Source of the DNA: Candidatus Tayloriibacteriota bacterium
Lineage (GTDB): Bacteria > Patescibacteriota > Minisyncoccia > Phycocordibacterales > CAIRYW01
Direction: 5' to 3'
NCBI GenBank assembly: GCA_028286725.1
Contig: JAQBQZ010000013.1
Span: 15,216 to 79,215, forward strand
Length of the DNA: 64,000 nucleotides
Shown here in pieces: positions 1 to 64,000 of the stretch. Positions within the stretch are counted from its first letter, which is position 1, and every line of letters begins with the position of its first letter. The notes under the pieces are model-generated. The model had not been told where the DNA came from. It worked only from the letters and a program-made list of their open reading frames with translations, and did not search any database. The translations under genes and the position numbers were made by a program.

Positions 1-4
1 CGCG

Positions 5-328
5 GTGGTCCAGGAAATACACTGTGGAGCTTCATGCTCAGTGAGTTTGCAGGTTGTCTTAAATGAAGGAAATGTGAGTGCCAAACTCGTTAAAGATAAA
101 AATTATCCTGATACATTTTCACCGGCATACGTTGCATCATCTGCCATTAAATCAGAAGTAACAAGTGTATCAATTAAAAACGGAATCATTTCCCTTACAG
201 GAAAAGGGTTGGCCTGTACAACACCTAGTTTAGAAGAAGCCTGTACTGAAGAAAAATGGAATGTAATCAAAACAGCAACTTATAAATTTGATGGATCGAA
301 TATAGTACAGCTTTCTGTTAAACCATAG
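5..328 (+). CDS. 3-prime end of a gene cut by the window edge; hypothetical Cys-containing secreted/pilin-like C-terminal domain
   Basis: ORF is open to the window start; no family recognised. Confidence 0.3.
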   Translation: MVQEIHCGASCSVSLQVVLNEGNVSAKLVKDKNYPDTFSPAYVASSAIKSEVTSVSIKNGIISLTGKGLACTTPSLEEACTEEKWNVIKTATYKFDGSNIVQLSVKP

Positions 329-478
329 AATAGAGACTTCAATTAGATCCTAAATTACTATAGGTCTCAATAAGCGTACTCGCGGCCCAACGGGCCACAC
401 TTATGTGTGGACCAGCCAAGAAGTTTGATGTAGTCAAATCACTACTCAAACTTTCTAAATTAAGCTACTATTGAGTAT

Positions 479-1012
479 ATGAAAACAAAACATCTGCCCC
501 TAATTATTGGAATTTCGCTGCCTGTCATATTTATCATCATCATTTCAGTCGTCGTCTTTACACCCTCACTTTACATAAAGCCGCAACACAACTTCCTGTA
601 TTCTACAGATGATAATAATTATGGATATAGTGCCACCTACAAAAACACCTATATTGCGGAGAACAATCAGCTTTCTATTCATGCTTTACCTGTACAACTT
701 AACGGTAATTATGCTTACAAAGAAGATTCGCCAACATTATATTTGTATGATGTTAAAACTAATTCATCACATCAAATTACTTTCGATGAGGCAAAAAAAT
801 ATACTATTGATTCAGGGCCATCTTCTCAAGATGGATATACGGTAAAATATGAATACAACAACGACGGTATTTTCGGCTTGTTTGGTTCAGGTCACGATGG
901 CAGTGGTTATTTTATAGAAAAGGGCAATGGTAGGAGGGAATTAACTGGACTTACTAGCAGTGATCGATATTATTATCAAGGAAACTTTAACCTAATAGGT
1001 TGGATAAAATAA
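479..1012 (+). CDS. hypothetical secreted protein with N-terminal TM/signal anchor
   Basis: Hydrophobic N-terminus followed by a Tyr/Asn/Gly-rich ectodomain. Confidence 0.45.
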   Translation: MKTKHLPLIIGISLPVIFIIIISVVVFTPSLYIKPQHNFLYSTDDNNYGYSATYKNTYIAENNQLSIHALPVQLNGNYAYKEDSPTLYLYDVKTNSSHQITFDEAKKYTIDSGPSSQDGYTVKYEYNNDGIFGLFGSGHDGSGYFIEKGNGRRELTGLTSSDRYYYQGNFNLIGWIK

Positions 1013-1016
1013 CTTT

Positions 1017-2033
1017 ATGGATAAACAGCAAATAATTACTTTTATTGCAGAGCAGATAGCAACAGGAAAAATTTCCAAGAGTGATCTTGTAACTCTCTGG
1101 GGTGAGGATTCAAATGTGGCTCAGCAAATTTCCTCAACAATACAACCAATTAACCCTGTCGTGGATAAAGAGGAATCATCTAATAACCTCATTAATACTT
1201 TTTATGGCATAGGTGCCATTATTGCAATCCTCGGAGTCAGTATTCTTGTGGCTCAGCATTGGGATGAGATTGGTTTTTTTGGCAGGATACTTGTGACTCT
1301 TGGAATTTCCCTTGTCGCGTACGTTGTTGCACTACTAATGAATAACCCACAACAGAAAATGATTTCTCAGGCTATGTTTACTATTGCGGCTGCTCTAGCC
1401 CCACTTGGAACATTTGTTTTGTTAAACGAGGCAAATATTAGTTTTGACTGGTCTACTCAAATTATTACTTCTTTAATATTGATGCTTATATTTGGGACAG
1501 CACTATTTATAAGCAAGAAAAATATTCTTGTGTTGATCACTGTTGGTTTTGCAACGTGGGCATATTACGCAGGAATCATGAAAATCTTCGGCTTTGATTA
1601 TTACAATAATGATTTTCTGAAATGGGCTAGTATGCTTCTTGGGGCATCGTATATTTCAATTGCATATGGATACCAATCTATTTCTCAGGCAATTGATACA
1701 GGTGACCTAAAAGAAAAAAAAGCAATTCAAAATATACTTTATGGTTTTGGTACGCTTGCTATCCTGGGTGCGGGAATTTTTGTAGGAGGAGGCTTTGATG
1801 TGTTCTATATTGCGCTTATCTTCGGTGCATTTTATGGAAGTGTATATGTAAAGAGTCGATCGATGCTTACTTTGGGTGCGTTCTTTCTCATGGCTCATAT
1901 CATTAAACTAACATCAAAATACTTTGTTAGTTCTATAGGTTGGCCAGTGGCACTTATACTTGTAGGGTTCTTGGTGATAGGTGTTGGATATTTAACTTTC
2001 TATCTCAATAGAAAATTCATCACTTTAAAGTAA
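1017..2033 (+). CDS. hypothetical polytopic membrane protein
   Basis: Multiple hydrophobic helices; tightly packed after the previous gene. Confidence 0.5.
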   Translation: MDKQQIITFIAEQIATGKISKSDLVTLWGEDSNVAQQISSTIQPINPVVDKEESSNNLINTFYGIGAIIAILGVSILVAQHWDEIGFFGRILVTLGISLVAYVVALLMNNPQQKMISQAMFTIAAALAPLGTFVLLNEANISFDWSTQIITSLILMLIFGTALFISKKNILVLITVGFATWAYYAGIMKIFGFDYYNNDFLKWASMLLGASYISIAYGYQSISQAIDTGDLKEKKAIQNILYGFGTLAILGAGIFVGGGFDVFYIALIFGAFYGSVYVKSRSMLTLGAFFLMAHIIKLTSKYFVSSIGWPVALILVGFLVIGVGYLTFYLNRKFITLK

Positions 2034-2037
2034 CCCT

Positions 2038-2565
2038 ATGGTATTTCCAGGTCATATTGCAGCAGGGTATTTAACAGCTCTTGGAGTCGTGACATTTTCA
2101 GGTATCGCACTTAGTCCAAACGAGCAAGCGCTTCTTCTCACTCTCGGTGCACTTTTAGGTGATGGGCCAGACGTGGATCTGTTTTATAGTTTCTTCAAAA
2201 AGAAAACGACAAATGTTGGAGCTTTGAAAGGGCATCGAGATCACATAACTCATATGCCACTTCTGTGGCTACTTATTGGTCTTTTTGTTTTTATACTTAC
2301 GGTTTCTAACTTCGGTAAAGTATTAGGAATTCTTCTTTGGCTTTGTCCTTGGAGTCATCTTCTTTGTGACTCATTGTTTTCGGATGTTGGGGTAGCGTGG
2401 CTTAGACCTTTTTCAAATAAAGGGTTTACATTGTTTAAGCGACCTGAGACTTTCCCGGCAAATTGGAAAGATTTGTTCCTAACACTTTTAAAGAATCCTC
2501 TCTTTTATTTAGAGATTTTTATTGCTCTTGTTGCCTTCGTTATTATTTCCATTAGAAACTTTTAA
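2038..2565 (+). CDS. membrane-bound metal-dependent hydrolase-like protein (DUF457/YdjM-like)
   Basis: HRDHITHMP His cluster within TM helices. Confidence 0.4.
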   Translation: MVFPGHIAAGYLTALGVVTFSGIALSPNEQALLLTLGALLGDGPDVDLFYSFFKKKTTNVGALKGHRDHITHMPLLWLLIGLFVFILTVSNFGKVLGILLWLCPWSHLLCDSLFSDVGVAWLRPFSNKGFTLFKRPETFPANWKDLFLTLLKNPLFYLEIFIALVAFVIISIRNF

Positions 2566-2571
2566 CTCCTT

Positions 2572-3210
2572 ATGAATTTTGATTCTCTTGGTCTCACTAA
2601 ATCAGAACTCGCCATTCTTCGTCGTCTGAATACTCCAATAAAGATCCAGAACTTCATTGATGATATTCCAACTAACTTTGAATTAGATGGGGAGACGAAC
2701 AAATCTCCTCGAAGAACACTCCGAGAAAACAAAGCGCATTGTCTTGAAGGAGCATTACTCGCAGCACTAGCGCTTTGGATAAATGGGCACAAGCCGCTCA
2801 TTATGGATATGAAATCAACGGACAATGATGTTGATCATGTGATTGCGCCATTTAAGATAAATGGATATTGGGGATGCGTGAGCAAGACCAATCATGCAAC
2901 AATCCGGTATCGTGATCCTGTATACAAAACTATCCGTGAACTTGCGATGTCATATTTTCACGAGTGGTTTATGGATGTTGATGGGACAAAGACACTTCGA
3001 AGTTTTTCAGAACCATACGATCTTCGTAAATTCAAAAAGAATTGGATCACAGAAGAAAAAGATCTTTGGGAAATATCAGAACTCCTCGATAGCTTGAAAC
3101 ATTTTAAAGTTGCCCCGGAGAAGAATATTAAAATGGTTCGCGTTGCTGATGCGATGGAGAGAAAAGCGGGGAAGATCCAGGAGTGGGGCAGAGATGGCAA
3201 GCGTCTTTAA
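2572..3210 (+). CDS. hypothetical protein with a possible Cys/His hydrolase-like core
   Basis: 212-aa ORF with AHCLEGA and DHVIAPF segments; family not recognised. Confidence 0.4.
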   Translation: MNFDSLGLTKSELAILRRLNTPIKIQNFIDDIPTNFELDGETNKSPRRTLRENKAHCLEGALLAALALWINGHKPLIMDMKSTDNDVDHVIAPFKINGYWGCVSKTNHATIRYRDPVYKTIRELAMSYFHEWFMDVDGTKTLRSFSEPYDLRKFKKNWITEEKDLWEISELLDSLKHFKVAPEKNIKMVRVADAMERKAGKIQEWGRDGKRL

Positions 3211-3256
3211 AAGGATTGAATTAATCAGATTTTCTGATATAGTATCCAAATATAGA

Positions 3257-3329
3257 GGGCGATTAGCTCAGTTGGTAGAGCAATTCATTTACACTGAAAA
3301 GGTCACAGGTTCGAGTCCTGTATCGCCCA
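3257..3329 (+). tRNA. tRNA-Val (anticodon TAC)
   Basis: Cloverleaf folds cleanly. Acceptor GGGCGAT/ATCGCCC, D-arm GCTC AGTTGGTA GAGC, anticodon stem with loop TTTACAC, T-arm ACAGG TTCGAGT CCTGT, discriminator A. No encoded CCA. Confidence 0.85.
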
Positions 3330-3382
3330 CAAAAATACAAAAAACACTTAGAATATCTAAGTGTTTTTTGTATTTTTGTGGG
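3326..3382. terminator. perfect palindrome with 26-bp arms directly abutting tRNA-Val; terminator-like
   Basis: cccacaaaaatacaaaaaacacttag / ctaagtgttttttgtatttttgtggg around a 6-nt centre. The left arm begins with the tRNA CCCA end. Confidence 0.6.
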
Positions 3383-3424
3383 CGATAGCAAGTGCGGGGC
3401 ACTTGCGTACAGGACTCGAAAACC
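3383..3424. repeat. inverted partial copy of the tRNA-Val 3-prime half, interrupted by a 20-nt hairpin
   Basis: gggcgata [gcaagtgcggggcacttgcg] tacaggactcgaa is the reverse complement of ttcgagtcctgtatcgccc with a hairpin inserted. Confidence 0.55.
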
Positions 3425-3556
3425 TTTTGAGCCTAAAATTGATTTCAAGAAAATTTTAGCCAAAAGGTGTACTGCGACTGTAAGTCGAGAGTTCCTGGTA
3501 CAGGACTCAAACATAAAAAAACTGGGCTTGATTGTTCATCAGCCCAGTATAATAGT

Positions 3557-4039
3557 TCATTTAAAAACAACCTCAAACCAAAATATCGCGGTCCATTCGA
3601 TTGGAGTGGTCAGATCTTTTGCTTCAAATCTTTGTTCTGTGAAATTTGGTATGTAGTTGGATCTACCCTCAAAACATCTGATTCTCAAAATCTCACCATT
3701 TGGTTTGTAACGAACATTTCTGACGAGGTAGACACTTCCATAACGCACCGCTTCTTCTGCAACCTTTCTCGCTAAACTTTCATCTGTAATGTATCGGATC
3801 CTTGCAGCTCCCGCTAAGCTTTTTCTTAGCAATTTAAGATGATTCGATGAAGGTGGCAACCAATTAAGTGTGTAGCGATGGGTGGTGGGATTACCGGGGA
3901 GTAGGAGACAGTTTTCGAGCGGGACAAAAATCCTTCCCCCAATCTCGATTCGCGGTTTTCCGTCAGTTCTACCATGAAAAAAATTATTTGCTTCTAACAT
4001 AGATTCCTTTCTGTTGATTTTCTTTCGAAATATTGTCAC
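3557..4039 (-). CDS. hypothetical protein, convergent on tRNA-Val
   Basis: 160-aa ORF; family not recognised. Confidence 0.4.
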   Translation of the reverse strand: MTIFRKKINRKESMLEANNFFHGRTDGKPRIEIGGRIFVPLENCLLLPGNPTTHRYTLNWLPPSSNHLKLLRKSLAGAARIRYITDESLARKVAEEAVRYGSVYLVRNVRYKPNGEILRIRCFEGRSNYIPNFTEQRFEAKDLTTPIEWTAIFWFEVVFK

Positions 4040-4168
4040 TACTCCCTTGCATAGTCAATCTAATTTTGAATAATAAAACATAATTTATATATTTATCCTT
4101 ATTTAATATGTCTTAAATACTGTTGAAATTATTTTGACAACAAACTCTATTTTTGCTACTTTAGAATC

Positions 4169-4936
4169 ATGATCGAACAAAAACTCAAGCAAATAGGATT
4201 GTCGGATAAGGAAATATCAGTGTTTCTTTGTGTTTTGCAGTACCAAAAAATCACTCCTGCCAAGGTATCAATGATTACAAAAATAAACAGGCCAACTGTT
4301 TATAGTGTTTCAAAAGAACTTTCTTTCAAAGGATTGATTGATTTTGATGAAGCCGGATCTTCAAAGTATCTCGTATCTCTTGGTGAGGGAGCTCTCGAGA
4401 ACATCACAAAGCTACAGGAGGCGAAGATTGTGCAAATCAAAAAGGACTTGCCAACAATTGTAAAAGAACTTAAACAATTACCAAAGCAGGGTAAGTATTC
4501 GATTCCAAAAATTCGTTTTGTTGATGAATCTCGACTAAGAGAATTTCTGATCAGTGAATCTTCTAAATGGGCGGACAGTGCGGAGGCTCATGATAAAACA
4601 TGGTGGGGCTATCAGGATCACACATTGCTTGAACACTACGAGGACTGGGCAGATCACTTTTGGACAAAATTTCCAAAGGATATAGTTTTAAATCTATTGA
4701 CAAATAAAAAACCTGTTGAGACAAAGGTTATGAAGAGTAAAAAATATAAATCTCTACGAAATATTCGTTATTGGAAAGGTGTTAATGAATTCACTTCTAC
4801 ACATGTAGTGGTGGGGGATTATGTGCTTATGATTGTGACAAGGGAACATCCTCATTATCTTGTGGAGATTTATGACAAAATGATGGCAGAAAATTTACGA
4901 AACTTGTTTAAAGGCATCTGGGAACAGATATCTTAA
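4169..4936 (+). CDS. TrmB-family transcriptional regulator (winged-HTH N-terminus)
   Basis: N-terminal LSDKEISVF...ITPAKVSMITKINRPTVYSVSKEL resembles a TrmB HTH. Confidence 0.5.
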   Translation: MIEQKLKQIGLSDKEISVFLCVLQYQKITPAKVSMITKINRPTVYSVSKELSFKGLIDFDEAGSSKYLVSLGEGALENITKLQEAKIVQIKKDLPTIVKELKQLPKQGKYSIPKIRFVDESRLREFLISESSKWADSAEAHDKTWWGYQDHTLLEHYEDWADHFWTKFPKDIVLNLLTNKKPVETKVMKSKKYKSLRNIRYWKGVNEFTSTHVVVGDYVLMIVTREHPHYLVEIYDKMMAENLRNLFKGIWEQIS

Positions 4937-4958
4937 TCCGTGTTATAATACTCATATT

Positions 4959-5882
4959 ATGATTACAGCATCAATTCTGACCATCTTTGGTCTCGCATTA
5001 TTCGAAATCATTTCAAGTGCCGACAACGCCATTGTTAACGCGGAGGTCCTCGAAACTATGTCTCCAAAGGGAAGAAGGTGGTTTCTTATTTATGGAATAC
5101 TCTTTGCCGTTTTTGTTATTCGAGGACTTCTTCCTTGGGTTATTATTTATGCGACAAATCCACAGCTCGGATTTATTGGTGCACTCACTGCAACATTCTC
5201 TAATGATCCAATAGTCGCAGAATCTATCCATCAATCAGCGCCGATCCTTATGGCGGGAGGTGGAGTATTTCTTGTTTTTCTTTTCTTTCACTGGCTTTTT
5301 CTTGAGAAAAAAACATATGGACTTGTAGGTGAAGCATTCTTTCATCGCCAAGGAGTTTGGTTCTTTGCTGTTGTATCAGCAATACTTGCAGCTGTCGTAT
5401 GGGAGGCTCTCAAAGTTGATCCCATGATGGCATTTGGCGCTGTTGTTGGTTCGACTGCATTTTTTATCACTCATGGATTCAAAGAGAATGCAGAAAAGGC
5501 GGAAAAAGATCTCCTTCATGGAGCATCAAATAAATCTGACTTGAGTAAGATCCTTTATCTCGAAGTTATCGATGCAACGTTTTCTATCGATGGTGTCCTT
5601 GGTGCATTCGCATTTACACTTTCTGTGCCACTCATTCTTATCGGTAATGGTATTGGCGCACTTGTACTTCGAAAGCTTACTATTTCAAATGTTGAGAATG
5701 TAAAGAAATATATATTCCTCAAAAACGGTGCGATGTACTCGATATTTTTCTTGGGAGTAATCATGCTCCTGCACGCATTCCACTACGATCTTCCTGAATG
5801 GGTTTCTCCTGTTGTGACTTTTGCTACTGTTGGATATTTCTTCCTCAAATCTCATTATCATCTCAAGGCACAAAACATTTAA
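4959..5882 (+). CDS. TerC/DUF475-family integral membrane protein
   Basis: SADNAIV motif near the N-terminus; multiple TM helices. Confidence 0.5.
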   Translation: MITASILTIFGLALFEIISSADNAIVNAEVLETMSPKGRRWFLIYGILFAVFVIRGLLPWVIIYATNPQLGFIGALTATFSNDPIVAESIHQSAPILMAGGGVFLVFLFFHWLFLEKKTYGLVGEAFFHRQGVWFFAVVSAILAAVVWEALKVDPMMAFGAVVGSTAFFITHGFKENAEKAEKDLLHGASNKSDLSKILYLEVIDATFSIDGVLGAFAFTLSVPLILIGNGIGALVLRKLTISNVENVKKYIFLKNGAMYSIFFLGVIMLLHAFHYDLPEWVSPVVTFATVGYFFLKSHYHLKAQNI

Positions 5883-5883
5883 G

Positions 5884-6609
5884 GTGAAAGATATTAAAAT
5901 TCTCTTCGAAGACAATGATATTGTAGCGTTGAACAAGCCTGCGGGTATTGTTGTTCACGGTGATGGCAAGATGAAAGACAAAACAATCTCTGATTGGGTA
6001 GTCAAAAAATATCCTGAAACAAAAGATGTAGGGGAGTCTATTGAGCTTGAAAGTGGAGAGATGATAGACCGACATGGGATTGTACATAGACTCGACAAAG
6101 ATACTTCGGGTGTGCTTTTGATTGCAAAAACTCAAGAGGGATATCTGCATCTCAAAGCACAATTCAAAGAACGAAAGATCAAAAAAACTTACAACGCATT
6201 TATTTATGGAAAGATGAAAGACGAGAGAGGAATTATCAATCGTCCGATCGGACGAGCGACAGGTAGTGTGCGCAAGTGGGCAACAGGCAACAAGACTCGA
6301 GGAGAGCTTCGAGAGGCTGTCACGAAGTTTAAGGTGGTGCAGAATGCGATGCCAGCGTCTCTCTTGGAGCTTTGGCCTCAGACTGGGCGAACACATCAGA
6401 TCCGTGTGCATATGCAGGCCCTGGGGCATCCAGTGGTCGCTGACTCTCTCTATGCTCCGAGTCGTGAAGCGGTGTATGGATTCAAAAGACTTGCACTTCA
6501 CGCGAGAAGACTGATATTTAATGATCTAAAAGGCGGTCTCATTGAGGTGGAGGCACCTTTTCCAAGTGACTTCAAAGACGCTATGGAGGAGATCGGGATC
6601 AAGATATAG
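5884..6609 (+). CDS. RluA-family pseudouridine synthase
   Basis: ALNKPAGIVVHG and HRLDKDTSGVLL (catalytic Asp motif). GTG start at 5884 assumed; the ORF is open from 5821. Confidence 0.7.
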   Translation: MKDIKILFEDNDIVALNKPAGIVVHGDGKMKDKTISDWVVKKYPETKDVGESIELESGEMIDRHGIVHRLDKDTSGVLLIAKTQEGYLHLKAQFKERKIKKTYNAFIYGKMKDERGIINRPIGRATGSVRKWATGNKTRGELREAVTKFKVVQNAMPASLLELWPQTGRTHQIRVHMQALGHPVVADSLYAPSREAVYGFKRLALHARRLIFNDLKGGLIEVEAPFPSDFKDAMEEIGIKI

Positions 6610-6668
6610 GCATTGCACTTGGTCAAAAACTATGATAAAGTCTCTAAATCAATTTAAGTTAAATATAT

Positions 6669-7091
6669 ATGAAAGCGACTGCAAAAACAGCAAATGTAAA
6701 CATAGAAGAGCGACGAACACAGGATATCCGACCTGGAGATGTTGTTAAAGTACACCAGAAAATTCAAGAAAAAGGTAAAACTCGAATCCAGATCTTCGAA
6801 GGTATGGTTCTTGCACGAAAGCATGGTGTAGAAGCAGGCGCTACTATCACTGTACGACGAGTTGCTAACGGATACGGAGTAGAAAAGATCTATCCTATGT
6901 ACTCACCACTTATCGAAAAGATCGAGGTTGTTAGACGAGCAAAGGTTCGAAAGGCAAAGCTCTACTATGTTCGAGACAAAGCTCAGAAAGAACTTTCAAA
7001 GCGAATGCGAGCAGAGATGATGCGAAAAGATGAAACTCCTGCAGAAGAAGTTGTGTCAGCTGATACAAACCATAACGAGTCCTCAAATTAA
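6669..7091 (+). CDS. rplS: 50S ribosomal protein L19 with a C-terminal extension
   Basis: [32 protein letters not shown] is the L19 signature. Confidence 0.85.
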
Positions 7092-7130
7092 GGATTCGTA
7101 TTTGGTATTTTCTAAAATTTCAAAATAATA

Positions 7131-7168
7131 AAAACGAGTCCTCAATCCGGGGGCTCGTTTTTTATTTG
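7131..7168 (+). terminator. rho-independent terminator after rplS
   Basis: GC hairpin (acgagtcc...gggggctcgt) followed by a T-run. Confidence 0.5.
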
Positions 7169-7224
7169 TCTGAACAAATAAAAAAGCTCGTTAAACTCAA
7201 ATAAAAAAATACGTTAAACACATT

Positions 7225-7656
7225 ATGAAAATATTAAAACCTGACTTTGCAAAACGCGGCGGTGTAATTCCTGTTATCGTACAGGATGTAAATTCTGGTA
7301 TTGTGCTCATGCTTGCATACACAAACGAAGAATGTTTTCTGGAGACGATTGCGTCGGGGGATGCGGTCTATTATTCAACCTCAAGACAAGAGCGTTGGAA
7401 AAAAGGTGAAACGAGTGGAAATACTCAGCGAGTTCGCTATATGTACATTGATTGTGACAATGATGCACTCATCTATAAGGTGGAACAAAAAGGTGAGGGT
7501 GCATGCCATACTGGAGCGCTGAGTTGCTTCTTTAGAACCATTGGTGGCAATAAAGGGTATTCAGGCGGTCCAATTATGAAGTATGATGAAAGCTCGTTTT
7601 TTCAAATGCCGGTTGTGAGAATTGGCTGGCTTGTTGTAGATCAGATGTCGGTTTGA
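7225..7656 (+). CDS. hisI: phosphoribosyl-AMP cyclohydrolase-like protein (HisI family)
   Basis: IPVIVQD...VLMLAYTNEE...ETSGNTQRV...IDCDNDALIYKVEQKGEGACHTGALSCFF matches the HisI Cys/His core. Confidence 0.7.
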   Translation: MKILKPDFAKRGGVIPVIVQDVNSGIVLMLAYTNEECFLETIASGDAVYYSTSRQERWKKGETSGNTQRVRYMYIDCDNDALIYKVEQKGEGACHTGALSCFFRTIGGNKGYSGGPIMKYDESSFFQMPVVRIGWLVVDQMSV

Positions 7657-7687
7657 GATAAAAGGCACTCTATAGAAATATAGAGTG

Positions 7688-8623
7688 CTAATTTTTATAT
7701 ACGATCTTTGTTGTGTGTTTTACTAGTTTTTCAAATTTATCAAAAAAAGTAAGACAGATTATTGCGCAGATTATATTGAAGAGAAAATGTGCGTTCACTA
7801 TTTGCTGAGTCTCGTCTGTGCTTATGATTTGGAGGAGCGACATGAATGGGTCTATAAGTGGAATGAATATTGCAACTCCAATAATATTAAAAAGTACTTG
7901 AGCTATCGCCACTTTCTTTGCTTCAAAAGCGGCACTTGTGCTTGCAATGATAGCTGTAAATGGAGAACCAATATTTGAGCCAAGCATAAATCCGATTGCG
8001 GCCGGGAGAGTGATAAGTCCCTGAGCGCCGAGAATGATTATAACTCCAGTGAACACTGAACTTGATTGAAGTATCGCTGTGATGATCGCTCCTGCGACTA
8101 TTGCCTTGTATGGATTCGACATTGCGACAAGAATGTTTTGGAAATCGACATTATCTTTAAGCGGAGAAACTATATTTGAAATAATAAAGAGCGAAAGGAA
8201 TATGATTCCAAAATAAAAGATGGCTTTGCCGTATCTTTTGAATCGAGTTTTCGTGTGAGAAATAATAAATCCAGCGATCACAATGATTGGTGCAATATAT
8301 GTCATGTTGAGAGCGATGAGTTGGGCACTGATCGATGGGCCAATATTGGCACCAATCACCACACCGAGCGCGTTTCGTGATGTGATGATACTTGCGTTTA
8401 CGAGGCCTACGAGGATAACTGTGGTAGCGGTAGATGATTGAAGGATGGTTGTGATAAGTGTGCCACTCAATGTCCCTTTGATCGGCGTATTAGTCCAATT
8501 ATTTAAAATATTTTTAAGCTTATCGCCAGCAACTCGCTGAATTTGGTGGCTGAATTTTTGAACAGCAAAGAGAAATACGATAATGAGAGAGAAGACTGTT
8601 GTAATGATCGTGCTTGTATCCAT
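7688..8623 (-). CDS. Na/Pi cotransporter family membrane protein (NptA/YjbB-like)
   Basis: Duplicated QSSTATTVILVGL / QSSSVFTGVIIILG motifs. Confidence 0.55.
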   Translation of the reverse strand: MDTSTIITTVFSLIIVFLFAVQKFSHQIQRVAGDKLKNILNNWTNTPIKGTLSGTLITTILQSSTATTVILVGLVNASIITSRNALGVVIGANIGPSISAQLIALNMTYIAPIIVIAGFIISHTKTRFKRYGKAIFYFGIIFLSLFIISNIVSPLKDNVDFQNILVAMSNPYKAIVAGAIITAILQSSSVFTGVIIILGAQGLITLPAAIGFMLGSNIGSPFTAIIASTSAAFEAKKVAIAQVLFNIIGVAIFIPLIDPFMSLLQIISTDETQQIVNAHFLFNIICAIICLTFFDKFEKLVKHTTKIVYKN

Positions 8624-8702
8624 GTGTGTTTTTGTTCATATTATTGTATCAGAAAAACAAAAAGTTGAAATTATCTCAAATTTTAGTAGTATAGGCTCTA
8701 AT

Positions 8703-8786
8703 GCGCGGGTGGCGAAATTGGTAGACGCACTACCTTGAGGTGGTAGCGCCCGTAAGGGTATGGAAGTTCGAGTCTTCTCTCGCGCA
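8703..8786 (+). tRNA. tRNA-Leu (anticodon GAG), long variable arm
   Basis: Acceptor GCGCGGG/CTCGCGC with one G-U pair, 3-bp D stem, anticodon loop TTGAGGT, variable arm CGCCCGTAAGGGTAT, T-arm GGAAG TTCGAGT CTTCT, discriminator A. Confidence 0.8.
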
Positions 8787-8801
8787 CAAAACGGTATTTC
8801 A

Positions 8802-8827
8802 AAAAAGAGCCCTGCGGCTCTTTTTTG
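8802..8827 (+). terminator. terminator after tRNA-Leu
   Basis: aaaaaagagccctgcggctctttttt. Confidence 0.6.
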
Positions 8828-8956
8828 CGTTTTGTGCGAGCCGGAATATATGGCTTTGCCATAATGAGGCGGGGTCGCAAGTACTTAGTAGAATTCAAGC
8901 GAAGCGAAGAATTATACTTAGTAACTTGTGACCACAAAATATACAAAAAACTGTAA

Positions 8957-9005
8957 GTTTCGAGTTCTTCTCTATAAGACTGTGCCCGAGTCTTCTCTCG
9001 CGCAC
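8957..9005. repeat. two tandem partial direct copies of the tRNA-Leu 3-prime end
   Basis: ttcgagttcttctct ... ccgagtcttctctcgcgcac, against tRNA ttcgagtcttctctcgcgcac. Confidence 0.6.
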
Positions 9006-9188
9006 CCTTGTATTCTTTACCCATGTTGACCACAAACCTTCTCACTTTCCTGCATTTATGTCCCAATTTTCTCCCTCGCACCCCAACCTCTCCCTCCCTC
9101 GTATACTTATCCATAGGTCGCTGTATTACCAGGCTTAATTTTCTTTATATTCAAAATTTCAATTAATCTAACAAAATCAATAAAACTT

Positions 9189-9842
9189 ATGTCAAAAAAA
9201 CCTACAATAGTAACATTAACCGCCGCCATCCTTATCGTCACTAGTGCTACATTCACAGATAGAGTATTTGCCTCTACTTCTAATCCTTCAATACAAAAAG
9301 TCGAACATATTAAACATTTGGCGAAAGAGAATGGGGTGGTAGGAACTGTTGAATCCATATCAGGTAACATTCTAATAATAAAAGATAAAAATAATGTTTC
9401 TTATAATGTTGATGTGAGTAGTGCAAAATTATTTAAGGCAAAAGATGTCACAATTGCACTATCTGATATCAAGGTCGGAGAGAAAATATTTGCAGCAGGA
9501 ACTGTAACAAATAACACGGTTGTCGCTACAAAAGTATATGATGGTCAAAAAATAAAGACTCATTCTGGTACCAAGAAGGAATTCCAAGGAGTTGCGGGTG
9601 TCGTTACATCAATAAGTGGGCACAGTATTACTCTCACTGGCAAAGATAACATTGTGTATGTAGTTGATGCGACTAATGCAGCGATCAAAAAAGGCAGCGC
9701 AACAAGTACTGTTGATATCTCTCAAATTCAGAGCGGAGATAAGCTTTTTGTGAGAGGTGTTGTCACGGGCACGACTGTTGTTGCAACAAACATTGAAGAC
9801 GGACACAGGACTCACGTTAAAGGGTCAAAGAAAGTAAAATAA
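9189..9842 (+). CDS. secreted protein with two DUF5666-like repeats
   Basis: N-terminal signal/TM; internal duplication (GVVGTVESISGN...VVATKVYDG / GVAGVVTSISGH...VVATNIEDG). Confidence 0.55.
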   Translation: MSKKPTIVTLTAAILIVTSATFTDRVFASTSNPSIQKVEHIKHLAKENGVVGTVESISGNILIIKDKNNVSYNVDVSSAKLFKAKDVTIALSDIKVGEKIFAAGTVTNNTVVATKVYDGQKIKTHSGTKKEFQGVAGVVTSISGHSITLTGKDNIVYVVDATNAAIKKGSATSTVDISQIQSGDKLFVRGVVTGTTVVATNIEDGHRTHVKGSKKVK

Positions 9843-9853
9843 TATTTTTAGAC

Positions 9854-9886
9854 TAAATCTCCGCACCTTTAGGTGTGGAGATTTTT
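9854..9886 (+). terminator. terminator
   Basis: aaatctccgcacctttaggtgtggagattttta. Confidence 0.6.
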
Positions 9887-9913
9887 ATTTGTCTTTTGTG
9901 TTAAACTTATTTC

Positions 9914-10663
9914 ATGAAAAAAAGACATCTCGGAGTTTTAATACTTATAATTATTCTTGCGTTTGTTGCAGGATATTTGTGGCAGGTAACACACAAACTG
10001 GGAGAGCTCAAATCTTCCATTCAAGAAATCAGATTTGGAGGAAAGCAAGATAAATATGAGATAGATGCAGCATACCCAGTGATCGAATCAGGAGTGCCAG
10101 AAAACATAAAAAACAGCATCAATACAGAGCTTGAAAAGTGGGCAAGAGATGGGGCAGAAAAAAGCAAATCAGAATTTGAAGATCTTTTGAAGGATCCAGA
10201 GCTTGCAGGCTCTGATCTCGGGCTTATGTATTCAAGTACTGTGTCCGTCAAAAGCGATTTCAAAAAACTTCCGTACATCAATGTTTCTTTTGAAATCTAT
10301 GATTATTCTGGAGGGGCGCACGGGATCACCGCAGTTTCAACATTTGTCTATGACGCGAATACTGGAGAGAAAATAACTCTAGATAAAGTATTCTCTGGAA
10401 ATTATTTAAATACGCTTTCAACGCTCTCGCTTGCCGAGCTCAAAAAAACAGATCCAAAACTTGAGACATATAGTTTTGCGGAAGATGGGACAAAGCCTGT
10501 GGCTGACAACTTCCAAACATGGACTCTCGAACCTGATGGAATACATTTTGTGTTTAGTGATTATCAGGTTGGTCCATACTCTAGCGGAAGACCAGAGATC
10601 GTACTTTCTTATGAATCGCTAAATAGCGTTCTTAATCCAGAATTCAAGAAATCTCTTTATTAA
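9914..10663 (+). CDS. membrane-anchored DUF4163/DUF3298-type protein
   Basis: N-terminal TM; YPVIESGVPENIKNSINTELEKWA and SGGAHGITAVSTFVYD motifs. Confidence 0.5.
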   Translation: MKKRHLGVLILIIILAFVAGYLWQVTHKLGELKSSIQEIRFGGKQDKYEIDAAYPVIESGVPENIKNSINTELEKWARDGAEKSKSEFEDLLKDPELAGSDLGLMYSSTVSVKSDFKKLPYINVSFEIYDYSGGAHGITAVSTFVYDANTGEKITLDKVFSGNYLNTLSTLSLAELKKTDPKLETYSFAEDGTKPVADNFQTWTLEPDGIHFVFSDYQVGPYSSGRPEIVLSYESLNSVLNPEFKKSLY

Positions 10664-10742
10664 TAGGCTATCAAAAGAAATACTAGATTTATATTGATTT
10701 TTCTGGTATAAATTGATTACTTCATATTTTTGAAGGATGTAT

Positions 10743-10814
10743 GGCGACTATAGTTTAGTGGCAAAACTCCGGTTTGTGGAACCGGTATCGAGAGTTCGAT
10801 TCTCTCTAGCCGCC
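10743..10814 (+). tRNA. tRNA-His (anticodon GTG) with encoded G-1
   Basis: Extra 5-prime G pairs with discriminator C73. Acceptor GCGACTA/TAGCCGC has one A-C mismatch. D-arm GTTT AGTGGCA AAAC, anticodon CCGGT TTGTGGA ACCGG, T-arm GAGAG TTCGATT CTCTC. Confidence 0.75.
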
Positions 10815-10829
10815 CATGATTTAAAAAAG

Positions 10830-10860
10830 AAAACACCCTCTGCTGGGTGTTTTCTTTTTT
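10830..10860 (+). terminator. terminator after tRNA-His
   Basis: aaaacaccctctgctgggtgtttt followed by a T-run. Confidence 0.6.
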
Positions 10861-10872
10861 AATCACAGCGAA

Positions 10873-11104
10873 GCTAGAGAGAATCGAATGGCGGAGGCAT
10901 ATTTTCTGAGTACAGAAAATGCCGAGCCGGTGCCCAGGACAAATACGAGCGACGGCGAGTATTTAGTCCGCGGGCGATTCTCTCTAGCCCTCGGGGACTT
11001 GCGTGAGAGAATCGAAGCCCGATTGAGCAAATTTTGAGAGTGAAGCGAATCAAAATTTCCAATCGGGATACTGGTCGTGTAACGACCGATAGCTCTCTAG
11101 CCGC
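10873..11104. repeat. cluster of four partial tRNA-His 3-prime-half copies, alternating inverted and direct
   Basis: A inverted 10873-10888 gctagagagaatcgaa; B direct 10976-10990 cgattctctctagcc; C inverted 11005-11016 gagagaatcgaa; D direct 11088-11104 cgatagctctctagccgc. B and C form a long imperfect hairpin. Confidence 0.7.
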
Positions 11105-11129
11105 TTCCCAAATCTGCTATAATTATCTA

Positions 11130-11750
11130 ATGACCACCCTCCCAATTATCGGTATGAGCCCAGGCAATAGCTACTTTAAATATGGAGTAGTAAAAGAATT
11201 ACTTCAGAAAGTTGTAGAGAAATATGGAAAAGCTGCAATCATGATTGCCGATGTTCCAGCGATTTCAACTTATGTTGCACTTGGGTATCCTCAGAATAGA
11301 GCAAGAAGGGATAAAGCTCTTCCTCAAGGTAATGCGCTCAAAAATAAAGTTAAGAAAGCTATGGTTGAATTAGGCTACAGCGCAGATCAAGTGATAATTA
11401 TTGATTGGAAAAATCAAATTGAAAATAATTCAGAATACAAAGAAAAATATAGTTTGATAGAAGGGTTGTATCAAACCAATTCTTTGTTTCAAAACGCTGC
11501 AGACGCTACGACAAAAGGTATATTGGCTGGCGCAGGCGAGGAGATTCTTGATTTACCTGATTCAATAAAAATCGCTGCGCATTATCTCTTGGCAGAGATC
11601 GCTTTTATGGAATTTGCTCCAGACTTTTTGAAAGTAAAAAAGGCTACATATATTTACCATAGAAGCTGGCCAGTATTTGAAAGTTATATAGACGGGAAGT
11701 TTGATGATAAATCAAAAGATTATTTAGGATTTGAGATTATTGAGATTTAA
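11130..11750 (+). CDS. tRNA-dependent cyclodipeptide synthase (CDPS, AlbC-like)
   Basis: GMSPGNSYF pocket motif (AlbC has GISAGNSYF, with the catalytic Ser), HYLLAEIAF (Y-x-x-x-E pair) and ATYIYH. Start at 11130 (MTTLPIIG) preferred; the ORF is open from 11034 through repeat D. Confidence 0.7.
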   Translation: MTTLPIIGMSPGNSYFKYGVVKELLQKVVEKYGKAAIMIADVPAISTYVALGYPQNRARRDKALPQGNALKNKVKKAMVELGYSADQVIIIDWKNQIENNSEYKEKYSLIEGLYQTNSLFQNAADATTKGILAGAGEEILDLPDSIKIAAHYLLAEIAFMEFAPDFLKVKKATYIYHRSWPVFESYIDGKFDDKSKDYLGFEIIEI

Positions 11751-11773
11751 AAGTTATGAGAGGAATTACATTT

Positions 11774-11791
11774 GTTCAATTCTCTCCAGCC
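11774..11791. repeat. direct repeat of the tRNA-His 3-prime end (attR-like), just after the CDPS gene
   Basis: gttcaattctctccagcc against tRNA gttcgattctctctagcc, 16 of 18 identical. Confidence 0.6.
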
Positions 11792-11817
11792 TTATTTTTT
11801 TTGCTATACTTTAAATT

Positions 11818-12411
11818 ATGGGCGACTATAAAACTATCATAAGCATTATTGCGGTTCTTCTCGTTCTAATTGGTTATTTTTCCTATATTCGCGATATTTT
11901 TAAAACAAAAACTACTCCTCATCTTTTTACGTGGTTCATTTGGTCACTTGCTGTTAGTGTTTCTGCCGCGTTACAGATCTTGGGAGGAGCGGGGGTAGGG
12001 GCGTGGACAACCATTGTGACCGCATTGGTCTGTTGTTTTATTCTCTTTCTTTCTTTTAAATATGGAGATAAAAATTATAGTAAGAGTGATATTTTATTTT
12101 TAGCTCTCGCTTTAATTTCTTTAGCGCTTTGGGTTTTTGTAAAACAGCCAGTCTGGTCAGTTGTCCTGATCGTCGCAACTGATATTCTTGGATTTGTTCC
12201 AACAGTAAGAAAGTCTTGGGATAAACCCTATTCAGAAACACTTTCAACTTATCAAATCACGGGCCTTCGTCATGCTTTGAGTATTGTTGCTCTTGAGAAA
12301 TTAAATATTCTCACACTTCTTTATCCTGTTGCTTGGACTTTGGCTAATATCCTATTTAGTATTATGCTTATAATAAGAAGAAAAATGATTAAGAGTGGAG
12401 ATCTGCTCTAG
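11818..12411 (+). CDS. hypothetical 6-TM membrane protein
   Basis: Hydrophobic helices throughout; lies outside the attR-like repeat. Confidence 0.45.
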   Translation: MGDYKTIISIIAVLLVLIGYFSYIRDIFKTKTTPHLFTWFIWSLAVSVSAALQILGGAGVGAWTTIVTALVCCFILFLSFKYGDKNYSKSDILFLALALISLALWVFVKQPVWSVVLIVATDILGFVPTVRKSWDKPYSETLSTYQITGLRHALSIVALEKLNILTLLYPVAWTLANILFSIMLIIRRKMIKSGDLL

Positions 12412-13258
12412 TTTTTTCGCTCAACCTATTTGCTTTTAAATACGCCAATGCACCATACAAGCCGGTTTCATCTCCTAGAGATGCTTTTATAATCGGTGGA
12501 ATTTTTGGAAAAATCGTTTCCATTTTTTTGAGATAGTCTTTAACTAGCGGTATAGAAATATGTGATTTTCCGAGCATCATCGAACCTCCTAAAATGATGA
12601 CATCTGGTGTCCAAAATACAATTACGTTGTTCAAACCTACAGCCAGATTTTGTGCTGCCTCATTCCATATTTTCGGATCTTTTATATTCTCTGCATCTCT
12701 GCCGTATCGATTTTGAAATGCTGTTCCTGAAATATAAGCTTCAAGATGTCCTTTACCTCTACATCCACAAAATAATCCTTCCGGCGCAATGATCTGATGT
12801 CCTGGCTCAAATCCAATGAGACCTTTCCCGATATTTTTATAAGCAATTCTCGCGCCTCCTACACCTGTTGATACTGTCAGATATGCGACAATGTTAAAAC
12901 GTTTTCCTTTCCCAAATACTGCTTCGCCCAAACCTGCTGCCACCGTGTCGTTTAGAATCTTAACAGGAACACCGATCGCTTTTTCTAAGGAATTTTTGAG
13001 TGGTTTCCCTGACCATTCTTTTTTGTTGGGTGAATTTATAATCTTCTCTCCCTTTTTGTCGAGAAGACCTGCAATGCATCCGACACATTTATCAATTTTT
13101 TCTCCTTTGGATAATTCTTTTGCAGTTTCTTTAAAGAGGGTGATCCCATCTTTGAAACTCTCTGGGGTACCAACTATCTTGGATCTCAAAATAGTCTTAC
13201 TGTTTTTGGATACGGCTAGTCGCATTTTGGTTCCTCCAATATCAAAAATGAGAATCAT
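12389..13258 (-). CDS. ROK-family sugar kinase (glucokinase-like)
   Basis: N-terminal DIGGT and a CGCRGKGHLE zinc motif. Confidence 0.7.
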   Translation of the reverse strand: MILIFDIGGTKMRLAVSKNSKTILRSKIVGTPESFKDGITLFKETAKELSKGEKIDKCVGCIAGLLDKKGEKIINSPNKKEWSGKPLKNSLEKAIGVPVKILNDTVAAGLGEAVFGKGKRFNIVAYLTVSTGVGGARIAYKNIGKGLIGFEPGHQIIAPEGLFCGCRGKGHLEAYISGTAFQNRYGRDAENIKDPKIWNEAAQNLAVGLNNVIVFWTPDVIILGGSMMLGKSHISIPLVKDYLKKMETIFPKIPPIIKASLGDETGLYGALAYLKANRLSEKTRADLHS

Positions 13259-13322
13259 AAATGCTTTGACGCATTGAAGAGAGGAATCTTACACCTTCAT
13301 TCGTTTCTGCTATACTTATCTC

Positions 13323-13691
13323 ATGAAATCCTCAACACAACCAGCGTCTCAAATCTGCTCTATTTGTCATGCGTCAATACTGCCTTCATATTATTTCTGT
13401 CCAAACTGCGGCAATAAAGTAAACACTCCACCTCTCTCAACATCAATTACAACTCAGATCGGTATCTATGCTTTTAGTATCATTCTTCCAATGATTGGTT
13501 TTATACTTGTGACTAAATGGCCCGGAGTTCAATATTTCAAATCAAAAGATGAGAAAACAAAAAAGATCGGGATCATCGCATGGTCTCTTCTTATACTTTC
13601 AACACTCATCACGATCTGGCTTGCGTATATATGGACGCTCGACACGATTCAGTCGGTAAGTCAGAGTATTAATACAGACATGGGCTTTTAA
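13323..13691 (+). CDS. zinc-ribbon-containing membrane protein
   Basis: CSIC...CPNCG followed by TM helices. Confidence 0.4.
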   Translation: MKSSTQPASQICSICHASILPSYYFCPNCGNKVNTPPLSTSITTQIGIYAFSIILPMIGFILVTKWPGVQYFKSKDEKTKKIGIIAWSLLILSTLITIWLAYIWTLDTIQSVSQSINTDMGF

Positions 13692-13704
13692 TTTTTACAA
13701 TTAT

Positions 13705-15123
13705 TTAACTTAATTTTCTGATAACTCCCTTTTCCGCATCTACTTCTACCATATCACCATCTTTGAAAACCATTGTTGCAATCTTGGTGCCTATAATGCA
13801 AGGTTTATTCATTTCTCTGGCGACTATTGAAGCATGGCTCGTAATACCGCCCTCATTTGTTACAAATGCGGCAGCCATCTCCATAATAGGTACAAAATCC
13901 ACAGATGTCATACTGCTTACAAGAATGTCACCTTTCTTGAATTTCTCAAATTCTCCTCTATGAAAGACAATTTTTACTGGACCTATTACTTTACCTTTGT
14001 TAGCAACAATCCCCTTAAGTTCGAATCCCTTTGTAGAAATCTGATCAGAAGAATTATGAGATTCTTGATTAGGAAAAATATTCAAATCTTTAGCTTTAAT
14101 AAAAGACATGCTACCTTTTTTGTCTACAACTCTCCCAACCACTTTTCTTTGCATCTTAATCTTGGGTATCAGAATTTTTTTGCCTGCCATAAGGCCTTTC
14201 ATTTCATCTGGTGTAAGGTAAAAGCAATCTCGCCAATCTTCAGAACCTCCAAGTTTTGCTATTTTTAAAAACACACTTCTATATTCAAGTGATACTTTGC
14301 AAAATATATTCTTTCTAAATTCATTCAGAGTTGTGCATATTCCTAATGCATTTGCTAGATTCAAAACATGGGTATTTTTTATCTTTCTCAATAGGTCTTT
14401 TTTATTTCTTAGCTTATCTTGATGATTTTGAAGCATCTTCCTCAGGGAAGCTTCTGGATCTTTGCCGCTAATCTCTTTTAATTGTTGCAGAGCGTCAGCC
14501 ATTGTCCACGGATCTTCACAGAAATTTACAGGAATATGCTGAAATCTCTTAAGCCAGGTTCTAAGTTTCTTTTCTCTATCCAACTCTTTTAGAGATGCAA
14601 TCTTCAAGAGCTCTATCCGAGATAGTGTCAAAGGTGTATTTTTTTCTGGATAACTAACATAAGAAATAATTGAGTCTATATCGTCAATATTAAGATCTTT
14701 GAGTTTGTCACGAAGTGCTGAATAATCAACAATACCCATAACTCGCGTGATTAAAAGACCTGAACAAAATCTTGAATATTGTCTAAAGAATAGTTCAAGG
14801 TTGCGAGAGTTGGTGTTTTTATTCAATCGCTGAAGTGAAAGAAGAAACTCCTGGGCAAATTTTTTGTAGTAAGTTTGTAATGCTCTTATTTTTTTTGGAT
14901 CGTGAGACATTTTAACCAGACCTTTGCCAAAAATATCTAAAGAGTTCTTTTCATAAAAAATATCAGTCTTGGTACCATCAGATGTTATTGAACCGCTGAG
15001 TGGGGCCTGCGGAGCGCCAAAATCAATGGTATGTGTAAATCCAGCACTAAGACATTGGTGTAAAAAGGATAGATTGCGATTTACCCCTGTGGTCCATATT
15101 TTATTTTTGTACTTAATATCCAT
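13705..15123 (-). CDS. protein with a C-terminal PEP-utilizing-enzyme mobile (swivel His) domain
   Basis: GGITSHASIVAREMNKPCIIG near the C-terminus; the N-terminal ~350 aa is unassigned. Confidence 0.5.
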   Translation of the reverse strand: MDIKYKNKIWTTGVNRNLSFLHQCLSAGFTHTIDFGAPQAPLSGSITSDGTKTDIFYEKNSLDIFGKGLVKMSHDPKKIRALQTYYKKFAQEFLLSLQRLNKNTNSRNLELFFRQYSRFCSGLLITRVMGIVDYSALRDKLKDLNIDDIDSIISYVSYPEKNTPLTLSRIELLKIASLKELDREKKLRTWLKRFQHIPVNFCEDPWTMADALQQLKEISGKDPEASLRKMLQNHQDKLRNKKDLLRKIKNTHVLNLANALGICTTLNEFRKNIFCKVSLEYRSVFLKIAKLGGSEDWRDCFYLTPDEMKGLMAGKKILIPKIKMQRKVVGRVVDKKGSMSFIKAKDLNIFPNQESHNSSDQISTKGFELKGIVANKGKVIGPVKIVFHRGEFEKFKKGDILVSSMTSVDFVPIMEMAAAFVTNEGGITSHASIVAREMNKPCIIGTKIATMVFKDGDMVEVDAEKGVIRKLS

Positions 15124-15229
15124 TATTTTTTTAAAAAGTAAATCTGTAGTTTGTAGCTACGATAGAGGTTTTTCAGTTATGTATTTAATAATTAGATGAG
15201 CTGCATTTCTGCTTTCACAGATATGTGAT

Positions 15230-15685
15230 TCATTTTACTAAAACCGCTGCAGGGAAGTCCTCGTGCCAGTTACCGCTTAGAAGATAATTGCCAAATACCC
15301 AATTGCCGCCAGTCCAGGAAATATATCGAACATAGAGATCTCCTTCAGGACTTCGATCTATCGTGCCCCAGAAAAATATATATTGAGCATTATCTTTTGG
15401 ACCGATCTTCCAGTTCTCAGGGATTTCATTGTGATGGTCTCTTAAATATTGCCAGATTGTTGCATTAAGTACATTTATATTCTGCTCTTTGAGATGTTCG
15501 TAGAGATCGTTGCCGCGGATCGAGCCTCCGAGTTGTACAGGATCGAGGTGGAGGTTAAGTTTTTCTTTGATATCTGCAAATACAATAACACCATCGTGCG
15601 TCCAGTTTTCAGCAATGGTCCAGAGCTCTCCATATATATGTGGGTTTTGTGTTGTATCTATAGGTGTCAGTGTCGTGTCTGTCAT
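15230..15685 (-). CDS. hypothetical protein
   Basis: 151-aa ORF; family not recognised. Confidence 0.4.
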   Translation of the reverse strand: MTDTTLTPIDTTQNPHIYGELWTIAENWTHDGVIVFADIKEKLNLHLDPVQLGGSIRGNDLYEHLKEQNINVLNATIWQYLRDHHNEIPENWKIGPKDNAQYIFFWGTIDRSPEGDLYVRYISWTGGNWVFGNYLLSGNWHEDFPAAVLVK

Positions 15686-15818
15686 CGCATAATAATTATA
15701 TGCCTTTCAAATTTAAAAACAAACAAAGCTTTTGGTATAAGTTATAAACAGTCCTTGTGTAAATATTTTTTTTGTTTGCTATAATAATAGGGAAGGCAAG
15801 TTGAATTATGTTTGAACA

Positions 15819-16130
15819 ATGATCCTCAATAATCTCAAAAAAATAACTTCAACAATTCTCGTTATCGCATCATTTATTTTTGGTGCGAATATTATTTATT
15901 CTTGGACTGCTCCATCAGGTACTCCTCCGACAGCTGATGCACCGACTCCTATAAACATCGGCCCTAATACTCAACTCAAGACTGGAGCGTTTGGAATAGA
16001 TGGTAATTTTTTGGTAGTAGGTAACACAGCATTCACAGGTAAAATAAAGATTGCTGACGGATCACAGGGTGCAGGGAAGTACCTAACATCAGACAAGGAC
16101 GGAAACGCTACTTGGAAGCAATTACCATAA
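15819..16130 (+). CDS. secreted protein, paralog 1 of a three-member family (short form)
   Basis: N-terminal TM, W-x-A-P-S/T-x-P-P, PINxG, QLKxGxxGI/V, GKxxxADG, GNAxWKxLP. Confidence 0.55.
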   Translation: MILNNLKKITSTILVIASFIFGANIIYSWTAPSGTPPTADAPTPINIGPNTQLKTGAFGIDGNFLVVGNTAFTGKIKIADGSQGAGKYLTSDKDGNATWKQLP

Positions 16131-16140
16131 TTTTCTTCAT

Positions 16141-16473
16141 ATGGATCTACACATACAGCAAAAATCTTTTCTCGATATCTTTCTTAAGACGCTTATTTAT
16201 CTTGTTCTCGCCTTTATTATCGTTTGGAGCAGTGTTGTTGCGTATGATGAATATGATATTTATGCAACGGTCTTTCCAGAAGTTATTCCATATACTCCTC
16301 CAGTAGCAGCACCTCTTACAGATTCTGAAAAAGCAGACATTGCAGAAAACCTCAACGCAACGACCACGGTATTTAAACCTGAAGATGCGGCACAAAAATT
16401 AAATGCTATTCCAAAACCAAAAAGCACTTTAACGGATGAAGAGAAAAATAAGATCTTGCAGGGACTAGAATAA
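16141..16473 (+). CDS. small membrane protein
   Basis: TM helix; Pro/Ala-rich tail. Confidence 0.35.
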   Translation: MDLHIQQKSFLDIFLKTLIYLVLAFIIVWSSVVAYDEYDIYATVFPEVIPYTPPVAAPLTDSEKADIAENLNATTTVFKPEDAAQKLNAIPKPKSTLTDEEKNKILQGLE

Positions 16474-16477
16474 ATTT

Positions 16478-17068
16478 ATGAAAAGAAATATATACATCAT
16501 TTTGGCTTTAATTTTTCTCGGCGCTGGTGCCGTCAATCTTTATGCATGGAAAACACCGACTGCAACTCCACCTTCTCAAGGTGTTCAGCCACCAGTAACC
16601 GCTCTCATCAATGAACAGCTCAAAGCTGGAACACTTGGTGTAAACGGTATGTTCGCGGTATTCGGTAATGCTGTTTTGTCTGGAGGAGTTAAGATTGCTG
16701 ACGGAACACAAAAAGAATTCTATGTACTGACATCTGACAGTGCGGGTAATGCATCATGGAAATCTCTTCCTGCTAAGCCTGTAACTACACACAAGCTTGG
16801 TCTCGGGGATTGTCCAGCAGGTTCTACTAAAATGACTGATCGTGGGCTCGCATATTGTGGATACTGGGTAAACACTGGTGCGGCATCATATTGTAATAAA
16901 GGGGATCTTCGTATCGCCGCTGTTGATACAGGGACAAGCGCACACAAAGGAGGGAACCACGGTATAACACTTGCCGAGCCTAATGGATGTATCGGATGGG
17001 AAGGGCCAAGCAACTTTGGTGGCCCTGGATGTGCGGTACAATGTCGAACAACAACGGTATACCAATAA
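16478..17068 (+). CDS. secreted protein, paralog 2, with a Cys-rich C-terminal domain
   Basis: Same N-terminal module as paralog 1, plus a C-terminal 8-Cys domain. Confidence 0.55.
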   Translation: MKRNIYIILALIFLGAGAVNLYAWKTPTATPPSQGVQPPVTALINEQLKAGTLGVNGMFAVFGNAVLSGGVKIADGTQKEFYVLTSDSAGNASWKSLPAKPVTTHKLGLGDCPAGSTKMTDRGLAYCGYWVNTGAASYCNKGDLRIAAVDTGTSAHKGGNHGITLAEPNGCIGWEGPSNFGGPGCAVQCRTTTVYQ

Positions 17069-17073
17069 AATCT

Positions 17074-17703
17074 ATGAATAAAAAAATAAAAACATTAATA
17101 TTCTTGTCTACTGCGTTTGCACTCGTTGTTACTTTAAATGATGTAGTAACGTCTTGGGCTCCGCCAACATCAAGCGCTCCTGCAGGAGACACTGTGCCTC
17201 CAATAAATGAAGGATCTACTGCACAGAGAAAATTAGGTAACTTGGGTGTTGGAGGACTAGCATCATTTGGAGGCGCGACATTTACAGGTAAGGTTCAGAT
17301 CAAGAATGGTACAGAAGGCGAGGGAAGAATATTGGTCACTGATGGTGTGGGAAATACAAGATGGGTAACACCTCCTGTATATAATCCAAATGGAGCATGC
17401 CCAGACGGTACGGTGAAAAGAAGTGATGGGCAGTGCGGGTATGCATACACACTAACTAGTAGTGGATATTTTTACTGTTCTCCTGGTGATGACCGAACTT
17501 CTTGGTATGACTCAGGACAGGGACGAAATCACACTGCGGGACCACTCGAACCAAATGGTTGTTATGCATTTGAAGGAAGACACAACAACGGAGGGCCTGG
17601 CTGTACCATGACTTGTATTGGAGCTGTTAAAATGTGTATGAAGATTGTGAATGGGGATGCAGAGTGGTATCTCTCAGGTCCAGATAAGGTTTGTAATCAA
17701 TAA
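17074..17703 (+). CDS. secreted protein, paralog 3, with a divergent Cys-rich C-terminal domain
   Basis: Start at MNKKIK (the ORF is open upstream into paralog 2). Shared N-terminal module with a different Cys-rich C-terminus. Confidence 0.55.
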   Translation: MNKKIKTLIFLSTAFALVVTLNDVVTSWAPPTSSAPAGDTVPPINEGSTAQRKLGNLGVGGLASFGGATFTGKVQIKNGTEGEGRILVTDGVGNTRWVTPPVYNPNGACPDGTVKRSDGQCGYAYTLTSSGYFYCSPGDDRTSWYDSGQGRNHTAGPLEPNGCYAFEGRHNNGGPGCTMTCIGAVKMCMKIVNGDAEWYLSGPDKVCNQ

Positions 17704-17715
17704 CTAAAAGCAGTT

Positions 17716-19074
17716 ATGAACAAAAAATTTTCTTTATATTCAAAATTTTTTGTCACTGCTCAAACTATTGTCATACTCCTTATGGGGGCAGGACTCTCTT
17801 GGTATTTTGGGTATATCGTATATGAAAACGAAAAGAGTGCTCTTATAAATAGAGTTTATAATATTGCAACAACGTTGGATTCTGACACTATATCAGGACT
17901 CAGGGGCGATCCTACAGATCTTTCAAATCCAAATTATGTTTATCTCAAAAAGAAATTGGTGGATCTGCGAAATGTGAATACAGATGCGAGATTTTTGTAT
18001 GTGCTTGGATATCGACCTGCTGTAGAAAAATTATTCTTTTATGCCGATTCAGAGAGTCCTGATTCTGTGGATACTTATTCTCCTCCAGGTGAACTCTATA
18101 ATCAAACAACGAAGCTTGAGATCGATAATTTTTTGCGGGGCATAGCGTTTGCAGAGAATCCATATTCGGATGACTGGGGAAGATGGGTGAGCGCGTCAGC
18201 ACCAATAATCTCATCAGAGACCGGACTACCGATTGCAATGGTGGGTATTGATATTGACGCAAGCAAGCTCATTAAAGATATTGTGCTTGTGTCCCTCTTT
18301 CCATTTATTATTGCGATAATTCTCGCAATACTTTTCTTTGTATTTCATAAGATGAGAATGCGAGAAAAACTAAATGAGCTCAATAACGTAAAGCTCGAGT
18401 TCTCTTCTTTTATGTCTCATGAGATCAGGGGATTTGTAACAAAAGTAAAAGGCGGACTTCGGGCACTCGAACATGAGGATTTTGGAATACTGACTCCTGA
18501 TCAATCTTCGTATGTCAAAGATATGATAGTTCAGAGCGATGAGTTTGCTGAGCTTGTAGAAGAATTTCTTGATGTTGGTCATCTCGAACAGGATATTGAA
18601 ATGTCGCTTCTTATGGAGAACTACAATATTTTGGATATCTTGAAGAGGGTTGTGGCGGATATTGCCGATACGCTTCATCGAAAAGAAATATCTATTATCT
18701 ACGAAGGAAATATTCCTGACAAAGTATATTGTCCGTGCGATAACAACAAGATGGGACGGGTGTTCTCAAATATTCTTTTGAATGCCGCAAAATATTCTCC
18801 AGAAAAAAGCTCGATCCGAATCGGGTATGTAGATGCGAATACTTCGCATACTATTTATATCAAAGATTCTGGTATTGGTATCCCAGATTCACAAAAAGAA
18901 AGCATGTTCAAAAAATTCTTCCGTGCTAATAACGCGAGAGATATACATACATCAGGAACTGGGCTTGGGCTTTATTTCTCAAAACTCATTGTTGAGAAGC
19001 ATCGAGGAAGGATCTGGTATGAATCTGTAGAAGGGAATGGAACTACGTTTTATATCTCATTACCAAAACAGTAG
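17716..19074 (+). CDS. sensor histidine kinase with an extracytoplasmic domain; no adjacent response regulator
   Basis: H-box FMSHEIRGF and HATPase motifs (NILLNAAKYSP, DSGIGIP, GTGLGLYFSK). Confidence 0.75.
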   Translation: MNKKFSLYSKFFVTAQTIVILLMGAGLSWYFGYIVYENEKSALINRVYNIATTLDSDTISGLRGDPTDLSNPNYVYLKKKLVDLRNVNTDARFLYVLGYRPAVEKLFFYADSESPDSVDTYSPPGELYNQTTKLEIDNFLRGIAFAENPYSDDWGRWVSASAPIISSETGLPIAMVGIDIDASKLIKDIVLVSLFPFIIAIILAILFFVFHKMRMREKLNELNNVKLEFSSFMSHEIRGFVTKVKGGLRALEHEDFGILTPDQSSYVKDMIVQSDEFAELVEEFLDVGHLEQDIEMSLLMENYNILDILKRVVADIADTLHRKEISIIYEGNIPDKVYCPCDNNKMGRVFSNILLNAAKYSPEKSSIRIGYVDANTSHTIYIKDSGIGIPDSQKESMFKKFFRANNARDIHTSGTGLGLYFSKLIVEKHRGRIWYESVEGNGTTFYISLPKQ

Positions 19075-19088
19075 GAAATTTACACAAA

Positions 19089-19122
19089 AATCAGCCGCGC
19101 CCAAAGGGCGCGGCTGATTTTT
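19089..19122 (+). terminator. terminator
   Basis: aatcagccgcgcccaaagggcgcggctgattttt. Confidence 0.7.
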
Positions 19123-19654
19123 ACCCAGGACACTATCCCGTTGACATTTCTATATTGAGGAGTATCCTATATCTTATGTTAAAAGTTACGCGAAATTTCT
19201 TTGGTTTCTATTTTTGGAACAATCCCAAACAGGATTAGTGATTTTGCGTAACCTCCAAAAACACCAATTCTGTAAAAGGGATTGGTGTTTTTTATTAAAC
19301 TATTTTGTTCGCTTTCGGGATGGTGTGCTTCTACAGCGGAGCATACCTATCCGACAGGGAAAACCTAGGAATCTGATTGTTCATTTTCAAACCACATAAA
19401 TCATGAAACTAAACGTAAATATTGTTACACTGGCACTGTTTTTTCAACAGCTGGCAATAATATCTTCGAATGCGAAGACAAAACCAACTGCTGTTAGTCA
19501 GCGCGGTACTGTCGCTGTCCTTGAGTTTTCAGTAGAAGCAATTGAGTCGGTGGATTTTATTACCACTACTCTTTGTTCTGCTAGTAACGGAGTGGCATGC
19601 AGTGGTGTTCAGGTGGAATGACTTGATGGCAATTCGGAATTAAATCTCCGTCTT

Positions 19655-19696
19655 GCCACATTTTTAGGGAAGTAAAATTTATTTAACTTTCCTTAG
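19655..19696 (+). repeat. 42-bp direct repeat, copy 1, with an internal hairpin; immediately upstream of the ATG of the PheA-like gene
   Basis: gccacatttttagggaagtaaaatttatttaactttccttag. Confidence 0.6.
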
Positions 19697-20551
19697 ATGT
19701 TTCTTACAGCTGTTCTTTACATTATGAAAACATTTTATTTGGGTCCAGACGGATCTTTTTCGGGGTTGGCCTTGAATAGGGCTATCGAACTCATGAATGT
19801 TTCTGAATCGGAGAGAATTGATGCTGGTGAAAATTCCAACATCATACCTTTGCTTCGTGACAATCATGGGTCACTCGCTGTCGCAGCGATGCATACGGAC
19901 GCAGAAGGTCGTGTAGAAGATCTCTTTCGGTCTCTTATGCGCCTCCTTGATACTGGTGCACAAATCAGTATTGGTGCAGCACTCGTTACACCAATTCAGT
20001 TTACGCTTATGGGAAGACGGGGGATAAATCTCGGTAACGCGAAGGGAGTTGTCGCACACAAAAAAGGTTTGGGTGCGTGTCCTCGCATGGTTGAAGCGCT
20101 CCTTAATTCAGAAGAGGTGACAAGTAATTCAAGAGCCGCACTCTTGGTAGCGACTGAAGAAAGGTTTGGTGATTGGCTTGCACTTGCATCTCTAGGTTGC
20201 GCGGAAAAATTTGGTCTAGAGGTTATTGCGGAGAATGTCTCTAATGAACCTGCGGTTACAACATTCTATGTCTTTGGTAACGGACTTAAACTTCCAAAGT
20301 TGAAGTCAGGATGTTGGCGACTCTTGTCATTCGTTGATCTCCTCGATGTGCCTGGATCACTCCACGAGCTAACAGGGGCTGTGAAAGAGCATAATTCGCT
20401 GTATATTCATTCCATTCACAAAGACGCCAAGAACTATCGTTTTGTGATTGAAATCGAATTTGGAGATGAAGAAACTGCTCTCGTTGCCGCGGAAAAGATT
20501 TCTCGCGCGACCCTCAAAGCCATGTCATTCGCGTTTCCGGTTTTGTCGTAA
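19697..20551 (+). CDS. pheA: prephenate dehydratase-like protein (PDT plus ACT domains)
   Basis: FYLGPDGSFS N-terminal PDT signature; C-terminal ACT-like LLSFVDLLDVPGSLHE. The TRF motif reads TTF (ENVSNEPAVTTF). Confidence 0.6.
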   Translation: MFLTAVLYIMKTFYLGPDGSFSGLALNRAIELMNVSESERIDAGENSNIIPLLRDNHGSLAVAAMHTDAEGRVEDLFRSLMRLLDTGAQISIGAALVTPIQFTLMGRRGINLGNAKGVVAHKKGLGACPRMVEALLNSEEVTSNSRAALLVATEERFGDWLALASLGCAEKFGLEVIAENVSNEPAVTTFYVFGNGLKLPKLKSGCWRLLSFVDLLDVPGSLHELTGAVKEHNSLYIHSIHKDAKNYRFVIEIEFGDEETALVAAEKISRATLKAMSFAFPVLS

Positions 20552-20587
20552 TGTGACGGCGACTGCAGAACTCAACATTCTGCACTC

Positions 20588-20629
20588 GCCACATTTTTAG
20601 GAAAGTGAAATTTATTTGACTTTCCTTAG
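20588..20629 (+). repeat. 42-bp direct repeat, copy 2
   Basis: gccacatttttaggaaagtgaaatttatttgactttccttag, followed by ggtgaaaATG of a 17-codon ORF. Confidence 0.6.
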
Positions 20630-20723
20630 GTGAAAATGAAAAAACAAAACATACAATCAAATAATTATTATTGGCAACTTAGTCTTTGAGACAAGGTGCT
20701 GATATTTACTATTTCTATTAAAT

Positions 20724-20760
20724 AACAACACCTCGTCTCAAGGCGAGGTGTTGTTCTTTT
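20724..20760 (+). terminator. terminator
   Basis: aacaacacctcgtctcaaggcgaggtgttgttctttt. Confidence 0.65.
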
Positions 20761-20776
20761 AAAAGGTAAATATAAT

Positions 20777-20824
20777 TACACCATAGCTAAAAGAAATTTT
20801 ATAATTTCTTTTAGCTATGGTGTA
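20777..20824. promoter_or_regulatory. perfect 22-bp-arm inverted repeat with a 4-nt spacer, about 50 bp upstream of the ligase-like gene; operator candidate
   Basis: tacaccatagctaaaagaaatt ttat aatttcttttagctatggtgta. Confidence 0.5.
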
Positions 20825-20873
20825 AAACTGACCCTAACAATTTTTCACTGCAGGGAGTGAAAATACATAACTT

Positions 20874-22037
20874 ATGAACCTCGAAGATTTATTTGCCCAA
20901 GGTTTTGGATTTGTGAGGAATGGGGATCTTAAACCATTTCCTTTTGACCATCGAACACCTGTGAGATCTGGATCTGAATTTGGTGTTACGAAGGAAAGTG
21001 TTCGGGAAATAGCTAGTGCTTGGACTCGATGGAGGAATATCGTAAAATCACTTCTCGCGAATAAAGAAGCGGACACTCTTATTAGGAATCAGGTTACTCC
21101 ATCTGATCAGATCAAAATGGAGTGGTCACATGTTACTCCGGACTATGAGCGTTATTTCGGAAATCCTTTACATGTGACAAGGATTGATTTAACGATTGAT
21201 ACCGAAGGAAAGTTAAGGATTCTTGATCCGAATGTTATGCCTTACGGTATTCCGGCGATAGTTGCGGCCGGTGAAGCTCTTGGTCTGACGTCGCATAAAC
21301 AATATCTTCAGGCACTTAAGAGTTCTGGAGTAACGTGGGTATGTGATGATTATCATGGAGGGTTGCCGACTGTTGAGTGGCTTTGTCGGTATGCGGGCAT
21401 CAGTTTTTGCCGCAGTTCAAATTTTAAGGGAGCTCATTCTGTTATTCGCCTTTCTCGGGAAGATGTCAGGGGTATGGAGTCAACGGTCGGCATCTCCGGT
21501 ATCAGGGTGTATGAAAGTCAGTTATGGCCAGCACTTATTAATCTGGGTGCAACAAAGATTTTTGGCCTCAATGTAAACGCCGCTCAACTTGAATGGTTTC
21601 GCAACATGGTGACACAAACCTATTTAGCAAAAATATCTGGAGGCAAAGCACTGGTGGCTGTGTCGATGGATACACAAGGATTCTATTGGATTCCTTTTGA
21701 GGAGTTCTGTCGGATTCATAATACATGCTCTCGTAGTATGGATAAAATTTTTGTGAAGAGGATTCATTCTTCTGGGTCTCGTTCTGTTTCATTCTGCGAT
21801 GCGACACAGGTGTCAATTCTAGAGTGCGCAGCATCAAATAAGGTGGGTATCAGGGATAACGAAATGTTTCTGATTCAGCCTGCTGTATCCTGTACCATAG
21901 GTTCTTCGAGAGTCAGGATCGCTCTTTACATAGGCTATCAAGGTCAGTGTATTGGAGCAGAGGTTCTCCGCGTTGCAGGGAGTAAGAGGATTGCTCATGG
22001 TTCGAGTGATTCCAAGGTCAGTTATTTAACCTTTTAA
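20874..22037 (+). CDS. hypothetical protein, possibly a circularly permuted ATP-grasp/glutathionylspermidine-synthetase-like ligase
   Basis: HVTRIDLTIDTEGKLRILDPNVMPYGI resembles the R-x-D...E-x-N-x-x-P segment of the GSP-synth pre-ATP-grasp fold; weak. Confidence 0.35.
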   Translation: MNLEDLFAQGFGFVRNGDLKPFPFDHRTPVRSGSEFGVTKESVREIASAWTRWRNIVKSLLANKEADTLIRNQVTPSDQIKMEWSHVTPDYERYFGNPLHVTRIDLTIDTEGKLRILDPNVMPYGIPAIVAAGEALGLTSHKQYLQALKSSGVTWVCDDYHGGLPTVEWLCRYAGISFCRSSNFKGAHSVIRLSREDVRGMESTVGISGIRVYESQLWPALINLGATKIFGLNVNAAQLEWFRNMVTQTYLAKISGGKALVAVSMDTQGFYWIPFEEFCRIHNTCSRSMDKIFVKRIHSSGSRSVSFCDATQVSILECAASNKVGIRDNEMFLIQPAVSCTIGSSRVRIALYIGYQGQCIGAEVLRVAGSKRIAHGSSDSKVSYLTF

Positions 22038-22043
22038 CTTCAG

Positions 22044-22072
22044 CTGCCTGGCGAGCAATCGTCAGGCAGTGA
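22044..22072 (+). terminator. terminator
   Basis: ctgcctggcgagcaatcgtcaggcag. Confidence 0.5.
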
Positions 22073-22098
22073 ATTTATATTATATAATTAAGTTTCAA

Positions 22099-23214
22099 AT
22101 GAAAAATAAAATAATTATTCTCTTAGAAGATTTGGTAAATATAGAAAGTTTTGTTGATTCTAGGTGCAATGAGATCAAATTATCTCAGTTTATTTCCGAC
22201 TGGTTTTTGACAAATATTCCAACATTGGAAAAATATGAAATCGAAGTAGAGGGTGATAGAAAAAACATGCTATTTATTTCTCCTGAAACAAAAATATTAT
22301 TTTGTTGCCATATGGACACCGTTTTGCTATCTAAAGGACAGGCAACTGGCCTTACCATTTCTCAAGATAAGCTTTTTGGTTTAGGAAGCAAAGATATGAA
22401 AGGAGGGATGGCTGCTGCGTTACTAGCAGTTTCGTCATTGGATGCAGAGGATATTTCTAAAGCAGGATTTCTTTTTTATTGTGATGAGGAATATTCACAA
22501 AAGGGAATGGAGACTATGATGAATAATTTTGCTGATATTCCAAAAAACTTGCTTTGCCTGATCAGTCCTGAGTCCTCTTTTAAAATTTCTTTTGGATGCA
22601 AAGGATACATTTCTTTTGATGTTGAGGTTGAAGGTGAGTCTGCACATAGTGCTCGTCCGTTGCTTGGTATACACGCGGGAGAAAAGCTGTTTGCTTTATA
22701 TGAAGAGATGAAAAAGGAATTCACCTTTTCTAATGAATTAGGGGTAGAAACTCTTACGATGGTGGGAAGCGAAATTGGTACCATGATCAATGGCGTTGTT
22801 CTGCCTATGTATAACAAAGTACCTGATTTTGCCCTTGGAAATTTTTCACTTCGGATTCCTTATAAATACAGCACAAAAGATTTTGAAGACAAAATTTACT
22901 CGCTTGCAGAAAAAAATAATATTAAAATTAAGAGTATGATAGTGAAGATAATAAGGCATCCAGGATCGGTAAAAGATGTAGCAATAATAGACAAGTTCAT
23001 TATTTTAGCCAAGGAAGTTGGTTTTTTAATAGAAAAAAATAATCCAAACTTATCAGGTTATAATGATGTTGCAATGCTGAGTTCAATCATTGATGTTCCA
23101 TTCTTTAACTTTGGCCCATATGGAGAACATAATCATACAAAGAATGAGTACGTCAGCTTGTCTTCAATAGAAGACACAATAGAAATATTTTCTAACTTTA
23201 TTAAAAAAATATAA
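22099..23214 (+). CDS. M20-family metallopeptidase/deacylase (ArgE/DapE-like)
   Basis: LEDLVNIES, HMDTV, GSKDMKGG and EEYSQKG metal-ligand motifs. Confidence 0.65.
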   Translation: MKNKIIILLEDLVNIESFVDSRCNEIKLSQFISDWFLTNIPTLEKYEIEVEGDRKNMLFISPETKILFCCHMDTVLLSKGQATGLTISQDKLFGLGSKDMKGGMAAALLAVSSLDAEDISKAGFLFYCDEEYSQKGMETMMNNFADIPKNLLCLISPESSFKISFGCKGYISFDVEVEGESAHSARPLLGIHAGEKLFALYEEMKKEFTFSNELGVETLTMVGSEIGTMINGVVLPMYNKVPDFALGNFSLRIPYKYSTKDFEDKIYSLAEKNNIKIKSMIVKIIRHPGSVKDVAIIDKFIILAKEVGFLIEKNNPNLSGYNDVAMLSSIIDVPFFNFGPYGEHNHTKNEYVSLSSIEDTIEIFSNFIKKI

Positions 23215-23223
23215 TTAAACAAT

Positions 23224-23856
23224 ATGTATCTCGCACAATTTCTTACGATTGCAGTTATTCACCTCCTGGCTGTCGCAAGCCCAGGGCCTGATTTTGTTGT
23301 TGTTACTAAAAATAGTCTTTCGTATTCAAGAAGGGTGGGAGTGTACACAGCGCTCGGTGTTGCTCTCGGTATCGCAATTCACATCACATATTGTCTTTTG
23401 GGTATCGCGCTCATCATTTCACAATCAATAATCATCTTCAGTATTATTAAATATATTGGCGCTGCATATCTAATTTGGATCGGATACAAAGGTCTTCGTA
23501 CAAAGGCAAAGTCTGAAGTCGATATAGATGTGGAAAAGAATGAAAAAAAAGATCTGCCTATTTCCTCCGCGATCAAATCAGGATTTCTTGTAAATGTCCT
23601 CAATCCAAAAGCAACACTTTTCTTACTTGCTGTTTTTACTCAGGTCATAAATCCTGAGACACCGAAGTTCATTCAGACTCTTTATGGGCTCGAAATGATC
23701 GTTGCGACATTTGTATGGTTTGCTCTTGTGTCCGCAATCTTCTCGAATAAATTAATGAAACGTAAAATCACCCGACTTAGTCACTGGATCGACAGAGTGG
23801 GTGGGGCAGTGATGCTTGCTCTTGGTATTAAAGTTGCAATCTCTACTCAAAAATAG
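23224..23856 (+). CDS. LysE/RhtB-family amino-acid exporter
   Basis: N-terminal AVASPGPDF motif; 6 TM helices. Confidence 0.7.
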   Translation: MYLAQFLTIAVIHLLAVASPGPDFVVVTKNSLSYSRRVGVYTALGVALGIAIHITYCLLGIALIISQSIIIFSIIKYIGAAYLIWIGYKGLRTKAKSEVDIDVEKNEKKDLPISSAIKSGFLVNVLNPKATLFLLAVFTQVINPETPKFIQTLYGLEMIVATFVWFALVSAIFSNKLMKRKITRLSHWIDRVGGAVMLALGIKVAISTQK

Positions 23857-23896
23857 CTATTTTATACATACAGATTTCTGTGCTAAAGTTATCTCT

Positions 23897-24757
23897 ATGA
23901 TATTACTTGATGGAAAAAAACTAAATGGAGAGATTGCAGATGGACTCAAAAAAAAGATTGAGGAGAGTGGCATTAGGCCTACTCTTGCGATCATTCAGGT
24001 GGGGAATGTTGAGGAGTCTAATGCATACATAAGGCACAAGAAAAGCTACGGAGAGAGAATTGGGGCAAATGTAGTGCACATTGTCTTGGCCTCCGATATT
24101 CCTGAAACAGAACTCATAAACAAAATAAATGAGCTAAACAATGATAGTGGAGTAAATGGAATCATTGTTCAGCTTCCAATCTCAAAACATCTCGATAAAA
24201 ACAAGGTGATCGAAAGTGTTAGTCCTATGAAAGATGTGGACGGGCTTCATTCTATAAATGCAGGTAAGGTTTTCTCAGATGATCTAACAGGTGTAACTCC
24301 TGCGACTCCAAAAGGAGTGATCTCTCTTTTAAAACATTACGGTATAAAGATAGAGGGTAAGAGAGCTCTTGTAATAGGCAAGTCAATGCTTGTGGGAAAG
24401 CCTGTGGCGATGTTGTTGCTTCGAGAAGGTGCGACGGTGACTATTGCTCATAGTAAAACAGAAAATCTCAAAGATGTCGTAAAAGAAAGCGATATTGTCG
24501 TGGTAGCAGTAGGTAAAGCAGGACTTATTACAAAGGAAATGGTGCGAGAGGGGCAGGTGATCGTTGATGTGGGGACCAACAGTGTTGAAGGAGAGAAAAC
24601 TCTCGAGGAGATACCGACACGAAAACTAGTGGGGGATGTCGCGTTTGATGAAGTGAAAGATATTGTCTATGCGATATCTCCAGTACCAGGCGGGGCGGGA
24701 CCGATGACTGTCGCAAGTTTGTTTGAGAATTTAGTAGAAGTAAGTTTAAAGAAATAA
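23897..24757 (+). CDS. folD: bifunctional methylene-THF dehydrogenase/cyclohydrolase
   Basis: ILLDGKKL, IVQLPI, PVPGGAGPMTVA. Confidence 0.85.
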   Translation: MILLDGKKLNGEIADGLKKKIEESGIRPTLAIIQVGNVEESNAYIRHKKSYGERIGANVVHIVLASDIPETELINKINELNNDSGVNGIIVQLPISKHLDKNKVIESVSPMKDVDGLHSINAGKVFSDDLTGVTPATPKGVISLLKHYGIKIEGKRALVIGKSMLVGKPVAMLLLREGATVTIAHSKTENLKDVVKESDIVVVAVGKAGLITKEMVREGQVIVDVGTNSVEGEKTLEEIPTRKLVGDVAFDEVKDIVYAISPVPGGAGPMTVASLFENLVEVSLKK

Positions 24758-24762
24758 TATAT

Positions 24763-25086
24763 ATGGAACCTAAACTTTTTGAGGGAATTCCACTAATGGA
24801 TTGGCAACAGTTTACAAGGGCGACCCATAACCTTAGAACCAGTCTTAGTGATATAGAAGGTGAAAAGATTGTTGAATTAAATGCTTCAAACCAAGTTAAT
24901 GTGGGGACTCCTGATGACCGAATTAATAAGGTTCCACCAGGATTTAGGCAACAGCTGGAAGAAGAGCTTGCTGCTTTTGAGACAGACTCTTTTAAGGCTA
25001 TGATGGCAAAACTAGAAGATGGAGGAGAAAGAAAAAAACTGGAAGATGATATAATGAGAGCTCGGACGTATTTATTAGCAATTTAA
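24763..25086 (+). CDS. hypothetical protein
   Basis: 107-aa ORF; family not recognised. Confidence 0.35.
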   Translation: MEPKLFEGIPLMDWQQFTRATHNLRTSLSDIEGEKIVELNASNQVNVGTPDDRINKVPPGFRQQLEEELAAFETDSFKAMMAKLEDGGERKKLEDDIMRARTYLLAI

Positions 25087-25097
25087 TCAATAAACAT

Positions 25098-25898
25098 ATG
25101 GAAAACAACACAAATCTATTAACATCACACAGATTCAAGCAAGCTGTGCTTACGGTACTTACATTTCTTGCGGTCTTCTTGATTGCAAAGTCTATCAATG
25201 AATTCTCACACTTTGGACAGCGAAGCGCGACAGATGTTCAAGATATGATCACTGTACAGGGGAAGGGTGAAGTATTTGCAGTACCTGATATCGCAACATT
25301 CTCATTCGGAATCACTGAAACTGGCAAAGATGTTGGAGAGGCAAACAACAAGGCGTCGACAAAGAATAATGCGGCAATAAAATACCTTAAAGATGCAGGT
25401 ATTGCAGAAAAAGATATTCAAACAACTGGATACAGTGCAAATCCTCAATACGATAATACACAGGTTATGTGTGTGAAGTATCCTTGCCCAACACAGACTC
25501 CAAAAATCATTGGATATGAGGTGACAGAAAGTGTTGCGGTCAAAGTACGAAATACTGACAAGGCGGGAGATATTCTTTCTGGAGTAGGATCACTTGGAGT
25601 AACAAATATTAGTGGACTTACATTTACTATCGACGATGAGGATTCTATCCGAGCCGAAGCAAGATCAAAGGCAATCGCAGATGCGCGAGAGAAAGCGGAT
25701 GTGCTCGCAAAGGAGCTCGGAGTTCGAATTGATAAAGTATCTTCATTCTCTGAGGATGGAGGAGGTGTTGCTTATCCAGTGTTTGCAATGCAGTCAAAGG
25801 CGATGGATATGGCTGGAAATGCCGCTGTAGCACCTGAGATCGCAAAAGGGCAGAACAAGATCACCGTTGGAGTGAATGTGACTTACAGGATTAAATAA
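25098..25898 (+). CDS. SIMPL/DUF541 (BP26-like) periplasmic protein
   Basis: TM anchor, ITVQGKGEV...PDIATFSFGI and TGYSANPQYD motifs. Confidence 0.6.
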   Translation: MENNTNLLTSHRFKQAVLTVLTFLAVFLIAKSINEFSHFGQRSATDVQDMITVQGKGEVFAVPDIATFSFGITETGKDVGEANNKASTKNNAAIKYLKDAGIAEKDIQTTGYSANPQYDNTQVMCVKYPCPTQTPKIIGYEVTESVAVKVRNTDKAGDILSGVGSLGVTNISGLTFTIDDEDSIRAEARSKAIADAREKADVLAKELGVRIDKVSSFSEDGGGVAYPVFAMQSKAMDMAGNAAVAPEIAKGQNKITVGVNVTYRIK

Positions 25899-25938
25899 GG
25901 AGTAAGTAAGGAGTAAGTAAGAAGTAAGTAAGAAGTAA
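25899..25938. repeat. tandem 11-bp repeat (aggagtaagta-like) of about 3.5 units
   Basis: ggagtaagtaaggagtaagtaagaagtaagtaagaagtaa. Confidence 0.7.
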
Positions 25939-25967
25939 TGCACCGCGGCTTTGCCGCGGTGCATTTT
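25938..25967 (+). terminator. terminator
   Basis: gcaccgcggctttgccgcggtgcatttt. Confidence 0.7.
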
Positions 25968-26081
25968 CTATAGACGTGCCGCTCTAATCTGGCCATTTTT
26001 TCTACATTGACTTCCTCTCCTTCGTGGTGTATTATTCTATTACCTACCCCGAGAGGGGTTTTTTAGTATAAATTCAATTCT

Positions 26082-26261
26082 ATGTCTAAAATCACTGATT
26101 ATTTTAAAGAAGTAAAGGCAGAAATGGCACATGTAACATGGCCTTCAAGAAAGCAGACGACTCTGTTTACTCTTGTGGTTATTATTATTTCTCTCGTTGT
26201 TGCAATATACCTTGGACTTTTGGATTATGTTATCCGTATTGGATTCGGTAAACTGTTTTAA
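26082..26261 (+). CDS. secE: preprotein translocase SecE (59 aa, below the ORF-track cutoff)
   Basis: MSKITDYFKEVKAEMAHVTWPSRKQTTLFTLVVIIISLVVAIYLGLLDYVIRIGF, directly upstream of nusG. Confidence 0.8.
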   Translation: MSKITDYFKEVKAEMAHVTWPSRKQTTLFTLVVIIISLVVAIYLGLLDYVIRIGFGKLF

Positions 26262-26289
26262 TTTTATCCTTTAATTTTTAAATAATATT

Positions 26290-26832
26290 ATGTCAAAACA
26301 AGCAGAAGGAGAGCGAAACTGGTATGCGATCCACACATACGCTGGATACGAGAACGCGGTGCTTCGAAACTTGAAGCAGCGAATCGAATCTTTGGGAATG
26401 GAGGACAGAATTTTTAATGTACTTGTTCCAACAGAAAAGAAAATCAAAGTTAAAGGTGGTAAGCGAGTAGAAGATGAGGAAAAAATCTACCCAGGATACA
26501 TTCTTGTGGATATGATTGTGACTGATGACTCTTGGTATGTGGTAAGAAACACTCCTCGAGTAACAGGATTCGTTGGATCTGGAGTATATCCTGTGCCTCT
26601 TGATAAGAAAGAAGTGGAAGTGCTATTCTCACGAATGAACTCGGGTACAGCAAAGCACAATATTGATCTTGATGTAGGGGACGCGGTTATCATCTCAGAC
26701 GGACCATTCAAGGACCTTGAAGGTAAGGTTGGGGAGGTTGACAGCGAGCGAGGAAAGGTTAAGGTATTAGTATCGATGTTCGGACGAGAGACTCCGGTGG
26801 AGCTCGACTTCCTACAGATCAAGAAAATATAA
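26290..26832 (+). CDS. nusG: transcription antiterminator NusG
   Basis: NWYAIHTYAGYEN NGN domain and a C-terminal KOW domain. Confidence 0.85.
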   Translation: MSKQAEGERNWYAIHTYAGYENAVLRNLKQRIESLGMEDRIFNVLVPTEKKIKVKGGKRVEDEEKIYPGYILVDMIVTDDSWYVVRNTPRVTGFVGSGVYPVPLDKKEVEVLFSRMNSGTAKHNIDLDVGDAVIISDGPFKDLEGKVGEVDSERGKVKVLVSMFGRETPVELDFLQIKKI

Positions 26833-26902
26833 CAACGATCCGTTTCTTGCCCGAAAGGGGCTTCTCAGGGAACAATGAAAATTAATTAAATAAATCAACA
26901 TT

Positions 26903-27325
26903 ATGGCAAAGAAAGTATTAAAGAAATTAAAGCTAGTTATTCCAGCAGGTAAAGCAACGCCTGCGCCGCCAGTAGGTCCAGCTCTCGGTCAGGCAGGTAT
27001 CAACATTGGAGACTTCGTAAAGAAGTTCAATGATGCTACAGCACAGATGCAGGGTGATATTATCCCAGTAGAAATCTCAGTATACGAAGACCGATCTTAC
27101 GATTTCGTTTTGAAGACTCCTCCAGCATCAGCTCTTGTAAAAAAGATGTTGAAGCTCGAAAGTGGTTCAGGAGAAAACCTTAAGAAGAAGGTGGGAACAA
27201 TCACAAAGGCACAGATCCGAGAAATTGCAGAAAAGAAAATGCCAGACCTAAACGCTGGATCAATCGAAGCTGCAATGAAGATCATCGAAGGAACTTGCAA
27301 ATCAATGGGCGTCGAGGTGAAATAG
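26903..27325 (+). CDS. rplK: 50S ribosomal protein L11
   Basis: [22 protein letters not shown]. Confidence 0.9.
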
Positions 27326-27428
27326 GTAACTTCGACGGGTCGGAGGCTGATGAAGCCGAGACGGGCCTGCGCAACTTTTCAGCAGAAAAGTATGTGTAGG
27401 TTGAAGTGAAATAAATAGACTTAAAATA

Positions 27429-27465
27429 AAAATGCACGGCGCCTACGGCGCCGTGCATTTTTATT
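27429..27465 (+). terminator. terminator ending the secE-nusG-rplK unit; no rplA/rplJ/rplL follows
   Basis: aaaatgcacggcgcctacggcgccgtgcatttttatt. Confidence 0.7.
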
Positions 27466-27517
27466 ATTGTTGTGTTACGTTTATTTAAACCCGTTATTTT
27501 AGGAAGGAGGTGAAAAT

Positions 27518-27679
27518 ATGACTGAACCTGTTCCAGATTATTGGACCAAGACAAGGATGGAGTATCATGCGCGCGGAGTGATGTATGACCCGAGACGGAT
27601 GCGTTTCTGGATGCACCACTGCCAGCCAATGTTCCGACCACAACCGAAAGTCCCCGTGCAACCAGAAGTGGCACCATAA
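27518..27679 (+). CDS. GC-rich 53-aa orphan ORF with a strong SD
   Basis: aggaaggaggtgaaaatATG, MTEPVPDYWTKTRMEYHARGVMYDPRRMRFWMHHCQPMFRPQPKVPVQPEVAP. Own terminator at 27699-27726. Confidence 0.35.
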   Translation: MTEPVPDYWTKTRMEYHARGVMYDPRRMRFWMHHCQPMFRPQPKVPVQPEVAP

Positions 27680-27698
27680 TGCTTCTCGGTACGAAGTC

Positions 27699-27726
27699 GC
27701 CAGCATCCCCGGATGCTGGTTTTTTA
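27699..27726 (+). terminator. terminator
   Basis: ccagcatccccggatgctggtttttt. Confidence 0.65.
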
Positions 27727-28221
27727 TTTCAATACTTTATATTCGAGCATTATTGTTCCACCTTCTGTCTTTTCTTCTGAAATGAGTTCGAGTTTAATGT
27801 CTAGATCTTTATTAAATACTGAAATACCTGTACCAAAAAGAATTGGCTCGATCGTGAGATAGATCGTATCAACAACTCCTGCTTCGAGAAACATTGTATA
27901 GATCTGTGATCCTCCAGAGATCGCTACTTCTCTGAACCCTCGTGCTTCAAGACTTTTGATGAGTTCTGCTGGAGGAAGTGTTGTTGTCTCTGCTCCTTCA
28001 AATGTTTCTGATCTTGAATAAACGATATTTAATCTGTCTTTGAGTGGACGAGGAAAAGTTTTGAATGTCGATGCACCGAGTACCACAACACCTGCTCTTT
28101 TTGAAAGAGTTACAAATCTCTCTTTGTCCTCCTTGCTCGTCCAATTAAAAGGGGAGTGGTTTTTGTCTTTGGCGATGAAGCCGTTTGCGGTCTGTGCTGC
28201 AAGTATAAATACTTTTATCAT
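27724..28221 (-). CDS. dihydrofolate-reductase-family protein (RibD C-terminal domain-like)
   Basis: AAQTANGFIA...VVLGASTF...ISGGSQIY pattern; last gene of the thyA cluster. Confidence 0.55.
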   Translation of the reverse strand: MIKVFILAAQTANGFIAKDKNHSPFNWTSKEDKERFVTLSKRAGVVVLGASTFKTFPRPLKDRLNIVYSRSETFEGAETTTLPPAELIKSLEARGFREVAISGGSQIYTMFLEAGVVDTIYLTIEPILFGTGISVFNKDLDIKLELISEEKTEGGTIMLEYKVLK

Positions 28222-28280
28222 GTTGCTTTTTATTAAATTCCTAAATATTTCACCCTTTAGGGTTAAGTTTACTGCTGAAA

Positions 28281-28619
28281 TTATCTATTGTCTCCGTTAC
28301 CTAAGTGAACTCCTCGTTCGACTCTGCTTCTGAGCTTTTCAAGATTTCCTTTTGCTATTTCTTCAAGTGAAATACCTGTGTGGTTTGAAATGCAGGATAC
28401 ATACCAGAGAATATCACCAAGTTCCTTAGCAATCATTTTCTTGTCCTCATCATCCCATTTGCCTTTTTTGTGCCAATAAATCTTTTTGAATTTCTCTGAC
28501 ACTTCTCCAGCTTCTCCCGCAAGCCCAAGAACAATTGCAAAAAAATCAGGATCATTAAGATCGAGTCCAGCGGAATGGTCTGTTGTTAATGCGAGTTTTT
28601 GATATTCTTCGAATGTCAT
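28281..28619 (-). CDS. MazG-like nucleotide pyrophosphohydrolase
   Basis: EAGEVSEKFKK...ELGDILWY. Start trimmed to MTFEEYQ to avoid overlap with dut. Confidence 0.6.
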   Translation of the reverse strand: MTFEEYQKLALTTDHSAGLDLNDPDFFAIVLGLAGEAGEVSEKFKKIYWHKKGKWDDEDKKMIAKELGDILWYVSCISNHTGISLEEIAKGNLEKLRSRVERGVHLGNGDNR

Positions 28620-28623
28620 AATG

Positions 28624-29046
28624 TTATTTTCCTGTGCTTCCAAATGAGCCAGCACCTCTTTCGCTATCGGATAATTGAGTCGTTTCCTCAATTTCAACAA
28701 ATTGAACTGGCATAATAAGCATTTGGATTATTTTGTCACCTTTTTCTAAAGTATATGCTTTATCGGACAGGTTCATTATTCCTGCGTGGATTTCACCTCT
28801 ATAGCCAGCATCAATCACAAAACCAAAACTTTTAAGACCGTGTTTATGTGAGAGGCCACTTTTTTCAAGCAAGAGTCCTGCGTGACCTGCCGGTATTTCC
28901 ATTGCAAGTCCAAGAGGAATTGATTTTCTTTCTCCTGGTAAAAGAGTTACTGTTTCTGGAGTAAAAAGATCAAATCCCGCGTCGTCATTATGTGCATAAT
29001 GCGGTATTTTGGCATCCGGATGAATTTTCTTAATTTTGAGTTTCAT
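28624..29046 (-). CDS. dut: dUTP diphosphatase
   Basis: AGFDL, GLLLEKSGLSHKHGL, IDAGYRGEI, SERGAGSFGSTG. Confidence 0.85.
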   Translation of the reverse strand: MKLKIKKIHPDAKIPHYAHNDDAGFDLFTPETVTLLPGERKSIPLGLAMEIPAGHAGLLLEKSGLSHKHGLKSFGFVIDAGYRGEIHAGIMNLSDKAYTLEKGDKIIQMLIMPVQFVEIEETTQLSDSERGAGSFGSTGK

Positions 29047-29050
29047 AAAA

Positions 29051-29536
29051 TTACATATTTGCGTAAGTTTCCATTTCTCCTGTTAATGCGACGATCTCAA
29101 TATTTGCTTCACTGAATATTCTTTTTGATTGCTTTGTTGCGTGATAGTCCTTTTGAGCAATCACTTTCTTTATTCCTGCATTAATAAGGATCTTTGCACA
29201 AATATAACAAGGAACCATTTTACAATAAAGAGTGCTCCCATCAATTGATATTCCCATTTTTGCTGCTTGGGCTACTGCGTTTTGTTCGGCATGAATAGTA
29301 CGAACACAATGCATGTGTTCTTCGCCATTGTCGTGTATTGCTTTATGCATTTCGTGGCCAACTTCATCACAGTGAGGTAGTCCCATTGGAGAACCTACAT
29401 ATCCTGTCACCAGAATTCTTTTATCTTTTACGATTACGCATCCTGCTCGTCCACGATCGCAAGTGCCTCGACTTCCGACGAGTTCTGCAATAGACATAAA
29501 ATATTCATCCCAGCTTGGTCTCTTGTGATTTTCCAT
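29051..29536 (-). CDS. dCMP deaminase (ComEB-like)
   Basis: HAEQNAV and PCYICAKIL zinc motifs. Confidence 0.8.
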   Translation of the reverse strand: MENHKRPSWDEYFMSIAELVGSRGTCDRGRAGCVIVKDKRILVTGYVGSPMGLPHCDEVGHEMHKAIHDNGEEHMHCVRTIHAEQNAVAQAAKMGISIDGSTLYCKMVPCYICAKILINAGIKKVIAQKDYHATKQSKRIFSEANIEIVALTGEMETYANM

Positions 29537-29545
29537 ATTTTTGTA

Positions 29546-30484
29546 TTATACAGCAATAGGAGCTTTTATTGGAGGGTGAGGATCGTAGCCTACAATTTCA
29601 AAATCTTCAAATTTAAAATCAAAAAAATCTTTGACATTAGGGTTTACTTTGAGTGTTGGAGCCTCTTTCGGTTCTCGGGACAGCTGTTCATTCACTTGGT
29701 CTAGATGGTTTAGATAAAGGTGCGTGTCACCTCCAGTCCAAATGAATTCACCCGGCTCAAGTCCTGTGACTTGCGCGATCATAATAGTGAGAAGGGAATA
29801 TGATGCAACGTTAAATGGTACGCCAAGGAATGTGTCACAACTTCTTTGGTAGAGTTGGCAAGATAATTTTCCGTTTGCAACATAGAACTGGTACAGACAG
29901 TGACAAGGGGGAAGCCCAGCTTTTGCCATTTCATCAATGTCAGCAGGATTCCATGCTGAAACAATCAGCCTTCTTGAATCTGGATTTTTTTTGATTTGCT
30001 CCACTACATCTTTCAATTGGTCTATCTCTCGTCCGTCTGGAGTTCTCCAGTGTCGCCATTGGTAGCCATAAATAGGTCCGAGATTTCCATACTCTTTTGC
30101 AAATGCTTCATCCGCAACGATTTTCTGAACGAATTCTTTAAGTCCCGATTTCCATTCTTCACTTTGCGTGTTTGGAATAGGAAGATTATTTCTCTTTAAA
30201 TAATCTTTGTAAGGCCACTCGTCCCAGATATGTACATTTCTTTCTGCAAGATATTTGAGATTTGTATCTCCCTTAATAAACCACAAGAGTTCATGAATGA
30301 TGCTTTGCATTGAAACTTTTTTTGTTGTAAGGAGTGGGAATCCTTTTTGAAGATCAAATCGCATTTGGTATCCAAATACTGATAAAGTTCCTGTTCCTGT
30401 TCGGTCAGTTTTTTGAGCACCATACTCCTTGATGTGTCTTAGGAGTTTTAAGTATTCTTCGTCGTGAGGGTTTATTTGTGACAT
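29546..30484 (-). CDS. thyA: thymidylate synthase ThyA
   Basis: [13 protein letters not shown], full-length conservation. Confidence 0.9.
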
Positions 30485-30677
30485 GTCAAAATTATATCAT
30501 AGGCCCTTTTTCTTCGCTAAAATACACTAGAATATAGCTTTTTCGAGCTTTTTGGCCTAATGCTATCTTTTTAATATCCTGCTATTATATAGATATAAAC
30601 ACTTAATAGAATTTTATGATCTAAATCATTAAATCTGCCAGTCTCAACATTTATTATATTATTTAATTTTCATTTTT

Positions 30678-31868
30678 ATGAAGGACACACAGATCAAGAA
30701 GCTTATCGTCGCAGAGAACAAAAGACAGAAAGGAGTAATCAATCTCATCGCATCAGAAAACTATGTCTCAAAAGATGTACTTGAGGCACTTGGAAGTATT
30801 TTTGATAACAAATACGCAGAAGGATATCCGTATGCGAGATATTATGCAGGTCAAGAAAATACAGACAAACTCGAAACACTTTGCCAGGATCGTGCACTCA
30901 AACTTTTTAAACTAAAGCGGGCAACTTCAGAAACTAGCGGCTGGGCGGTAAATGTTCAGCCTCTTTCAGGATCACCTGCAAACCTTGCAGTGTATCTCGC
31001 ACTTGTACCACAAGGAGCAAAGATCATGGGACTTCCACTTACTCTCGGAGGACACCTCACTCATGGACAAAAAGTTTCTATCACAGGAAAAGTATGGAAC
31101 CAAGTTGCGATCCCTGTTGATGTAAAAACAGAATTGATCGATTATGCAAAAATGCGAGAGATTGCAATGCAAGAAAAACCGGCGCTCATCGTAGCAGGAT
31201 TTACAGCATACCCTCGAATTGTTGACTTCAAAAAAGTACGAGAGATCGCTGACGCATGCGGAGCATTTATGATGGTTGATATGTCACACTTTGCAGGACT
31301 TGTTGCAGGTGAAGCATATCCGACTCCATTTGATTATGCGGATGTGGTGACAACGACAACTCACAAGACTCTTCGAGGTCCACGAGGCGCCATGATCTTC
31401 TCGAAAGTGGATGCAAGAGAAATAAATAAAAAAATAGACAAGGCGATTTTCCCAGGACTTCAAGGTGGTCCACACATGGGGCAGATTGCGGGTATTGCAG
31501 TGGCTCTCAAAGAAAATGATTCTACAGCATTCAAGAAATATGCAAAACAGGTGATTAAGAACGCACAGGCTATGGCAAAAGAATTGCAGCGCCTCGGATG
31601 GAGAATTGTATCAGAAGGAACAGACTCACACCTAGTACTCGTAGATACATGGATGGACGGGAAGGGAATTCCAGGCAAAGAAGCAGAAGCAAAGCTCGAA
31701 AAAGCAGGAATCATCTGCAACAAAAATACTATTCCAGGCGAGACGCGATCACCATTTGATCCATCAGGAATTCGAATAGGTTCACCAGCAGAAACAACAA
31801 GAGGTAAGAAAGAAAAAGATTTCGTTATCATCGCAAGAAAGATCGATAAGGCGCTTCGAAGCAAATAA
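30678..31868 (+). CDS. glyA: serine hydroxymethyltransferase
   Basis: GYPYARYYAGQEN, TTTTHKTLRGPRG. Confidence 0.9.
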   Translation: MKDTQIKKLIVAENKRQKGVINLIASENYVSKDVLEALGSIFDNKYAEGYPYARYYAGQENTDKLETLCQDRALKLFKLKRATSETSGWAVNVQPLSGSPANLAVYLALVPQGAKIMGLPLTLGGHLTHGQKVSITGKVWNQVAIPVDVKTELIDYAKMREIAMQEKPALIVAGFTAYPRIVDFKKVREIADACGAFMMVDMSHFAGLVAGEAYPTPFDYADVVTTTTHKTLRGPRGAMIFSKVDAREINKKIDKAIFPGLQGGPHMGQIAGIAVALKENDSTAFKKYAKQVIKNAQAMAKELQRLGWRIVSEGTDSHLVLVDTWMDGKGIPGKEAEAKLEKAGIICNKNTIPGETRSPFDPSGIRIGSPAETTRGKKEKDFVIIARKIDKALRSK

Positions 31869-32542
31869 TGTCAAAAGGAAAACTCATTGTTATAGAAGGC
31901 GCTGATGGATCAGGGAAGGCGACGCAGACAAAACTGCTCGTCGATCATTTGGTTGAAGAAAACATTTCTTATTTCACAATTGATTTTCCTCAGTATGAAA
32001 ATAATATTTTTGGTGGATTCATCAAAGAATGCCTCAAAGGTGAACATGGGGACTTTGTAGGATTTGATCCATATATAGCATCCATTCCATACGCATGCGA
32101 TCGTTTTGAATCTAAGTCAAAAATAGTTGATGCATTAGAGCGAGGGGAAACTGTGATAATGGATCGCTATGTAAGTGCCAATCAGATTCATCAAGGAGGT
32201 AAAATAAAAGATGCAGAAGCAAGAGAAAAATATTTGAAATGGATCGATAAGGTGGAGCATGAAGTGTTTGGACTTCCAAGGCCTGACCTCATCATCTATC
32301 TTGATGTGCCATACTCAATTGTAAAAAAACTCGTACAAGAAAGAATTGCAAAAGAAGGAGGGGCAAGAGATCTTGTTGAAGAGAATGCGGAGTACTTGAT
32401 CAACTCTCAAAAGGCAGCGCTTGCTATTGTTATGCAGAAAGGAAGTTGGACCAAGGTCTCCTGTGCTGACGGTGAAGCGATGATGTCTCGTGAAGCAATT
32501 CACGAAAAAATTTGGGAGAAGGTAAAAGAAATTGTGAAATAA
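31868..32542 (+). CDS. tmk: thymidylate kinase
   Basis: IVIEGADGSGKATQ P-loop; DRY motif. Confidence 0.8.
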   Translation: MSKGKLIVIEGADGSGKATQTKLLVDHLVEENISYFTIDFPQYENNIFGGFIKECLKGEHGDFVGFDPYIASIPYACDRFESKSKIVDALERGETVIMDRYVSANQIHQGGKIKDAEAREKYLKWIDKVEHEVFGLPRPDLIIYLDVPYSIVKKLVQERIAKEGGARDLVEENAEYLINSQKAALAIVMQKGSWTKVSCADGEAMMSREAIHEKIWEKVKEIVK

Positions 32543-32545
32543 AAC

Positions 32546-32582
32546 AAGCGCCAGTCTCGAGAGAGGCTGGCACTTTTGTTTT
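32546..32582. terminator. terminator between convergent tmk and a small membrane gene
   Basis: gcgccagtctcgagagaggctggcac followed by a T-run. Confidence 0.5.
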
Positions 32583-32594
32583 GGCGATTGCTCG

Positions 32595-32843
32595 CTAAAG
32601 AACGAAATGGATGGTTGCCCAGAGAGCAACTGCAATGGCGATTGTCCATTGGGTTGCGAACAGGACCGTGCTCACTACCCACGACAATGCATTCATTGTT
32701 CGAGTAAATCCAGGATCACAGCCTTCATCTTGTTTCTTTATAATGATGTCGGCAAACTTGTATTGTGCAATTTTGGTGACAATCCAAAATGTGATGAGGA
32801 ATGGGAGGATGAGGTTGAGTATGGTGTTGTCAATGGTGTTCAT
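32595..32843 (-). CDS. small membrane protein
   Basis: Two TM helices; the overlapping plus-strand ORFs are judged spurious. Confidence 0.35.
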   Translation of the reverse strand: MNTIDNTILNLILPFLITFWIVTKIAQYKFADIIIKKQDEGCDPGFTRTMNALSWVVSTVLFATQWTIAIAVALWATIHFVL

Positions 32844-32923
32844 GCCTGTGTGGGTGGTGGTTATTGTCCGATATTTATTCTACTCTTTTTGCCACTTTGA
32901 GCAAATAATGGTTAAATGATGCT

Positions 32924-34624
32924 GTGTTTGATATATCTAACAAGATAAAGGATTTGGTAAAAAAAGCGGGGAGCAACCTCAGCTTGGATTTGGCTGTGGT
33001 CAATCTTGAACACCCAGACGATATTCAAAATGGCGATTATTCGACCAATGTAGCCTTGGCTTATGCAAAAGCTTTGGGCAAACCTCCTCGAGAAATTGCA
33101 GAACAAATCAAAAATGAAATTGTAAAATCTCTCCCAAATGAAATCTCAAAAGTGGAGGTGGCCGGGGCCGGATTTATTAACTTCTATCTTTCGAGAGAAT
33201 TCTTCGCGGAGAGTGTTGGGGAAATAATCAAAGATGAGGATTTTGGAAAAGGAAAAATACTTGAAGGCAAGACTGCATTATTTGAATATACAGATCCCAA
33301 TCCATTTAAGGCTTTTCATATTGGGCATTTGATGGCGAACGCTGTGGGTGAGACCCTTTCTCGAATCGCTGGCAACCAAGGTGCTACTGTAAAACGAATC
33401 TGCTATCAGGGAGATATTGGTCTTCATGTGGCAAAGACGGTCTGGGCAATGCAAAAGATGAAAGATGATATGCCAAAAGATACTGATTCATTTGAAGAAA
33501 AAATAAAATTCATGGGAGATGCATATGTACTCGGAACAAATACATATGATGAGGACGAAGTGGCACAAGCTGACATTAAAGTGATAAACAAAAAACTTTT
33601 TGAGAAATCTGATGCGGAACTTCAGGAACTTTATGACAAGGGGAGAGAGTGGAGTCTTCTTTATTTTGATCTCATTTATAAAAAACTGGGAACAAAGTTT
33701 GATGATTTTATCTTTGAAAGCGAAGTGGCGGATCTTGGCAAGAGAACTGTTGAGCAAAACATTCCAAATGTCTTTACAGAGAGCGAAGGAGCTGTGATAT
33801 TTAAAGGTGAGGATCACGGACTTCATACTCGAGTGTTTTTGAATTCACAGAGACTTCCGACATATGAGGCAAAGGAACTTGGTAATGCAATGGAAAAAGC
33901 TCGACGACATAAATTTGATATTTCAATTATCACTTCTGCAAGCGAGATCTCTGATTATTTTAAAGTGCTTAAATGCGTGATGGGACTTATTGATCCAGAA
34001 AATTCAGCCAAGACTCATTTTGTCGGACATGGAATGCTTCGATTTGCTGATGGTAAGATGTCATCGCGAAAGGGAAATATTATTACTGGAGAGTCTTTGA
34101 TTGATGATATCAAGGAGGTAGCAATGACCAAGATCGAAAAGGAGACAGATGATAAGGATAAAATCTCTGAAGCTGTGGCGATCGCTGCTATTAAGTATTC
34201 AATCCTTCGACAATCTCCAGGAAAAGATATTATTTTTGATCGTGAAAAGGCGCTTTCATTTGAAGGTGACTCTGGACCTTATCTTCAATATTCATTTGTA
34301 CGAACTCAATCTCTTTTGGAAAAGGCGAACAAAGCCAATCTTGAAGCTGGCATCAAAAATGTATCAGAAGATCTATTCAATATCGAAAAATTCTTGTATC
34401 GATTCCCAGAGATCACGACTCGTGCATGGGAAGAGAAGGCGCCGCAACTTATTGTTGAATATCTGACACAGCTCGCCGGATCTTTCAATAATTTCTACGC
34501 ACAAGGACTTATCATTAGTGACGCGTCCGATGCACCATATAAAGTAGCCATCACAAAAGCATTCAATATCGTAATGAAAAGAGGATTGGAACTATTGGGA
34601 ATACCGGTATTAAATAGAATGTAG
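32924..34624 (+). CDS. argS: arginyl-tRNA synthetase
   Basis: canonical FHIGHLMANAVGE, ArgRS N-terminal and anticodon-binding domain. Confidence 0.9.
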   Translation: MFDISNKIKDLVKKAGSNLSLDLAVVNLEHPDDIQNGDYSTNVALAYAKALGKPPREIAEQIKNEIVKSLPNEISKVEVAGAGFINFYLSREFFAESVGEIIKDEDFGKGKILEGKTALFEYTDPNPFKAFHIGHLMANAVGETLSRIAGNQGATVKRICYQGDIGLHVAKTVWAMQKMKDDMPKDTDSFEEKIKFMGDAYVLGTNTYDEDEVAQADIKVINKKLFEKSDAELQELYDKGREWSLLYFDLIYKKLGTKFDDFIFESEVADLGKRTVEQNIPNVFTESEGAVIFKGEDHGLHTRVFLNSQRLPTYEAKELGNAMEKARRHKFDISIITSASEISDYFKVLKCVMGLIDPENSAKTHFVGHGMLRFADGKMSSRKGNIITGESLIDDIKEVAMTKIEKETDDKDKISEAVAIAAIKYSILRQSPGKDIIFDREKALSFEGDSGPYLQYSFVRTQSLLEKANKANLEAGIKNVSEDLFNIEKFLYRFPEITTRAWEEKAPQLIVEYLTQLAGSFNNFYAQGLIISDASDAPYKVAITKAFNIVMKRGLELLGIPVLNRM

Positions 34625-34672
34625 AATATAGAATGAGCGACGCCCACGGCGTCGCTCATTCTATATTCTTTT
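34624..34672 (+). terminator. long palindromic terminator (about 21-bp arms)
   Basis: gaatatagaatgagcgacgcc cac ggcgtcgctcattctatattc. Confidence 0.7.
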
Positions 34673-34827
34673 ACCCCGTGTTATAATTACGGGACTCAAA
34701 TTAGAGTGTTAATTATTAGCTATTAAATTCACCTGAAAAAATTTGAACTGACATATTAAGCTAAAGCTTAATGCAGAGAAAATCAAAGATTTTCTATCAG
34801 CTCAAACTTTAAAGGATAAAACTTTTT

Positions 34828-35328
34828 ATGAAAATGTCTTGCTATAAAAATAAAAGTCTCGGACTTTTGGTGCTCCGACTCTTTGTTGGAGGTATCTTTC
34901 TCGTTCACGGTATCCAAAAGCTTATGAACATGGATGGAACTATCCAGTTCTTCTCACAGATCGGCCTTAACTCATTCTGGGCATGGGTTGTTGCGTTTAC
35001 TGAAACTCTCGGAGGTACGGCTCTTGTACTCGGACTTTTCGTTCAGTACGCATCAGCACTTCTCTCAATCGTACTTCTTGTTGCGATCATTACTGTTAAG
35101 TACAAGTTTGGAGGACCAACTCTTCTTGGTAAATTCGCAGCAGGCGAGGTAGATCTTGCACTTCTTGGTGCCAATCTTGCTCTCGTATTTGCTGGAGCTG
35201 GACGATACTCACTTTCAAAGTTCTGCAAATGTCACAAAGAAGGCGGTTCTTGCAAAGTGTGCAAGGTGATGGGATGTGAGACAGGAGACTGCGCAGGGAA
35301 ATGCGAAGGTGAGTGTGGAAAGAAATAA
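34828..35328 (+). CDS. DoxX-family membrane protein with a Cys-rich metallothionein-like C-terminal tail
   Basis: DoxX helices, then CKCHKEGGSCKVCKVMGCETGDCAGKCEGECGKK. Confidence 0.6.
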   Translation: MKMSCYKNKSLGLLVLRLFVGGIFLVHGIQKLMNMDGTIQFFSQIGLNSFWAWVVAFTETLGGTALVLGLFVQYASALLSIVLLVAIITVKYKFGGPTLLGKFAAGEVDLALLGANLALVFAGAGRYSLSKFCKCHKEGGSCKVCKVMGCETGDCAGKCEGECGKK

Positions 35329-35342
35329 TATCTAGAATTGAT

Positions 35343-35378
35343 AAATGCACCGAAGCGTAGCTTCGGTGCATTTTATTT
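35343..35378 (+). terminator. terminator
   Basis: aatgcaccgaagcgtagcttcggtgcatttt. Confidence 0.7.
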
Positions 35379-35419
35379 TTTGCTTGAATTTTCGTCACTT
35401 TTCGCCTAATATACACAAT

Positions 35420-36349
35420 ATGCAAAGCGAACACACTATTATCCTTTATTATAAATACACACCAGTAGAAAACCCTGAGGCACTCATGCTCTGGCATAAA
35501 GCTGTGTGTGAATCTCTTGATCTCAAAGGGCGAATAATTATCGCCAAAGAGGGTATCAATGGAACTCTTGAAGGAACAACTGCAAATACTCTCAAATATC
35601 GAAAGATGCTTGTGGATTTGAACAAAGACCCAAAGACTCGTGGGACGGGTAATTTTTCTGATATTCAGTTTAAAGATAGTGTTGGAACAGGAAATGCGTT
35701 TCCAAAACTTAAAATAAAAGTCAGACCAGAAATCGTGTCACTCCACCTCGGAGAAGATGATGTAGATCCTCGACATATGACAGGTAAACACTTGCCACCG
35801 GCAGAACTCAAGAAATGGTACGAGAAGAATGAGGACTTCGTGGTAGTTGATATGCGTAACGATTATGAGTTTGATGTAGGTCATTTCAAAAACTCAATCA
35901 ATCCTCAGCTTGAAAACTTTCGAGATCTTCCAAAGAAGCTTAGCGAGATTGCTAATATCAAAGACAAAAAAGTACTCACTGTATGTACTGGTGGAGTGCG
36001 ATGCGAAAAAGCATCAGGTTTTCTTTTGAAAAAAGGATTCAAAGATGTCTACCAGCTTGATGGTGGAATGCACAAATATATGGAGGCTTTTCCTGGTGAA
36101 GATTTTCTCGGAACCCTTTACACATTCGATGGGCGAGTAGTGATGGATTTTGGAGGAGAAAGAGAAATTGTTGGTAAGTGCAAATTCTGTAAAGACAAAA
36201 CTGAACGGTATGAAAACTGTGCTCGAAGTGAATGTAACGCGCGAATGCTCTGCTGTGAAAAATGCCTCGATGAAGGTGGGTTGCCTTGGTGCAGTGAAAA
36301 GTGTAAAGAACTATCCGTTCACCCTGTGAGAAAACCTCAAGCTGTTTAG
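35420..36349 (+). CDS. trhO: rhodanese-domain tRNA U34 hydroxylase TrhO (UPF0176/YceA family)
   Basis: ILYYKY...IIIAKEGINGTLEG, rhodanese CTGGVRCEKA, Cys-rich C-terminus. Confidence 0.7.
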   Translation: MQSEHTIILYYKYTPVENPEALMLWHKAVCESLDLKGRIIIAKEGINGTLEGTTANTLKYRKMLVDLNKDPKTRGTGNFSDIQFKDSVGTGNAFPKLKIKVRPEIVSLHLGEDDVDPRHMTGKHLPPAELKKWYEKNEDFVVVDMRNDYEFDVGHFKNSINPQLENFRDLPKKLSEIANIKDKKVLTVCTGGVRCEKASGFLLKKGFKDVYQLDGGMHKYMEAFPGEDFLGTLYTFDGRVVMDFGGEREIVGKCKFCKDKTERYENCARSECNARMLCCEKCLDEGGLPWCSEKCKELSVHPVRKPQAV

Positions 36350-36453
36350 TTTTGCTATATAATTTGTTAAGTCAAATATAATATGCAAATTGATTTTATT
36401 TTAGTGTGTAGGTTTTCTCCTAGGGCAAGAAGCTCGTGGTATAATATTTCATT

Positions 36454-37476
36454 ATGAATCATCATCAAAAACTTTCTCCATTTCGAAAGATATTCAAAAG
36501 TACGCTTGTTTTTTACAAAACCAATTGGAAAAAGATGGTCTATCTTTTTCTTCCCATTGAAGCAGTAGTTCTCATCTCTCTCATTTGTCTTGATCTCATT
36601 CCTGACTCTGATTCTGTTATTGCGGCTATTGCAGTCGGGCTATTTAGTCTCGCCACTTTTATATTTAGTTGTTTTTATAAATTCTTGGTACTTGATGCTC
36701 CAGGGATTGTAGAGAGAATAAATGAAGGTGAAAGACCTCATCCAAAAGCGTGGTACAAATCTGTGCTTAGAAAAATCATACCTCTTGCGGTTGTGATGTT
36801 TTGCGTCGGGATTCTAAACTTCATTTTTATTTTATTGACTATGATACCTGCAGGAATTGTATTTCTTGTCACCTCAATTTTAACCAAAGGATTACTTCAG
36901 GATAGTATTTCTTCAATGCTTTTCACTATCGCTCTTTCGGTTATTCTTTTGTATTTTGCGCTTCGATTTATAATAAAGTTTTTTGTCGGCGGAATATTTT
37001 CTGCATATATGTATATCTTTGAGGGGAGAAAGGGTCTCGATGCGGTCGCTTCAAGTTTCCTTCTCACTTCAAAAAGGCAGTTTCGACTCTCTTGGCGAAT
37101 GGCAATAATCTGGATTTTGAGTGCAGTACCTTTTGTTCTTGTTGCAATTGCAATTGGTCTATTTATTCCGATCAATAATCTCTCTGATATTTATAGTGCG
37201 TTTTTCCTTCATGAGGAACCGGCTCTTTTAAATCCAGGAATCTTTGCTTCTGTTGTTCTTGATGTTTTCACTTCGCTTGCCACGCTTCTGTCTGCTACTT
37301 TTTTTGTAACATTTACTTATTTTCTTTGGAAGGATGTCAAAACAACATCTCATGCATTTAATGAATCTGAATATTCAAAAACCCGAAAGCATCTTCGAAG
37401 CCTTATAATTGTCGGAATTATTGTTATTGCAGCTTTGATCGTATTTTCTCTCATATACGACACAGTTTCATACTAA
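36454..37476 (+). CDS. hypothetical polytopic membrane protein
   Basis: Hydrophobic helices throughout; family not recognised. Confidence 0.45.
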   Translation: MNHHQKLSPFRKIFKSTLVFYKTNWKKMVYLFLPIEAVVLISLICLDLIPDSDSVIAAIAVGLFSLATFIFSCFYKFLVLDAPGIVERINEGERPHPKAWYKSVLRKIIPLAVVMFCVGILNFIFILLTMIPAGIVFLVTSILTKGLLQDSISSMLFTIALSVILLYFALRFIIKFFVGGIFSAYMYIFEGRKGLDAVASSFLLTSKRQFRLSWRMAIIWILSAVPFVLVAIAIGLFIPINNLSDIYSAFFLHEEPALLNPGIFASVVLDVFTSLATLLSATFFVTFTYFLWKDVKTTSHAFNESEYSKTRKHLRSLIIVGIIVIAALIVFSLIYDTVSY

Positions 37477-37507
37477 GTCTCATTGGCTTTTGTATTATTC
37501 ATTAATT

Positions 37508-37536
37508 TTGAAATGGGTTCTAAAAATGCTAATATG
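37508..37536 (+). promoter_or_regulatory. sigma70-like promoter (TTGAAA, 16 nt, TAATAT) ending 6 nt before the ileS ATG; implies a leaderless or near-leaderless mRNA
   Basis: ttgaaatgggttctaaaaatgctaatat. Confidence 0.4.
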
Positions 37537-37541
37537 GGCGA

Positions 37542-40500
37542 ATGGAAAACAATGAACTAAAGAAAAGTCCGCAAGCCCTTCGTGAAGAGGGAATACTTAA
37601 ATTCTGGGAAGAAAACAACATTTTTGCAAAAACACTTGAAAAGGATTCTCCAAAAGGAGAGTATGTGTTTTATGAAGGTCCTCCAACTGCCAATGGAAAG
37701 CCAGGAATTCATCATATTGAAGCTCGAGTATTTAAGGATGCAATCCCTCGTTACAAGACAATGCAGGGTTTTCGTGTACCTCGAAGAGCGGGATGGGATA
37801 CTCATGGACTCCCGGTAGAGCTTTTGGTTGAAAAAAACCTAGGACTCAAAAGCAAAAAAGAGATCGAAGAATATGGGGTAGTAGAATTCAACAAAAAATG
37901 CAAAGAGAGTGTGCTCCAATTCATCAATGAGTTTCGTAACTTCAGCGCACGAATCGGTTATTGGGCAGATTACAATAATGCGTTTTTTACTTTCAATAAT
38001 TCATACATTGAATCACTCTGGGGAGTGGTGGGCAAGATCAATGAACAGAATTTAATTTACAAAGACTATCGAATCGCACCATGGTGTCCTCGATGTGGAA
38101 CAACGCTTTCGTCTCATGAACTTGCTCAAGGATATCAGGATGTAAAAGATCTTTCGGTGACTGCTAAGTTTCATCTTGTTCCTGGACAGAAATGGGGAAG
38201 TGAATACGAGATAAAAGAGACAGCTTATATTTTGGCGTGGACAACAACTCCTTGGACACTCCCGGGAAATGTTGGTCTTGCTGTGGGGAATGATATTTCT
38301 TATACAGCTCTCCGTGTAGAAGGAATTTCTGAACTCTACATTGTTGCAAGTGCTCGAGTCGAGACTCTTTTTAAGGATCAAAAGATTGAGATTGTACATG
38401 GTGATATCAAAGGAAGTGATCTTGTAGGACTTGTATACGAGCCTCTTTATCCATATCTCATAAACAATATAACTGAAACTGAAAAACCAAAGCTCGAAAA
38501 TGCATTCAAGATATATGCTGCAGATTTTGTGACAACAACAGACGGTACTGGTGTTGTGCATACTGCGGTTATGTACGGATCTGATGACTTTGAACTTGGA
38601 ACAAAGGTTGGACTTCCAAAATTCCATACAGTAACTCCAGAAGGAAACTTCATCGACAATACTGACTTCTTATCTGGCAGATTTGTGAAAGATGAAGAGG
38701 TTGCGGTAGACATTATTAAAGATCTTGCACATAGAGGACTCCTTTTCAAAAAAGAAAAATACGAGCACTCATATCCGCATTGTTGGAGATGTAAGACTCC
38801 TCTCATCTACTACGCAAGAGATTCGTGGTACATCGGAATGTCAAAACTGCGCGATAAACTCGTGGCAGAAAATGAAAAAATAAATTGGGAACCAGAATAT
38901 ATCAAAGAAGGAAGATTTGGCGAATGGCTTCGGGAGATCAAAGACTGGGCTATTTCTCGTGAACGATATTGGGGCACACCGCTTCCAATCTGGATGTCAG
39001 AAGATGGGGAAAAGAGAGTGGTTATAGACAGTATTCAAACGCTCAAAAAATACACAAAGAAATCAGGCAACAACTACAAGCTCATGCGACACGGGAAGAC
39101 CGAGAAGAATGGTCTTGGTGTTTGGGATTTTGTATTGGAAGGAAGTGCATGTTTGAGCGATGAAGGAAAAGCAATGGTTCGAAAAGAAGCAGAGAAACTC
39201 AAAGGCGAAGAGTATAAACCTGATATTGTTTTTGTTTCACCGTACCTTCGAACAGAAGACACAATGCATATCGTGTGTGATGTACTTGGAATCGGTAAAG
39301 AAAATATTATTGATGATCCTCGACTTTCTGAGTGGAGTGTCGGAGAAGGGTGGAATGGCAAGCCGATCGATTCACTTTTTGATGCGATCTACAAAGATGC
39401 GGGCAAAGACTTTCATACATATCGAATGCCAGGCGGGGAAGCGTATGCTGATGTGGTAAAGCGAGCGGGAGAATTCATATATGAGATTGATAAAAAATAT
39501 CAAGGTAAAAGAATTCTTATCGTTAGTCATGCTTCGGTACTGAAGGCTCTTTTTGCTCTCGATAATCTTTTGGATATTTCTCAAATTGCAGAATTCCATA
39601 ATACATTTCTCAAATACAAAAATGCAGAAGTAAGAGATTTTGATTTCGTTCCGCTCCCACATAATGAAAAATATGAAATAGATCTTCATAAGCCTTTTAT
39701 TGATGATGTTGTGCTCGTTGATGAAAATGGAAAAGAATTAAAACGAGTGAAAGAAGTGATGGATGTATGGTTTGATTCAGGAGCTATGCCTTTTGCTCAG
39801 ATGGGGGAGAAGAGGGGCAAGGCAACTTTTCAAGAATATACAAAGAGTATTCCATACCCGGCTGACTTTATTTCTGAAGCTATCGATCAGACTCGCGGGT
39901 GGTTTTATACGCTTCATGCTGTTGGAGTGCTCATGAATCGCGGGAATGCTTACAAAAACGTGATCTGTCTCGGACATCTCTTGGACAAAAATGGAAAGAA
40001 AATGTCGAAGTCACTCGGCAATGTGGTAAACCCTTGGGAACAAATGGACAAGTATGGAATCGATGCGATAAGGCTTTGGATGTATTCAGTGAACCAGCCA
40101 GGAGAGAGCAAGAACTACGACGAGAAAACGGTAGATGAAATAAATAAAAAAGTATTCAATCTTATTGGAAATACATTTACATTCTATGAACTCTATCGAG
40201 ATAAAACTCTCGAGAATAATGAGATACCTCAGACAAAGAATGTAATGGATCTTTGGGTACTTGATCGATTGAATGATTTGGTGATAAATGTTACTCGGAA
40301 TATGGAGAGTTATAAACTCCTTGAACCGGTCCGAGACATTAAGGAATTCGTCGCAGATCTTTCTACATGGTACTTGCAGCTATCGAGAGACAGATTTAGA
40401 GATGGGGATACGGGCGCAAAGCAGACTCTTTATTTTGTATTGAAAACCCTTTCGACACTTTTGGCACCATTTGCACCCTTCTTTGCAGAAGATCTTTATT

Positions 40501-41072
40501 TAAAGCTTCGATTGGAAAATGACGCAGAAAGTGTGCATCTCGGAAATTGGCCAACAGCTACAATTGATGCTGGTGCAGATGATCGCGCAACACAAATGCA
40601 GTTCACTCGAGAGATTGTATCACTGGGACTTGATGCGAGAATGAAAGCTGATATCAAAGTGCGACAGCCGCTAGGAAAGTTGAAAGTCAAAAGTCTAAAG
40701 TCAAAAGTGGGGGAAGAATATTTAATTCTTGTAAAAGAACGAGTAAATATTAAAGAAGTTATTTTTGATGAGTCGGTTACTAATGAAGCTGAGCTTGATG
40801 TTACCATCACACCAGCACTCAAAGAAGAGGGAATTGTTCGAGAGATAATCCGAGCAGTTCAAGACTTGCGAAAGAAAAGCGGACTTACTCCGAGTGATCC
40901 GATTGTACTTCATATTGGCGCCAACGAATCTGGAAAAGATGTACTTGAAAAACCAGAATGGCTCATGATGATTCGAGATGCGGTGCTCGCAAAGAATATT
41001 GAAGTTAAAACTATAGGAGTTGGGGAGAAGATTGTGATTGATGATATTGAGTTTACAATTGCTTTAGCTTAA
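37542..41072 (+). CDS. ileS: isoleucyl-tRNA synthetase with an inserted histidine-phosphatase (PGAM-like) domain
   Basis: WTTTPWTLPGN editing domain, WAISRERYWGTPLPIW, DVWFDSGAMP, KMSKSLGN. HIGH reads GIHH. Insert at about residues 485-740 carries RHGKTEKN, VSPYLRTEDT, GGEAY, IVSHASVLKAL. Confidence 0.85.
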   Translation: MENNELKKSPQALREEGILKFWEENNIFAKTLEKDSPKGEYVFYEGPPTANGKPGIHHIEARVFKDAIPRYKTMQGFRVPRRAGWDTHGLPVELLVEKNLGLKSKKEIEEYGVVEFNKKCKESVLQFINEFRNFSARIGYWADYNNAFFTFNNSYIESLWGVVGKINEQNLIYKDYRIAPWCPRCGTTLSSHELAQGYQDVKDLSVTAKFHLVPGQKWGSEYEIKETAYILAWTTTPWTLPGNVGLAVGNDISYTALRVEGISELYIVASARVETLFKDQKIEIVHGDIKGSDLVGLVYEPLYPYLINNITETEKPKLENAFKIYAADFVTTTDGTGVVHTAVMYGSDDFELGTKVGLPKFHTVTPEGNFIDNTDFLSGRFVKDEEVAVDIIKDLAHRGLLFKKEKYEHSYPHCWRCKTPLIYYARDSWYIGMSKLRDKLVAENEKINWEPEYIKEGRFGEWLREIKDWAISRERYWGTPLPIWMSEDGEKRVVIDSIQTLKKYTKKSGNNYKLMRHGKTEKNGLGVWDFVLEGSACLSDEGKAMVRKEAEKLKGEEYKPDIVFVSPYLRTEDTMHIVCDVLGIGKENIIDDPRLSEWSVGEGWNGKPIDSLFDAIYKDAGKDFHTYRMPGGEAYADVVKRAGEFIYEIDKKYQGKRILIVSHASVLKALFALDNLLDISQIAEFHNTFLKYKNAEVRDFDFVPLPHNEKYEIDLHKPFIDDVVLVDENGKELKRVKEVMDVWFDSGAMPFAQMGEKRGKATFQEYTKSIPYPADFISEAIDQTRGWFYTLHAVGVLMNRGNAYKNVICLGHLLDKNGKKMSKSLGNVVNPWEQMDKYGIDAIRLWMYSVNQPGESKNYDEKTVDEINKKVFNLIGNTFTFYELYRDKTLENNEIPQTKNVMDLWVLDRLNDLVINVTRNMESYKLLEPVRDIKEFVADLSTWYLQLSRDRFRDGDTGAKQTLYFVLKTLSTLLAPFAPFFAEDLYLKLRLENDAESVHLGNWPTATIDAGADDRATQMQFTREIVSLGLDARMKADIKVRQPLGKLKVKSLKSKVGEEYLILVKERVNIKEVIFDESVTNEAELDVTITPALKEEGIVREIIRAVQDLRKKSGLTPSDPIVLHIGANESGKDVLEKPEWLMMIRDAVLAKNIEVKTIGVGEKIVIDDIEFTIALA

Positions 41073-41083
41073 ATAAAAATAAT

Positions 41084-41653
41084 ATGAAAAGAGTAATACT
41101 TATTCACGGATGGGATGGGCATCCTGGAGATCATTGGAAAAAATGGTTTAAGGGAACTTTGATCGGAAAAGGAATACGAGTCATTGAGCCGCAGCTTTCT
41201 GGTGGAAGCCAGCCAGAACTTGAAGTGTGGAATAAAGAAATTGCGGAAGCTATTGGTACTCCTGATATGGATACTTGTGTTGTCGGGCATTCTTTGGGAT
41301 GTATTGCTCTTGTGCATTATCTTCGAAGTTTGAAAGATAGTGAAAAAATTGCAGGAGCTGTTTTTGTGGCAGGCTTCAGTAGTGATATCGGCATGCGGGA
41401 CGACGCTGAATCATTCATAGAAAAATTCTATCTCACACCAGAAGAGGTTGGTAAGGCAAAAAAACATTGTGATAAATTTGTCACAATTGTCTCTGATAAT
41501 GATTCTGCAGTACCTCTCGCAAAAGCTTTGGAATTCCAGAAGGAGCTCGATGCAGAACTCATTCTTGAAGAGGGAAAGGGGCATTTCTGTGAAGAGGATG
41601 GAGTGATGAGGCTTCAGTCTGCGCTCGATTCTGTGTTGAAGATTCTTGAATAG
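41084..41653 (+). CDS. alpha/beta serine hydrolase (YdeN/RBBP9-like)
   Basis: ILIHGW and GHSLG nucleophile elbow. Confidence 0.6.
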   Translation: MKRVILIHGWDGHPGDHWKKWFKGTLIGKGIRVIEPQLSGGSQPELEVWNKEIAEAIGTPDMDTCVVGHSLGCIALVHYLRSLKDSEKIAGAVFVAGFSSDIGMRDDAESFIEKFYLTPEEVGKAKKHCDKFVTIVSDNDSAVPLAKALEFQKELDAELILEEGKGHFCEEDGVMRLQSALDSVLKILE

Positions 41654-41694
41654 CTATTTTTGATTTTCGATCTCTAATCTTTGATTTATCTTCA

Positions 41695-42267
41695 ATGCAT
41701 CACAAATATACAACTCTTGGATTTATTGTAAACACGAGAGGAAGCAAAGAGGCTGATATGCTCTACTCAATCTATACGGAGGATTTTGGAATGGTGTTTG
41801 CGAGCGCAACATCTGTACGTCTCAGTAAATCAAAACTCCGTCCGCACCTTTTTGTGGGCGTATTACTTTCTCTCACAGTCCTTAAAACAAAAACGGGATG
41901 GAAGCTTGTTGAAGCAAAACAAATGGGCGAAATGATTTCGCTTAAAAACAAAGGCTACAAAATATTTGCACGAATGCTTTCTGTACTCAAATCTCTCATT
42001 CATGGCGAAGAGAAAAATGAGTCTCTCTTTGAAGTTGTTTTAAATATGTATAAGCTTATATTAGAGAAAAAAGACACTGAGATTGGGGAGGGAATAGAGA
42101 TGTTGGGAATGATAAAGATATTGGGAAGTCTTGGATACGGGACAGATATCGGAATCTCAAAATATATCGATAAAGATTTTGACGAAGCGACTCTGGATGC
42201 GATTTTTTTGGAAAAGGCTCCGATCGTAAAAGAGATCAATAAGGCGTTGAAGGCGACAGGCTTCTAG
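41695..42267 (+). CDS. recO: RecO-like DNA repair protein (short form)
   Basis: N-terminal OB-fold pattern TLGFIVNTRGSKEADMLYSIYTEDFGMV. Confidence 0.4.
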   Translation: MHHKYTTLGFIVNTRGSKEADMLYSIYTEDFGMVFASATSVRLSKSKLRPHLFVGVLLSLTVLKTKTGWKLVEAKQMGEMISLKNKGYKIFARMLSVLKSLIHGEEKNESLFEVVLNMYKLILEKKDTEIGEGIEMLGMIKILGSLGYGTDIGISKYIDKDFDEATLDAIFLEKAPIVKEINKALKATGF

Positions 42268-42340
42268 GTCTGCCTTCCATTTAATTTTATGCAGTGTTGT
42301 AGCTGTAGTTTTCGTGTTTTCCATTATATAATTAGATTTA

Positions 42341-44287
42341 ATGGAAAATTCTGCTGATAAAAGTAAAATAGAAAATCTTCGCAATGCTCTTTATTCAAGA
42401 AAAATAAAGATCAAGCCTAATTTCGTACTCGATCTTAATGGCCACAAAAGCGAAGTAAAAGATAATTGGGACGAAGAAAAAAAAGAACTCACAAAAAGTG
42501 TTGACTATATTCCCGCTGACCAGCCGCCAAAAAGCTTTTCAAAAAAAGTACTTTGGCTTGCGGTGATATTTTTTATTGTGTCTCTCTGTGTTGCGGGATA
42601 TGTGTATTTCAATGGAAGCAATATCATTTCTGCAAATAACATCAAGATAGAGGTTGTTGGTCCTACAACGGTAAAGGCCGGAGAAGACACATCGCTTGAT
42701 GTATCAATAACAAACAACAATGACACAACTCTCGAAGTAGCAGATCTTATCCTTGAATATCCTCAGGGTACTCGAAGCGCGACAGATTCTGTGACTCCGA
42801 TGACTCATGATCGTGTTGCTTTTGATGACATTGCACCGCACACAACTGTGCGCCGAACTATCAAGTCGGTTCTCTATGGAGAAGAGGGTGCAACTGCTCA
42901 TATTGATATGACTCTCGAATATCGCATACCAACTGCAATGAGTGTGTTTACTAAAGATACATCATATGAAGTGATGATAGGATCGGCGCCGCTTACTCTT
43001 TCTGTCGATGGTCTCAAAGAAGTAAATGCAAATCAAGACTATACACTGACACTCAACGTTGTTTCAAACAGTGATCAGGTAGTAAAAGATGTGCTCCTTA
43101 CTGCTTCATTGCCATTTGGCTATGAAGTTGCATCAACAACTCCTCTACCAATACCTAAGACCACGGTCTGGAATCTTGGAGATATTGAAGCAAATGGCAA
43201 GCGAACAATTGTGATCAAAGGCAAGATGTATGGAGATCATAATGATGAAGATAGATATTTTAAAATAAGCGTTGGAACAAAAGATGCAAAAGTCCCAACA
43301 CAAGTAAGCGGGGTTATCTCTGCAGTTACACAGCAAGTGACGATCAAAGAGCCGTTTATCGGAGTTCTACTTTCGTATGAAAGAAACAGTCCTGCAGGCG
43401 TCGACTATATTGCAAGAAGCGGAACAACATTGTCATCAAACATCAATCTTACAAACAATCTTGATGTGCCGATTTATGATGTTGAAGTTGAATCAAAAAT
43501 AACTGGACCTATTGTTGTTCCTAATACATTTAAGCCAAACGGAGGATTCTATGATTCGAACCTTGGTGTCATTAGATGGAACAAGTCTTATGATAAAAAC
43601 CTGGAGAATATATTACCTAACAATAATATAGATGAGCCTTATACATTCAGTCTCTTCAAATCATCAGTGGCTCAATCGCTCAAAATTACTCATCCCGTAT
43701 TTACAACTGACATTACTGTAAAAGCAAAAAGAAGACTTGAATCAGGTGTTCCAGAAAATATTGTTTCAACAATACATAAGGATATAAAAGTAGAAACTGA
43801 TGCACGCTTCTCTGCTCAGGTAACACACAATACAGGACCTATAGAAAATGAGGGCGATCTTCCTCCAAAGGTAGGGAAGCAGACTCAATATACAGTCACA
43901 TGGGCAATAACAAATACATTCAATGAGCTCGGCGAGGCAAAGGTGAGCGCAATACTTCCTGACTATATTACTTGGAATAATATTGTAGTTGGTCCCGGGG
44001 AGAAGGTTACATACAATCCAGATTCGCGCCAAGTGGACTGGGATGTTGGAGGCATGAATGCACAGTCGAACGGCAAGGTGGCGCTCCGACAGGTGTCATT
44101 CCAGATAGGATTTATACCAAGTCAAAGCCAGGTTCAGACTTCTCCGATCCTTGTAGGTGTTGCGAATTTCACTGCTCGTGATACATTTACAAACACTTCA
44201 CTTTCTGGAACAAATGAAGTATTAACAACACAATTGCCGACAGATCCGCTCTATACATACGATGATTCTCAGGTGCAGCCACAATAA
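42341..44287 (+). CDS. large membrane-anchored surface protein (648 aa), hypothetical
   Basis: Cytoplasmic N-terminus, one TM, long beta-rich Thr/Val/Asn-rich ectodomain. Confidence 0.5.
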   Translation: MENSADKSKIENLRNALYSRKIKIKPNFVLDLNGHKSEVKDNWDEEKKELTKSVDYIPADQPPKSFSKKVLWLAVIFFIVSLCVAGYVYFNGSNIISANNIKIEVVGPTTVKAGEDTSLDVSITNNNDTTLEVADLILEYPQGTRSATDSVTPMTHDRVAFDDIAPHTTVRRTIKSVLYGEEGATAHIDMTLEYRIPTAMSVFTKDTSYEVMIGSAPLTLSVDGLKEVNANQDYTLTLNVVSNSDQVVKDVLLTASLPFGYEVASTTPLPIPKTTVWNLGDIEANGKRTIVIKGKMYGDHNDEDRYFKISVGTKDAKVPTQVSGVISAVTQQVTIKEPFIGVLLSYERNSPAGVDYIARSGTTLSSNINLTNNLDVPIYDVEVESKITGPIVVPNTFKPNGGFYDSNLGVIRWNKSYDKNLENILPNNNIDEPYTFSLFKSSVAQSLKITHPVFTTDITVKAKRRLESGVPENIVSTIHKDIKVETDARFSAQVTHNTGPIENEGDLPPKVGKQTQYTVTWAITNTFNELGEAKVSAILPDYITWNNIVVGPGEKVTYNPDSRQVDWDVGGMNAQSNGKVALRQVSFQIGFIPSQSQVQTSPILVGVANFTARDTFTNTSLSGTNEVLTTQLPTDPLYTYDDSQVQPQ

Positions 44288-44304
44288 ATAAAATTTTAAA
44301 ACAA

Positions 44305-45672
44305 ATGGAAAATAAGATGGAAAAAATAATCAGTCTCTGTAAGCGCCGCGGATTTGTATTCCAGGGTTCTGAGATCTATGGAGGACTTGCAGGTACTTGG
44401 GACTATGGACCGCTTGGTGTTGCGCTCAAGAATAATATTCAAAATCTCTGGTGGAAGAGATTCGTTCTTGATCGAGAAGATATGTACGGAATGGATGCGG
44501 CGATCCTCATGAATCAAAATGTTTGGAAGTCCTCTGGGCACGTTGCTGGATTTTCTGATCCTTTAGTTGAAGATCTTAAAACCAAAAAAAGATACAGAGC
44601 AGATCATCTTCTTGAAGATGCAGGTGTTGATCCAAAGGGGATGAAATTTCCTGATATGGATAAAGTAATAAAAGAAAAAGGACTCAAGAGTCCTGAAGGA
44701 AATCCTCTTGGCGAGGTAAGACAATTTAATATGATGCTCCAGACCTCGATTGGCGCGATCCAGGATGATTCTTCAGTTTCATACCTTCGTCCAGAAACAG
44801 CTGGGGGTATGTTTGTAAACTTTAAAAATGTACTAGACTCACTCCATCCAAAACTTCCTTTTGGTATGGCGCAGATCGGTAAAGCATTTCGAAACGAGAT
44901 CGCTCCTCGAGATTTTATTTTCCGTGTGCGAGAACTTGAACAGATGGAAATAGAATATTTTATAAAGGCGGATTCTTGGAAAGAAAATTTTGAAGCTTTC
45001 AGAAAGGAAGTCTGGGAATATACAAAAGATGTAGGACTTTCCCAAGACAAGGTTCACGAGCTTGAAGTGGCAGATGAAGATAGGGCACACTACAGCAAGC
45101 GAACAATTGATTTTGAATTTGATTTTCCGTTTGGTAAAAAGGAACTTTATGGTCTCGCGTACAGAACAGATTTTGATCTCAAGGCACATACAGTGGGATC
45201 TACAGTTGATCTCTCATATTTTGATGAAGAAACAAAAGAACGATATGTTCCGCATGTGATCGAACCTTCTTTTGGAGTGGGACGAACACTTCTTGCGGTT
45301 CTTTCTGACGCGTATACAGAAGATAATCTTGGGGGGGAAGTCAGAACATTTTTGAAACTGTCTCCGAAAGTTGCACCATTTCTTGTGGCCGTGTCTCCGC
45401 TTCTCAAAAACAAGCCAGAGCTCATGACAAAGGCGAGAGAGGTATACAATGCAATGCGAAAGGTATTTCCAGGACGAGTAATATTTGATGACAATGGAAA
45501 TATTGGAAAACGATATCGACGACAAGATGAGATTGGGACACCTTATTGTGTCGTGATCGACTTTGATACAATCGAAAAAAATACAGGAGTGACTATAAGA
45601 CACAGAGATACAGGAGAGCAGGAGAGAAAGAGTGTTGAGGAAGTAATTGAGTACATCAAAAATAATATCTAA
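44305..45672 (+). CDS. glyQS: glycyl-tRNA synthetase (dimeric, class II)
   Basis: RRGFVFQGSEIYGGLAGTWDYGPLG, class II motifs. Confidence 0.9.
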   Translation: MENKMEKIISLCKRRGFVFQGSEIYGGLAGTWDYGPLGVALKNNIQNLWWKRFVLDREDMYGMDAAILMNQNVWKSSGHVAGFSDPLVEDLKTKKRYRADHLLEDAGVDPKGMKFPDMDKVIKEKGLKSPEGNPLGEVRQFNMMLQTSIGAIQDDSSVSYLRPETAGGMFVNFKNVLDSLHPKLPFGMAQIGKAFRNEIAPRDFIFRVRELEQMEIEYFIKADSWKENFEAFRKEVWEYTKDVGLSQDKVHELEVADEDRAHYSKRTIDFEFDFPFGKKELYGLAYRTDFDLKAHTVGSTVDLSYFDEETKERYVPHVIEPSFGVGRTLLAVLSDAYTEDNLGGEVRTFLKLSPKVAPFLVAVSPLLKNKPELMTKAREVYNAMRKVFPGRVIFDDNGNIGKRYRRQDEIGTPYCVVIDFDTIEKNTGVTIRHRDTGEQERKSVEEVIEYIKNNI

Positions 45673-45677
45673 TAAAA

Positions 45678-48600
45678 ATGCACAATCATCATCTAAGGAA
45701 TATATTAATTATTTTTATTATTTTCTTCTGTGTAAATACTGCATCTGCGCATGTCACTATTCCTGATGGTTCGACGACTTCTTGCGGGAGTCTTGATTCG
45801 ACGAATTTAACAACACATACAACAAATCAAATCGAGTCTCGTATAAGTCAGACCTCTTCAACAACAGGTCTATCTATGTATTCAAACAGGGATTTTAGTC
45901 TTGCGAGTACGACTGCACCATGGACTCCCAACCCAAACTCATGGACAAAGAAAGGTGCAAGTGCGCTCGATTTTACTGGAGTTGCCGGGTACAACTTATA
46001 TTCAAGCGGTACAGGTATTGCGCCGAATAGAATCGCAACTCTCATTTCACCTCGACACTTTCTTGCTGCGGCACACTACACACCAAATCCAGGCGAAGTA
46101 TTGGGATTTATCGATGCGAGTGGTAATAGAATAGAGAGGACTGTAACAGGCATTCAAAATATTTATGGTACTGATATTGAAATAGGGGTACTCGATTCCG
46201 ATCTTCCTGACAGTATTACTTACTATCCGCTTATTGCGTCATCAACTCTTCGAAGTTTGGTGCAGCAATATACTCCTCAAAATTTGGCTGTTCCTGTCGT
46301 GTACTTTGATCAAGAAGCAAAAGCTTTGATACACAGTATTTTTTCGATGGGAGATGCAATTACTTATAGTACATATACAAGCGGAGACTTTGCTCCATAT
46401 AGCGAAACTATTATTTCTGGAGATTCGGGTAATCCTGAATTTATTCTCATTGATAATCATCCCGTACTTCTTTCTGCTACTTATGGTGGTGGAGGGGGAT
46501 ATGCACCAAGTGCGGGAGCATATATGAGTCAGATTAATACCGCGATGACAAATCTTGGTGGAGGATACCAGGTAACACAGTATAATCCAGCCTGCTTCAT
46601 TCAGTATCCGTTCAATCGCCAGCCTGTATTTACGAGTTCACCTTCGTCTAACATAATTACATACGAACATACTGATCCTTCTTCGGCGCTGTTTACATAC
46701 CTTGCAACCGATGCTGACAGTGATCAAACTCTCACATATGCGCTTGTAAGTCTCACTACATCTACAACAACGCTCAATGCTTCAGATTATTTCAGTATAA
46801 ATCCTGCAACTGGTGTTTTACATCAGACTCATGATATGAGTATCGGTGCTTTAGGTACAAATTTGACTCTTGTGGTCTCTGCGACTGACAGCGGTACGTA
46901 TCCTTCGCAAGCAACAATATCAAATACGGTGAGTCTAAGAAGTGTGCCGCAGGCTGGACCAAAAATTATTCTCGATCCTTCTTTTACTCTAGCTACTATT
47001 TCAGGAAATACGACGTCACTTTTTGTAGACTCGAATGATAAAGTGCTTATTGGCGGTAGTTATACTTCAGTAAATGGTGTGAATCAAAACGACATTGCTC
47101 GTCTCAATTCTTCTGGGTTGCTTGATATGAATTTTGCAACCAATATAGGATCTGGTGTTTTGAACTATAGTGATCAAAATATAAATGTAAATAGGATCTT
47201 TACAGATTCACAGGGCAAGATTGTATTTATACCGGGTGACTATATTAAATTCAGCGGAGTTAATGGCTGTAATATTGGCAGGTTAAATTCAGATGGTACT
47301 TTAGATACAAATTTTGTTTGTAGTAATAGTAATGGAGGATATGGTTTTACAATCAATGGAAATAGTGGTGCAAATGTATATGCGGCAACAAAAGCAGGAG
47401 ATAAATTGCTTGTAACTGGTAATTTCAATAATTATAACGGCACTACTGTGGGTGGAGTAGCACTTCTCAATCAGGATGGAAGTCTTGATACCAATTTTAA
47501 TAGTAATTTTGGTATTGGTATAAATGGTATTTCATTGGGTGGTGCCGGCAAAGCAATTGCTTTTGATGGCGATCATAGTTTTTATGTTGGAGGAACTATG
47601 TCTGATTATGTAAATGGAAGTGGAGCCACAACAACACTACATCGTATTGCAAAATTTGATATCAATGGAACTTTTGATTCGAGCTTCGCTGTGAACAATG
47701 GTACAGGTTTTGCGTTTTCGAATATAACAGATATGAAAGTGCGTCATGATGGTAAAATTGTTGTTATTGGATTTTTCACTAGTTTTAATGGGGTTCCTGT
47801 AACTAGAATTGTATTACTGAATCCCGATGGAACCCTTGATACAAGTTTTGCTACGAATTCTGGAGCAGGATTTTCTCAGACGCCATATTCGGTATATGTT
47901 CAAGATGATGACAAGATGATCATTGGAGGAGCTTTTAGTTCATATAACAATATTGGGACAAATGGACTTGTGCGTCTTAATAAGGACGGAACACTCGATA
48001 CTGATTTTCAAAATGCATTTGGCAATGGTATTACAGGAACTGTGCTACAAGTTTCAAAAAGAAGCGACGGTGCTCTCGTGACGCTTGGTGGCTTTGATTA
48101 CAATAGTACACTTTTAAATTACAATGTGGGTGAGTTTGTAACGCAAACCCCAGCGACTCCGGTCTTTACGGCGGCTACTACGGTAGGAAGTACTAATGCG
48201 GTAATTTCTGGTACAGGTTCATCAACTGCAGTCGTGTCGGTCTTTGATAATGGAACTCTGGTCGCAACAACGACTGTTGATGGAAGTGGTTTTTGGCAAA
48301 AGACAGTGTCGCTTTATTCAGGAACACATACTTTGACAGCGATACAAACACTCTCACTTCTTACGACGGTTGCTTCATCGGTATCAAATAGTGTCATTGC
48401 GACCATTAATCTCTCTGGATCTTCTGGCGGAGGAGGTGGCGGCGGGGGAGGTGGAGGAGGATCATCGGCGCCCGTAACGACACCGGTCACAAATCCGACA
48501 AATCCAGTCACACCGAATGTTCCAAATATTTTGCCAACTATTCTACCTAATACTACTTTGCCGAAATTAGATGTGCTTGTAAATAAATCTCTTCCACCGA

Positions 48601-48932
48601 TCGAGCAAAAAAATATTGAAGCACTTCTATCAAAACTCACTATTGATATTAATCCGGCAAAACAACTCGTAGTGAATTCTGTTCCACTTGTTCTCAGTCG
48701 AAGTCTTGGATCGAAAGGTGAAGACGTGAGACAGATCCAAAAACTTTTAAATAGTCTAGGGTATACGATCTCAAATGTTGGAGCAGGTTCAATAGGTAAT
48801 GAGTCAACGACATTCGGTCCAAAGACAAAAATAGCTTTGGCCAGTTTCCAGAAGGCAAATAATATTTCACCTGCCGCGGGGTTCTTTGGCCCTTTGACCA
48901 AAGCAAGGATTGCAGCTATTTTAGGAAAGTGA
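45678..48932 (+). CDS. giant secreted surface protein (1084 aa): N-terminal domain, cadherin-like repeat, delta-60/beta-propeller-type DGTLDTNF repeats, poly-Gly and Pro/Thr linkers, C-terminal peptidoglycan-binding domain
   Basis: Signal peptide; at least five xDGTLDTxF repeats; SGGGGGGGGGGGGSS; PG_binding_1-like GSKGEDVRQIQKLLNSLGY. Confidence 0.7.
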   Translation: MHNHHLRNILIIFIIFFCVNTASAHVTIPDGSTTSCGSLDSTNLTTHTTNQIESRISQTSSTTGLSMYSNRDFSLASTTAPWTPNPNSWTKKGASALDFTGVAGYNLYSSGTGIAPNRIATLISPRHFLAAAHYTPNPGEVLGFIDASGNRIERTVTGIQNIYGTDIEIGVLDSDLPDSITYYPLIASSTLRSLVQQYTPQNLAVPVVYFDQEAKALIHSIFSMGDAITYSTYTSGDFAPYSETIISGDSGNPEFILIDNHPVLLSATYGGGGGYAPSAGAYMSQINTAMTNLGGGYQVTQYNPACFIQYPFNRQPVFTSSPSSNIITYEHTDPSSALFTYLATDADSDQTLTYALVSLTTSTTTLNASDYFSINPATGVLHQTHDMSIGALGTNLTLVVSATDSGTYPSQATISNTVSLRSVPQAGPKIILDPSFTLATISGNTTSLFVDSNDKVLIGGSYTSVNGVNQNDIARLNSSGLLDMNFATNIGSGVLNYSDQNINVNRIFTDSQGKIVFIPGDYIKFSGVNGCNIGRLNSDGTLDTNFVCSNSNGGYGFTINGNSGANVYAATKAGDKLLVTGNFNNYNGTTVGGVALLNQDGSLDTNFNSNFGIGINGISLGGAGKAIAFDGDHSFYVGGTMSDYVNGSGATTTLHRIAKFDINGTFDSSFAVNNGTGFAFSNITDMKVRHDGKIVVIGFFTSFNGVPVTRIVLLNPDGTLDTSFATNSGAGFSQTPYSVYVQDDDKMIIGGAFSSYNNIGTNGLVRLNKDGTLDTDFQNAFGNGITGTVLQVSKRSDGALVTLGGFDYNSTLLNYNVGEFVTQTPATPVFTAATTVGSTNAVISGTGSSTAVVSVFDNGTLVATTTVDGSGFWQKTVSLYSGTHTLTAIQTLSLLTTVASSVSNSVIATINLSGSSGGGGGGGGGGGGSSAPVTTPVTNPTNPVTPNVPNILPTILPNTTLPKLDVLVNKSLPPIEQKNIEALLSKLTIDINPAKQLVVNSVPLVLSRSLGSKGEDVRQIQKLLNSLGYTISNVGAGSIGNESTTFGPKTKIALASFQKANNISPAAGFFGPLTKARIAAILGK

Positions 48933-48947
48933 TGTGTATAATAAAGT

Positions 48948-48992
48948 AAAGCACCGCGAAGCCTTAGGCTTCGCGGTGCTTTACTTTTGTTT
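48948..48992 (+). terminator. terminator
   Basis: gcaccgcgaagccttaggcttcgcggtgc followed by tttacttttgttt. Confidence 0.7.
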
Positions 48993-49085
48993 AAAACCTT
49001 GTAATCTAACCCCCAGAACAAGCTCGCCAATGAGCTCAATCCACCTTAACAAACCCAATTGGCTCGGGTTTCAGTCTACATCTCT

Positions 49086-49481
49086 ATGATCCGTTCCTTC
49101 CGTCCCTTGCTAGATTTTGCCGTTGCTCATGTTGATGCCCCGCAGTTTTTCGCTGATTGGCTCGTCAGACATTTTAGCGCAATTATTACCACGCCTTGGA
49201 ATGGTAGGTATGTCACCGTCCATATTCCCGGTGTTCAAACTTACAAATTGAAGAGTGTGCCTATTATTGGCCGTCCTCCTGAAGAGTATGTCGCTATTCG
49301 AACCGACGTTCCGATCAGTCAGAGGCTGCTTCAAGAGCTTGAAGCAGCCCATGCTGTGGTCATCGGGGGTGAGGATCATTGGCGGCTACTTGATGTGAAA
49401 ACCGAACTTGGTAATTCTATCGGTTGCATCCATATTGCATATCGTGCGAATGGTCAACCGCTCGGGACTCCGGTTCTTTGA
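49086..49481 (+). CDS. GC-rich orphan ORF (131-140 aa), likely horizontally acquired
   Basis: About 50% GC with codon-like periodicity; start uncertain (TTG at 49059 or ATG at 49086); family not recognised. Confidence 0.35.
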   Translation: MIRSFRPLLDFAVAHVDAPQFFADWLVRHFSAIITTPWNGRYVTVHIPGVQTYKLKSVPIIGRPPEEYVAIRTDVPISQRLLQELEAAHAVVIGGEDHWRLLDVKTELGNSIGCIHIAYRANGQPLGTPVL

Positions 49482-49555
49482 ACTGTTCATTTTCTACCCA
49501 CACCGCCCTTGCTCATTCGCAAGGAGGTTTTTTATTTTTATGTTAAAATGCCTTT

Positions 49556-50824
49556 ATGCATACAAAAACAACACTTAAAAACGGACTTCGAGTTATTACG
49601 GTTCCACTTAAAAACACAGAGACAGTGACTGCGATGGTGCTTGTGTCTGCGGGTTCTGATTATGAAACAAAAGAGATCAACGGACTCTCACATTTCTTGG
49701 AGCATATGTGCTTTCAAGGTACAGCGAAGCGTCCAAATACTGGAGATGTTTCTCGAGAGCTTGATGAGCTCGGTGCACAATCGAACGCATTTACATCAAA
49801 AGAATACACAGGCTACTGGGCAAAAGCACACAGCAAGAATCTTCCAAAACTTATTGATATTATTTCTGACATTTATCAGAATCCAATCTTCACCGAAGAT
49901 GCGATTCAAAGAGAAAAGGGTGTTGTGATCGAAGAGATGAAAATGTATGAGGATTTGCCGCAAGCAAAAGTGGGAGAAGTATTTGAAGAACTCCTTTATG
50001 GTACAGATCAGCCAGCAGGATGGCCTATCATTGGACGAGAACAAATCGTTCGAAATCTCACGCAAAAGGATTTGATTGACTATCGTTCAAAGCATTATGT
50101 TGCGAAGGGGACAGTGGTAGTGGTTGCAGGAAAAATAAATGAAGCAAAGACAGTTCGAATGGTTACTGACGCGTTCAAAGATATTTCAAAAGCAAAGAAA
50201 GACAAAAAACAAAAGACTGTAGAGATGCAAAAAACTCCACAGATAAAAATCCATTACAAAGAAACAGATCAGGCACATATCATTATTGGGTTCCGAGCAT
50301 TTCCTTTGGGACACAAAGATCTTCATAAAGTGGGAATGCTTGAGAGTGTGCTCGGACATGGGATGAGTTCACGACTCTTTAGAAAAATGCGAGATGAGCT
50401 TGGACTTTGTTACTATGTGCGAGCAGGACACGATGCGTCACTTGATCGAGGATATTTTGCAATTGCATCAGGAGTATCAAAGGATCGAGTCAAAGAAGCG
50501 ATCGTTGCGATTCTTGCAGAGTGTAGAAAAATGAAGGAAGAGCTCGTAGGGGACACAGAACTCAAAAAGGCAAAAGAGCTTCGAACGAGCGGGCTTTATC
50601 TCGGTCTTGAAACATCAGATCAATATGCAGACTTCTATGCGTTTCCAGAACTCTTGGACCAAAAGACTCGAACTCCAGAACAAAAAGCAAAGATCATCGA
50701 GAGTGTAAAATCAAAAGACATAATGCAGGTGGCAAAAGAGATTTTCAAAAACGAAGGAATGAATCTCTCGATCGTTGGACCTTACAAAGATACTGCAGAA
50801 TTTGAAGAGATATTTAAAATATAA
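49556..50824 (+). CDS. M16-family (pitrilysin-like) zinc peptidase
   Basis: HFLEHMCFQGT, an inverted HxxEH zinc motif. Confidence 0.8.
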   Translation: MHTKTTLKNGLRVITVPLKNTETVTAMVLVSAGSDYETKEINGLSHFLEHMCFQGTAKRPNTGDVSRELDELGAQSNAFTSKEYTGYWAKAHSKNLPKLIDIISDIYQNPIFTEDAIQREKGVVIEEMKMYEDLPQAKVGEVFEELLYGTDQPAGWPIIGREQIVRNLTQKDLIDYRSKHYVAKGTVVVVAGKINEAKTVRMVTDAFKDISKAKKDKKQKTVEMQKTPQIKIHYKETDQAHIIIGFRAFPLGHKDLHKVGMLESVLGHGMSSRLFRKMRDELGLCYYVRAGHDASLDRGYFAIASGVSKDRVKEAIVAILAECRKMKEELVGDTELKKAKELRTSGLYLGLETSDQYADFYAFPELLDQKTRTPEQKAKIIESVKSKDIMQVAKEIFKNEGMNLSIVGPYKDTAEFEEIFKI

Positions 50825-50832
50825 ATAACACT

Positions 50833-51222
50833 ATGGATGAAGCTGAAAAAAACAGATTAATTGAGCAGGCGGTTATCATTCCAGATGTGAAGAAAAAGAA
50901 AGTGGGAATACTTGGATATCACTTTACTCTTTTTTTGCTTTACACATTTCCTGCACTTGTGTTGTTTATTGTAGTTGACAGGATTAATGGTGTGTACGGA
51001 TGGAACCACAGCTTTAATTTTGCGGTTAGAAATTATTTTTCTATTGTACCACTTGTTTATTTGGGTCACCTTCTCTTAATTTTTGGACTTATGATTGCTT
51101 CCTTTTTAAAAAGGGAAAACCGAAAAGGTGTTGATTATTTATTTACTTTTTTGCTTCTGGCTATCTTTTATATCCCTGTTATGTTTATTGGCCTTCTCAG
51201 CGCTTGTTCGTCTGGTTGTTAA
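50833..51222 (+). CDS. small membrane protein
   Basis: Three TM helices. Confidence 0.4.
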   Translation: MDEAEKNRLIEQAVIIPDVKKKKVGILGYHFTLFLLYTFPALVLFIVVDRINGVYGWNHSFNFAVRNYFSIVPLVYLGHLLLIFGLMIASFLKRENRKGVDYLFTFLLLAIFYIPVMFIGLLSACSSGC

Positions 51223-51236
51223 ATATAAATATTAAA

Positions 51237-51656
51237 ATGAAATCAGAATTACCACCTTGTTGTTATAGAGTTAGTGTCAAAGCCTTGATTCTCGATGAGA
51301 CGAGAACAAAATTTTTGGTAACTCAAGGTGAGGGTGTGGGATGGGAATTGCCTGGAGGAGGATTGGAGCGAGGAGAGAAGCCGATTGATTGTTTGCTTCG
51401 AGAAATAAAAGAAGAGACAGCATTTAATGTGCTCTCTATTGATCCAAGACCTTCTTATTTTATAACTGCGCCTGCTAGAACTAAGGATTTTTATATTGTT
51501 AATGTATTTTATGAGGTAAAAATTGCCGATCTGAATTTCACTCCATCTGATGAATGTGTGGCGGTGAAGTTTATTTCATCAGAAGATGTCACCAACATGG
51601 ATGTTATGCCGACGGTCATTGAGTTTGTAAAAGTTTTTGACCCAAAGAATCATTAG
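51237..51656 (+). CDS. NUDIX hydrolase
   Basis: Nudix box GGGLERGEKPIDCLLREIKEETA. Confidence 0.75.
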   Translation: MKSELPPCCYRVSVKALILDETRTKFLVTQGEGVGWELPGGGLERGEKPIDCLLREIKEETAFNVLSIDPRPSYFITAPARTKDFYIVNVFYEVKIADLNFTPSDECVAVKFISSEDVTNMDVMPTVIEFVKVFDPKNH

Positions 51657-51751
51657 AGCGGTTTATGGTTTGTAGTCATTAGTTTATAGCGAAATACACT
51701 ATAAACTATCAACTCTATACTACCGCCTGCATTTCGTGGTATTCTTATCTT

Positions 51752-52816
51752 ATGGGATTTGAGAACAAAACTATCGAAATATCAGCGGGAACAATCGTAA
51801 AAACAGGCATACTTTTGATCGTTTTTTGGATGGTCTACCTTCTTCGCGATTCTGTGCTTGCTGTTGTCGCAGCTATCGTCATCGCATCTGCGATCGATCC
51901 GGGAGTTAGATGGTTTGAGAAGCGAAAGGTTCCTCGAGTGGTGGGAGTTATCGCGATTTATCTCGCAGGATTTGCACTCGTTGGATTTATTCTTTTCTTC
52001 ATTATACCGACATTCCTTTCTGAAACATCAAACTTGGTTTCTAATATTCCTACCTACATTGATCAGATCAACAACGTGATTCCGCTTTTGGATCAGAGTA
52101 TTCTTGAAGGTTATTCACCGATTATAAAACAAGTTGCTGATACCATTTCACACGCAAGCTATGTTCAAAACTTGAGTGCTGGAGGGGTGACTGCGGCGAG
52201 TGTGCCGATTGACTCCGCAAGAGTGTTTCAAGGTATAATCAGTTTTATATTGATTGTTGTTTTGTCATTCTATTTTTCTGTAACAAAAGACGGTATTACT
52301 CATTTTCTTCGAATCGTCACTCCAATCAAAAGCGAGGACTATGTTATTAGCCTTTGGACTCGAACAAAGAACAAGATCGGTGCGTGGATGCAAGGCCAGA
52401 TATTTCTTGGTGCGCTCGTGGGTTCAATTATCTTCATGCTTCTTTCTGTACTTCATGTGAAGCATGCGCTTCCTTTAGGATTTCTTGCTGGTGTGCTTGA
52501 GATCATTCCAGTATTCGGACCGACTTTAGCTGCTGTTCCTGCAGTGATGTTTGCACTTCTTGATGGGGGAGCTGGACTTGGGTTCGCTGTGCTTTTGGTC
52601 TATGTCATCGTTCAACAATTTGAAAACCATATCTTCTACCCGCTCGTGGTTCGGAAGATGGTGGGCATTCCTCCAATCCTTGTGATCATCTCCCTTGTGG
52701 TTGGATATGAGCTTGCAGGATTCCTCGGGATACTTCTTTCAGTGCCTCTCTCGGTACTCTTGGTTGAAGTTGTTGAAGATCTCGATAAGAAAAAGACTCT
52801 CGAAAAATCACGATAA
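51752..52816 (+). CDS. AI-2E (PerM/UPF0118) family transporter
   Basis: 8 TM helices; conserved GxxLLVxxPLxxxL tail. Confidence 0.65.
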   Translation: MGFENKTIEISAGTIVKTGILLIVFWMVYLLRDSVLAVVAAIVIASAIDPGVRWFEKRKVPRVVGVIAIYLAGFALVGFILFFIIPTFLSETSNLVSNIPTYIDQINNVIPLLDQSILEGYSPIIKQVADTISHASYVQNLSAGGVTAASVPIDSARVFQGIISFILIVVLSFYFSVTKDGITHFLRIVTPIKSEDYVISLWTRTKNKIGAWMQGQIFLGALVGSIIFMLLSVLHVKHALPLGFLAGVLEIIPVFGPTLAAVPAVMFALLDGGAGLGFAVLLVYVIVQQFENHIFYPLVVRKMVGIPPILVIISLVVGYELAGFLGILLSVPLSVLLVEVVEDLDKKKTLEKSR

Positions 52817-52819
52817 CCT

Positions 52820-54256
52820 ATGTCTAAGAATTTTTACATTACAACAACTCTGCCGTATGTTAATAATGATCCTCATATCGGATTTGCGATGGAGATCGTG
52901 CGTGCAGATGCGATCACTCGAGCAAAAAAACTTCAAGGATTTGAAGTGTTCTTTAATACTGGTACTGATGAGCACGGTCAGAAACTTTTAACTGATGCAA
53001 CAAACGCGGGGAAGGATGTCAAAGCGTACGTAGATGAATATGCGGCAAAGTTCAAAGGCCTCAAAGAACTTTTGAATATTGTAGATGATGTACATTTCAT
53101 TCGAACAACTGATGAGCATCATGTGAAAGCTGCCCAAAAGTTTTGGGAGATCTGCAATGCAAACGGATATATCTATAAGAAAAACTATCAGAGCAAATAC
53201 TGTGTGGGTTGTGAGCTCGAAAAAACTGACAGTGAGCTTGTGGATGGAAAGTGTCCGATCCATCCCAACAAAGAGATCGAGCTTCGTGATGAAGAGAATT
53301 ACTTTTTCAAATTCTCTGCATTTGGAGACAAGCTCTTGAAACTCTATGAAGAAAATCCATCGCTTGTTATTCCAGATTTCAGATTTAATGAAATAAAGAG
53401 TTTTGTAAAAAATGGCTTGGAAGATTTTAGTATTTCTCGTCTTAAGAGCAAAATGTCTTGGGGTGTGCCTGTGCCAGGGGATGATGATCATATTATGTAT
53501 GTGTGGTTTGATGCGCTCGTGAACTACATCTCGACTTTGGGATGGCCGGAAGATACTGCAAATTTTGAAAAGTTTTGGGCAGAAGGTGCACCTGTACAGT
53601 ATTGCGGAAAAGATAATCTCCGTCAGCAATCTGCGATGTGGCAGGCGATGCTTATTGCAGCAGGACTTCCACCAACAAAGAATATTATTATCAATGGATT
53701 TATAACAGGTGATGGAGGGATCAAAATGTCAAAGTCTCTCGGTAATGCGGTGAACCCGTATGATCTTGTGGCTGAATACGGCACTGATGCACTTCGGTAT
53801 TTCGTACTTCGGGAGCTGTCGCCATTTGAAGACAGTCCATTTACACCTGAGAGATTCAAAGAAACGTATAACGCTAACCTTGCTAATGGTATTGGCAATC
53901 TCACAAGTAGAATTATGAAGATGGCACAAGACAATTTAAGTGAATCTGTGGAGCTTTCAGAATGGGAAGATATGACTGAATACTATAAGTTTTTTGAAAC
54001 ATTTGAAATAAACAAAGCAATGGATTATATCTGGGCAAAGATTGCAGAACTCGATACAATAATTCAACAATCAGAACCATTCAAACTCGTAAAAACAGAC
54101 AAAGAAAAAGGGGTAGAAGTAATCAAGAGTTTAGTTGTAAAACTCTATAGCATAAGACGAATGCTTACGCCTGTAATGCCTGAAACTTCAGCAAAAATAA
54201 AGGAATGCATTAAGGCAAACAAATCCCCAGAAGCTCCAATATTCCTTCGTAAATAA
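52820..54256 (+). CDS. metG: methionyl-tRNA synthetase (short form)
   Basis: LPYVNNDPHIGFAMEI (HIGH reads HIGF), FNTGTDEHGQK, KMSKSLGN. Confidence 0.85.
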   Translation: MSKNFYITTTLPYVNNDPHIGFAMEIVRADAITRAKKLQGFEVFFNTGTDEHGQKLLTDATNAGKDVKAYVDEYAAKFKGLKELLNIVDDVHFIRTTDEHHVKAAQKFWEICNANGYIYKKNYQSKYCVGCELEKTDSELVDGKCPIHPNKEIELRDEENYFFKFSAFGDKLLKLYEENPSLVIPDFRFNEIKSFVKNGLEDFSISRLKSKMSWGVPVPGDDDHIMYVWFDALVNYISTLGWPEDTANFEKFWAEGAPVQYCGKDNLRQQSAMWQAMLIAAGLPPTKNIIINGFITGDGGIKMSKSLGNAVNPYDLVAEYGTDALRYFVLRELSPFEDSPFTPERFKETYNANLANGIGNLTSRIMKMAQDNLSESVELSEWEDMTEYYKFFETFEINKAMDYIWAKIAELDTIIQQSEPFKLVKTDKEKGVEVIKSLVVKLYSIRRMLTPVMPETSAKIKECIKANKSPEAPIFLRK

Positions 54257-54263
54257 TTTATCC

Positions 54264-54731
54264 ATGAATCAAATCGATAACATAAATCAAAATCTAAAGT
54301 TGCACTCGCGAGTATTTACAATGTTTGTGCGTACACAAGATGTGAACTTCTGGATCCTTTTTGCATTCATTCCGACATTCATTGGTGCGCGGCTTTTGGT
54401 GTATCATTTCCCAAATCTTTTTTTGCTTGTGCGAGGCGTCCATGTACACCATCTGACATACGGCATATTCCTTCTTGCGATTGCGGGAATTCTTGCAATT
54501 AATTTCACTATGCAAAGACATAAGGTAGTTGCAGCGCTCATCTATGGAATTGGACTCGCACTTTCGTTTGATGAATTTGGCATGTGGCTTCATCTTCAGG
54601 ATAACTATTGGATCCGACAGTCGTACGATGCGATTATTATGATCTCTGCGATTCTTTTTGGTCTTGTGTACCTTCCTTCGATTGTGAAAAGTATTGCTGG
54701 TCTTTATAAACATATACTAGAGAAAAAATAA
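54264..54731 (+). CDS. hypothetical membrane protein
   Basis: Four TM helices. Confidence 0.4.
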   Translation: MNQIDNINQNLKLHSRVFTMFVRTQDVNFWILFAFIPTFIGARLLVYHFPNLFLLVRGVHVHHLTYGIFLLAIAGILAINFTMQRHKVVAALIYGIGLALSFDEFGMWLHLQDNYWIRQSYDAIIMISAILFGLVYLPSIVKSIAGLYKHILEKK

Positions 54732-54732
54732 G

Positions 54733-55575
54733 ATGAGTGATTTTAAATATATAGACAACCATTCTCATCTAAATCTAAATGCATTCAAGGATGATTATAA
54801 AAAGGTGATACAGAGGGCAACGGATGCTGGCGTCAAAATCATTAATGTAGGTACTCAACGAGATACCTCAAAGCGAGCAGTAGAGATTGGAGATGAGTGC
54901 GGCTGCTTTGCGATAGTTGGTCTTCATCCTGTGCATACGAGCAAGTCCTACCATGATATTCAGGAGTTAGGTGAAGGTGGCGAGGAATTCACATCTCGCG
55001 GAGAAGTGTTTGATTATGAATATTACAAATCACTTGCTGTGAATCCAAAGGTGGTAGGGATAGGTGAGTGCGGTCTTGATTATTTTCGGACAGAAGTGAA
55101 TACAAAAGAGATCCAAATGAAGGCTTTTGAAGAGCAGATCAAGCTTGCGATTGAAGTAGATAAGCCTTTAATGCTTCATATACGTGATAATGGAAAAGTA
55201 GAAGCATATCAGGATGTAATAGATATACTCAAAAAATATAAAGCGTCACATCCGAATCTTCGGGGAGATGTACATTTCTTTGCGGGCAACATAGATATCG
55301 TTAATCAATTTCTTGAACTTGGATTTACTTTTTCTTTCACAGGTGCAATCACATATGGCAAAAATTATGATGAAGTTATAAGACATATTCCACTTGATAG
55401 GATTCTCTCAGAGACAGATTGTCCGTTTGTGGCCCCCGTACCATATAGAGGAAAGCGCAATGAGCCTGCCTATGTAGTAGAAGTGGTTAAAAAGATTGCT
55501 GAAATAAAAGGGTTGCCTGTGGATGAGGTTGCTCCACAACTTCTAGAAAACTCAAAAAAACTCTTCAAGATATAA
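54733..55575 (+). CDS. tatD: TatD-family metal-dependent hydrolase/DNase
   Basis: IDNHSHLN, GECGLDY, HxRD, FTGA motifs. Confidence 0.8.
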   Translation: MSDFKYIDNHSHLNLNAFKDDYKKVIQRATDAGVKIINVGTQRDTSKRAVEIGDECGCFAIVGLHPVHTSKSYHDIQELGEGGEEFTSRGEVFDYEYYKSLAVNPKVVGIGECGLDYFRTEVNTKEIQMKAFEEQIKLAIEVDKPLMLHIRDNGKVEAYQDVIDILKKYKASHPNLRGDVHFFAGNIDIVNQFLELGFTFSFTGAITYGKNYDEVIRHIPLDRILSETDCPFVAPVPYRGKRNEPAYVVEVVKKIAEIKGLPVDEVAPQLLENSKKLFKI

Positions 55576-55726
55576 AATTCAAAGGTATTGATTTTCCATG
55601 TTTCCGTAGTATAGTTCAGATATCTCAAGTTCTTTGAAGTGATTCATTTATAGAGGGACAATTTTCTGCTCAATCTTTGAGTGAAGAATTGTCTCTCTAT
55701 AAAACCAAAGGGGGAAACTCTAGCAT

Positions 55727-55982
55727 TATGAACCGCAAAAACGTCCGTATCTTTTTGAAAAAAAATCTCATCTACACTCTCTGGTTGGCATTGGGGATTA
55801 GCATAGGCTTCGCCGTTGTCTTTTTTGAGGGTCCTCTTCAGGTTGTCTATGGAATCTGTCTGACTCATCAGTACACTGAGTACCTCTGGGCTTTTGTCGT
55901 GCATCTGGGGGTAAGCATTTATATGATTGGTCTTTGCACTTTTGGTGCCCACGAGGTCGCTCGTGGCAGAGCGGTCTTTTAA
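55727..55982 (+). CDS. small membrane protein (85 aa)
   Basis: SD aaagggggaaa 8 nt upstream of the ATG at 55727; two TM helices. Confidence 0.4.
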
Positions 55983-55999
55983 AGCTCGACCTAAATCAT

Positions 56000-56036
56000 T
56001 GTCGTCACCCTGCAATTGGGGTGGCGACTTTTTATA
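56000..56036 (+). terminator. terminator
   Basis: gtcgtcaccctgcaattggggtggcgac followed by ttttt. Confidence 0.65.
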
Positions 56037-56196
56037 TTGATTTACCTACAATTTTGTGTTATTCTCTCTAAATCCCTTATTTAGGGCGATTTTTATTCCA
56101 ACGAGCGAGGAGCAGGTGGATGAGTACTCTCATACACATTGTCCGAGTCGATGTTGGAGCAATCGGTATTACGATTATTATTAAATATATAAACAT

Positions 56197-56670
56197 ATGA
56201 CAAAAGAGTCATCCAAGGACAATACAAAGGTCTACGAAGTAGGCTTTCACATTGCTCCGTTTGTGGGCGAGGAAAATATTGCTCACGAGGTCTCTCATAT
56301 CAAAGATGTTCTCGATTCAATGAGAGCAGAAGTGATAAGTGAAGACTTTCCAAGGTTGCGGGCTTTAGCGTACCCAATCGCTAAGATTATCAAAGGAGAC
56401 AAGAAGATCTCAACAGAAGCATATTTCGGATGGGTTAAATTCGAACTAGCTACTGACAAGATCGAGGCTTTCAAGAAAGAAATCGAAAAGCTCGATAATG
56501 TGATTAGGTTTCTTGTTATCACTACTGTTAAAGAGAATACTCTTTACGGCGCTAAATTTGTCCAGGACAAAGAAGCAAAGAGAGTAGAGAAGACAGAAAA
56601 GAAGTCTGAAGTAAAAGAAGAAGTGAACGAGGCAGAACTCGACAAATCGATTGAAAATTTGGTGGTATAA
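56197..56670 (+). CDS. rpsF: 30S ribosomal protein S6 with an acidic C-terminal extension
   Basis: YEVGFHIAP...LAYPIAK...IRFLVIT pattern; position upstream of ssb-rpsR. Confidence 0.75.
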   Translation: MTKESSKDNTKVYEVGFHIAPFVGEENIAHEVSHIKDVLDSMRAEVISEDFPRLRALAYPIAKIIKGDKKISTEAYFGWVKFELATDKIEAFKKEIEKLDNVIRFLVITTVKENTLYGAKFVQDKEAKRVEKTEKKSEVKEEVNEAELDKSIENLVV

Positions 56671-56739
56671 TTAGGAAGTATAAAGTGGTTCAGGGTTCGT
56701 CCTTGATTCTTTCAACTTACTAACTAAACACATCAAACT

Positions 56740-57210
56740 ATGTATCTAAACAAAGCAATGCTTTACGGGAACCTTACAAAGGATCCTGAAATAAAAGCTC
56801 TTCCATCAGGTATTAAGGTTGCATCATTTGGTCTTGCAACAAACCGTTCTTACAAAGATAAAAATGGTGTAAAACAAGAGGCGACTGAGTATCACAATAT
56901 TGTTTCTTTCGGAAAGCCAGCAGAACTCATCTCACAGTATATGAAAAAGGGTAATCCTATTTTTGTAGAAGGAAGAATCCAGACACGAAGCTGGGATGAC
57001 AAAGATGGAAGTAAGAAATACCGAACAGAAATAATCGTTGAGAACTTCCAGTTCGGACCAAAGGCGATGGGTGGAGGTGGATCATACACACCTTCAGCTC
57101 CAAAAGCAGAAGAAAGTACAGGTCCAAGACACTCAACTCCAGCAGATGATATAGGATCAGAAATCCAATATCCAAATGAGGAGATTAATATAGAAGATAT
57201 TCCATTCTAG
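56740..57210 (+). CDS. ssb: single-stranded DNA-binding protein
   Basis: OB fold LYGNLTKDPE...; C-terminal acidic DIPF tail. Confidence 0.85.
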   Translation: MYLNKAMLYGNLTKDPEIKALPSGIKVASFGLATNRSYKDKNGVKQEATEYHNIVSFGKPAELISQYMKKGNPIFVEGRIQTRSWDDKDGSKKYRTEIIVENFQFGPKAMGGGGSYTPSAPKAEESTGPRHSTPADDIGSEIQYPNEEINIEDIPF

Positions 57211-57266
57211 AATTATAACAGTAGTGTAACCCCTAAGGGTGCAAATTAAAAAATTAAATTATTATT

Positions 57267-57479
57267 ATGTCAGTCAATTCAAAACAGTGCTTTTTTAAGC
57301 AAAACCAAATCAATCATATTGATTACAAGGATATCGAAATCCTTAAGAGATTTATAAATCCGCACGGACGAATCCTAAGCAGCAAGAAAACTGGTGTTTG
57401 CGCAAAGAACCAGCGAAAGCTCGCTAACGCGATCAAGCTTGCTCGATTTATGTCTCTCATGCCGTACGTAGCTAGATAA
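57267..57479 (+). CDS. rpsR: 30S ribosomal protein S18
   Basis: IDYKDIEILKRFINPHGRILSSKKTGVCAKNQRKLANAIKLARFMSLMPYV. Confidence 0.85.
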   Translation: MSVNSKQCFFKQNQINHIDYKDIEILKRFINPHGRILSSKKTGVCAKNQRKLANAIKLARFMSLMPYVAR

Positions 57480-57517
57480 TTCTAGAGTTACCTTTATTCA
57501 ATATTTGTTAAACTACG

Positions 57518-58078
57518 ATGTTAGAATATAACGAAATTAAAGAAAGAAAGTGTATTATTTTCGATAACGAACCTTACGAAGTGTTGTCTTCTCACGTGTT
57601 TCGAAAGCAAATGCGAAAGCCAGTGAATGCAACAAAGCTCCGGAATGTTATCACAGGACGAGTGATTGAACACTCATTCAGTGCTCAGGACAAAGCAGAA
57701 GAGGCAGAGATCGAGAAAAAGCAGGTTAAGTTCCTCTACACAGCTAAAGGTGAATGGTGGTTCTGCGATGTTGAGAATCCTGCAAACAGATTTAAGCTTT
57801 CTGAGACAGTGCTTGGTGAAGCTCGAAAGTTCATCAAAACAAACGCGGTCATCGAATCAAAAGTATTTGAAGAAAATGTTTTTGGTATCGATATGCCGAT
57901 CAAAGTAGAACTCAAAGTAACAGAAGCTCCGCCAGCAGTAAGAGGCGACACAGCGAAGGGCGGTAACAAAATCATCACACTTGAGACTGGGGCAACTTTG
58001 AACGCTCCAATGTTCATAAACGAAGGAGATGTTATCAGAGTAAATACTGAGACAGGAGAATACGTAGAAAGAGTCTAA
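57518..58078 (+). CDS. efp: elongation factor P
   Basis: Three OB/KOW-like domains; KLRNVITG segment. Confidence 0.8.
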   Translation: MLEYNEIKERKCIIFDNEPYEVLSSHVFRKQMRKPVNATKLRNVITGRVIEHSFSAQDKAEEAEIEKKQVKFLYTAKGEWWFCDVENPANRFKLSETVLGEARKFIKTNAVIESKVFEENVFGIDMPIKVELKVTEAPPAVRGDTAKGGNKIITLETGATLNAPMFINEGDVIRVNTETGEYVERV

Positions 58079-58100
58079 TCTAAAGGTTCAAAACAAAAAG

Positions 58101-58140
58101 TAAACAGCGCGACGCCTATGGCGTCGCGCTGTTTACTTTT
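58101..58140 (+). terminator. terminator
   Basis: aaacagcgcgacgcctatggcgtcgcgctgtttactttt. Confidence 0.75.
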
Positions 58141-58269
58141 ATGACTAGCTATAATAAGATAATAAGCACTAAATATGAATTATATATTTAACAATATTTG
58201 CCGACGGCCAATCACACGAGAAATCTCGAGGTTTGGTTTTTGTTGTTAATTATTTTGACTATAAAAACG

Positions 58270-58298
58270 GGACCCTCGAGTGAGGGTCCTTTTTTGTT
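58270..58298. terminator. bidirectional hairpin with T-runs on both strands
   Basis: aaaaacgggaccctcgagtgagggtcctttttt. Confidence 0.55.
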
Positions 58299-58327
58299 GC
58301 AGGTGCAACATTGTTCTTTAACCCAAA

Positions 58328-58702
58328 ATGACACAGACCATGAGCAAAATTGTATTCGATAGAGTAGGGCTTCTTGTGTGCGGATGCTACAGGATGAGTC
58401 GGCAGATCGTTGGACAGCATAACCAAAGAGGGTGGGCGAAATATCCAGAAGGATTCTTTGGACGCTGGGTGCCTGATAGTTCAAACGCAAGAAGGTCCAT
58501 GAATCGCCCAAAGCCTGTGGTGTTTGTGGAAGGCGTTGGTTGGAAATTTTCGATCGAACTTTCGTCAGAAAAATGTTGTTTGGTAGGATGTGTTTTTGCC
58601 AGCGATAAAGGAGACGATCTGATCTCCGGAAATCTTTTGCCGGGAACCATTGGATATCTCGCAACAACATCGAGCAAACGAGTGCGCGTGAAGTTCTTGT
58701 AG
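58328..58702 (+). CDS. GC-rich orphan ORF (124 aa); a structured ncRNA is the alternative reading
   Basis: About 50% GC, open frames on both strands, no SD, flanked by terminators on each side. Confidence 0.25.
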   Translation: MTQTMSKIVFDRVGLLVCGCYRMSRQIVGQHNQRGWAKYPEGFFGRWVPDSSNARRSMNRPKPVVFVEGVGWKFSIELSSEKCCLVGCVFASDKGDDLISGNLLPGTIGYLATTSSKRVRVKFL

Positions 58703-58707
58703 AGTGG

Positions 58708-58752
58708 GGGATAATAAAAAACGTCGCGTACATTTATGTGCGCGACGATTTT
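58708..58752 (+). terminator. terminator
   Basis: aacgtcgcgtacatttatgtgcgcgacg followed by atttttttattt. Confidence 0.7.
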
Positions 58753-58753
58753 T

Positions 58754-59335
58754 TTATTTCTTAATTTCTTTTATTAAACTATTGATTTCAGCTTCTATAT
58801 ATTTCTCTTGTTTTTCCCTTGAATCTTCTCGTTTATCTACCAGATTTAATGCCCACTCTTCGTCTTCGGATAATTGGAAAAGTTGCAACCCCTTTGCTTT
58901 TGCGACAATAATTTTTCTCAGATCATCTTCAGATTTGGTTACAAGCAGAGGATCCTCGGTCACCATTTTTTTAACATTATCATTAAGTATGTCGAGATCT
59001 CCTCTAATTCGATCATTGATTTCATTTCCAATTGAAAATATTTTCTCAATGTCTGCTAATTCACTGTCAATAATTGATACGAGGGGGTCATTTTCTGTTG
59101 TATAAGAAGTGCCTTGAATTGCCTCAATTTCTTCATCTCGCTGCATATCTAATGCATCTTTTATCGCATCAAGTTGTGATCTTGAATGTATTTTCTTATC
59201 TCTAATTGCTCTCGCAATGAATCCCTTTTCCAGGGTTTCGGCGTCTGCGTATGTTCTAAGTGCATTTTTGAGAGCTGGCATTGGTTCTGTTTTAGGCCTC
59301 TCTGCCTGAACTTCATCTAATCTGTGTGTATCCAT
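58754..59335 (-). CDS. hypothetical acidic helical protein immediately downstream of recA; RecX-like by position
   Basis: Context only; no family motif recognised. Confidence 0.3.
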   Translation of the reverse strand: MDTHRLDEVQAERPKTEPMPALKNALRTYADAETLEKGFIARAIRDKKIHSRSQLDAIKDALDMQRDEEIEAIQGTSYTTENDPLVSIIDSELADIEKIFSIGNEINDRIRGDLDILNDNVKKMVTEDPLLVTKSEDDLRKIIVAKAKGLQLFQLSEDEEWALNLVDKREDSREKQEKYIEAEINSLIKEIKK

Positions 59336-59344
59336 AATTATATT

Positions 59345-60436
59345 TTATTCCTCAGGCTTTTCTTCTACTAATTCATTTGGGGCAGGGACCGCATCAAATC
59401 CTTCTTCGTTCATAAACTTCTTGATCTTGCCTAGGATCTCGTCAGATATCTTTTTGTTCTCCTTCAAGAATTGTCTTGTCGCATCATAACCTCGTCCTAG
59501 AGCGATTTCCTCGCCGTTTTTAGGGGTATATTTGTATGAGTTGCCCATCTTTGAGAGAATGCCCATCTTCTCTCCTAGAGCCATTATTTCACCTTCCTTT
59601 GAGATACCTTCGTTGTACATAAGATCGAATTCTGTTTGTTTGAATGGTGCTCCCACTTTGTTCTTAACTACTTTTACTCGCACACGACCACCCATCACTT
59701 CTTCGCCTTTTTTGATCTGGGCAATTCGTCGGATATCGAGTCTGATAGACGTGTAGAATTTGAGAGCTTTTCCTCCTGGAGTAGTTTCAGGGTTACCGAA
59801 CATCACACCGATCTGCATTCGGATCTGGTTAATGAAAATGATAATTGTTTTTGATTTTGCGACAATCGCTGTAAGTTTTCGAAGTGCTTGAGCCATAAGT
59901 CGCGCCTGCTTGCCCACATGGTGCGCACCCATATCTCCTTCAATTTCATCTTTTGGCGTGAGGGCTGCAACTGAGTCTATGACAACGATATCTATCTTTC
60001 CTGTTCGAACGAGTGATTCAACAATCTCAAGCGCCTGTTCTCCTGTGTCAGGCTGAGAGATGAGAAGTTCGCTTATGTTTACTCCAATTCGTTTTGCATA
60101 TTCTGGATCGAGTGCGTGCTCCGCATCAATGAATGCGCAAACTCCGCCGAGTTTCTGCGCCTCAGCAATTGCGTGGAGCGCTAGAGTAGTCTTACCAGAT
60201 GATTCTGGTCCAAAGATCTCGAGTATTCTTCCACGAGGGAATCCTCCGATACCGAGCGCTGCATCAAGTCCCAAAGACCCGGTAGGGATGACATTGATGT
60301 CTACCTTTGGAGCTTCACCAAGTTTCATAATTGATTCTTCACCAAATTTTGTTTTGATCATTCGGATCGTTTCTTCGATTGCTGTCTTTGATCCTAATAC
60401 TACTCTTTCTTTCGCCACTTTTTCTTTTTTCTTCAT
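59345..60436 (-). CDS. recA: recombinase RecA
   Basis: [12 protein letters not shown] Walker [10 protein letters not shown], full-length conservation. Confidence 0.95.
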
Positions 60437-60458
60437 TGTAATTTGTTTTTATTAATAA

Positions 60459-60818
60459 TTATTTGACTGTTGTGCTTGCGGTATTTGAATACCAGATCTT
60501 CAGTGTCTTATCTACCTCTTTGTTAAATCTATCACGAACTGCTATCTCAATTATATTATAGCCGGGGAGGAGGAGCAATTTATCCTCAAAGTGCCCCTCA
60601 GTATCTGCAAATATTTGTCTGTCATTCAGTGTGATATAGGACACTCGTTTTACTTTTCCACTTACGGTGACGGACGGATCGGTGACTGTTGACAAGTCTT
60701 TTGGATTATCGATCACAAGCGAAGGTCCCAAAAAGAGCTTTAATGTCTCAAATCCTGCGTAGAGTACGAAGAGAAGAAAGAATATTATAATTGCGATTGT
60801 TCGGAGATTTCGTTTCAT
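60459..60818 (-). CDS. small membrane-anchored protein
   Basis: N-terminal TM, beta-rich ectodomain. Confidence 0.4.
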   Translation of the reverse strand: MKRNLRTIAIIIFFLLFVLYAGFETLKLFLGPSLVIDNPKDLSTVTDPSVTVSGKVKRVSYITLNDRQIFADTEGHFEDKLLLLPGYNIIEIAVRDRFNKEVDKTLKIWYSNTASTTVK

Positions 60819-60871
60819 TCGGTTTTTTTATTTGTATTTACTCATTACTTACAGGTCGTCATTCATTACTT

Positions 60872-63112
60872 CTATAACATTTCTTCCACTTCGGCTCTGC
60901 CTTCGCTGTTGATCACTTCTCTCGGCTTTGATCCGTCTGCGGGCCCTATGACACCTTTTTCTTCGAGGATATCTATAAGTCTTGCTGCTCGAGCATATCC
61001 AACACGAAGCTTTCGTTGGATATATGAAGTCGAAGCTTTACCTGCCTGGATTACTATCTCTTTGGCTTCTTCATAAAGCTCATCATCGTCTGCACCTGAT
61101 TTATCATCATCAAATCCAGAATCAAAGATCGGATTCTTTTCATCCGGAGCTTTATCTCCACCAACAAGTCCGAGGTCCCCCTGAGGGATCTCATCTTTGT
61201 AGCTATCAACAAGATACTTCACCACATTCTTCACTTCAGTTTCAGAAATATATGGAGACTGGATTCGAACAGGTTCTGGAGCATCCTGAGAAGAGAAGAG
61301 CATATCTCCTTGTCCGACGAGTTTTTCTGCACCTGCCTTGTCGATGATTGTTCTTGAATCAATCTGTGACTGCACCTTGAGAGCGATTCTTGTTGGAATG
61401 TTTGCCTTGATGAGTCCTGTGATGACGTTTACTGACGGTCTTTGAGTAGAGAGGATGAGGTGGATACCAACAGCTCGTGACATCTGAGCGAGTCTGACGA
61501 TAGATGCCTCAAGCTCGCGAGGGAATGCTTGCATAAGATCGGCAAGCTCATCAATAACGATCACTATATATGGCATTGTTTCTGGAAGATCAGTCGCATC
61601 TTTGTTTTTCTTCAAAGCAGGTTCCAAAATGTTTTTGTGGTAAGAACTAATATCTCGAACAGAATGGCCTTCGAGGGTATCGTATCTTCTATCCATCTCT
61701 TTTGCTGCCCATTTGAGCGCGAGGATAGTTTTCTTCGCATCTGTGATTACAGGAGTAAGGAGGTGTGGGATCTTGTTATAGAGAGTGAGCTCAACTCGTT
61801 TTGCATCCACCATGATGAACTTCAAAAGATCGGGACCGTTTCGGTAGAGGAGCGATGTGAGGAGTGCGTGCACTGTCACTGACTTACCGGATCCTGTAGT
61901 ACCTGCGATAAGGAGGTGTGGCATTTTTGCGAGGTCGTAAAATACCGCATCACCTGACACATTTTTGCCAATCGATGTAAGGAGTGGTTTTGGAGAATTT
62001 TTGTATGCTGATTCGTTCAAAAGTGAGCCGAGTCCAACCACGGTTTTTGAAGAGTTTGGCACTTCAATACCAACGAGTGATTTACCAGGGATTGGAGCTT
62101 CCACTCGAATCGTCGGGGCAGCGAGTGCGAGTGCGAGGTTGTCTTGGAGACTTACAATTTTTGAAAGTCGGACTCCTTCTGCAGGCTTCATTGCATAACG
62201 CGATACTGTCGGACCGATAGTGATCTCATCCATCTCAACATCGATGCCGAAGTTTTGAAGAGTTCGTTTAATGAGGTTTGCATTTGCTTTCACATCACCC
62301 ACTCCCGGCTTACCTTTATCAACTTCAAGAAGTGAAAGCGGGGGAGCAACATAGGTCTTTGAAAAAGTATGTGCACGAAGTCCGCCGAGGTCGAATTCTG
62401 GAATCTCTTCTTTCTTTTCTTTTCGAGCAAAAATTCCTCCGATATTTGTTTTTGATTCCTCTGTTTCTGCGGGCGCTTTTTCTTTCTGCTTCTTCTCTTC
62501 GACTGCAACAGATTTTTCGATAGCATCATCAACGTCGCTTGTATCATTCTCATCCTGTTCGCTTTCAATTTTCTTTTTCCAGAAAAAGAGTGTAGATGTT
62601 TTTAAGTGTGTTTCAAAGATAATGAGAATTGAAATGACGATGAGTGCAAAAAGAAGGATGACTGATGAGTAGACATCAAAAAGTTGGATCAAAGGTTTAA
62701 CCATCATTTCACCAACTGCGCCTCCAGAAGTTTTGTTTGCGATCTCTATGATACCGAGTGAGGAGAAAAAAAAGACGAGTCCAAAAATAATTTTTGTGAC
62801 CGAAAATCTTTGCTCCAAAGTTTTCAAGAATGACACCCCGAGCATCGCAAAAAGAAGAGGGATAAGGAAGTAGCCGATGCCAAAAAGTTTGGAGAAAAAT
62901 TCATATACGTTCACTCCGACAAGTCCCGCTTTGCCGACAGATGCAAGAATGAAGAGGAGTGCAACAAGGAAGAAAACGATTGATAGGATGCTCTGCATTG
63001 TTTCATCTTTTACTACTTTCTTTGCTGGCATATCTGGAAGCTTTTTTGTGCGAGGTTTGTCCCCATTTTTATCTCTCGGGCGCCGTTCTATCTCAGTATT
63101 ATTTTTAGGCAT
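60872..63112 (-). CDS. ftsK: DNA translocase FtsK/SpoIIIE
   Basis: N-terminal TM helices, Walker A GTTGSGKSV, C-terminal gamma domain. Confidence 0.9.
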   Translation of the reverse strand: MPKNNTEIERRPRDKNGDKPRTKKLPDMPAKKVVKDETMQSILSIVFFLVALLFILASVGKAGLVGVNVYEFFSKLFGIGYFLIPLLFAMLGVSFLKTLEQRFSVTKIIFGLVFFFSSLGIIEIANKTSGGAVGEMMVKPLIQLFDVYSSVILLFALIVISILIIFETHLKTSTLFFWKKKIESEQDENDTSDVDDAIEKSVAVEEKKQKEKAPAETEESKTNIGGIFARKEKKEEIPEFDLGGLRAHTFSKTYVAPPLSLLEVDKGKPGVGDVKANANLIKRTLQNFGIDVEMDEITIGPTVSRYAMKPAEGVRLSKIVSLQDNLALALAAPTIRVEAPIPGKSLVGIEVPNSSKTVVGLGSLLNESAYKNSPKPLLTSIGKNVSGDAVFYDLAKMPHLLIAGTTGSGKSVTVHALLTSLLYRNGPDLLKFIMVDAKRVELTLYNKIPHLLTPVITDAKKTILALKWAAKEMDRRYDTLEGHSVRDISSYHKNILEPALKKNKDATDLPETMPYIVIVIDELADLMQAFPRELEASIVRLAQMSRAVGIHLILSTQRPSVNVITGLIKANIPTRIALKVQSQIDSRTIIDKAGAEKLVGQGDMLFSSQDAPEPVRIQSPYISETEVKNVVKYLVDSYKDEIPQGDLGLVGGDKAPDEKNPIFDSGFDDDKSGADDDELYEEAKEIVIQAGKASTSYIQRKLRVGYARAARLIDILEEKGVIGPADGSKPREVINSEGRAEVEEML

Positions 63113-63430
63113 TTTTGATTTAAATTTATTTAGTTTTGTATCACAAATTATATCACAAAAACTAACTCAAAAATTACAGCAGTAGCTGATACCTGAGAAG
63201 GTGAAAATCAAAACTCAAAAATGTAAGTCAAAAGCTCGAATTTATTTGGGTGCATCGGTGTCTATGGGGCGGATTTAGATTAAAAGGTCTGAGGCTGTGT
63301 TGGGGCCTGACACTTTTGATTTTTGAGCTTTGCTTTTTGACTCAGATCCCCTTGCTATTTTCTCCTGTCTTATATATCATTGTCCTCAACAAAGAACTCG
63401 TAAAGGACTATTAAAAACTATAAAAGACAT

Positions 63431-64000
63431 ATGGAAAATAACGATAATAAAAAAGAACTCGAAGTAATGAACTTTCTCTCAAAGGGAGATAAGTTTGTCT
63501 TTTATGTATTCAAAAAGGCGTCCAAAATTTCGTATGCAATCTATGTCATAACTGATCTCATCAAGGACACAGAACCTCTCAAATGGACACTCCGAAAATC
63601 AGCAACAGAGATGTCTGCACTCCGGAATTTCTTCGATGAAAAAAGTGTCTTTAATAACCTCGAAAAGACACTCCTTGAGCTCGAAGCTTTTCTTGATCTT
63701 GCGTCGTTCGCCAAGGTGGTGTCCGAGATGAATTCGACACTCCTTCAAGACGAGATTCGGAGACTTATTTCTGACATGAGAGCGCGAGCGAAAGAGGGGT
63801 TTTATTCTCCTCAATTGGTCCCGGGTTTCTTTGATATTCCAAAGCCTGAGGCATTCAGTATTGCCCCAGTTTCACCACATACAAAACCCGAAGATTATTC
63901 TAAAGGACATAAAGGACAAGTTAAGAATTATGACTTTTATAAAAAACCAGAAAGGGCTGAAGATGTAAAAAAAGAATTCAAAACAACTCTCCCAAATATC
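63431..64000 (+). CDS. hypothetical protein, 5-prime complete and 3-prime truncated by the window end (not in the ORF track)
   Basis: 190 sense codons without a stop, running from ATG 63431 to the window end. Confidence 0.4.
   Translation, partial: MENNDNKKELEVMNFLSKGDKFVFYVFKKASKISYAIYVITDLIKDTEPLKWTLRKSATEMSALRNFFDEKSVFNNLEKTLLELEAFLDLASFAKVVSEMNSTLLQDEIRRLISDMRARAKEGFYSPQLVPGFFDIPKPEAFSIAPVSPHTKPEDYSKGHKGQVKNYDFYKKPERAEDVKKEFKTTLPNI

Follow-up and report, generated by a model that had tools for sequence, protein, structure and literature searches.

Behind the tRNA-Val gene of the Candidatus Tayloriibacteriota bacterium studied here lies a member of a family of non-coding modules, ∼150-200 bases in length, which follow many tRNA genes of the Patescibacteria (CPR). 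The core of the module is conserved and its arms copy the adjoining tRNA. The family is apparently undescribed, and our search found no published description that matches it. The analysis covers a single stretch of 64,000 nucleotides, hereafter the window, together with related loci from other genomes. All three tRNA genes in the window (Val, Leu, and His) carry such units.

Results

Architecture of the tRNA-Val unit

The units share a fixed order. The 5' part consists of the tRNA 3' end (X), a terminator-like hairpin or a short GA-rich loop, an antisense copy of the acceptor strand, a hairpin termed P2, and an antisense copy of the T-stem and T-loop. The 3' part consists of the P4 hairpin, the sequence GTACTG, the P5 hairpin, whose loop is TGTAA, and the tRNA 3' end copied in sense orientation. 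In the window, tRNA-Val(TAC) is called on the forward strand at 3257-3330 by ARAGORN and at 3257-3329 by Rfam (72.5 bits), and the gene does not encode CCA. A promoter-like TTGAAT-16-TATAGT is present upstream at 3216-3243. Here X comprises the T-loop (3310-3316), the T-stem 3' strand (3317-3321), the acceptor 3' strand (3322-3328), the discriminator A3329, and C3330.

An inverted-repeat search and folding place a perfect palindrome at 3321-3387, with two 32-nt arms (3321-3352 and 3356-3387) that are 100% complementary around a 3-nt loop. The first-pass annotation of the sequence was right that a perfect palindrome follows tRNA-Val but drew it too small, with 26-bp arms beginning at the terminal CCCA. 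The arm starts at 3321, and therefore the last 10 nt of tRNA-Val (TATCGCCCAC) lie inside the palindrome, which is the joint between the tRNA 3' end and an antisense copy of that end. The tip of the palindrome (3331-3377, + strand) consists of an A-tract, the hairpin AACACTTAGA-ATA-TCTAAGTGTT, and a T-rich run. Judged by eye, the tip looks like an intrinsic, bidirectional terminator, with a terminator-like hairpin and T-run at 3342-3378; a simple terminator scan makes no call because the T-run itself pairs with the A-tract inside the palindrome. This resemblance explains the tip only and not the rest of the module.

The palindrome leads into an antisense copy of tRNA positions 54-74, which is split by a hairpin exactly at the T-stem/acceptor junction. 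This left arm opens with GTGGGCGAT (3378-3386, +), which is antisense to the acceptor 3' strand, the discriminator, and C74. P2 and its linkers, A-GCAAGTGC-GGG-GCACTTGC-G in the folds, occupy 3387-3407 (+) at the antisense acceptor/T-stem junction. The second part, TACAGGACTCGAA (3408-3420, +), matches the reverse complement of 3310-3322 at 13/13 positions and covers nucleotide 66, the T-stem 3' strand, and the whole T-loop. An inverted T-arm/acceptor copy split by a 20-nt self-complementary insert, as first annotated, is thus what the sequence holds: the insert gcaagtgcggggcacttgcg (3388-3407) forms an 8-bp hairpin with a 3-nt loop, and the complementarity of both the palindrome and the left arm is confirmed. 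A weaker complementarity (81% over 16 nt, 3288-3303 versus 3422-3437) extends to the anticodon loop and variable region. What the first annotation did not see is that the insert is a conserved helix (P2), that it is followed by the P4/GTACTG/P5 core and a sense tRNA copy, and that the whole is a discrete unit found family-wide.

Downstream of the left arm, folds place P4, a long hairpin with an internal loop, at 3421-3468 (+), where the helix is also backed by covariation on 59 copies. The GTACTG linker and the P5 hairpin CGAC-TGTAA-GTCG follow at 3469-3487 (+), and the P5 stem covaries. The right arm, AGAGTTCCTGGTA (3488-3500, +), is a sense-oriented, degenerate copy of the T-loop plus T-stem 3' strand, with six mismatches and the acceptor part lost; other family members carry a full copy of the tRNA 3' end. 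A repeat search found a second antisense T-arm copy, GTACAGGACTCAAAC (3498-3512, +; 93% match over 3499-3512), which looks like the stump of a further, older unit. This second copy abuts the terminator hairpin of a minus-strand gene (3557-4039), and the unit, lying between that terminator and the tip hairpin, appears transcriptionally isolated. The sole promoter-like match pointing into the unit (minus strand, 3576-3549, 9/12) is no better than chance and would start within the terminator hairpin of the minus-strand gene.

In both RNA and DNA folds the tRNA 3' end pairs with its downstream copy in one long branched hairpin, as had been proposed. The RNA fold of 3257-3560 has an energy of -135.1 kcal/mol as compared to -68.5 ± 4.9 in shuffles (z = -13.6), and the DNA fold of the region gives z = -17.5. 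Together with the downstream-only placement of antisense 12-mers described below, these z-scores demonstrate that the inverted-repeat architecture is not due to chance. Logan contigs of sample SRR13312974 are identical to the window at 3356-6539 and 8730-13663; they break at 3292 and 3356, and the stretch between, 3293-3355, contains the left palindrome arm and lies outside their coverage. A strain-level variant search found the proteins flanking these loci in the source sample only.

Unit arrays behind tRNA-Leu and tRNA-His

Comparison with the tRNA-Leu locus of a related genome (L025) and with other cores of the same type B delimited the tRNA-Leu(GAG) units at 8788-9005 (+). They comprise a tip and an inverted acceptor copy (8788-8840, the copy itself at 8828-8838), a type-B core (8841-8933), a tip remnant (8934-8949), a remnant of a type-A P5 and right arm (8950-8974), and a perfect 19-nt sense copy of the tRNA 3' end in direct orientation (8987-9005), all on the + strand.

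The tRNA-His(GTG) array spans 10816-11111 (+) and is identical in a Logan contig. Unit 1 consists of a tip (10816-10872), an antisense arm (10873-10888), and a type-B-like core (10889-10974). Recurrence of the architecture after tRNA-His with a copy at 10873-10888 had been pointed out in the first annotation, and that copy is indeed a perfect 16-mer. Unit 2, also on the + strand, begins with a sense copy (10975-10989), half of a P2 (10990-11003), and an antisense arm (11004-11016), and continues with P4 (11017-11067), ATACTG (11068-11073), P5 (11074-11086), and a right arm (11087-11111). A cyclodipeptide synthase (CDPS) gene lies at 11130-11750 (+; Pfam PF16715, with a gene call in L075). Just after the gene, an antisense copy of the tRNA-His T-arm (11759-11768) and a sense copy (11774-11791), both on the + strand, make up a mini hairpin. 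The CDPS gene and the mini hairpin (11130-11791) appear to be a gene-carrying unit that ends the array, in which sense copies of tRNA-His recur at 10975-10989, 11088-11104, and 11774-11791.

A family of modules with tRNA-matched arms

To collect further members, a search pattern was built from the shared scaffold; TACTG and TGTAA were fixed in the pattern, and the constancy of these two motifs is therefore not independent evidence. The search returned 60 unique cores, nearly all from Patescibacteria, including Saccharibacteria, Paceibacteria, Kaiserbacteria, and others. A tRNA gene lies on the same strand within 600 nt upstream of 47 of the 60 cores, and these tRNAs represent 27 anticodons and 18 amino-acid families. 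In 41 of the 47, 24-72 nt separate the tRNA end from the downstream ACTTGCG motif. All parsed copies have P2 at the 65/66 (T-stem/acceptor) junction; the P2 motif AGCAAGT...ACTTGCG is conserved family-wide and the distal pairs of P2 covary. In a tRNA, the D and anticodon arms leave the acceptor/T-stem stack at this same place. The P5 3' strand belongs to the tRNA copy (GGTT) in some loci only.

The arms follow the tRNA beside which they lie. The antisense arm matches the adjoining tRNA perfectly (12/12) in 37 of 47 units, and the acceptor antisense segment does so (7/7) in 30 of 45 members, the tRNA-Val unit included. At the G·U positions of the tRNA, the antisense arm is the complement of the 3' strand in 25 cases and of the 5' strand in three. 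An antisense 12-mer of the tRNA's own T-arm (≤1 mismatch) occurs within 300 nt downstream of 60 of 97 tRNAs in related contigs and upstream of none, as compared to matches in ∼2% with the T-arms of other tRNAs. Across the family the antisense arm is better kept than the sense arm. The orientation of the unit relative to the tRNA is constant (47/47). These last two findings leave unsupported the early suggestion of a remnant of inversion at att sites. The broader view that a recurring architecture is more than an accident is strongly borne out by tRNA-Leu and by dozens of other Patescibacteria tRNA genes.

Helix conservation was assessed in 59 cores. Of the pair cells, 89.7% are paired as compared to 59.2% in shuffles, with 322 versus 93 double-sided changes and a covariation score of 0.699 versus 0.164 (slid controls, ≤0.19). 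P4 and P5 show strong compensatory covariation. The helix cells contain 1080 Watson-Crick pairs; wobble pairs were counted to assign the fold to a strand and favored neither, with 26 G·U versus 24 A·C (∼2% each). Compared with the tRNA stems of these genomes, in which ∼5% of pairs are non-Watson-Crick, the helices have a DNA-like composition, with G·U nearly absent and about as scarce as A·C. The tRNA-sense strand gives the more stable fold in 50 of 60 copies, and about one copy in three has P4 closed by tandem G·A pairs. A combined folding-energy and T-run criterion identified a terminator-like tip in 30 of 41 first-position units. All eight clearly tip-less units have an intact right arm, as compared to only 10 of the 30 that a terminator precedes (Fisher p = 0.01 for 9/11 versus 10/30). 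By eye, many right arms show an insertion of 1-3 nt or of 14 nt, an uncounted observation; P2 is a bulge on the opposite strand. Bulges recur at fixed places in the module arms.

Arrays, mosaic cores, and gene cargo

The number and content of units vary between loci. Behind the tRNA-Glu of L006, five perfect antisense copies are spread over 1.6 kb, and the tRNA-Tyr of L063 also has an array of units. In four loci (His and Leu in the window, Val in L025, and Lys in L004), a type-B unit separates the tRNA from a type-A unit. tRNA-His carries two units and the CDPS gene in the window and none of these in the related genome of L025. In L068, 7.3 kb separate tRNA-Asn from a distal module whose arms are perfect; the intervening genes encode a peptidase, an ABC transporter, and a HAD hydrolase, and this islet holds neither an integrase nor a recombinase. 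The tRNA-Val module is 94% identical to the orthologous unit of L025, whose flanking genes are only ∼70% identical to those of the window. P4 is identical at 49/49 positions between L002 (Asp) and L023, the arms and tips of which differ, and the window His core is 94% identical to the Trp core of L013. Two units in L020 resemble diverged tandem duplicates.

No recombinase, transposase, or reverse transcriptase was linked to the units, and no protein family occurred in more than four of 31 loci. Likewise, a scan of 20 ORFs in the window found none of these enzymes, the 150-200-nt units contain no ORF, and no module copies were found in viral contigs, phage genomes, or plasmids.

Comparison with known RNA and DNA elements

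The modules were compared with established families. Rfam returned only tRNAs, both in the window (gathering score and E ≤ 10) and in eight related loci (E ≤ 0.05); the exceptions were sub-threshold miRNA-type hairpin matches to the palindromes and one sub-threshold sRNA match in L020. A tRNA or tRNA-like gene was rejected, as ARAGORN and Rfam call only the three true tRNAs and leave the modules uncalled on either strand. A minus-strand tRNA, a split tRNA, and a tmRNA were read for by eye, and neither strand matches a tRNA or tmRNA model. The P5 loop, U-GUA-A on one strand and U-UAC-A on the other, recalls an anticodon loop, yet it is identical behind every tRNA and so carries no codon or anticodon signal. 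A left arm derived from the tRNA 5' strand, as in a shrunken tandem tRNA, is contradicted by the G·U positions (25 versus 3) and by the inclusion of the antisense T-loop. Nor is the arm a primer-binding site for mature tRNA, since it complements the genomic trailer and not the added CCA. Ribozyme cores (hammerhead and others), compared by eye, do not fit the P4/P5 junction. A T-box riboswitch was set aside because the unit is 3' of tRNA genes, lacks a specifier or T-box sequence, and has no Rfam T-box match at E ≤ 10. Against a group I intron, the tRNA upstream is intact, the guide-like arm is followed by two hairpins only, and Rfam gives no intron match; group I introns of Patescibacteria tRNA genes have been described in the anticodon loop only (PMC13011429).

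Among DNA elements, a MITE or IS-derived element was rejected because the inverted arms vary with the adjoining tRNA and the conserved parts are internal. A TIGR-Tas array differs in unit size and arm length and has a linked Nop-domain Tas gene, which the modules lack. The alignments hold no R''/L''...L'/R' consensus (RYYYAAC ... GTTRRRY) of an integron attC, and the arms are locus-specific tRNA sequence. No adjacent intI, attI, or Pc was found, and the tRNA gene occupies the place of attI. By eye, the core held no convincing match to a dif/Xer-like sequence. Direct repeats of the tRNA 3' end flank the insert, as in att duplication, in the form of the 19-nt Leu copy, the His copies, and many intact right arms. 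An integrase-borne tRNA island was rejected on the basis that the unit has no integrase gene and that one scaffold serves 27 anticodons and not one tRNA species.

Discussion

Our current hypothesis, held tentatively and at somewhat less than an even chance, is that the modules are mobile or recombining DNA-level hairpin units of protein-less cassettes anchored at tRNA 3' ends. Among the roles first suggested, a recombination site is thus the one that we favor on the basis of the arrays, presence and absence, gene cargo, and mosaic cores; a processing or terminator signal is a live rival. Under the cassette hypothesis, the modules would be hairpin-forming attachment sites of small cassettes lacking any protein gene for their own mobilization, and the cassettes would join beside the tRNA gene by recombination in or near the T-loop, catalyzed by an enzyme encoded elsewhere. 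Each new unit would bring a replacement tRNA 3' end, a terminator, and a matching antisense arm, and would displace the previous tRNA 3' end outward, where the displaced copy becomes the right arm. Units could be empty, with a terminator only, or gene-bearing, as with the CDPS gene in the window and the 7.3-kb ABC-transporter islet of L068. By analogy to integron attC and CTX-phage attP, the antisense arm would have to match X for the site to fold. Where no terminator separates the tRNA from the unit, the sense arm would stay intact, and we propose that this is because it neutralizes the antisense arm in the shared transcript.

The manner in which one conserved core acquires arms for many tRNAs is unexplained by the cassette model, and we know of no classical integrase system that serves 18 amino-acid tRNA families through a single scaffold. 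One possibility, which we regard as unlikely, is that the modules are programmable: the P2/P4/P5 scaffold would take ∼20 nt of the adjoining tRNA in both orientations by a templated process, and an unlinked, Patescibacteria-wide protein would read the folded arms to recognize tRNA genes. If so, this would be a cassette system without a protein gene of its own, in which tRNA genes play the role of attI and the arms serve as guides. The arrays could also grow by unequal homologous recombination between direct repeats.

A cis-acting structured RNA in the tRNA 3' trailer is the main alternative, although we consider it less likely than not. In such an attenuator-like arrangement of tRNA 3' end, antisense arm, and sense arm, the antisense arm would have two alternative partners. 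Pairing to the tRNA would keep the tRNA from folding, and pairing to the sense arm would yield a tRNA-like P1/P3 stack with P2 where a tRNA has its D and anticodon arms. A protein or ligand would recognize the P4/P5 core, or RNase III, RNase P, or RNase Z would process the double-stranded stretch. Units invariably follow the tRNA directly and on its strand, and they fold into five helices that covary strongly, with conserved bases left unpaired. The fixed P2 junction, the tandem G·A pairs, and the obligate co-transcription of terminator-less units, all eight of which keep a perfect sense arm, suit an RNA role at least as well as a DNA one, and the better folding of the tRNA-sense strand in 50/60 copies also points to RNA. 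Against this, 30 of the 41 units in first position are preceded by a terminator-like hairpin, G·U pairs are scarce in the helices, with A·C about as frequent, and no Rfam family matches. Also against it, arrays reach five units per tRNA, one unit lies 7.3 kb from its tRNA, near-identical cores bear different arms, and unit presence varies between related genomes. A conserved scaffold with variable, target-matched segments for both target strands, and the occurrence of one core with different arms, would also fit a guide-bearing RNA or DNA whose tRNA-derived arms direct an unlinked Patescibacteria protein to tRNA genes or pre-tRNAs (compare IS110 bridge RNAs, TIGR tigRNAs, and TnpB omega RNA guides). 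TIGR-Tas does occur in CPR bacteria, with dual spacers against both DNA strands (PMC12045711), which lends this idea some support. We nonetheless find it quite improbable, as the search for linked genes turned up no Tas, IS110, or TnpB-like gene, and the arms (7-9 nt plus 12-13 nt) do not resemble the 36-nt TIGR units with 9-nt spacers. Moreover, the arms are complementary to each other and so cover the same target segment and not adjacent ones, and the only target would be the unit's own neighbor.

The modules could also be inert scars, i.e., decayed integrase-borne tRNA islands with palindromes of the terminator extended by template switching, and would then be inactive in themselves. Islands that target tRNA genes are known by partial tRNA direct repeats and by stacking beside the tRNA (bioRxiv 10.1101/2020.12.28.424599), a signature that the modules match, and right arms and displaced palindromes do decay. 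This reading is disfavored, and we give it little credence: a multi-helix core is conserved with compensatory changes across Saccharibacteria, Paceibacteria, Kaiserbacteria, and others, the antisense arm is perfect in 37 of 47 units while the sense arm decays, and integrase remnants were not seen at the loci examined. Template switching would furthermore overwrite P2, yet P2 stays at a fixed junction. An assembly artifact or a chance palindrome is hardly credible. Assembly chimeras can yield perfect palindromes, and the contig breaks at 3292 and 3356 leave 3293-3355 without independent coverage; however, independent Logan contigs reproduce the module from 3356 on, as well as the Leu and His arrays, without any difference, the architecture recurs in more than 60 independent assemblies, and L025 holds an orthologous unit at 94% identity.

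If the modules are recombination modules, they would represent an unrecognized route of gene gain in the tiny genomes of Patescibacteria and a way to write target-matched arms into a fixed scaffold, which would be relevant to programmable DNA tools. If the modules act as RNAs, a dedicated structured partner would accompany about one third, or more, of the sampled tRNA genes in these contigs, with a bearing on tRNA maturation or control in reduced bacteria. On either reading, the units account for long non-coding gaps 3' of tRNA genes and for some assembly breaks there, and they deserve annotation.

The closest parallels are tRNA-anchored islands (tyrosine-integrase att sites, tycheposons, and cis-mobilizable elements, CIMEs), in which partial direct copies of the tRNA 3' end flank the insert and a functional tRNA end is regenerated. 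As with the modules, presence and absence vary between related genomes, insertions pile up beside the tRNA with the newest apparently nearest, and some units are cargo only. The modules differ in being ∼150-200 nt with no integrase in or near them, and in that each integrase serves one tRNA whereas the module scaffold serves at least 27 anticodons; islands also lack the antisense copy of the tRNA end and the conserved folded core. Integron attC and the CTX-phage attP(+) share with the modules an imperfect hairpin set by structure over sequence, bulges at fixed places, and stacked cassettes that are empty or carry a gene, and the analogy suggests a recombinase encoded elsewhere. Unlike those sites, the modules have no R/L boxes, dif-like sequence, or IntI/attI/Pc platform, and their arms are copies of the host tRNA. 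REP/REPIN, Rickettsia palindromic, and Correia elements are likewise short, dispersed, hairpin-forming non-coding repeats at gene 3' ends and possible terminators, but their ends are fixed and unrelated to the adjoining gene; the module arms are rewritten per tRNA and the location is tRNA-linked. The sense-antisense-sense order with two possible pairings recalls attenuators and T-box leaders, the tRNA-like domain of tmRNA, and viral tRNA-like structures, and tRNA-like RNAs also have an acceptor/T-stem-like stack plus a side arm. In contrast to these, the module is in the 3' trailer and not the 5' leader, the T-loop is paired away, and most units are behind a terminator. Finally, IS110 bridge RNAs, TIGR tigRNAs, and TnpB omega RNAs combine a conserved scaffold with short variable segments matched to both strands or a flank of the target, as the modules do, but the modules have no adjacent effector, their sizes and motifs differ, and, unlike the segments of dual-guide RNAs, both of their arms cover one target stretch and pair with each other.

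The unit behind tRNA-Val

The feature that follows tRNA-Val is real. The tRNA-Val(TAC) gene occupies 3257-3330 and runs into a palindrome whose arms (3321-3352 and 3356-3387, 32 nt each) are 100% complementary across a 3-nt loop; the palindrome therefore takes in the final ten bases of the tRNA. The first-pass annotation had recognized this palindrome but understated its size. It had also described an inverted copy of the tRNA 3' half split by a hairpin insert, which is what the region contains. GTGGGCGAT (3378-3386), continuous with the right arm of the palindrome, is antisense to tRNA-Val from the acceptor 3' strand through the discriminator to C74, and TACAGGACTCGAA (3408-3420) reproduces the T-stem 3' strand and the entire T-loop in antisense without a mismatch. 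These two parts of the left arm are separated by the hairpin A-GCAAGTGC-GGG-GCACTTGC-G (P2, 3387-3407). On the 3' side of the antisense arm are the P4 hairpin (3421-3468), a GTACTG linker, the P5 hairpin CGAC-TGTAA-GTCG (3475-3487), and a right arm, AGAGTTCCTGGTA (3488-3500), which is a degenerate sense copy of the tRNA-Val T-arm and is followed by a second antisense T-arm copy (3498-3512). A mechanical minus-strand ORF (3263-3514, 83 aa) overlaps tRNA-Val and the module and is almost certainly not a gene.

The RNA and DNA structure predictions that the annotation had called for both fell far below shuffled sequences. Folding of 3257-3560 as RNA gave -135.1 kcal/mol, as compared to -68.5 ± 4.9 in shuffles (z = -13.6), and folding of the tRNA-Val region with DNA parameters gave z = -17.5. 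As had been proposed, the best RNA structure pairs the T-arm and acceptor 3' strand of tRNA-Val with the downstream copy. Logan contigs from sample SRR13312974 equal the window sequence over 3356-6539 and 8730-13663. Because these contigs stop at 3292, within tRNA-Val, and restart at 3356, exactly where the right palindrome arm begins, the left palindrome arm lies outside independent Logan coverage. The modules are a probable cause of breaks in short-read assemblies at tRNA loci.

Units behind tRNA-His and tRNA-Leu

The like arrangement noted behind tRNA-His was borne out. The antisense copy at 10873-10888 is a perfect 16-mer, and the scaffold downstream reads ...CGGGGACTTGCG, TGAGAGAATCGAA, a long hairpin, ATACTG, GTCG-TGTAA-CGAC, and CGATAGCTCTCTAGCCGC, with arms of tRNA-His sequence. 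A pattern built from the bases common to the Val and His scaffolds matched exactly these two places in the window and none in shuffles. Downstream of tRNA-Leu are an inverted acceptor copy, a type-B core, what is left of a type-A P5 and its right arm, and 19 nt of the tRNA 3' end repeated perfectly in sense orientation. All three tRNAs in the window (Val, Leu, and His) thus carry such units.

The type-B core (...GCCGGAG-hairpin-GAGGCGGGGTCG-hairpin-CGACC) is found at 8841-8933 and 10889-10974 of the window and in five compared loci (L004, L005, L006, L025, and L033), flanked by similar tRNA-matched arms and at times in tandem with type A. A second mechanical ORF (8698-9114, minus strand, 138 aa) overlaps tRNA-Leu and its module and is almost certainly not a gene either. 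Elsewhere in the window, a histidine-phosphatase domain (PF00300, residues 514-686) is inserted between the halves of the catalytic domain of the isoleucyl-tRNA synthetase (37542-41072, 1176 aa), an unusual fusion.

Distribution of the family and matching of the arms

The tRNA-Val unit belongs to a conserved family spread across the Patescibacteria. The shared-scaffold pattern, which detects close type-A relatives only, was found at 33 places in 185,579 species genomes, 27 of which are labelled Saccharibacteria, Paceibacteria/Paceibacterota, Parcubacteria, Kaiser-, Taylor- or Lloydbacteria, or "Patescibacteria group". Four more, in three "uncultured bacterium" records and one MAG labelled Acidimicrobiales, are full modules; the remaining two, in a Bacteroidales genome and a Flavobacterium, are without any further module feature and look like chance matches. 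Metagenomes contributed 39 further places, and the pattern was absent from the viral contigs, phage genomes, and plasmids searched. There are 60 unique cores, 47 of them with a same-strand tRNA at most 600 nt upstream; these tRNAs represent 27 anticodons and 18 amino acids. The distance from the tRNA end to the ACTTGCG motif is 24-72 nt in 41 of the 47, and in the other six another unit comes first.

The arms track the neighboring tRNA. The antisense arm matches its T-loop and T-stem 3' strand at 12/12 positions in 37/47 cases and its acceptor strand at 7/7 in 30/45. At G·U pairs of the tRNA stem, the arm carries the complement of the 3'-strand base in 25 cases and agrees with the 5' strand in three, so the arm is a true antisense copy and not a duplicated tRNA 5' half. 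For 49 bystander tRNAs on the same contigs, outside the pattern selection, an antisense 12-mer of the tRNA's own T-arm was found in the 300 nt downstream of 16 and upstream of none; arms of other tRNAs match in 1.5%. Many of these bystanders have P2 sequence variants or a type-B core between similar tRNA-matched arms.

At two loci (L024, ∼6440-6490; L034, minus strand, ∼640-690 of the reverse complement), good T-arm and acceptor 3' ends precede modules with no tRNA called by ARAGORN; these may be intron-containing tRNA genes like those reported for Patescibacteria. At two others (L012, ∼2725-2770; L026, ∼7865-7900), the unit is tightly packed between two tRNA genes, and the promoter-like TTGAGA/TTGAGT ... 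TATAAT of the next gene (tRNA-Asp) starts at the end of the right arm.

Structure of the core

The helices are under constraint. In 59 aligned cores, 89.7% of P4 and P5 cells are paired, as compared to 59.2% with shuffled partners, with 322 double-sided changes (93 in shuffles) and a covariation score of 0.699 (0.164 shuffled; slid controls at most 0.19). In P2, the distal pairs covary as well. The tRNA-Trp unit of L013, which has intact arms, folds as predicted (MFE equal to centroid, -70.2 kcal/mol, z = -7.1). The left and right arms form an acceptor-like helix (P1), P2 branches at the junction, a T-stem-like helix with a bulge (P3) is lengthened by pairing of the T-loop copies, and P4 and P5 close a second junction. 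GA-rich loops of one style (GAACGCAGTGAAAG, ACGAAGTGAAC..., GAGTGAAGCGAA) occur both as spacers replacing the terminator tip (L013, L022, L033, L036, and L072) and, often closed by tandem G·A pairs, as the P4 apex in many loci (e.g., window 11039-11050); they could be a protein-binding or mini-hairpin motif.

Turnover and cargo

Units are gained, lost, stacked, and recombined. In L006, five perfect antisense copies are spread over 1.6 kb behind tRNA-Glu, and a comparable array lies behind tRNA-Tyr in L063. At four loci (window His, window Leu, L025 Val, and L004 Lys), a type-B unit separates the tRNA from a type-A unit that has lost its own palindrome by deletion, which looks like entry adjoining the tRNA. 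L025 has flanking genes ∼70% identical to those of the window and a Val module 94% identical, and its tRNA-His is bare, with no unit and no cyclodipeptide synthase (CDPS) downstream. Cores also appear on other arms: the tRNA-Asp unit of L002 and the L023 unit from another genome have identical P4 sequences (49/49) and one base different in P2, with unrelated arms and tips, and the window His core is 94% identical to the L013 Trp core, with compensatory differences.

Genes can lie between tRNA-matched copies. In the window, a CDPS gene (PF16715, 206 aa) lies within the tRNA-His 3'-end array (11130-11791 with its closing mini hairpin), between a tRNA-His sense copy and this mini hairpin, which is composed of T-arm copies in antisense and sense orientation. 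The cyclodipeptide synthase family uses aminoacyl-tRNAs. In L068 (4196-11790), tRNA-Asn is separated by 7.3 kb from a downstream type-A module whose arms match this tRNA perfectly. The intervening islet encodes a peptidase S51, an ABC transporter (ATPase, NMT1-type binding protein, and permease), a HAD hydrolase, and a 492-aa protein without a Pfam match, and no recombinase was found in it. No protein family is linked to the units in more than 4 of 31 loci.

Proposed role and alternatives

In our leading, still tentative reading, the units serve small cassettes as hairpin-type attachment modules, and the cassettes recombine at the 3' end of the tRNA via an enzyme encoded elsewhere. Each unit would supply a replacement tRNA end and terminator, the antisense arm would let the site fold, and the sense arm would be the old, displaced tRNA end, retained only where co-transcription requires the antisense arm to be neutralized. 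The main rival, somewhat less probable, sees the units as RNA elements in the 3' trailer of the tRNA, which could act as a three-segment switch or a processing site or be tRNA-like RNAs. Several observations speak against a purely DNA reading. The terminator between tRNA and module is absent in eight units (spacer 0-27 nt, often GA-rich), and a perfect sense arm is present in 8/8 of these versus 10/30 behind a terminator (Fisher p = 0.01, computed on 9/11 versus 10/30). The position of P2 corresponds to the point at which the D and anticodon arms would depart from a tRNA, tandem G·A pairs are often found at the end of P4, and the tRNA-sense strand gives the more stable fold in 50/60 copies. 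However, the helices contain 1080 Watson-Crick, 26 G·U, and 24 A·C cells (∼5% of pairs in tRNA acceptor and T stems of the same genomes are non-Watson-Crick), and this G·U/A·C symmetry is the pattern of copied or DNA-level hairpins, not of long-lived RNA helices. A guide-scaffold role is improbable, inert scars slightly more so, and an artefact very unlikely. Under every reading, exact arms for so many tRNAs on one scaffold, with P2 at one structural junction, are the central puzzle.

Comparison with known systems

The modules had no Rfam match even at permissive thresholds, and T-box, tRNA, group I intron, MITE, and TIGR array were all rejected as their identity. No published description was found in the literature searched, which covered few subscription journals; the single paper found on tRNA genes of Patescibacteria deals with group I introns located in the anticodon loop. 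With these identities rejected, the family is filed as new, as seen through a pattern for close type-A relatives and mostly non-subscription literature. Integron attC sites and CTX attP are likewise structure-defined hairpins used with an unlinked recombinase, as we infer for the units, but their defining sequences and platforms are all missing here. Integrase-borne tRNA islands (e.g., tycheposons) share with the units direct tRNA-end repeats, stacking, and cargo; unlike these islands, which keep to one tRNA per element family, the units are without a resident integrase and stand behind 27 anticodons.

Follow-up and report, generated by a model that had tools for sequence, protein, structure and literature searches.

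The tRNA-His locus and its repeated 3′ segment

The window, by which we mean the whole 64-kb stretch of DNA that was analyzed, comes from a Ca. Taylorbacteria (Patescibacteria) MAG, identified through an identical database protein (P0001). At 10743–11795 it contains a tRNA-His gene, a series of partial copies of the 3′ end of that tRNA, and a gene for a cyclodipeptide synthase (CDPS). The unit of repetition is a short segment, here called X, and inverted copies of it are designated X′.

10744–10815, plus strand: tRNA-His(GTG) gene, with G-1 at 10743 (ARAGORN; Rfam tRNA, 61.3 bits)
10797–10811: segment X, CGATTCTCTCTAGCC, from C56 of the T-loop into the acceptor 3′ strand
10823–10860: hairpin AAAAAAGAAAACACCC-TCTGCT-GGGTGTTTTCTTTTTT, with an A-run before and a T-run after
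10872/3–10888: copy A, inverted, the X′ of a type-1 module
10972–10989: copy B, direct, 16/18 (X proper, 10975–10989)
11005–11016/11017: copy C, inverted, 12/12, the X′b of a type-2 module
11093–11104: copy D, CTCTCTAGCCGC, direct, 12/12
11774–11791: copy E, GTTCAATTCTCTCCAGCC, direct, 16/18 (X, 11778–11791)

The five tRNA 3′-segment copies are real and exceed chance: with up to three mismatches allowed, the 18-mer has four matches in the 64 kb where 0.05 are expected (0/100 shuffles), and every match is confined to 10794–11791. The first-pass annotation had described these copies, including their alternating orientations, correctly in the main, except that copy D begins at 11093 rather than 11088. 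Copy E, a 16/18 direct copy as claimed, starts 23 nt past the CDPS stop codon (11748–11750). The four direct occurrences of X (10797–10811, 10975–10989, 11093–11104 and 11778–11791) provide the tRNA 3′ repeat by which tRNA-targeted islands are recognized.

Immediately downstream of the tRNA, the 10823–10860 hairpin is the tip of an imperfect palindrome with 44-nt arms (10795–10838 and 10845–10888), which pairs the tRNA-His 3′ end with copy A (inverted repeat I1). From its sequence, this hairpin is the probable terminator of the tRNA transcript; it was not among the calls of a simple terminator scan. As a separate observation, the start of the ORF at 11818 (ATGGGCGACTATAA) resembles the tRNA-His 5′ end, a look-alike that was set aside with 13-mers near chance (4 found, 0.82 expected).

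Structured modules with arms that copy the preceding tRNA

The four copies between the tRNA and the CDPS gene were first taken for possible scars of repeated integration and excision. They are instead the paired arms (X′/X) of two modules, which belong to tRNA-linked families unconnected to CDPS.

10873–10989, plus strand: type-1 module, consisting of X′ (copy A), hairpin P2, a junction, hairpin P3 and X (copy B)
10896–10923: type-1 hairpin P2, separated from P3 by the junction CGAGCCGGTGCCCAG
10937–10969: type-1 hairpin P3, loop GAGCGACGGCGAG
10995–11104, plus strand: type-2 module, 5′-truncated
11018–11068: type-2 long hairpin
11073–11087: type-2 short hairpin

The suspicion that this region is structured is borne out by folding: the intergenic stretch 10862–11129, with a GC content of 52–57% versus about 37% nearby, gives z = −6.2 on the plus strand and −7.6 on the minus strand. 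The favored and evolutionarily conserved pairings are A:B, which makes up the 14-bp type-1 stem P1, and C:D, in place of the long B:C hairpin proposed at first; 10 bp could form between B and C, yet this pairing is neither part of the minimum-free-energy fold nor conserved. The type-1 module scores 102 bits against model R1 and has a homolog in locus L013. The type-2 module, judged truncated by alignment to full-length copies in L198 and L194, retains the 3′ half of hairpin P0, then X′b (copy C) and X (copy D), and its nhmmer family matches adjoin tRNAs. All three tRNAs of the window (3/3) carry such modules. When Rfam was run at gathering threshold on the whole window, only tRNA reached the gathering score; at E ≤ 10 over 10650–11900 no match fell in the type-1 or type-2 cores, and the weak sub-threshold matches in 10816–11129 (miRNA-precursor, ohsC and rnk-leader models, 16.8–32.1 bits) fall on the terminator palindrome alone, as far as 10892. 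We also dismissed a tRNA-primer (PBS-like) role for X′, since its partner is the genomic trailer instead of CCA and, in the window, it spans no more than an internal stretch.

A scan of metagenomes for the type-1 motif returned at least 120 loci. Among the matches listed, 77 of 130 follow a tRNA on the same strand at a distance of 67–177 nt, and another 8 are second units; 17 tRNA identities are represented, and the module arms equal the local tRNA in every case. About 13 further hits of the search pattern were false positives from coding DNA rich in GC and were discarded ahead of the alignment. The pattern also forced some "invariant" positions, at which a model match in L195 shows variation. 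The family comprises at least 78 members, always just downstream of a tRNA gene. In the alignment of 78 sequences (A3), 89.2% of cells pair, compared with 69.5% after shuffling and 36–46% after sliding; double changes occur in 26 of 34 pairs, and the covariation score is 0.507 versus 0.151 (0/500 shuffles). The type-1 family has a conserved three-way junction, and its arms copy whichever tRNA precedes it. The motif scan of viral contigs gave 0 matches. Our literature search turned up no account of Patescibacteria elements downstream of tRNAs or of tRNA cassettes; a paper on the tRNA group I introns of Patescibacteria deals with the anticodon loop alone. The family is apparently undescribed.

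The cyclodipeptide synthase and its cassette

Beyond the modules lie the CDPS gene with its flanking signals, the rest of the variable island (11818–13258) and a conserved right flank.

11115–11123, plus strand: TGCTATAAT, putative extended −10 promoter (from consensus) in the CDPS cassette
11130–11750, plus strand: CDPS gene, 206 aa, NYH-type
11758–11802, plus strand: cassette 3′ end module (X′, loop, X, T-run)
11758–11767: short X′ of this module, GAGAGGAATT
11794–11802: T-run after copy E
11818–12411, plus strand: 197-aa membrane protein gene
12389–13258, minus strand: ROK-family kinase gene
13323–13691: 122-aa Zn-ribbon membrane protein gene, conserved right flank

By sequence, catalytic residues and fold, 11130–11750 encodes a cyclodipeptide synthase of the NYH subfamily, as had been proposed from motifs. 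The ORF matches Pfam PF16715 (1.1e-28, 100.9 bits; cutoff 27) and TIGR04539 (2.1e-34, 119 bits; cutoff 45). Of its key residues (S10, N13, Y152, E156, Y176 and H177), the catalytic set S10, Y152, E156 and Y176, equivalent to AlbC S37, Y178, E182 and Y202, is invariant in 32 homologs, as is the NYH signature N13, Y176 and H177 (AlbC N40, Y202 and H203), and the catalytic residues align with GISPFNS, YVIAE and AYH of YvmC. The AlphaFold model (pLDDT 95.1, pTM 0.91) adopts the class-Ic aaRS-like Rossmann fold (TM up to 0.85). Its best 50 PDB matches are CDPSs without exception (50/50), with NYH members at TM 0.78–0.85, and among the structure matches are CDPSs in complex with acceptor-arm microhelices (PDB 9iam, 9iaj). 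The protein therefore shares HMM membership, the catalytic Ser/Tyr/Glu/Tyr, the N..YH signature and the Rossmann-like fold with the NYH enzymes AlbC, YvmC, Rv2275 and BtCDPS, at an identity to solved members of only 16–24% and with an N-terminus about 25 residues shorter, the match beginning at profile position 21 of 220. Presumably it condenses two aminoacyl-tRNAs to a cyclodipeptide, an activity that we predict from its family.

Such enzymes had been called rare outside Actinobacteria, Firmicutes and Proteobacteria, which does not agree with the 166 homolog clusters (at 90% identity) and 71 species-level genomes found here, mostly Patescibacteria, nor with the Parcubacteria CDPS already characterized (PMC7613923). 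Judged by homology, the present protein is a member of a large uncharacterized NYH-like clade in Patescibacteria, DPANN and Melainabacteria. The products of the characterized enzyme, ParcuCDPS of Parcubacteria bacterium RAAC4_OD1_1, are cyclo(His-Pro) and cyclo(His-Glu) (PMC7613923, PMC5816076). Both are CDPSs from the same superphylum, and ParcuCDPS uses His-tRNA. However, its histidine use is not transferable to the CDPS here, because it belongs to the XYP rather than the NYH subfamily, has no sequence match to the present protein at E below 0.001, and reaches a structural TM-score of just 0.63. The CDPS is cargo, and nothing ties its function to tRNA-His.

The putative promoter TGCTATAAT lies downstream of copies A–D and is kept at the same position in L073 and L198; a similarly placed TGCTATCAT precedes a PALP gene in L194. 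The simple scan that did not list the tRNA terminator did not detect TGCTATAAT either. We infer from the consensus that it is the CDPS promoter and, since the ATG at 11130 follows after only six bases (11124–11129), that the mRNA has little or no leader. At the other end, the 11758–11802 module probably also terminates the CDPS transcript. The module AGAGGAATT-N8/9-CRATTCTCTC is common to the 3′ ends of the CDPS cassette and the L194 PALP cassette, and copy E and the terminal repeat of L194/L195 share a derived CAATTC change. The CDPS does sit, as first described, in a tRNA-His-anchored segment bounded by tRNA 3′-end copies with no integrase nearby. It had also been regarded as the sole cargo of an island of about 1 kb; comparison with relatives indicates that it is one cassette in a larger variable island, which includes the membrane protein and ROK-family kinase genes and reaches the conserved Zn-ribbon gene at 13323.

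Content turnover at the orthologous site

The anticipated insertion polymorphism is present at the orthologous tRNA-His among L194, L195, L198 and the window. The identity between L194 and L195 is 99.3–99.9% as far as the end of tRNA-His and returns to this level at the last X; their inner content is wholly different. In L194 it amounts to 992 nt, holding a type-2 module, a type-1 fragment and a PALP (PLP-enzyme) gene at 7828–8604 flanked by identical CGATTCTCTCTAGCCGC; in L195 it is 155 nt with one type-1-like module and no gene. At the same site, L198/L199 and L073 carry X, then TGCTATAAT, then a CDPS gene 77–81% identical to the one here. Because near-identical relatives carry different content at this position, we regard the CDPS as a promoter-bearing cassette bounded by X. 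Three findings count against this: L073 lacks copy E after its CDPS gene, the next-closest homologs (65–67% identity) are in operons away from tRNAs, and flanking X-type repeats were not found at the CDPS genes beside other tRNAs (L007, L021, L029, L038, L046 and L072). L073 also lacks the genes for the 197-aa membrane protein and the ROK-family kinase, and L195 has other genes there.

Tandem arrays carry n+1 copies of X, as in L128, with two perfect 177-nt units and three X copies. Which X copy is ancestral, that is, whether the last X keeps the native CCA context, was addressed by a weak test: CC follows the discriminator in 9 of 72 first copies, 19 of 72 last copies and 36 of 149 element-free tRNAs.

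By Pfam, no recombinase was found among the 20 ORFs of suitable size in the 64-kb window, in which RecA is present; a phmmer search of the window ORFs with a XerD-like query gave no match, and no cognate integrase was found inside the units. When the ORFs that neighbor modules were clustered, no protein family proved enriched; just 3 module loci have a XerD-like gene next to them, and none of the arrays was found to have a tyrosine recombinase nearby. In L196, the only case of a recombinase-bearing element at tRNA-His, the gene for a large serine recombinase ends within the tRNA-His 3′ end. In L102, two X copies of tRNA-Gly enclose a truncated recombinase gene, cargo and a type-1 module.

A tandem array of probably mobile units

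On balance, we lean towards reading 10743–11795 as the tRNA-proximal part of a flexible tRNA-His island, made up of a three-unit tandem array built by recombination in trans within X. Each unit ends in an X copy, and the array has no integrase. Unit 1 (about 10812–10989) comprises the tRNA trailer and probable terminator followed by the type-1 module; unit 2 (10990–11104), the 5′-truncated type-2 module; and unit 3 (11105–11791), the extended −10 promoter, the leaderless NYH-type CDPS gene and the X′-loop-X hairpin, after which comes the T-run. The units would enter and leave through site-specific recombination within X, where identity usually starts at the T-loop CG, catalyzed by a recombinase that is encoded elsewhere and acts in trans; the best candidates may be the large serine recombinases found at tRNA 3′ ends in relatives. 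Every incoming unit would re-supply the tRNA 3′ end, so that older X copies shift downstream. The mobility of the units is deduced from comparing sequences. Our leading idea on the role of the structured modules is that a miniature non-autonomous element would use the folded X′/X stem, a copy of the T-arm and acceptor region of the target tRNA, as its recombination site or guide. We also observe that simple integration leaves unexplained the interleaving of X′a, X′b and X with constant hairpins.

A broader and tentative proposal, which we consider possible but rather doubtful, is that Patescibacteria harbor undescribed miniature non-coding integrative elements and single-gene cassettes that home to the T-loop and 3′ end of virtually any tRNA gene under the guidance of pairing. 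The three-way junction would then act as a scaffold with exchangeable arms, X′a and X′b, complementary to the tRNA target, and a "guide" of folded DNA or RNA, instead of protein–DNA recognition alone, would pick the target; the CDPS cassette would be one cargo.

Several known systems resemble the array in part. Tycheposons and other tandem tRNA-anchored integrative elements (bioRxiv 10.1101/2020.12.28.424599) likewise place cargo units at tRNA genes with partial tRNA copies flanking them, and new arrivals displace older ones into a variable tRNA-anchored island. However, tycheposons are kb-sized and themselves encode a recombinase of the tyrosine or large serine type, frequently together with replication genes, whereas the units here measure 0.12–0.8 kb, have no recombinase and at most one cargo gene, and end in an X′-loop-X hairpin or a conserved three-way-junction module. 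With integrons the locus shares arrays of small single-gene or gene-less units, and with attC sites an imperfect inverted repeat at the unit end whose central part varies, structure more conserved than sequence, and a one-strand folding bias. Yet of the integron hallmarks (intI, attI, Pc promoter) there is no IntI gene and no attI; in place of the attC R″/L″-L′/R′ boxes and G|TT crossover, the boundaries here fall at C56 of the T-loop (CGATTC), and the inverted T-loop copy is on the inner stem side, where comparison with attC expects the outer. The cassettes also differ in having their own promoters and in using the 3′ end of the host tRNA as the repeat. Like CIMEs and MITEs, the modules are short, non-coding, present in many copies, bounded by parent recombination sites and presumably moved in trans. 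They differ from MITEs in that their arms change with the target tRNA, with no fixed terminal inverted repeat, and in a direct repeat that is 15 to over 75 nt long and is tied to the tRNA 3′ end, rather than a short target-site duplication; they differ from CIMEs and MITEs alike in their conserved, covarying internal fold.

Alternative explanations

There is a real, if minority, chance that the modules are small-RNA genes, expressed in the tRNA sense by read-through or processing, whose closing stem mimics the coaxial T-stem/acceptor helix of the neighboring tRNA. Such RNAs might have a part in tRNA biology, for instance by serving tRNA-binding enzymes as decoys or substrates; this would be compatible with mobility, but the X′/X arms would be retained by selection on the stem, not by recombination. 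In alignment A3 the plus strand (tRNA sense) folds better in 75 of 78 sequences, the P1 wobbles in that sense are of the G(X′):U(X) kind (32 vs 4), and the internal loops at GGAG/CGA and CGA/GAGA, of the tandem G-A/A-G type, are motifs typical of RNA. Moreover, freely covarying stems fit a single-stranded structure, not a double-stranded protein-binding site, and the solved CDPS–microhelix complexes lend some support. A terminator-like hairpin with a T-run, however, usually stands between tRNA and module, no conserved module promoter is evident, and no Rfam family matches; recombination is needed in any case, because modules swap between 99%-identical genomes and form perfect tandem units. Somewhat less likely is that the modules act, as folded single-stranded DNA, as recombination sites like integron attC or the CTX-phage attP(+) hairpin, the X′:X stem rebuilding a double-stranded tRNA target and the tRNA T-arm acting as an attI-like primary site. 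In the CTX model, a folded hairpin integrates as a single strand, and the order of direct X, loop, inverted X′, remainder and direct X fits such an event. Every unit ends in X′, a variable loop of 8–90 nt and X, structure is kept while sequence is not, and the single-gene units and the strand bias agree as well. Against this stand the lack of an adjacent IntI-like or other tyrosine recombinase, the cassettes' own promoters, the type-1 junction sequences, conserved unlike those of most attC sites, and the R-box (GTTRRRY), which does not map onto the unit boundaries because X starts at C56, not T54.

An ordinary decayed island, in which a single old integration lost its integrase and left tRNA fragments as random debris, would account for the tRNA 3′-end direct repeat at both segment ends, the missing integrase and the degeneracy of copy E, but we think it improbable: the fragments are paired arms of conserved, covarying structures that recur beside many other tRNAs, including those of the window, and content turns over between near-identical genomes. 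More improbable still is a regulatory CDPS mRNA leader that senses or mimics tRNA, as the first-pass annotation had floated. The structures do lie upstream of the CDPS gene, and CDPSs bind tRNA acceptor arms. Nevertheless, the four copies would not belong to the leader, because TGCTATAAT, conserved in L073 and L198, comes after them and the mRNA appears leaderless; a T-box-like 5′-UTR is likewise at odds with structures upstream of TGCTATAAT, a position that reflects promoter consensus, not transcript mapping. The same modules also occur beside dozens of tRNAs without a CDPS, and most CDPS homologs are without structured modules.

Implications

On its own, the CDPS adds one more ordinary member to an enzyme family already known, although it marks a large uncharacterized NYH-like clade in ultra-small bacteria and archaea. 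Its setting is of greater value. Genome-reduced Patescibacteria are largely without classical mobile elements, and in them single genes may move as promoter-bearing mini-cassettes at tRNAs. At least two families of conserved, covarying modules have arms that copy the 3′ end of the preceding tRNA. Should the modules turn out to be recombination sites or guides, they would constitute a compact system that can be re-aimed at other tRNA targets; if they are RNAs, they would represent a new class of tRNA-mimicking RNA.

The cyclodipeptide synthase and its relatives

The window derives from a Candidatus Taylorbacteria (Patescibacteria) MAG, and its ORF at 11130-11750, read on first pass as a cyclodipeptide synthase (CDPS), is one by every measure applied, being identical to NCBI protein JWP09_819 (P0001 in our protein search). 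It matches Pfam PF16715 (1.1e-28) and TIGR04539 (2.1e-34) far over cutoff, its best matches in a PDB sequence search are YvmC (3.7e-13), BtCDPS, cyclo(Leu-Leu) synthase, Rv2275 and AlbC, and S10, N13, Y152, E156, Y176 and H177 are invariant across 32 aligned homologs. On alignment, these residues are the counterparts of the catalytic Ser, Tyr, Glu and Tyr and of the NYH signature (AlbC numbering from PMC7613923). The top 50 structural matches of the AlphaFold model (pLDDT 95.1, pTM 0.91) are all CDPSs, with TM 0.78-0.85 to NYH members but only about 0.63 to the XYP-type ParcuCDPS. Identity of 16-24% is too low for predicting the product. A 238-aa ORF with a TTG start was set aside as a mechanical upstream extension.

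The supposed rarity of such enzymes outside Actinobacteria, Firmicutes and Proteobacteria does not hold. The protein search returned 166 clusters at E <= 0.001 (46-77% identity), and scanning a single genome from each species gave 71 loci, predominantly in Patescibacteria, with others in DPANN archaea, Melainabacteria/Obscuribacterales and Bdellovibrionota. A Parcubacteria XYP-subfamily CDPS that makes cHis-Pro and cHis-Glu has already been characterised (PMC5816076, PMC7613923). Because 99% of the NYH enzymes in a 2018 overview belong to Actinobacteria, Firmicutes and Proteobacteria (PMC5816076), the NYH-like clade of the window protein, though annotated by NCBI, appears from open-access text to be uncharacterised. 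Fusions of a CDPS domain to a C-terminal solute-binding-protein domain occur in some Patescibacteria, as in a 493-aa ORF (comparison locus L020, 5908-7389) and in the database protein P0054 (PF00497 plus PF16715).

Structured modules between tRNA-His and the CDPS gene

The locus comprises the following features, in which copies A to E repeat the tRNA 3' segment (X; inverted, X'), and promoters and terminators were called by consensus.

10744-10815, tRNA-His(GTG), by ARAGORN and Rfam
10823-10860, hairpin with flanking A- and T-runs, directly 3' of tRNA-His
10872/3-10888, copy A, inverted
10896-10923, type-1 hairpin P2
10937-10969, type-1 hairpin P3
10972-10989, copy B, direct
10995-11104, type-2 module
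11005-11016, copy C, inverted
11093-11104, copy D, direct
11115-11123, TGCTATAAT, extended -10 element, directly 3' of copy D
11130-11750, CDPS ORF, 206 aa, N-terminus MTTLPIIGMSPGNSYF
11758-11802, 3' of the CDPS stop: GAGAGGAATT, 10 nt (ACATTTGTTC, 11768-11777), AATTCTCTCCAGCC and a T-run
11774-11791, copy E, direct, 16/18

The tRNA 18-mer, at up to 3 mismatches, has 4 matches in 64 kb (0.05 expected), all within ~1 kb. The 268 nt from terminator to CDPS are GC-rich (52-57% vs about 37%) and fold far better than shuffles (z = -6.2 and -7.6, one per strand). The hairpin after the tRNA caps a palindrome with 44-nt arms, in which copy A pairs with the 3' end of tRNA-His; copies A and B form the 14-bp P1 that closes a three-way junction (type 1), and copies C and D close a second, distinct junction (type 2).

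Six bases (11124-11129) separate TGCTATAAT from the CDPS ATG, an arrangement that recurs in two relatives (L073 and L198), and by consensus the element is predicted to be a textbook extended -10 placed for a leaderless CDPS mRNA. Since it lies 3' of all four preceding copies, the structures would sit upstream of the CDPS promoter and not, as once speculated, in the CDPS leader. The gene after the CDPS cassette has its own TGcTATACT promoter (11802-11831); its start, ATGGGCGACTATAA, looks like the 5' end of tRNA-His with upstream AT (ATGGCGACTATAG), at a near-chance level of match.

A family of tRNA-linked modules

When the window intergenic region was compared with the CDPS loci (BLAST, nhmmer), the sole match, 75% identical over 101 nt, lay in L013, 67 nt 3' of a tRNA-Arg and about 5 kb from that locus's CDPS. 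Its hairpins carry compensatory changes, its outer arms fit tRNA-Arg and not tRNA-His, and the tRNA 3' end with its trailer recurs around it as a 75-nt direct repeat. The type-1 core motif, CGAGSCGGTGSCCAG-N8-20-GCGACGGC, occurs at at least 120 metagenome loci (contigs without taxonomic labels) and has 0 matches in viral contigs. Among the 130 matches listed, 77 sit 67-177 nt past the end of a same-strand tRNA and 8 more at 230-295 nt, as second units; about 13 fall in GC-rich coding DNA and are false positives, and most others lie at contig ends. The preceding tRNAs span 17 amino-acid identities among the matches listed, in a census biased by the seed pattern, whose fixed motif positions are no evidence of invariance. 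The modules, with an X-to-X period of 136-211 nt, share one order.

1-3, tRNA with X; trailer/terminator hairpin; X'a, the acceptor-strand complement
4-5, hairpin P0; X'b, complement of the T-stem 3' strand and T-loop (...GGGAnTCGAAC)
6-8, GCCGGAGC; hairpin P2; CGAGGCGGTGCCCAG
9-11, hairpin P3; AGTCGCGGG; a second X, which stops at the discriminator base or just beyond it

In a clean alignment of 78 sequences (A3), RNAalifold finds 25 pairs, of which 17 carry compensatory changes; once P1 is included, 89.2% of cells pair, against 69.5% when shuffled and 36-46% when slid. Both sides change in 26 of 34 pairs, and the covariation score (0.507 vs 0.151) was attained by 0/500 shuffles. The tRNA-sense strand folds better in 75/78 sequences (mean advantage 5.8 kcal/mol), and in P1 the G(X'):U(X) wobbles outnumber the opposite type by about 32 to 4. 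This folding bias and wobble asymmetry show that the structure is selected in the + single strand, RNA or DNA. A covariance model, R1, recovered further, pattern-breaking members after tRNA-Val, tRNA-Leu, tRNA-His in L194/L195 and tRNA-Leu in L198; over 860 kb of CDPS and synteny loci it found nothing beyond L194/L195, L198, L013 and the window, and so few matches indicate a family limited to certain lineages.

In L158 (minus strand, about 350-420), one tRNA-Arg(CCT) X copy has a 19-nt hairpin insertion, CTGCCTGTCGGCAGGCAGG, exactly at the T-stem/acceptor boundary, mirroring the position of P0 within X', and the second array unit takes its arms from the acceptor part alone. In L150 (about 20-95), a type-1 module follows an ARAGORN 'tRNA-Stop' with anticodon TTA, possibly a suppressor or recoding tRNA.

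Type-2 modules are full-length in L198 and L194, the window copy having no X'a and only half of P0, and weaker relatives lie directly 3' of tRNA-Leu, His, Glu and Cys in L099, L138, L108, L139 and L194/L195. In the window segment 3257-3520, tRNA-Val(TAC) has a perfect palindromic terminator with 30-bp arms covering its last 9 nt (ATCGCCCAC...GTGGGCGAT), followed by a type-2-like module with two inverted copies of its T-arm segment (TACAGGACTCGAA, 3408-3420; TACAGGACTCAAA, 3499-3511). In the segment 8703-9005, a terminator palindrome after tRNA-Leu(GAG) precedes a third-type element of roughly 200 nt that ends with an exact 19-nt copy of the tRNA-Leu 3' end (CGAGTCTTCTCTCGCGCAC, 8987-9005) and has a homolog after tRNA-Leu in L196/L197; a 138-aa ORF overlapping it (8698-9114, minus strand) is probably spurious. 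Such modules are thus present at 3/3 tRNA genes of the window. The scaffolds are, unexpectedly, the generic repeat family that the first-pass annotation had named as counting against its own reading, but their arms take the sequence of the local tRNA. Across all loci collected (221 tRNA genes scored of 225 found), the discriminator is apparently followed mostly by C-A-N and not CCA (e.g., CAA 24/72, 41/149).

Cassette turnover at orthologous tRNA-His genes

The upstream PdaC/DUF3298 protein served to locate relatives, which retain the order tRNA-Leu(GAG), PdaC gene, tRNA-His and all share a right flank, the gene for a 122-aa Zn-ribbon membrane protein (window 13323-13691). Past tRNA-His, L195 has one type-1-like module ending in X, a type-1 remnant and a degenerate terminal copy, CAATTCTCTCTGACTCCAGCCGCCCCA. 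Its counterpart L194 has a type-2 module, a type-1 fragment with X, a gene for a PLP-dependent enzyme and X, followed by L195's remnant and terminal copy. L194 and L195 agree at 99.3-99.9% as far as the end of the tRNA and resume this identity at the last X; the sequences enclosed, 992 nt and 155 nt respectively, are unrelated. The anticipated insertion polymorphism at an orthologous tRNA-His is thus present. The cassette missing from L195 (7828-8608 in L194) encodes a 258-aa protein (Pfam PALP, 6e-32) between two identical X copies; its promoter is TGCTATCAT, and its TAG stop is supplied by the next X (CTCTAGCC).

CDPS genes occupy this position in other relatives. L198/L199 carry a type-2 module, a type-1 fragment, X, TGCTATAAT and a CDPS 81% identical over the 95 aa available; L073 carries the 3' end of a type-1 module, X, TGCTATAAT and a CDPS 77% identical, followed directly by the Zn-ribbon gene, with copy E absent. 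The CDPS and PLP-enzyme cassettes have in common a 3' module, AGAGGAATT-N8/9-CRATTCTCTC. Because window copy E and the L194/L195 terminal copy share the derived CAATTC (for CGATTC), they are probably the same old copy. The L194/L195 terminal copy encodes a full CCA, as does the L196 tRNA, and present tRNA copies read ...GCCGCCCA.

Mechanism

These observations fit a model in which site-specific recombination inside X would move the units, the case for mobility being comparative throughout: arrays of n units have n+1 X copies (L128 holds two perfect 177-nt units), content swaps precisely between near-identical genomes, identity usually starts at the T-loop CG, and every proximal unit comes with a trailer and a terminator for the tRNA. 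Each incoming unit would re-supply the tRNA 3' end; classical tRNA-targeting elements do the same. Two features are not accounted for by the model: the alternation of target-derived segments with constant hairpins, and selection of the fold in a single strand. The strand bias, the wobble pattern and the G-A internal loops fit RNA genes mimicking the tRNA acceptor/T-arm, a reading that leaves the terminators, the absent promoters and the swapping unaccounted for. By analogy with attC or CTX attP, the modules could also be folded single-stranded-DNA sites; the order X, loop, X', remainder, X agrees, but the boundaries do not match R boxes and there is no cognate integrase. A plain decayed island with the CDPS as sole cargo, like a CDPS leader, is contradicted by the promoter placement, by the membership of the modules in a widespread, covarying, tRNA-linked family and by content that turns over between near-identical genomes.

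Under recombination in X, the enzyme would act in trans, since no recombinase gene was found in the units, in the window (in agreement with the integrase-free island first described) or consistently near modules. Large serine recombinases are the best lead, from few loci: L196, L102 and two where they neighbour CDPS genes, L002 and L203. In L196 (6813-8437, minus strand), a 520-aa large serine recombinase gene has its last codons within the 3' end of a tRNA-His copy encoding full CCA, with its stop codon in CTCTAGCC; no X repeats follow that tRNA. L102 alone physically joins a recombinase gene to a type-1 module: the segment between two tRNA-Gly(TCC) X copies (283-1870) holds a truncated recombinase gene (Zn_ribbon_recom, 26.2 bits vs cutoff 25.3), an HExxH metallopeptidase-like ORF and the module, an arrangement that suggests the small modules may be miniature derivatives of recombinase-bearing elements.

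CDPS genes, tRNAs and mobility

CDPS genes in general are only weakly linked to tRNAs. In 6-7 of the 71 species-level loci the first gene downstream of a tRNA (Ser, Gly, Leu, Gln) is a CDPS, or its remnant (L072), and no flanking repeats were found at these loci; the closest homologs outside the Taylorbacteria-like group sit in operons. Nothing points to the window CDPS using His-tRNA. Large serine recombinase genes or fragments lie beside or around CDPS genes at L002 6866-8266, L203 1608-2555 and 8319-8633, and L003 1099-1986. These loci, with the two genes adjacent in L002 and L203, suggest that CDPS travels on mobile elements more widely in Patescibacteria.

Follow-up and report, generated by a model that had tools for sequence, protein, structure and literature searches.

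Three paralogous proteins, P1–P3, were encoded within one 64,000-nucleotide stretch (the window) of DNA from a genome of Candidatus Taylorbacteria, a group of the Patescibacteria, and they are proposed to be short, probably trimeric binding fibres of the cell surface, a reading to which we give a probability of about 0.5. All three shared an N-terminal module, in which a Sec signal peptide that is probably cleaved precedes a leader rich in Pro and one fibre repeat of ~55 aa, whereas only P2 and P3 continued into a Cys-rich C-terminal head. The features of the locus are as follows.

15819..16130, + strand, P1, head-less paralogue of 103 aa without Cys
15819-15902, + strand, P1 probable signal peptide (aa 1-28)
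15903-15971, + strand, P1 leader, from W29
15972-16127, + strand, P1 single fibre repeat unit (aa 52-103)
16141..16473, + strand, conserved gene for a 110-aa single-pass membrane protein, between P1 and P2
16478..17068, + strand, P2, 196 aa
16478-16546, + strand, P2 putative signal peptide (aa 1-23)
16547-16615, + strand, P2 leader (W24-46)
16616-16771, + strand, P2 fibre unit (aa 47-98), followed by a linker
16802-17047, + strand, P2 head with 6 Cys (aa 109-190)
17074..17703, + strand, P3, 209 aa
17074-17154, + strand, P3 putative signal peptide (aa 1-27)
17155-17223, + strand, P3 leader (W28-50)
17224-17376, + strand, P3 fibre unit (aa 51-101)
17398-17700, + strand, P3 head with 8 Cys and C-terminal extension (aa 109-209)
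17716..19074, + strand, sensor histidine kinase of 452 aa (HisKA and HATPase_c)
19086..19122, + strand, intrinsic terminator hairpin, AAAATCAGCCGCGCCC-AAA-GGGCGCGGCTGATTTTT, read directly from the sequence

The genes of P1, the 110-aa membrane protein, P2, P3, and the histidine kinase were co-directional and separated by gaps of 10, 4, 5, and 12 bp. On inspection of the sequence, the terminator hairpin was located 12 nt past the stop codon of the kinase gene, and it is taken as the 3′ boundary of a putative five-gene operon. The start of P3 was set at 17074 because the orthologues show that start; the ATG given by the ORF finder, at 16987, overlaps P2. An earlier reading made from the sequence only had described P1–P3 as three consecutive genes, but the conserved membrane protein gene intervenes between P1 and P2.

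The paralogy of P1–P3 was evident from pairwise BLASTP alignment, with E values of 6e-25 for P1 and P2 (43% identity), 2e-30 for P2 and P3, and 6e-17 for P1 and P3. The common N-terminal module noticed in that reading was therefore confirmed, its motifs corresponded to invariant columns of the alignment, and P1 was, as described, the module without a C-terminal head. A profile of the family found only these three copies across the 64-kb window.

The N-termini of P1–P3 were hydrophobic and were followed by a leader of 23 residues with the pattern W-T-x-P-T-x-x-P-P...P-I-N. When 83 leader-bearing proteins were compared by a simple count of the residues around the invariant Trp, position −1 was Ala, Ser, Thr, or Gly in 83%, position −3 was Val, Ala, Ile, Ser, Leu, Thr, or Gly in 86%, and position +1 was Trp in 94%. 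This −3/−1 pattern suggests that the signal peptide is cut off and does not stay as a membrane anchor, so that of the "signal/TM anchor" first suggested, the N-terminal signal was retained and the anchor became the less favoured form. A type IV pilin or pseudopilin was rejected as a candidate, since on reading of the sequences P1–P3 have no class III signal, for which a short basic leader with G at −1, F or M at +1, and E at +5 would precede the hydrophobic helix, and no G|F-T-L-I-E motif, and their conserved motif is located after the hydrophobic segment, not ahead of it. A lipoprotein was likewise rejected by the absence of a lipobox Cys. The leader was common to many small and large fibre-like proteins; few of them have a taxon name, and the relatives with a named source were Patescibacteria of the Parcubacteria type.

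The repeat of P1–P3 belonged to a very large family. An exhaustive search with the family profile (A3) gave 7,915 protein clusters at E ≤ 1e-3. In relatives of 800–2,600 aa, profile positions ~50–105 were repeated 4–11 times per protein, while hmmsearch detected one unit in each of P1–P3. Some multi-repeat relatives carried Peptidase_S74, collagen-like, or T9SS sorting domains, and Peptidase_G2 was matched weakly in some, under the Pfam cut-off. Among the small proteins of the wider family, the C-terminal tails were very diverse. The window units were collinear with the repeat GNVGIGT..KL.V.G..KI.DGTQG.GKVLTSDA.G.A.W in alignment. A repeat profile that included the window units (A6) matched the trimeric β-helix of the Bdellovibrio fibre Bd2133 (PDB code 8OND) with an E value of 2.2e-19, and also matched four more Bdellovibrio fibre structures (PDB codes 8OJN, 8OML, 8OL4, and 8ON4). 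The link of the window units to Bd2133 runs through A6, which was dominated by units from large proteins; profile A3 alone gave no match to PDB sequences at E ≤ 10. The full unit corresponded to the end of the second β-helix of Bd2133, then the linker, and finally W913, with which the tip starts. The suggestion that the shared module resembles tail-fibre or adhesin stalks was thus supported by both searches, the ~7,900 clusters including giant multi-repeat proteins with endosialidase-chaperone (S74) or autoproteolytic G2 domains. In monomer structure models, the stalk module had a pLDDT below 50, and the proposed fold and trimerisation of the P1–P3 stalk rest on the homology with Bd2133; one 55-residue unit may be too short for a stable trimeric β-helix. 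Scans of P1–P3 against Pfam, NCBIfam, and PHROGs gave no meaningful match, word-indexed homologue searches returned close relatives only (7, 5, and 20 proteins), and no paper on this fibre family in Patescibacteria was found in literature searches.

Bd2133 is a mosaic adhesive trimer (MAT) fibre of Bdellovibrio bacteriovorus and a member of the non-S74 subgroup (Caulton et al. 2024, PMC10769870). MAT fibres are adhesive and have ligand-binding tips, and in all 21 of them a conserved β-rich domain of ~130 aa directly follows the signal peptide (PMC10769870). When P1–P3 were compared with the MATs, the homologous β-helix repeat (GNVGIGT..KL.V.G...) and a short linker with a terminal Trp were common to both, and P1–P3 probably start with a signal peptide as the MATs do. 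The MATs end in a β-sandwich tip, as P2 and P3 are predicted to do, whereas P1 is tipless; in both families the stalk is shared and the tips differ widely between members. With no S74 match in Pfam and a predicted β-sandwich head, P2 and P3 fit the non-S74 type. However, P1–P3 had 103–209 aa and one repeat, whereas the Bd2133 precursor has 1,031 aa and many repeats, and the ~130-aa β-rich domain was replaced by the 23-aa leader. The tips of P2 and P3 were Cys-rich and had a different predicted fold. The organism that carries P1–P3 is presumably monoderm, unlike Bdellovibrio. The repeat unit of P1–P3 also occurs, in 4–11 copies, in phage tail fibres and tailspikes that end in an intramolecular chaperone (Peptidase_S74) and in the giant fibres of Bacteroidota, but P1–P3 were more than tenfold smaller than these proteins and lacked an S74 or G2 chaperone domain and a phage context.

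The BLASTP alignment of P2 and P3 continued through the C-terminal domains, and the two heads were 45% identical over 73 columns, equal to the identity of the stalk units. The C-termini are therefore homologous, and not unrelated as had been stated, and they contained 6 and 8 Cys residues in place of the "8- to 10-Cys" reported. Among the orthologues of P2, the identity was 82% in the head, 66% in the stalk unit, and 49% in the leader. The head was the best-conserved region, which indicates that tip-focused diversification is absent at this locus; the idea of receptor-binding or adhesin tips diversifying, drawn from the sequence, did not hold for these homologous heads. The episymbiotic way of life with which that reading connected the proteins is an assumption for this organism. 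Most family members had an even number of Cys (6, 8, or 10), which fits the expectation for disulfides formed outside the cell. Head relatives were rare. A scan of a genome collection with the P3 group found 3 species only, a metagenome scan added 3 further loci, all of the L010 lineage, and no relative of the head family was present in 2.9 million viral contigs. The heads were not found to belong to a known intracellular family.

In monomer models, the heads of P2 and P3 were predicted as β-sandwiches; the only predicted helix was the signal segment, and the region ahead of the head was a β-type fibre unit. When the predicted structures were tested for fold, the heads matched the disulfide-rich, six-stranded β-sandwich of the resistin/PCSK9 type, a predicted likeness to resistin/RELM-beta and PCSK9 that was only moderate. 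No sequence similarity between the heads and these proteins was detectable: the Resistin Pfam model gave no match at E ≤ 1, hhalign of the head with a manually entered human resistin sequence gave a probability of 0.7%, and the PDB sequence search gave no match to the heads at E ≤ 10. The heads had 6–8 Cys over ~80–100 residues with a different spacing, whereas the resistin type has 10 in ~55, and the RELM signature of 10–11 Cys ending in CC was not present. In addition, the stalk of P2 and P3 is a β repeat and that of resistin/RELM an α-helical coiled coil, and the host is bacterial. In resistin, three heads pack together, and in the PCSK9 domain modules of this type form a pseudo-trimer, which is compatible with a trimeric stalk.

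The whole block, together with a divergently transcribed upstream gene of 151 aa, recurred in four further genomes with protein identities of 56–85%. The small membrane protein and two headed paralogues formed a core conserved in three further lineages, and P1 and the kinase were specific to the clade of the window. In the 110-aa protein, a hydrophobic segment (~aa 10-35) and a Pro-rich linker were present, and the motif L-T-D-x-E-K-x-x-I-x-x-L occurred twice. A gene of the same architecture was found at the same position beside the homologous gene pairs of L010, L013-L015, and L005, and in L011 a similar small membrane-protein gene was close to a leader-bearing fibre gene; the sequence similarity of these membrane proteins was marginal beyond the nearest lineage. 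A secreted "GYAW"-repeat protein, which is found together with the cassette in L011 and L013-L015, was not in the window. Neither the 110-aa protein nor the upstream 151-aa protein gave a meaningful match in scans of Pfam, NCBIfam, and PHROGs.

The histidine kinase had two hydrophobic segments (~aa 11-35 and 189-207), which flanked an outside loop of ~150 aa. Pfam domains were HATPase_c (E = 1e-24) and HisKA (E = 1e-05; 25.9 bits, slightly under the gathering score of 26.9 bits), with the His residue in SHEIRG, and the core matched PDB kinases with an E value of 1e-33. The co-directional kinase with an extracytoplasmic domain was thus verified. The absence of a response regulator was also upheld: phmmer with manually entered CheY and PhoB queries gave a best E value of 0.89 among window ORFs of at least 60 aa, and the genes called at the orthologous loci included no receiver domain. 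The placement of the kinase next to the trio stood for this genome and its clade, but not more widely, as EamA or SHMT genes occupied the downstream place at L005, L010, and L013-L015. The kinase is a clade-specific neighbour outside the conserved core.

Taken as binding fibres, P1–P3 would be exported via Sec, with the signal peptide probably cut directly ahead of the invariant Trp. The mature proteins would begin with the Pro-rich leader, followed by the single β-helix repeat, and P2 and P3 would add homologous, disulfide-bonded β-sandwich heads, while P1 stays headless. The stalk unit may assemble into homo- or heterotrimers, display at the cell surface would make each head an adhesin or receptor-binding tip of a short fibre, and the co-encoded small membrane protein may hold the fibres.

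P1–P3 could instead be structural parts of the envelope, for example short elements that connect or space an S-layer, a cell-wall structure, or one associated with pili, for which the small membrane protein would form the base. The strong conservation of the head suits a fixed structural partner, the order of the genes and the presence of the headed paralogues as a pair did not change across lineages, and the leader motif is common to many Patescibacteria proteins. Nevertheless, domain scans of the genes and their neighbours detected nothing of the S-layer, pilus, or cell-wall-binding type, and the characterised homologous repeats are those of adhesive fibres with ligand-binding tips; this role appears rather unlikely. 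An assignment as secreted proteins that serve the adjacent kinase as ligands or co-sensors, and that bind its outside loop either by themselves or together with a captured external molecule and so regulate the kinase in autocrine or contact sensing, is a little more doubtful. The kinase gene lies 12 bp past P3 before the shared terminator, its adjacency was kept in four other genomes (79–83% kinase identity), and the outside loop had no match in Pfam or PDB. Resistin-family proteins are, moreover, extracellular signalling molecules. However, the kinase was missing beside the homologous pairs of the other lineages, which indicates that the fibre genes work without it, the window has no response regulator, and the stalk repeat comes from a structural fibre family and not from signalling peptides.

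An antibacterial or host-damaging role, in which the heads of secreted P2 and P3 bind target membranes and permeabilise them, like RELM-beta and resistin in animals, and the small membrane protein serves as an immunity or export partner, is improbable. Both proteins are of small size, rich in Cys, and probably secreted, the membrane protein is always beside them, and the predicted head fold resembles RELM-beta and resistin, which are described as bactericidal in two reports (PMC13647132, PMC8253364). The fold match was only moderate and had no counterpart in sequence, though; the N-terminal module is a fibre repeat of the type usual in adhesins displayed at the surface, the head is strongly conserved and not variable as in an arms race, and domain scans detected no toxin or immunity domain. 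Remnants of a prophage tail-fibre module are scarcely credible as the source of the genes. The unit does occur in a few phage genomes, among them Rhodococcus phage E3, whose gp204 has the annotation of a putative tail fibre protein (E = 2e-5), and Nocardia phages P69 and NC1 (E = 5e-8), but it was found in only 5 of 50,697 phage records, and tblastn of the N-terminal module against phages gave sub-significant matches only. In addition, the flanking genes were housekeeping genes (a PEP-utilising enzyme and prephenate dehydratase here, with NusG and L11 nearby in relatives), the synteny was stable across species, the G+C content of the locus was not deviant, PHROGs gave no match, and the viral contigs contained no relative of the head family.

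The binding-fibre reading may be extended, speculatively and with little likelihood of being right in full, to a widespread and so far undescribed surface-fibre system of Parcubacteria. Miniature, possibly heterotrimeric fibres with the W-T-x-P-T..P-P leader would dock on single-pass membrane proteins with T-x-x-E-K-x-x-I-L motifs, and in this lineage would present resistin-like heads, the first in prokaryotes. In the clade of the window, the co-transcribed orphan kinase would then read ligand capture and couple cell-cell contact to signalling.

It is assumed that Patescibacteria need contact with other cells, and only a small number of the proteins on their surface are understood. The locus ties a very large uncurated family, with no Pfam or NCBIfam model, to structurally characterised adhesive trimeric fibres. 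P1–P3 are the smallest natural examples of this fibre class, with one repeat and, in P2 and P3, a head, and should express and crystallise easily; P2 and P3 would also provide a bacterial example of a disulfide-rich head of the predicted resistin/PCSK9-like fold. Should the heads attach to molecules on a host surface, they would be candidates for host recognition, and if they talk to the adjoining kinase, they would offer a rare handle on signalling in reduced genomes.

The genes for the paralogous small proteins P1, P2 and P3, a small membrane protein of 110 aa with a single membrane pass, and a histidine kinase form a five-gene operon, since the intergenic gaps were 10, 4, 5 and 12 bp and a strong hairpin with a T-run directly followed the kinase stop codon. 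The features, in window coordinates, were as follows.

15230–15685, minus strand: 151-aa gene upstream of the operon and divergent from it, with a Trp-rich product
15819–16130, plus strand: P1, 103 aa
16141–16473, plus strand: small membrane-protein gene, 110 aa
16478–17068, plus strand: P2, 196 aa
17074 (start ATG), plus strand: P3, 209 aa, start as in all orthologues
17716–19074, plus strand: histidine kinase, 452 aa
19086–19122, plus strand: strong hairpin and T-run

The sequence-only reading had described the three paralogous genes as consecutive, but the conserved 110-aa gene separated P1 from P2. A P3 start at 16987, called by the ORF finder, was rejected because it overlapped P2 and all orthologues use ATG 17074. 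The P2 sequence was identical to hypothetical protein JWP09_826 of a Candidatus Taylorbacteria MAG in a protein search. The 151-aa Trp-rich protein had no signal peptide and no family match in Pfam or NCBIfam. Further upstream, a 122-aa ORF (13323–13691, plus strand) had, by eye, a zinc-ribbon motif at its N-terminus and, after it, hydrophobic stretches resembling membrane segments; its Pfam zinc-ribbon matches were weak, the best (E 2e-4, 21.5 bits) still falling short of the curated cut-off. A 122-aa gene also lies upstream of the cassette in a related locus, L003.

The N-terminal module common to P1–P3 was confirmed by BLASTP (P1/P2, E 6e-25 and 43% identity; P1/P3, 6e-17; P2/P3, 2e-30), and the motifs first listed for it were invariant columns of the P1–P3 family alignments. 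A family profile search of the 64-kb window recovered these three copies only. The C-terminal domains (heads) of P2 and P3, first taken to be unrelated and to carry 8–10 Cys, contained 6 and 8 Cys, respectively, and the BLASTP alignment spanned both; over 73 columns their identity was 45%, equal to that of the stalk unit. The proposed sensor kinase contained HisKA and HATPase_c domains and two hydrophobic segments flanking a ~150-residue loop, and, as had been stated, no response regulator was detectable within the 64-kb window.

The family profile, A3, was run in an exhaustive HMMER search against 1.84 billion cluster representatives and matched 7,915 proteins at E<=1e-3, of which 1,233 reached E<=1e-10. 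Local re-scoring of the listed proteins divided the module into a signal segment with a leader and a following repeat unit. The first part (A3 positions ~1–50) was composed of a hydrophobic N-terminus and the leader 'W-T-x-P-T-x-x-P-P-x-G-N-V-x-A-P-I-N-x-G-x-x-x-Q-x-K'; of 186 re-scored proteins, 61 small ones (up to 350 aa) and 23 large ones carried it at the N-terminus. Where the source was named, the bearers belonged to Candidatus Nomurabacteria, Paceibacterota, Pacebacteria, Taylorbacteria or the 'Patescibacteria group'. In 83 leader-bearing proteins, the median prefix was 27 residues long, position -1 (just ahead of the conserved aromatic) was A/S/T/G in 83%, position -3 was V/A/I/S/L/T/G in 86%, and +1 was Trp in 94%. 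From this -3/-1 pattern we infer a Sec signal peptide that would be cut directly ahead of Trp.

The ~55-aa repeat unit (A3 positions ~50–105) has no model in Pfam or NCBIfam and occurred in 4–11 copies in proteins of 800–2,600 aa, such as a Chryseobacterium 'beta strand repeat-containing protein' and a Bacteroidales 'collagen-like protein'. Some of these multi-repeat proteins also carried Peptidase_S74 (the C-terminal chaperone domain, S74), collagen-like or T9SS sorting domains, and some gave a weak Peptidase_G2 autoproteolytic match below Pfam's cut-off. The leader-bearing multi-repeat relative P0034 matched Bd2133 of Bdellovibrio bacteriovorus (PDB 8OND), a mosaic adhesive trimer (MAT) fibre, at E 3e-8. 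When the three window units were aligned with 27 units from large proteins, the alignment was collinear, with the consensus 'x-G-N-V-G-I-G-T-x-x-P-x-A-K-L-x-V-x-G-x-V-K-I-x-D-G-T-Q-G-x-G-K-V-L-T-S-D-A-x-G-x-A-x-W'; the window units read 'Q-L-K-A-G-T-L-G-V-N-G...G-G-V-K-I-A-D-G-T-Q...L-T-S-D-S-A-G-N-A-S-W'. The profile of this alignment matched 8OND at E 2.2e-19, along with four more Bdellovibrio fibre structures, and the full unit fell on chain residues 201–255 (protein residues 862–916). In Bd2133 this segment runs from the last part of the second trimeric beta-helix domain through a short 'AAGAAT' linker to W913, with which the beta-sandwich tip begins (PMC10769870). A3 alone found no match in the PDB, so the link is transitive, though consistent in order and in invariant residues.

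P2 and P3, modelled with AlphaFold2 from alignments of 24 and 19 family sequences, gave an all-beta head (pLDDT 71–88) and a stalk with pLDDT <50. The top-ranked Foldseek match of the head was resistin (E 0.03, probability 1.0). By sequence, the head had no Pfam match to resistin, and hhalign against human resistin gave a probability of 0.7%; the head is therefore predicted to be resistin-like by fold alone. Trimeric packing is known for resistin heads, and three such modules make up the PCSK9 domain in a pseudo-threefold arrangement, which fits a head borne on a trimeric stalk. The head was rare, occurring in 6 cluster representatives among the best 150 matches, in 3 of 185,579 species genomes scanned and in none of the viral contigs scanned; lower-scoring relatives that have the head alone may lie beyond the listed cut-off.

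The whole block, including the 151-aa gene, was also present in four further genomes (loci L001=L009, L003/L004, L006/L007 and L008), with identities to the window of 68–81% (P1), 56–76% (membrane protein), 64–77% (P2), 63–85% (P3) and 79–83% (kinase). The 151-aa gene kept its position in all genomes of this clade (69–83% identity), not in deeper relatives. Distant relatives, namely L010, the metagenomic L013–L015 (43–47% identity to P3) and L005 (Candidatus Pacebacteria), retained only a core consisting of genes for a small membrane protein, a P2-like and a P3-like protein; neither P1 nor the kinase stood beside the pair, and SHMT or EamA genes came next. In L013–L015 a second small membrane protein followed the pair. 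Mean identity among P2 orthologues was 82% in the head, 66% in the unit and 49% in the leader, and among P3 orthologues the head (68%) was similar to the unit (73%). The proposed diversification at the tip thus left no sign in this lineage, where the P2 head was the most conserved region, and held across the whole family, in which the tails of small leader-bearing proteins were of many unrelated kinds, some Cys-rich (several types) and others Cys-free and beta-rich, or were missing altogether. Two tails resembled a phage tail-collar motif by eye; one of these gave no NCBIfam match.

Genes for single-pass membrane proteins of ~95–120 aa, each with 1–2 '[ST]-x-x-E-K-x-x-I-L-x-x-L' motifs and none matching a Pfam or NCBIfam model, adjoined leader-bearing fibre genes in several Patescibacteria lineages.

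Window: 16141–16473
L010: 228–542
L014: 3692–4003 and 5263–5580
L005: 7018–7356
L011 (Nomurabacteria): 3361–3648

Those of the core loci had one N-terminal hydrophobic segment and 1–2 '[ST]-x-x-[EQ]-K-x-x-[IVM]-[LF]-x-x-[LI]' motifs. Similarity of the window protein was significant to its L010 counterpart (E 2e-5), marginal to the product of the gene that, in L011, lies close to a 617-aa fibre gene with the leader (E 1e-3), and undetectable to the L005 counterpart, which leaves the suggested association one of position and architecture. A secreted protein with repeated 'G-Y-A-W-S-x-N-I-G-W-I/V-x-F', absent from the window, adjoined the membrane-protein and fibre genes in Nomurabacteria and the L010-type lineage (L011 3651–4949; L013 790–1758; L014 2729–3688; L015 781–1749). 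About 3 kb downstream of the 617-aa fibre gene, bAvd and reverse transcriptase (RVT_1) genes on opposite strands, overlapping by ~50 bp (L011 10150–11523), suggest a candidate diversity-generating retroelement.

Downstream of the operon, the DNA at 19141–19365 was 83–89% identical in all orthologous loci and had no Rfam match.

19141–19365: conserved element, containing a promoter-like site, TTGACA-16-TATCCT
19176–19238: 20-codon ORF encoding MLKVTRNFFGFYFWNNPKQD, with a run of Phe/Tyr/Trp codons
about 19258–19294: terminator hairpin after the ORF

The ORF showed synonymous third-position changes in other loci and the hairpin a compensatory change in L001; the fold z-score was -6.5. The sequence GGATTAGTGATTTTG, with which the ORF ends, is able to base-pair with the 5' arm of the terminator, an alternative pairing that could act as an antiterminator. 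Because prephenate dehydratase in the window and DAHP synthase in L003 lie downstream, the element looks like a candidate ribosome-mediated attenuator of the classical aromatic-amino-acid type in a CPR genome.

P1–P3 are most likely exported, trimeric, surface-displayed fibres, with binding heads on P2 and P3. They would be exported and then cut ahead of Trp, and the single beta-helix unit would drive trimerisation; since this unit is common to P1, P2 and P3, the trimers could be homo- or hetero-trimers. The P2 and P3 heads, stabilised by disulfides, would make up a trimeric tip for binding a conserved ligand, and a possible role of the small membrane protein is to hold or assemble the fibres. 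What the analysis shows is the paralogy, the operon, the homology of the repeat, a rare and conserved head and the conserved core; the head fold is predicted, and cleavage of the signal, trimerisation, display on the surface and binding are inferred. P1–P3 might instead serve the neighbouring kinase as its ligand or co-sensor, a proposal weakened by the absence of the kinase in deeper relatives. A prophage remnant is close to refuted; the repeat unit was rare in phage genomes (5 of 50,697 records, including one with a putative tail fibre annotation). An antibacterial effector role for P2 and P3 and a purely structural envelope role for P1–P3 compete as further readings with the fibre.

As fibres, P1–P3 would resemble the non-S74 Bdellovibrio MATs and tail fibres generally in their shared stalk repeat and exchangeable beta-sandwich tip, whereas they lack two MAT features, an N-terminal domain of ~130 aa and a long fibre of many repeats, and their heads are not resistin-family members by sequence. 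What we rate as new is a miniature one-repeat fibre combining a Patescibacteria-type leader with a rare resistin-like head. Nothing found here contradicts current understanding, and P1–P3 offer a tractable way into a very large, uncharacterised family of Patescibacteria surface proteins.
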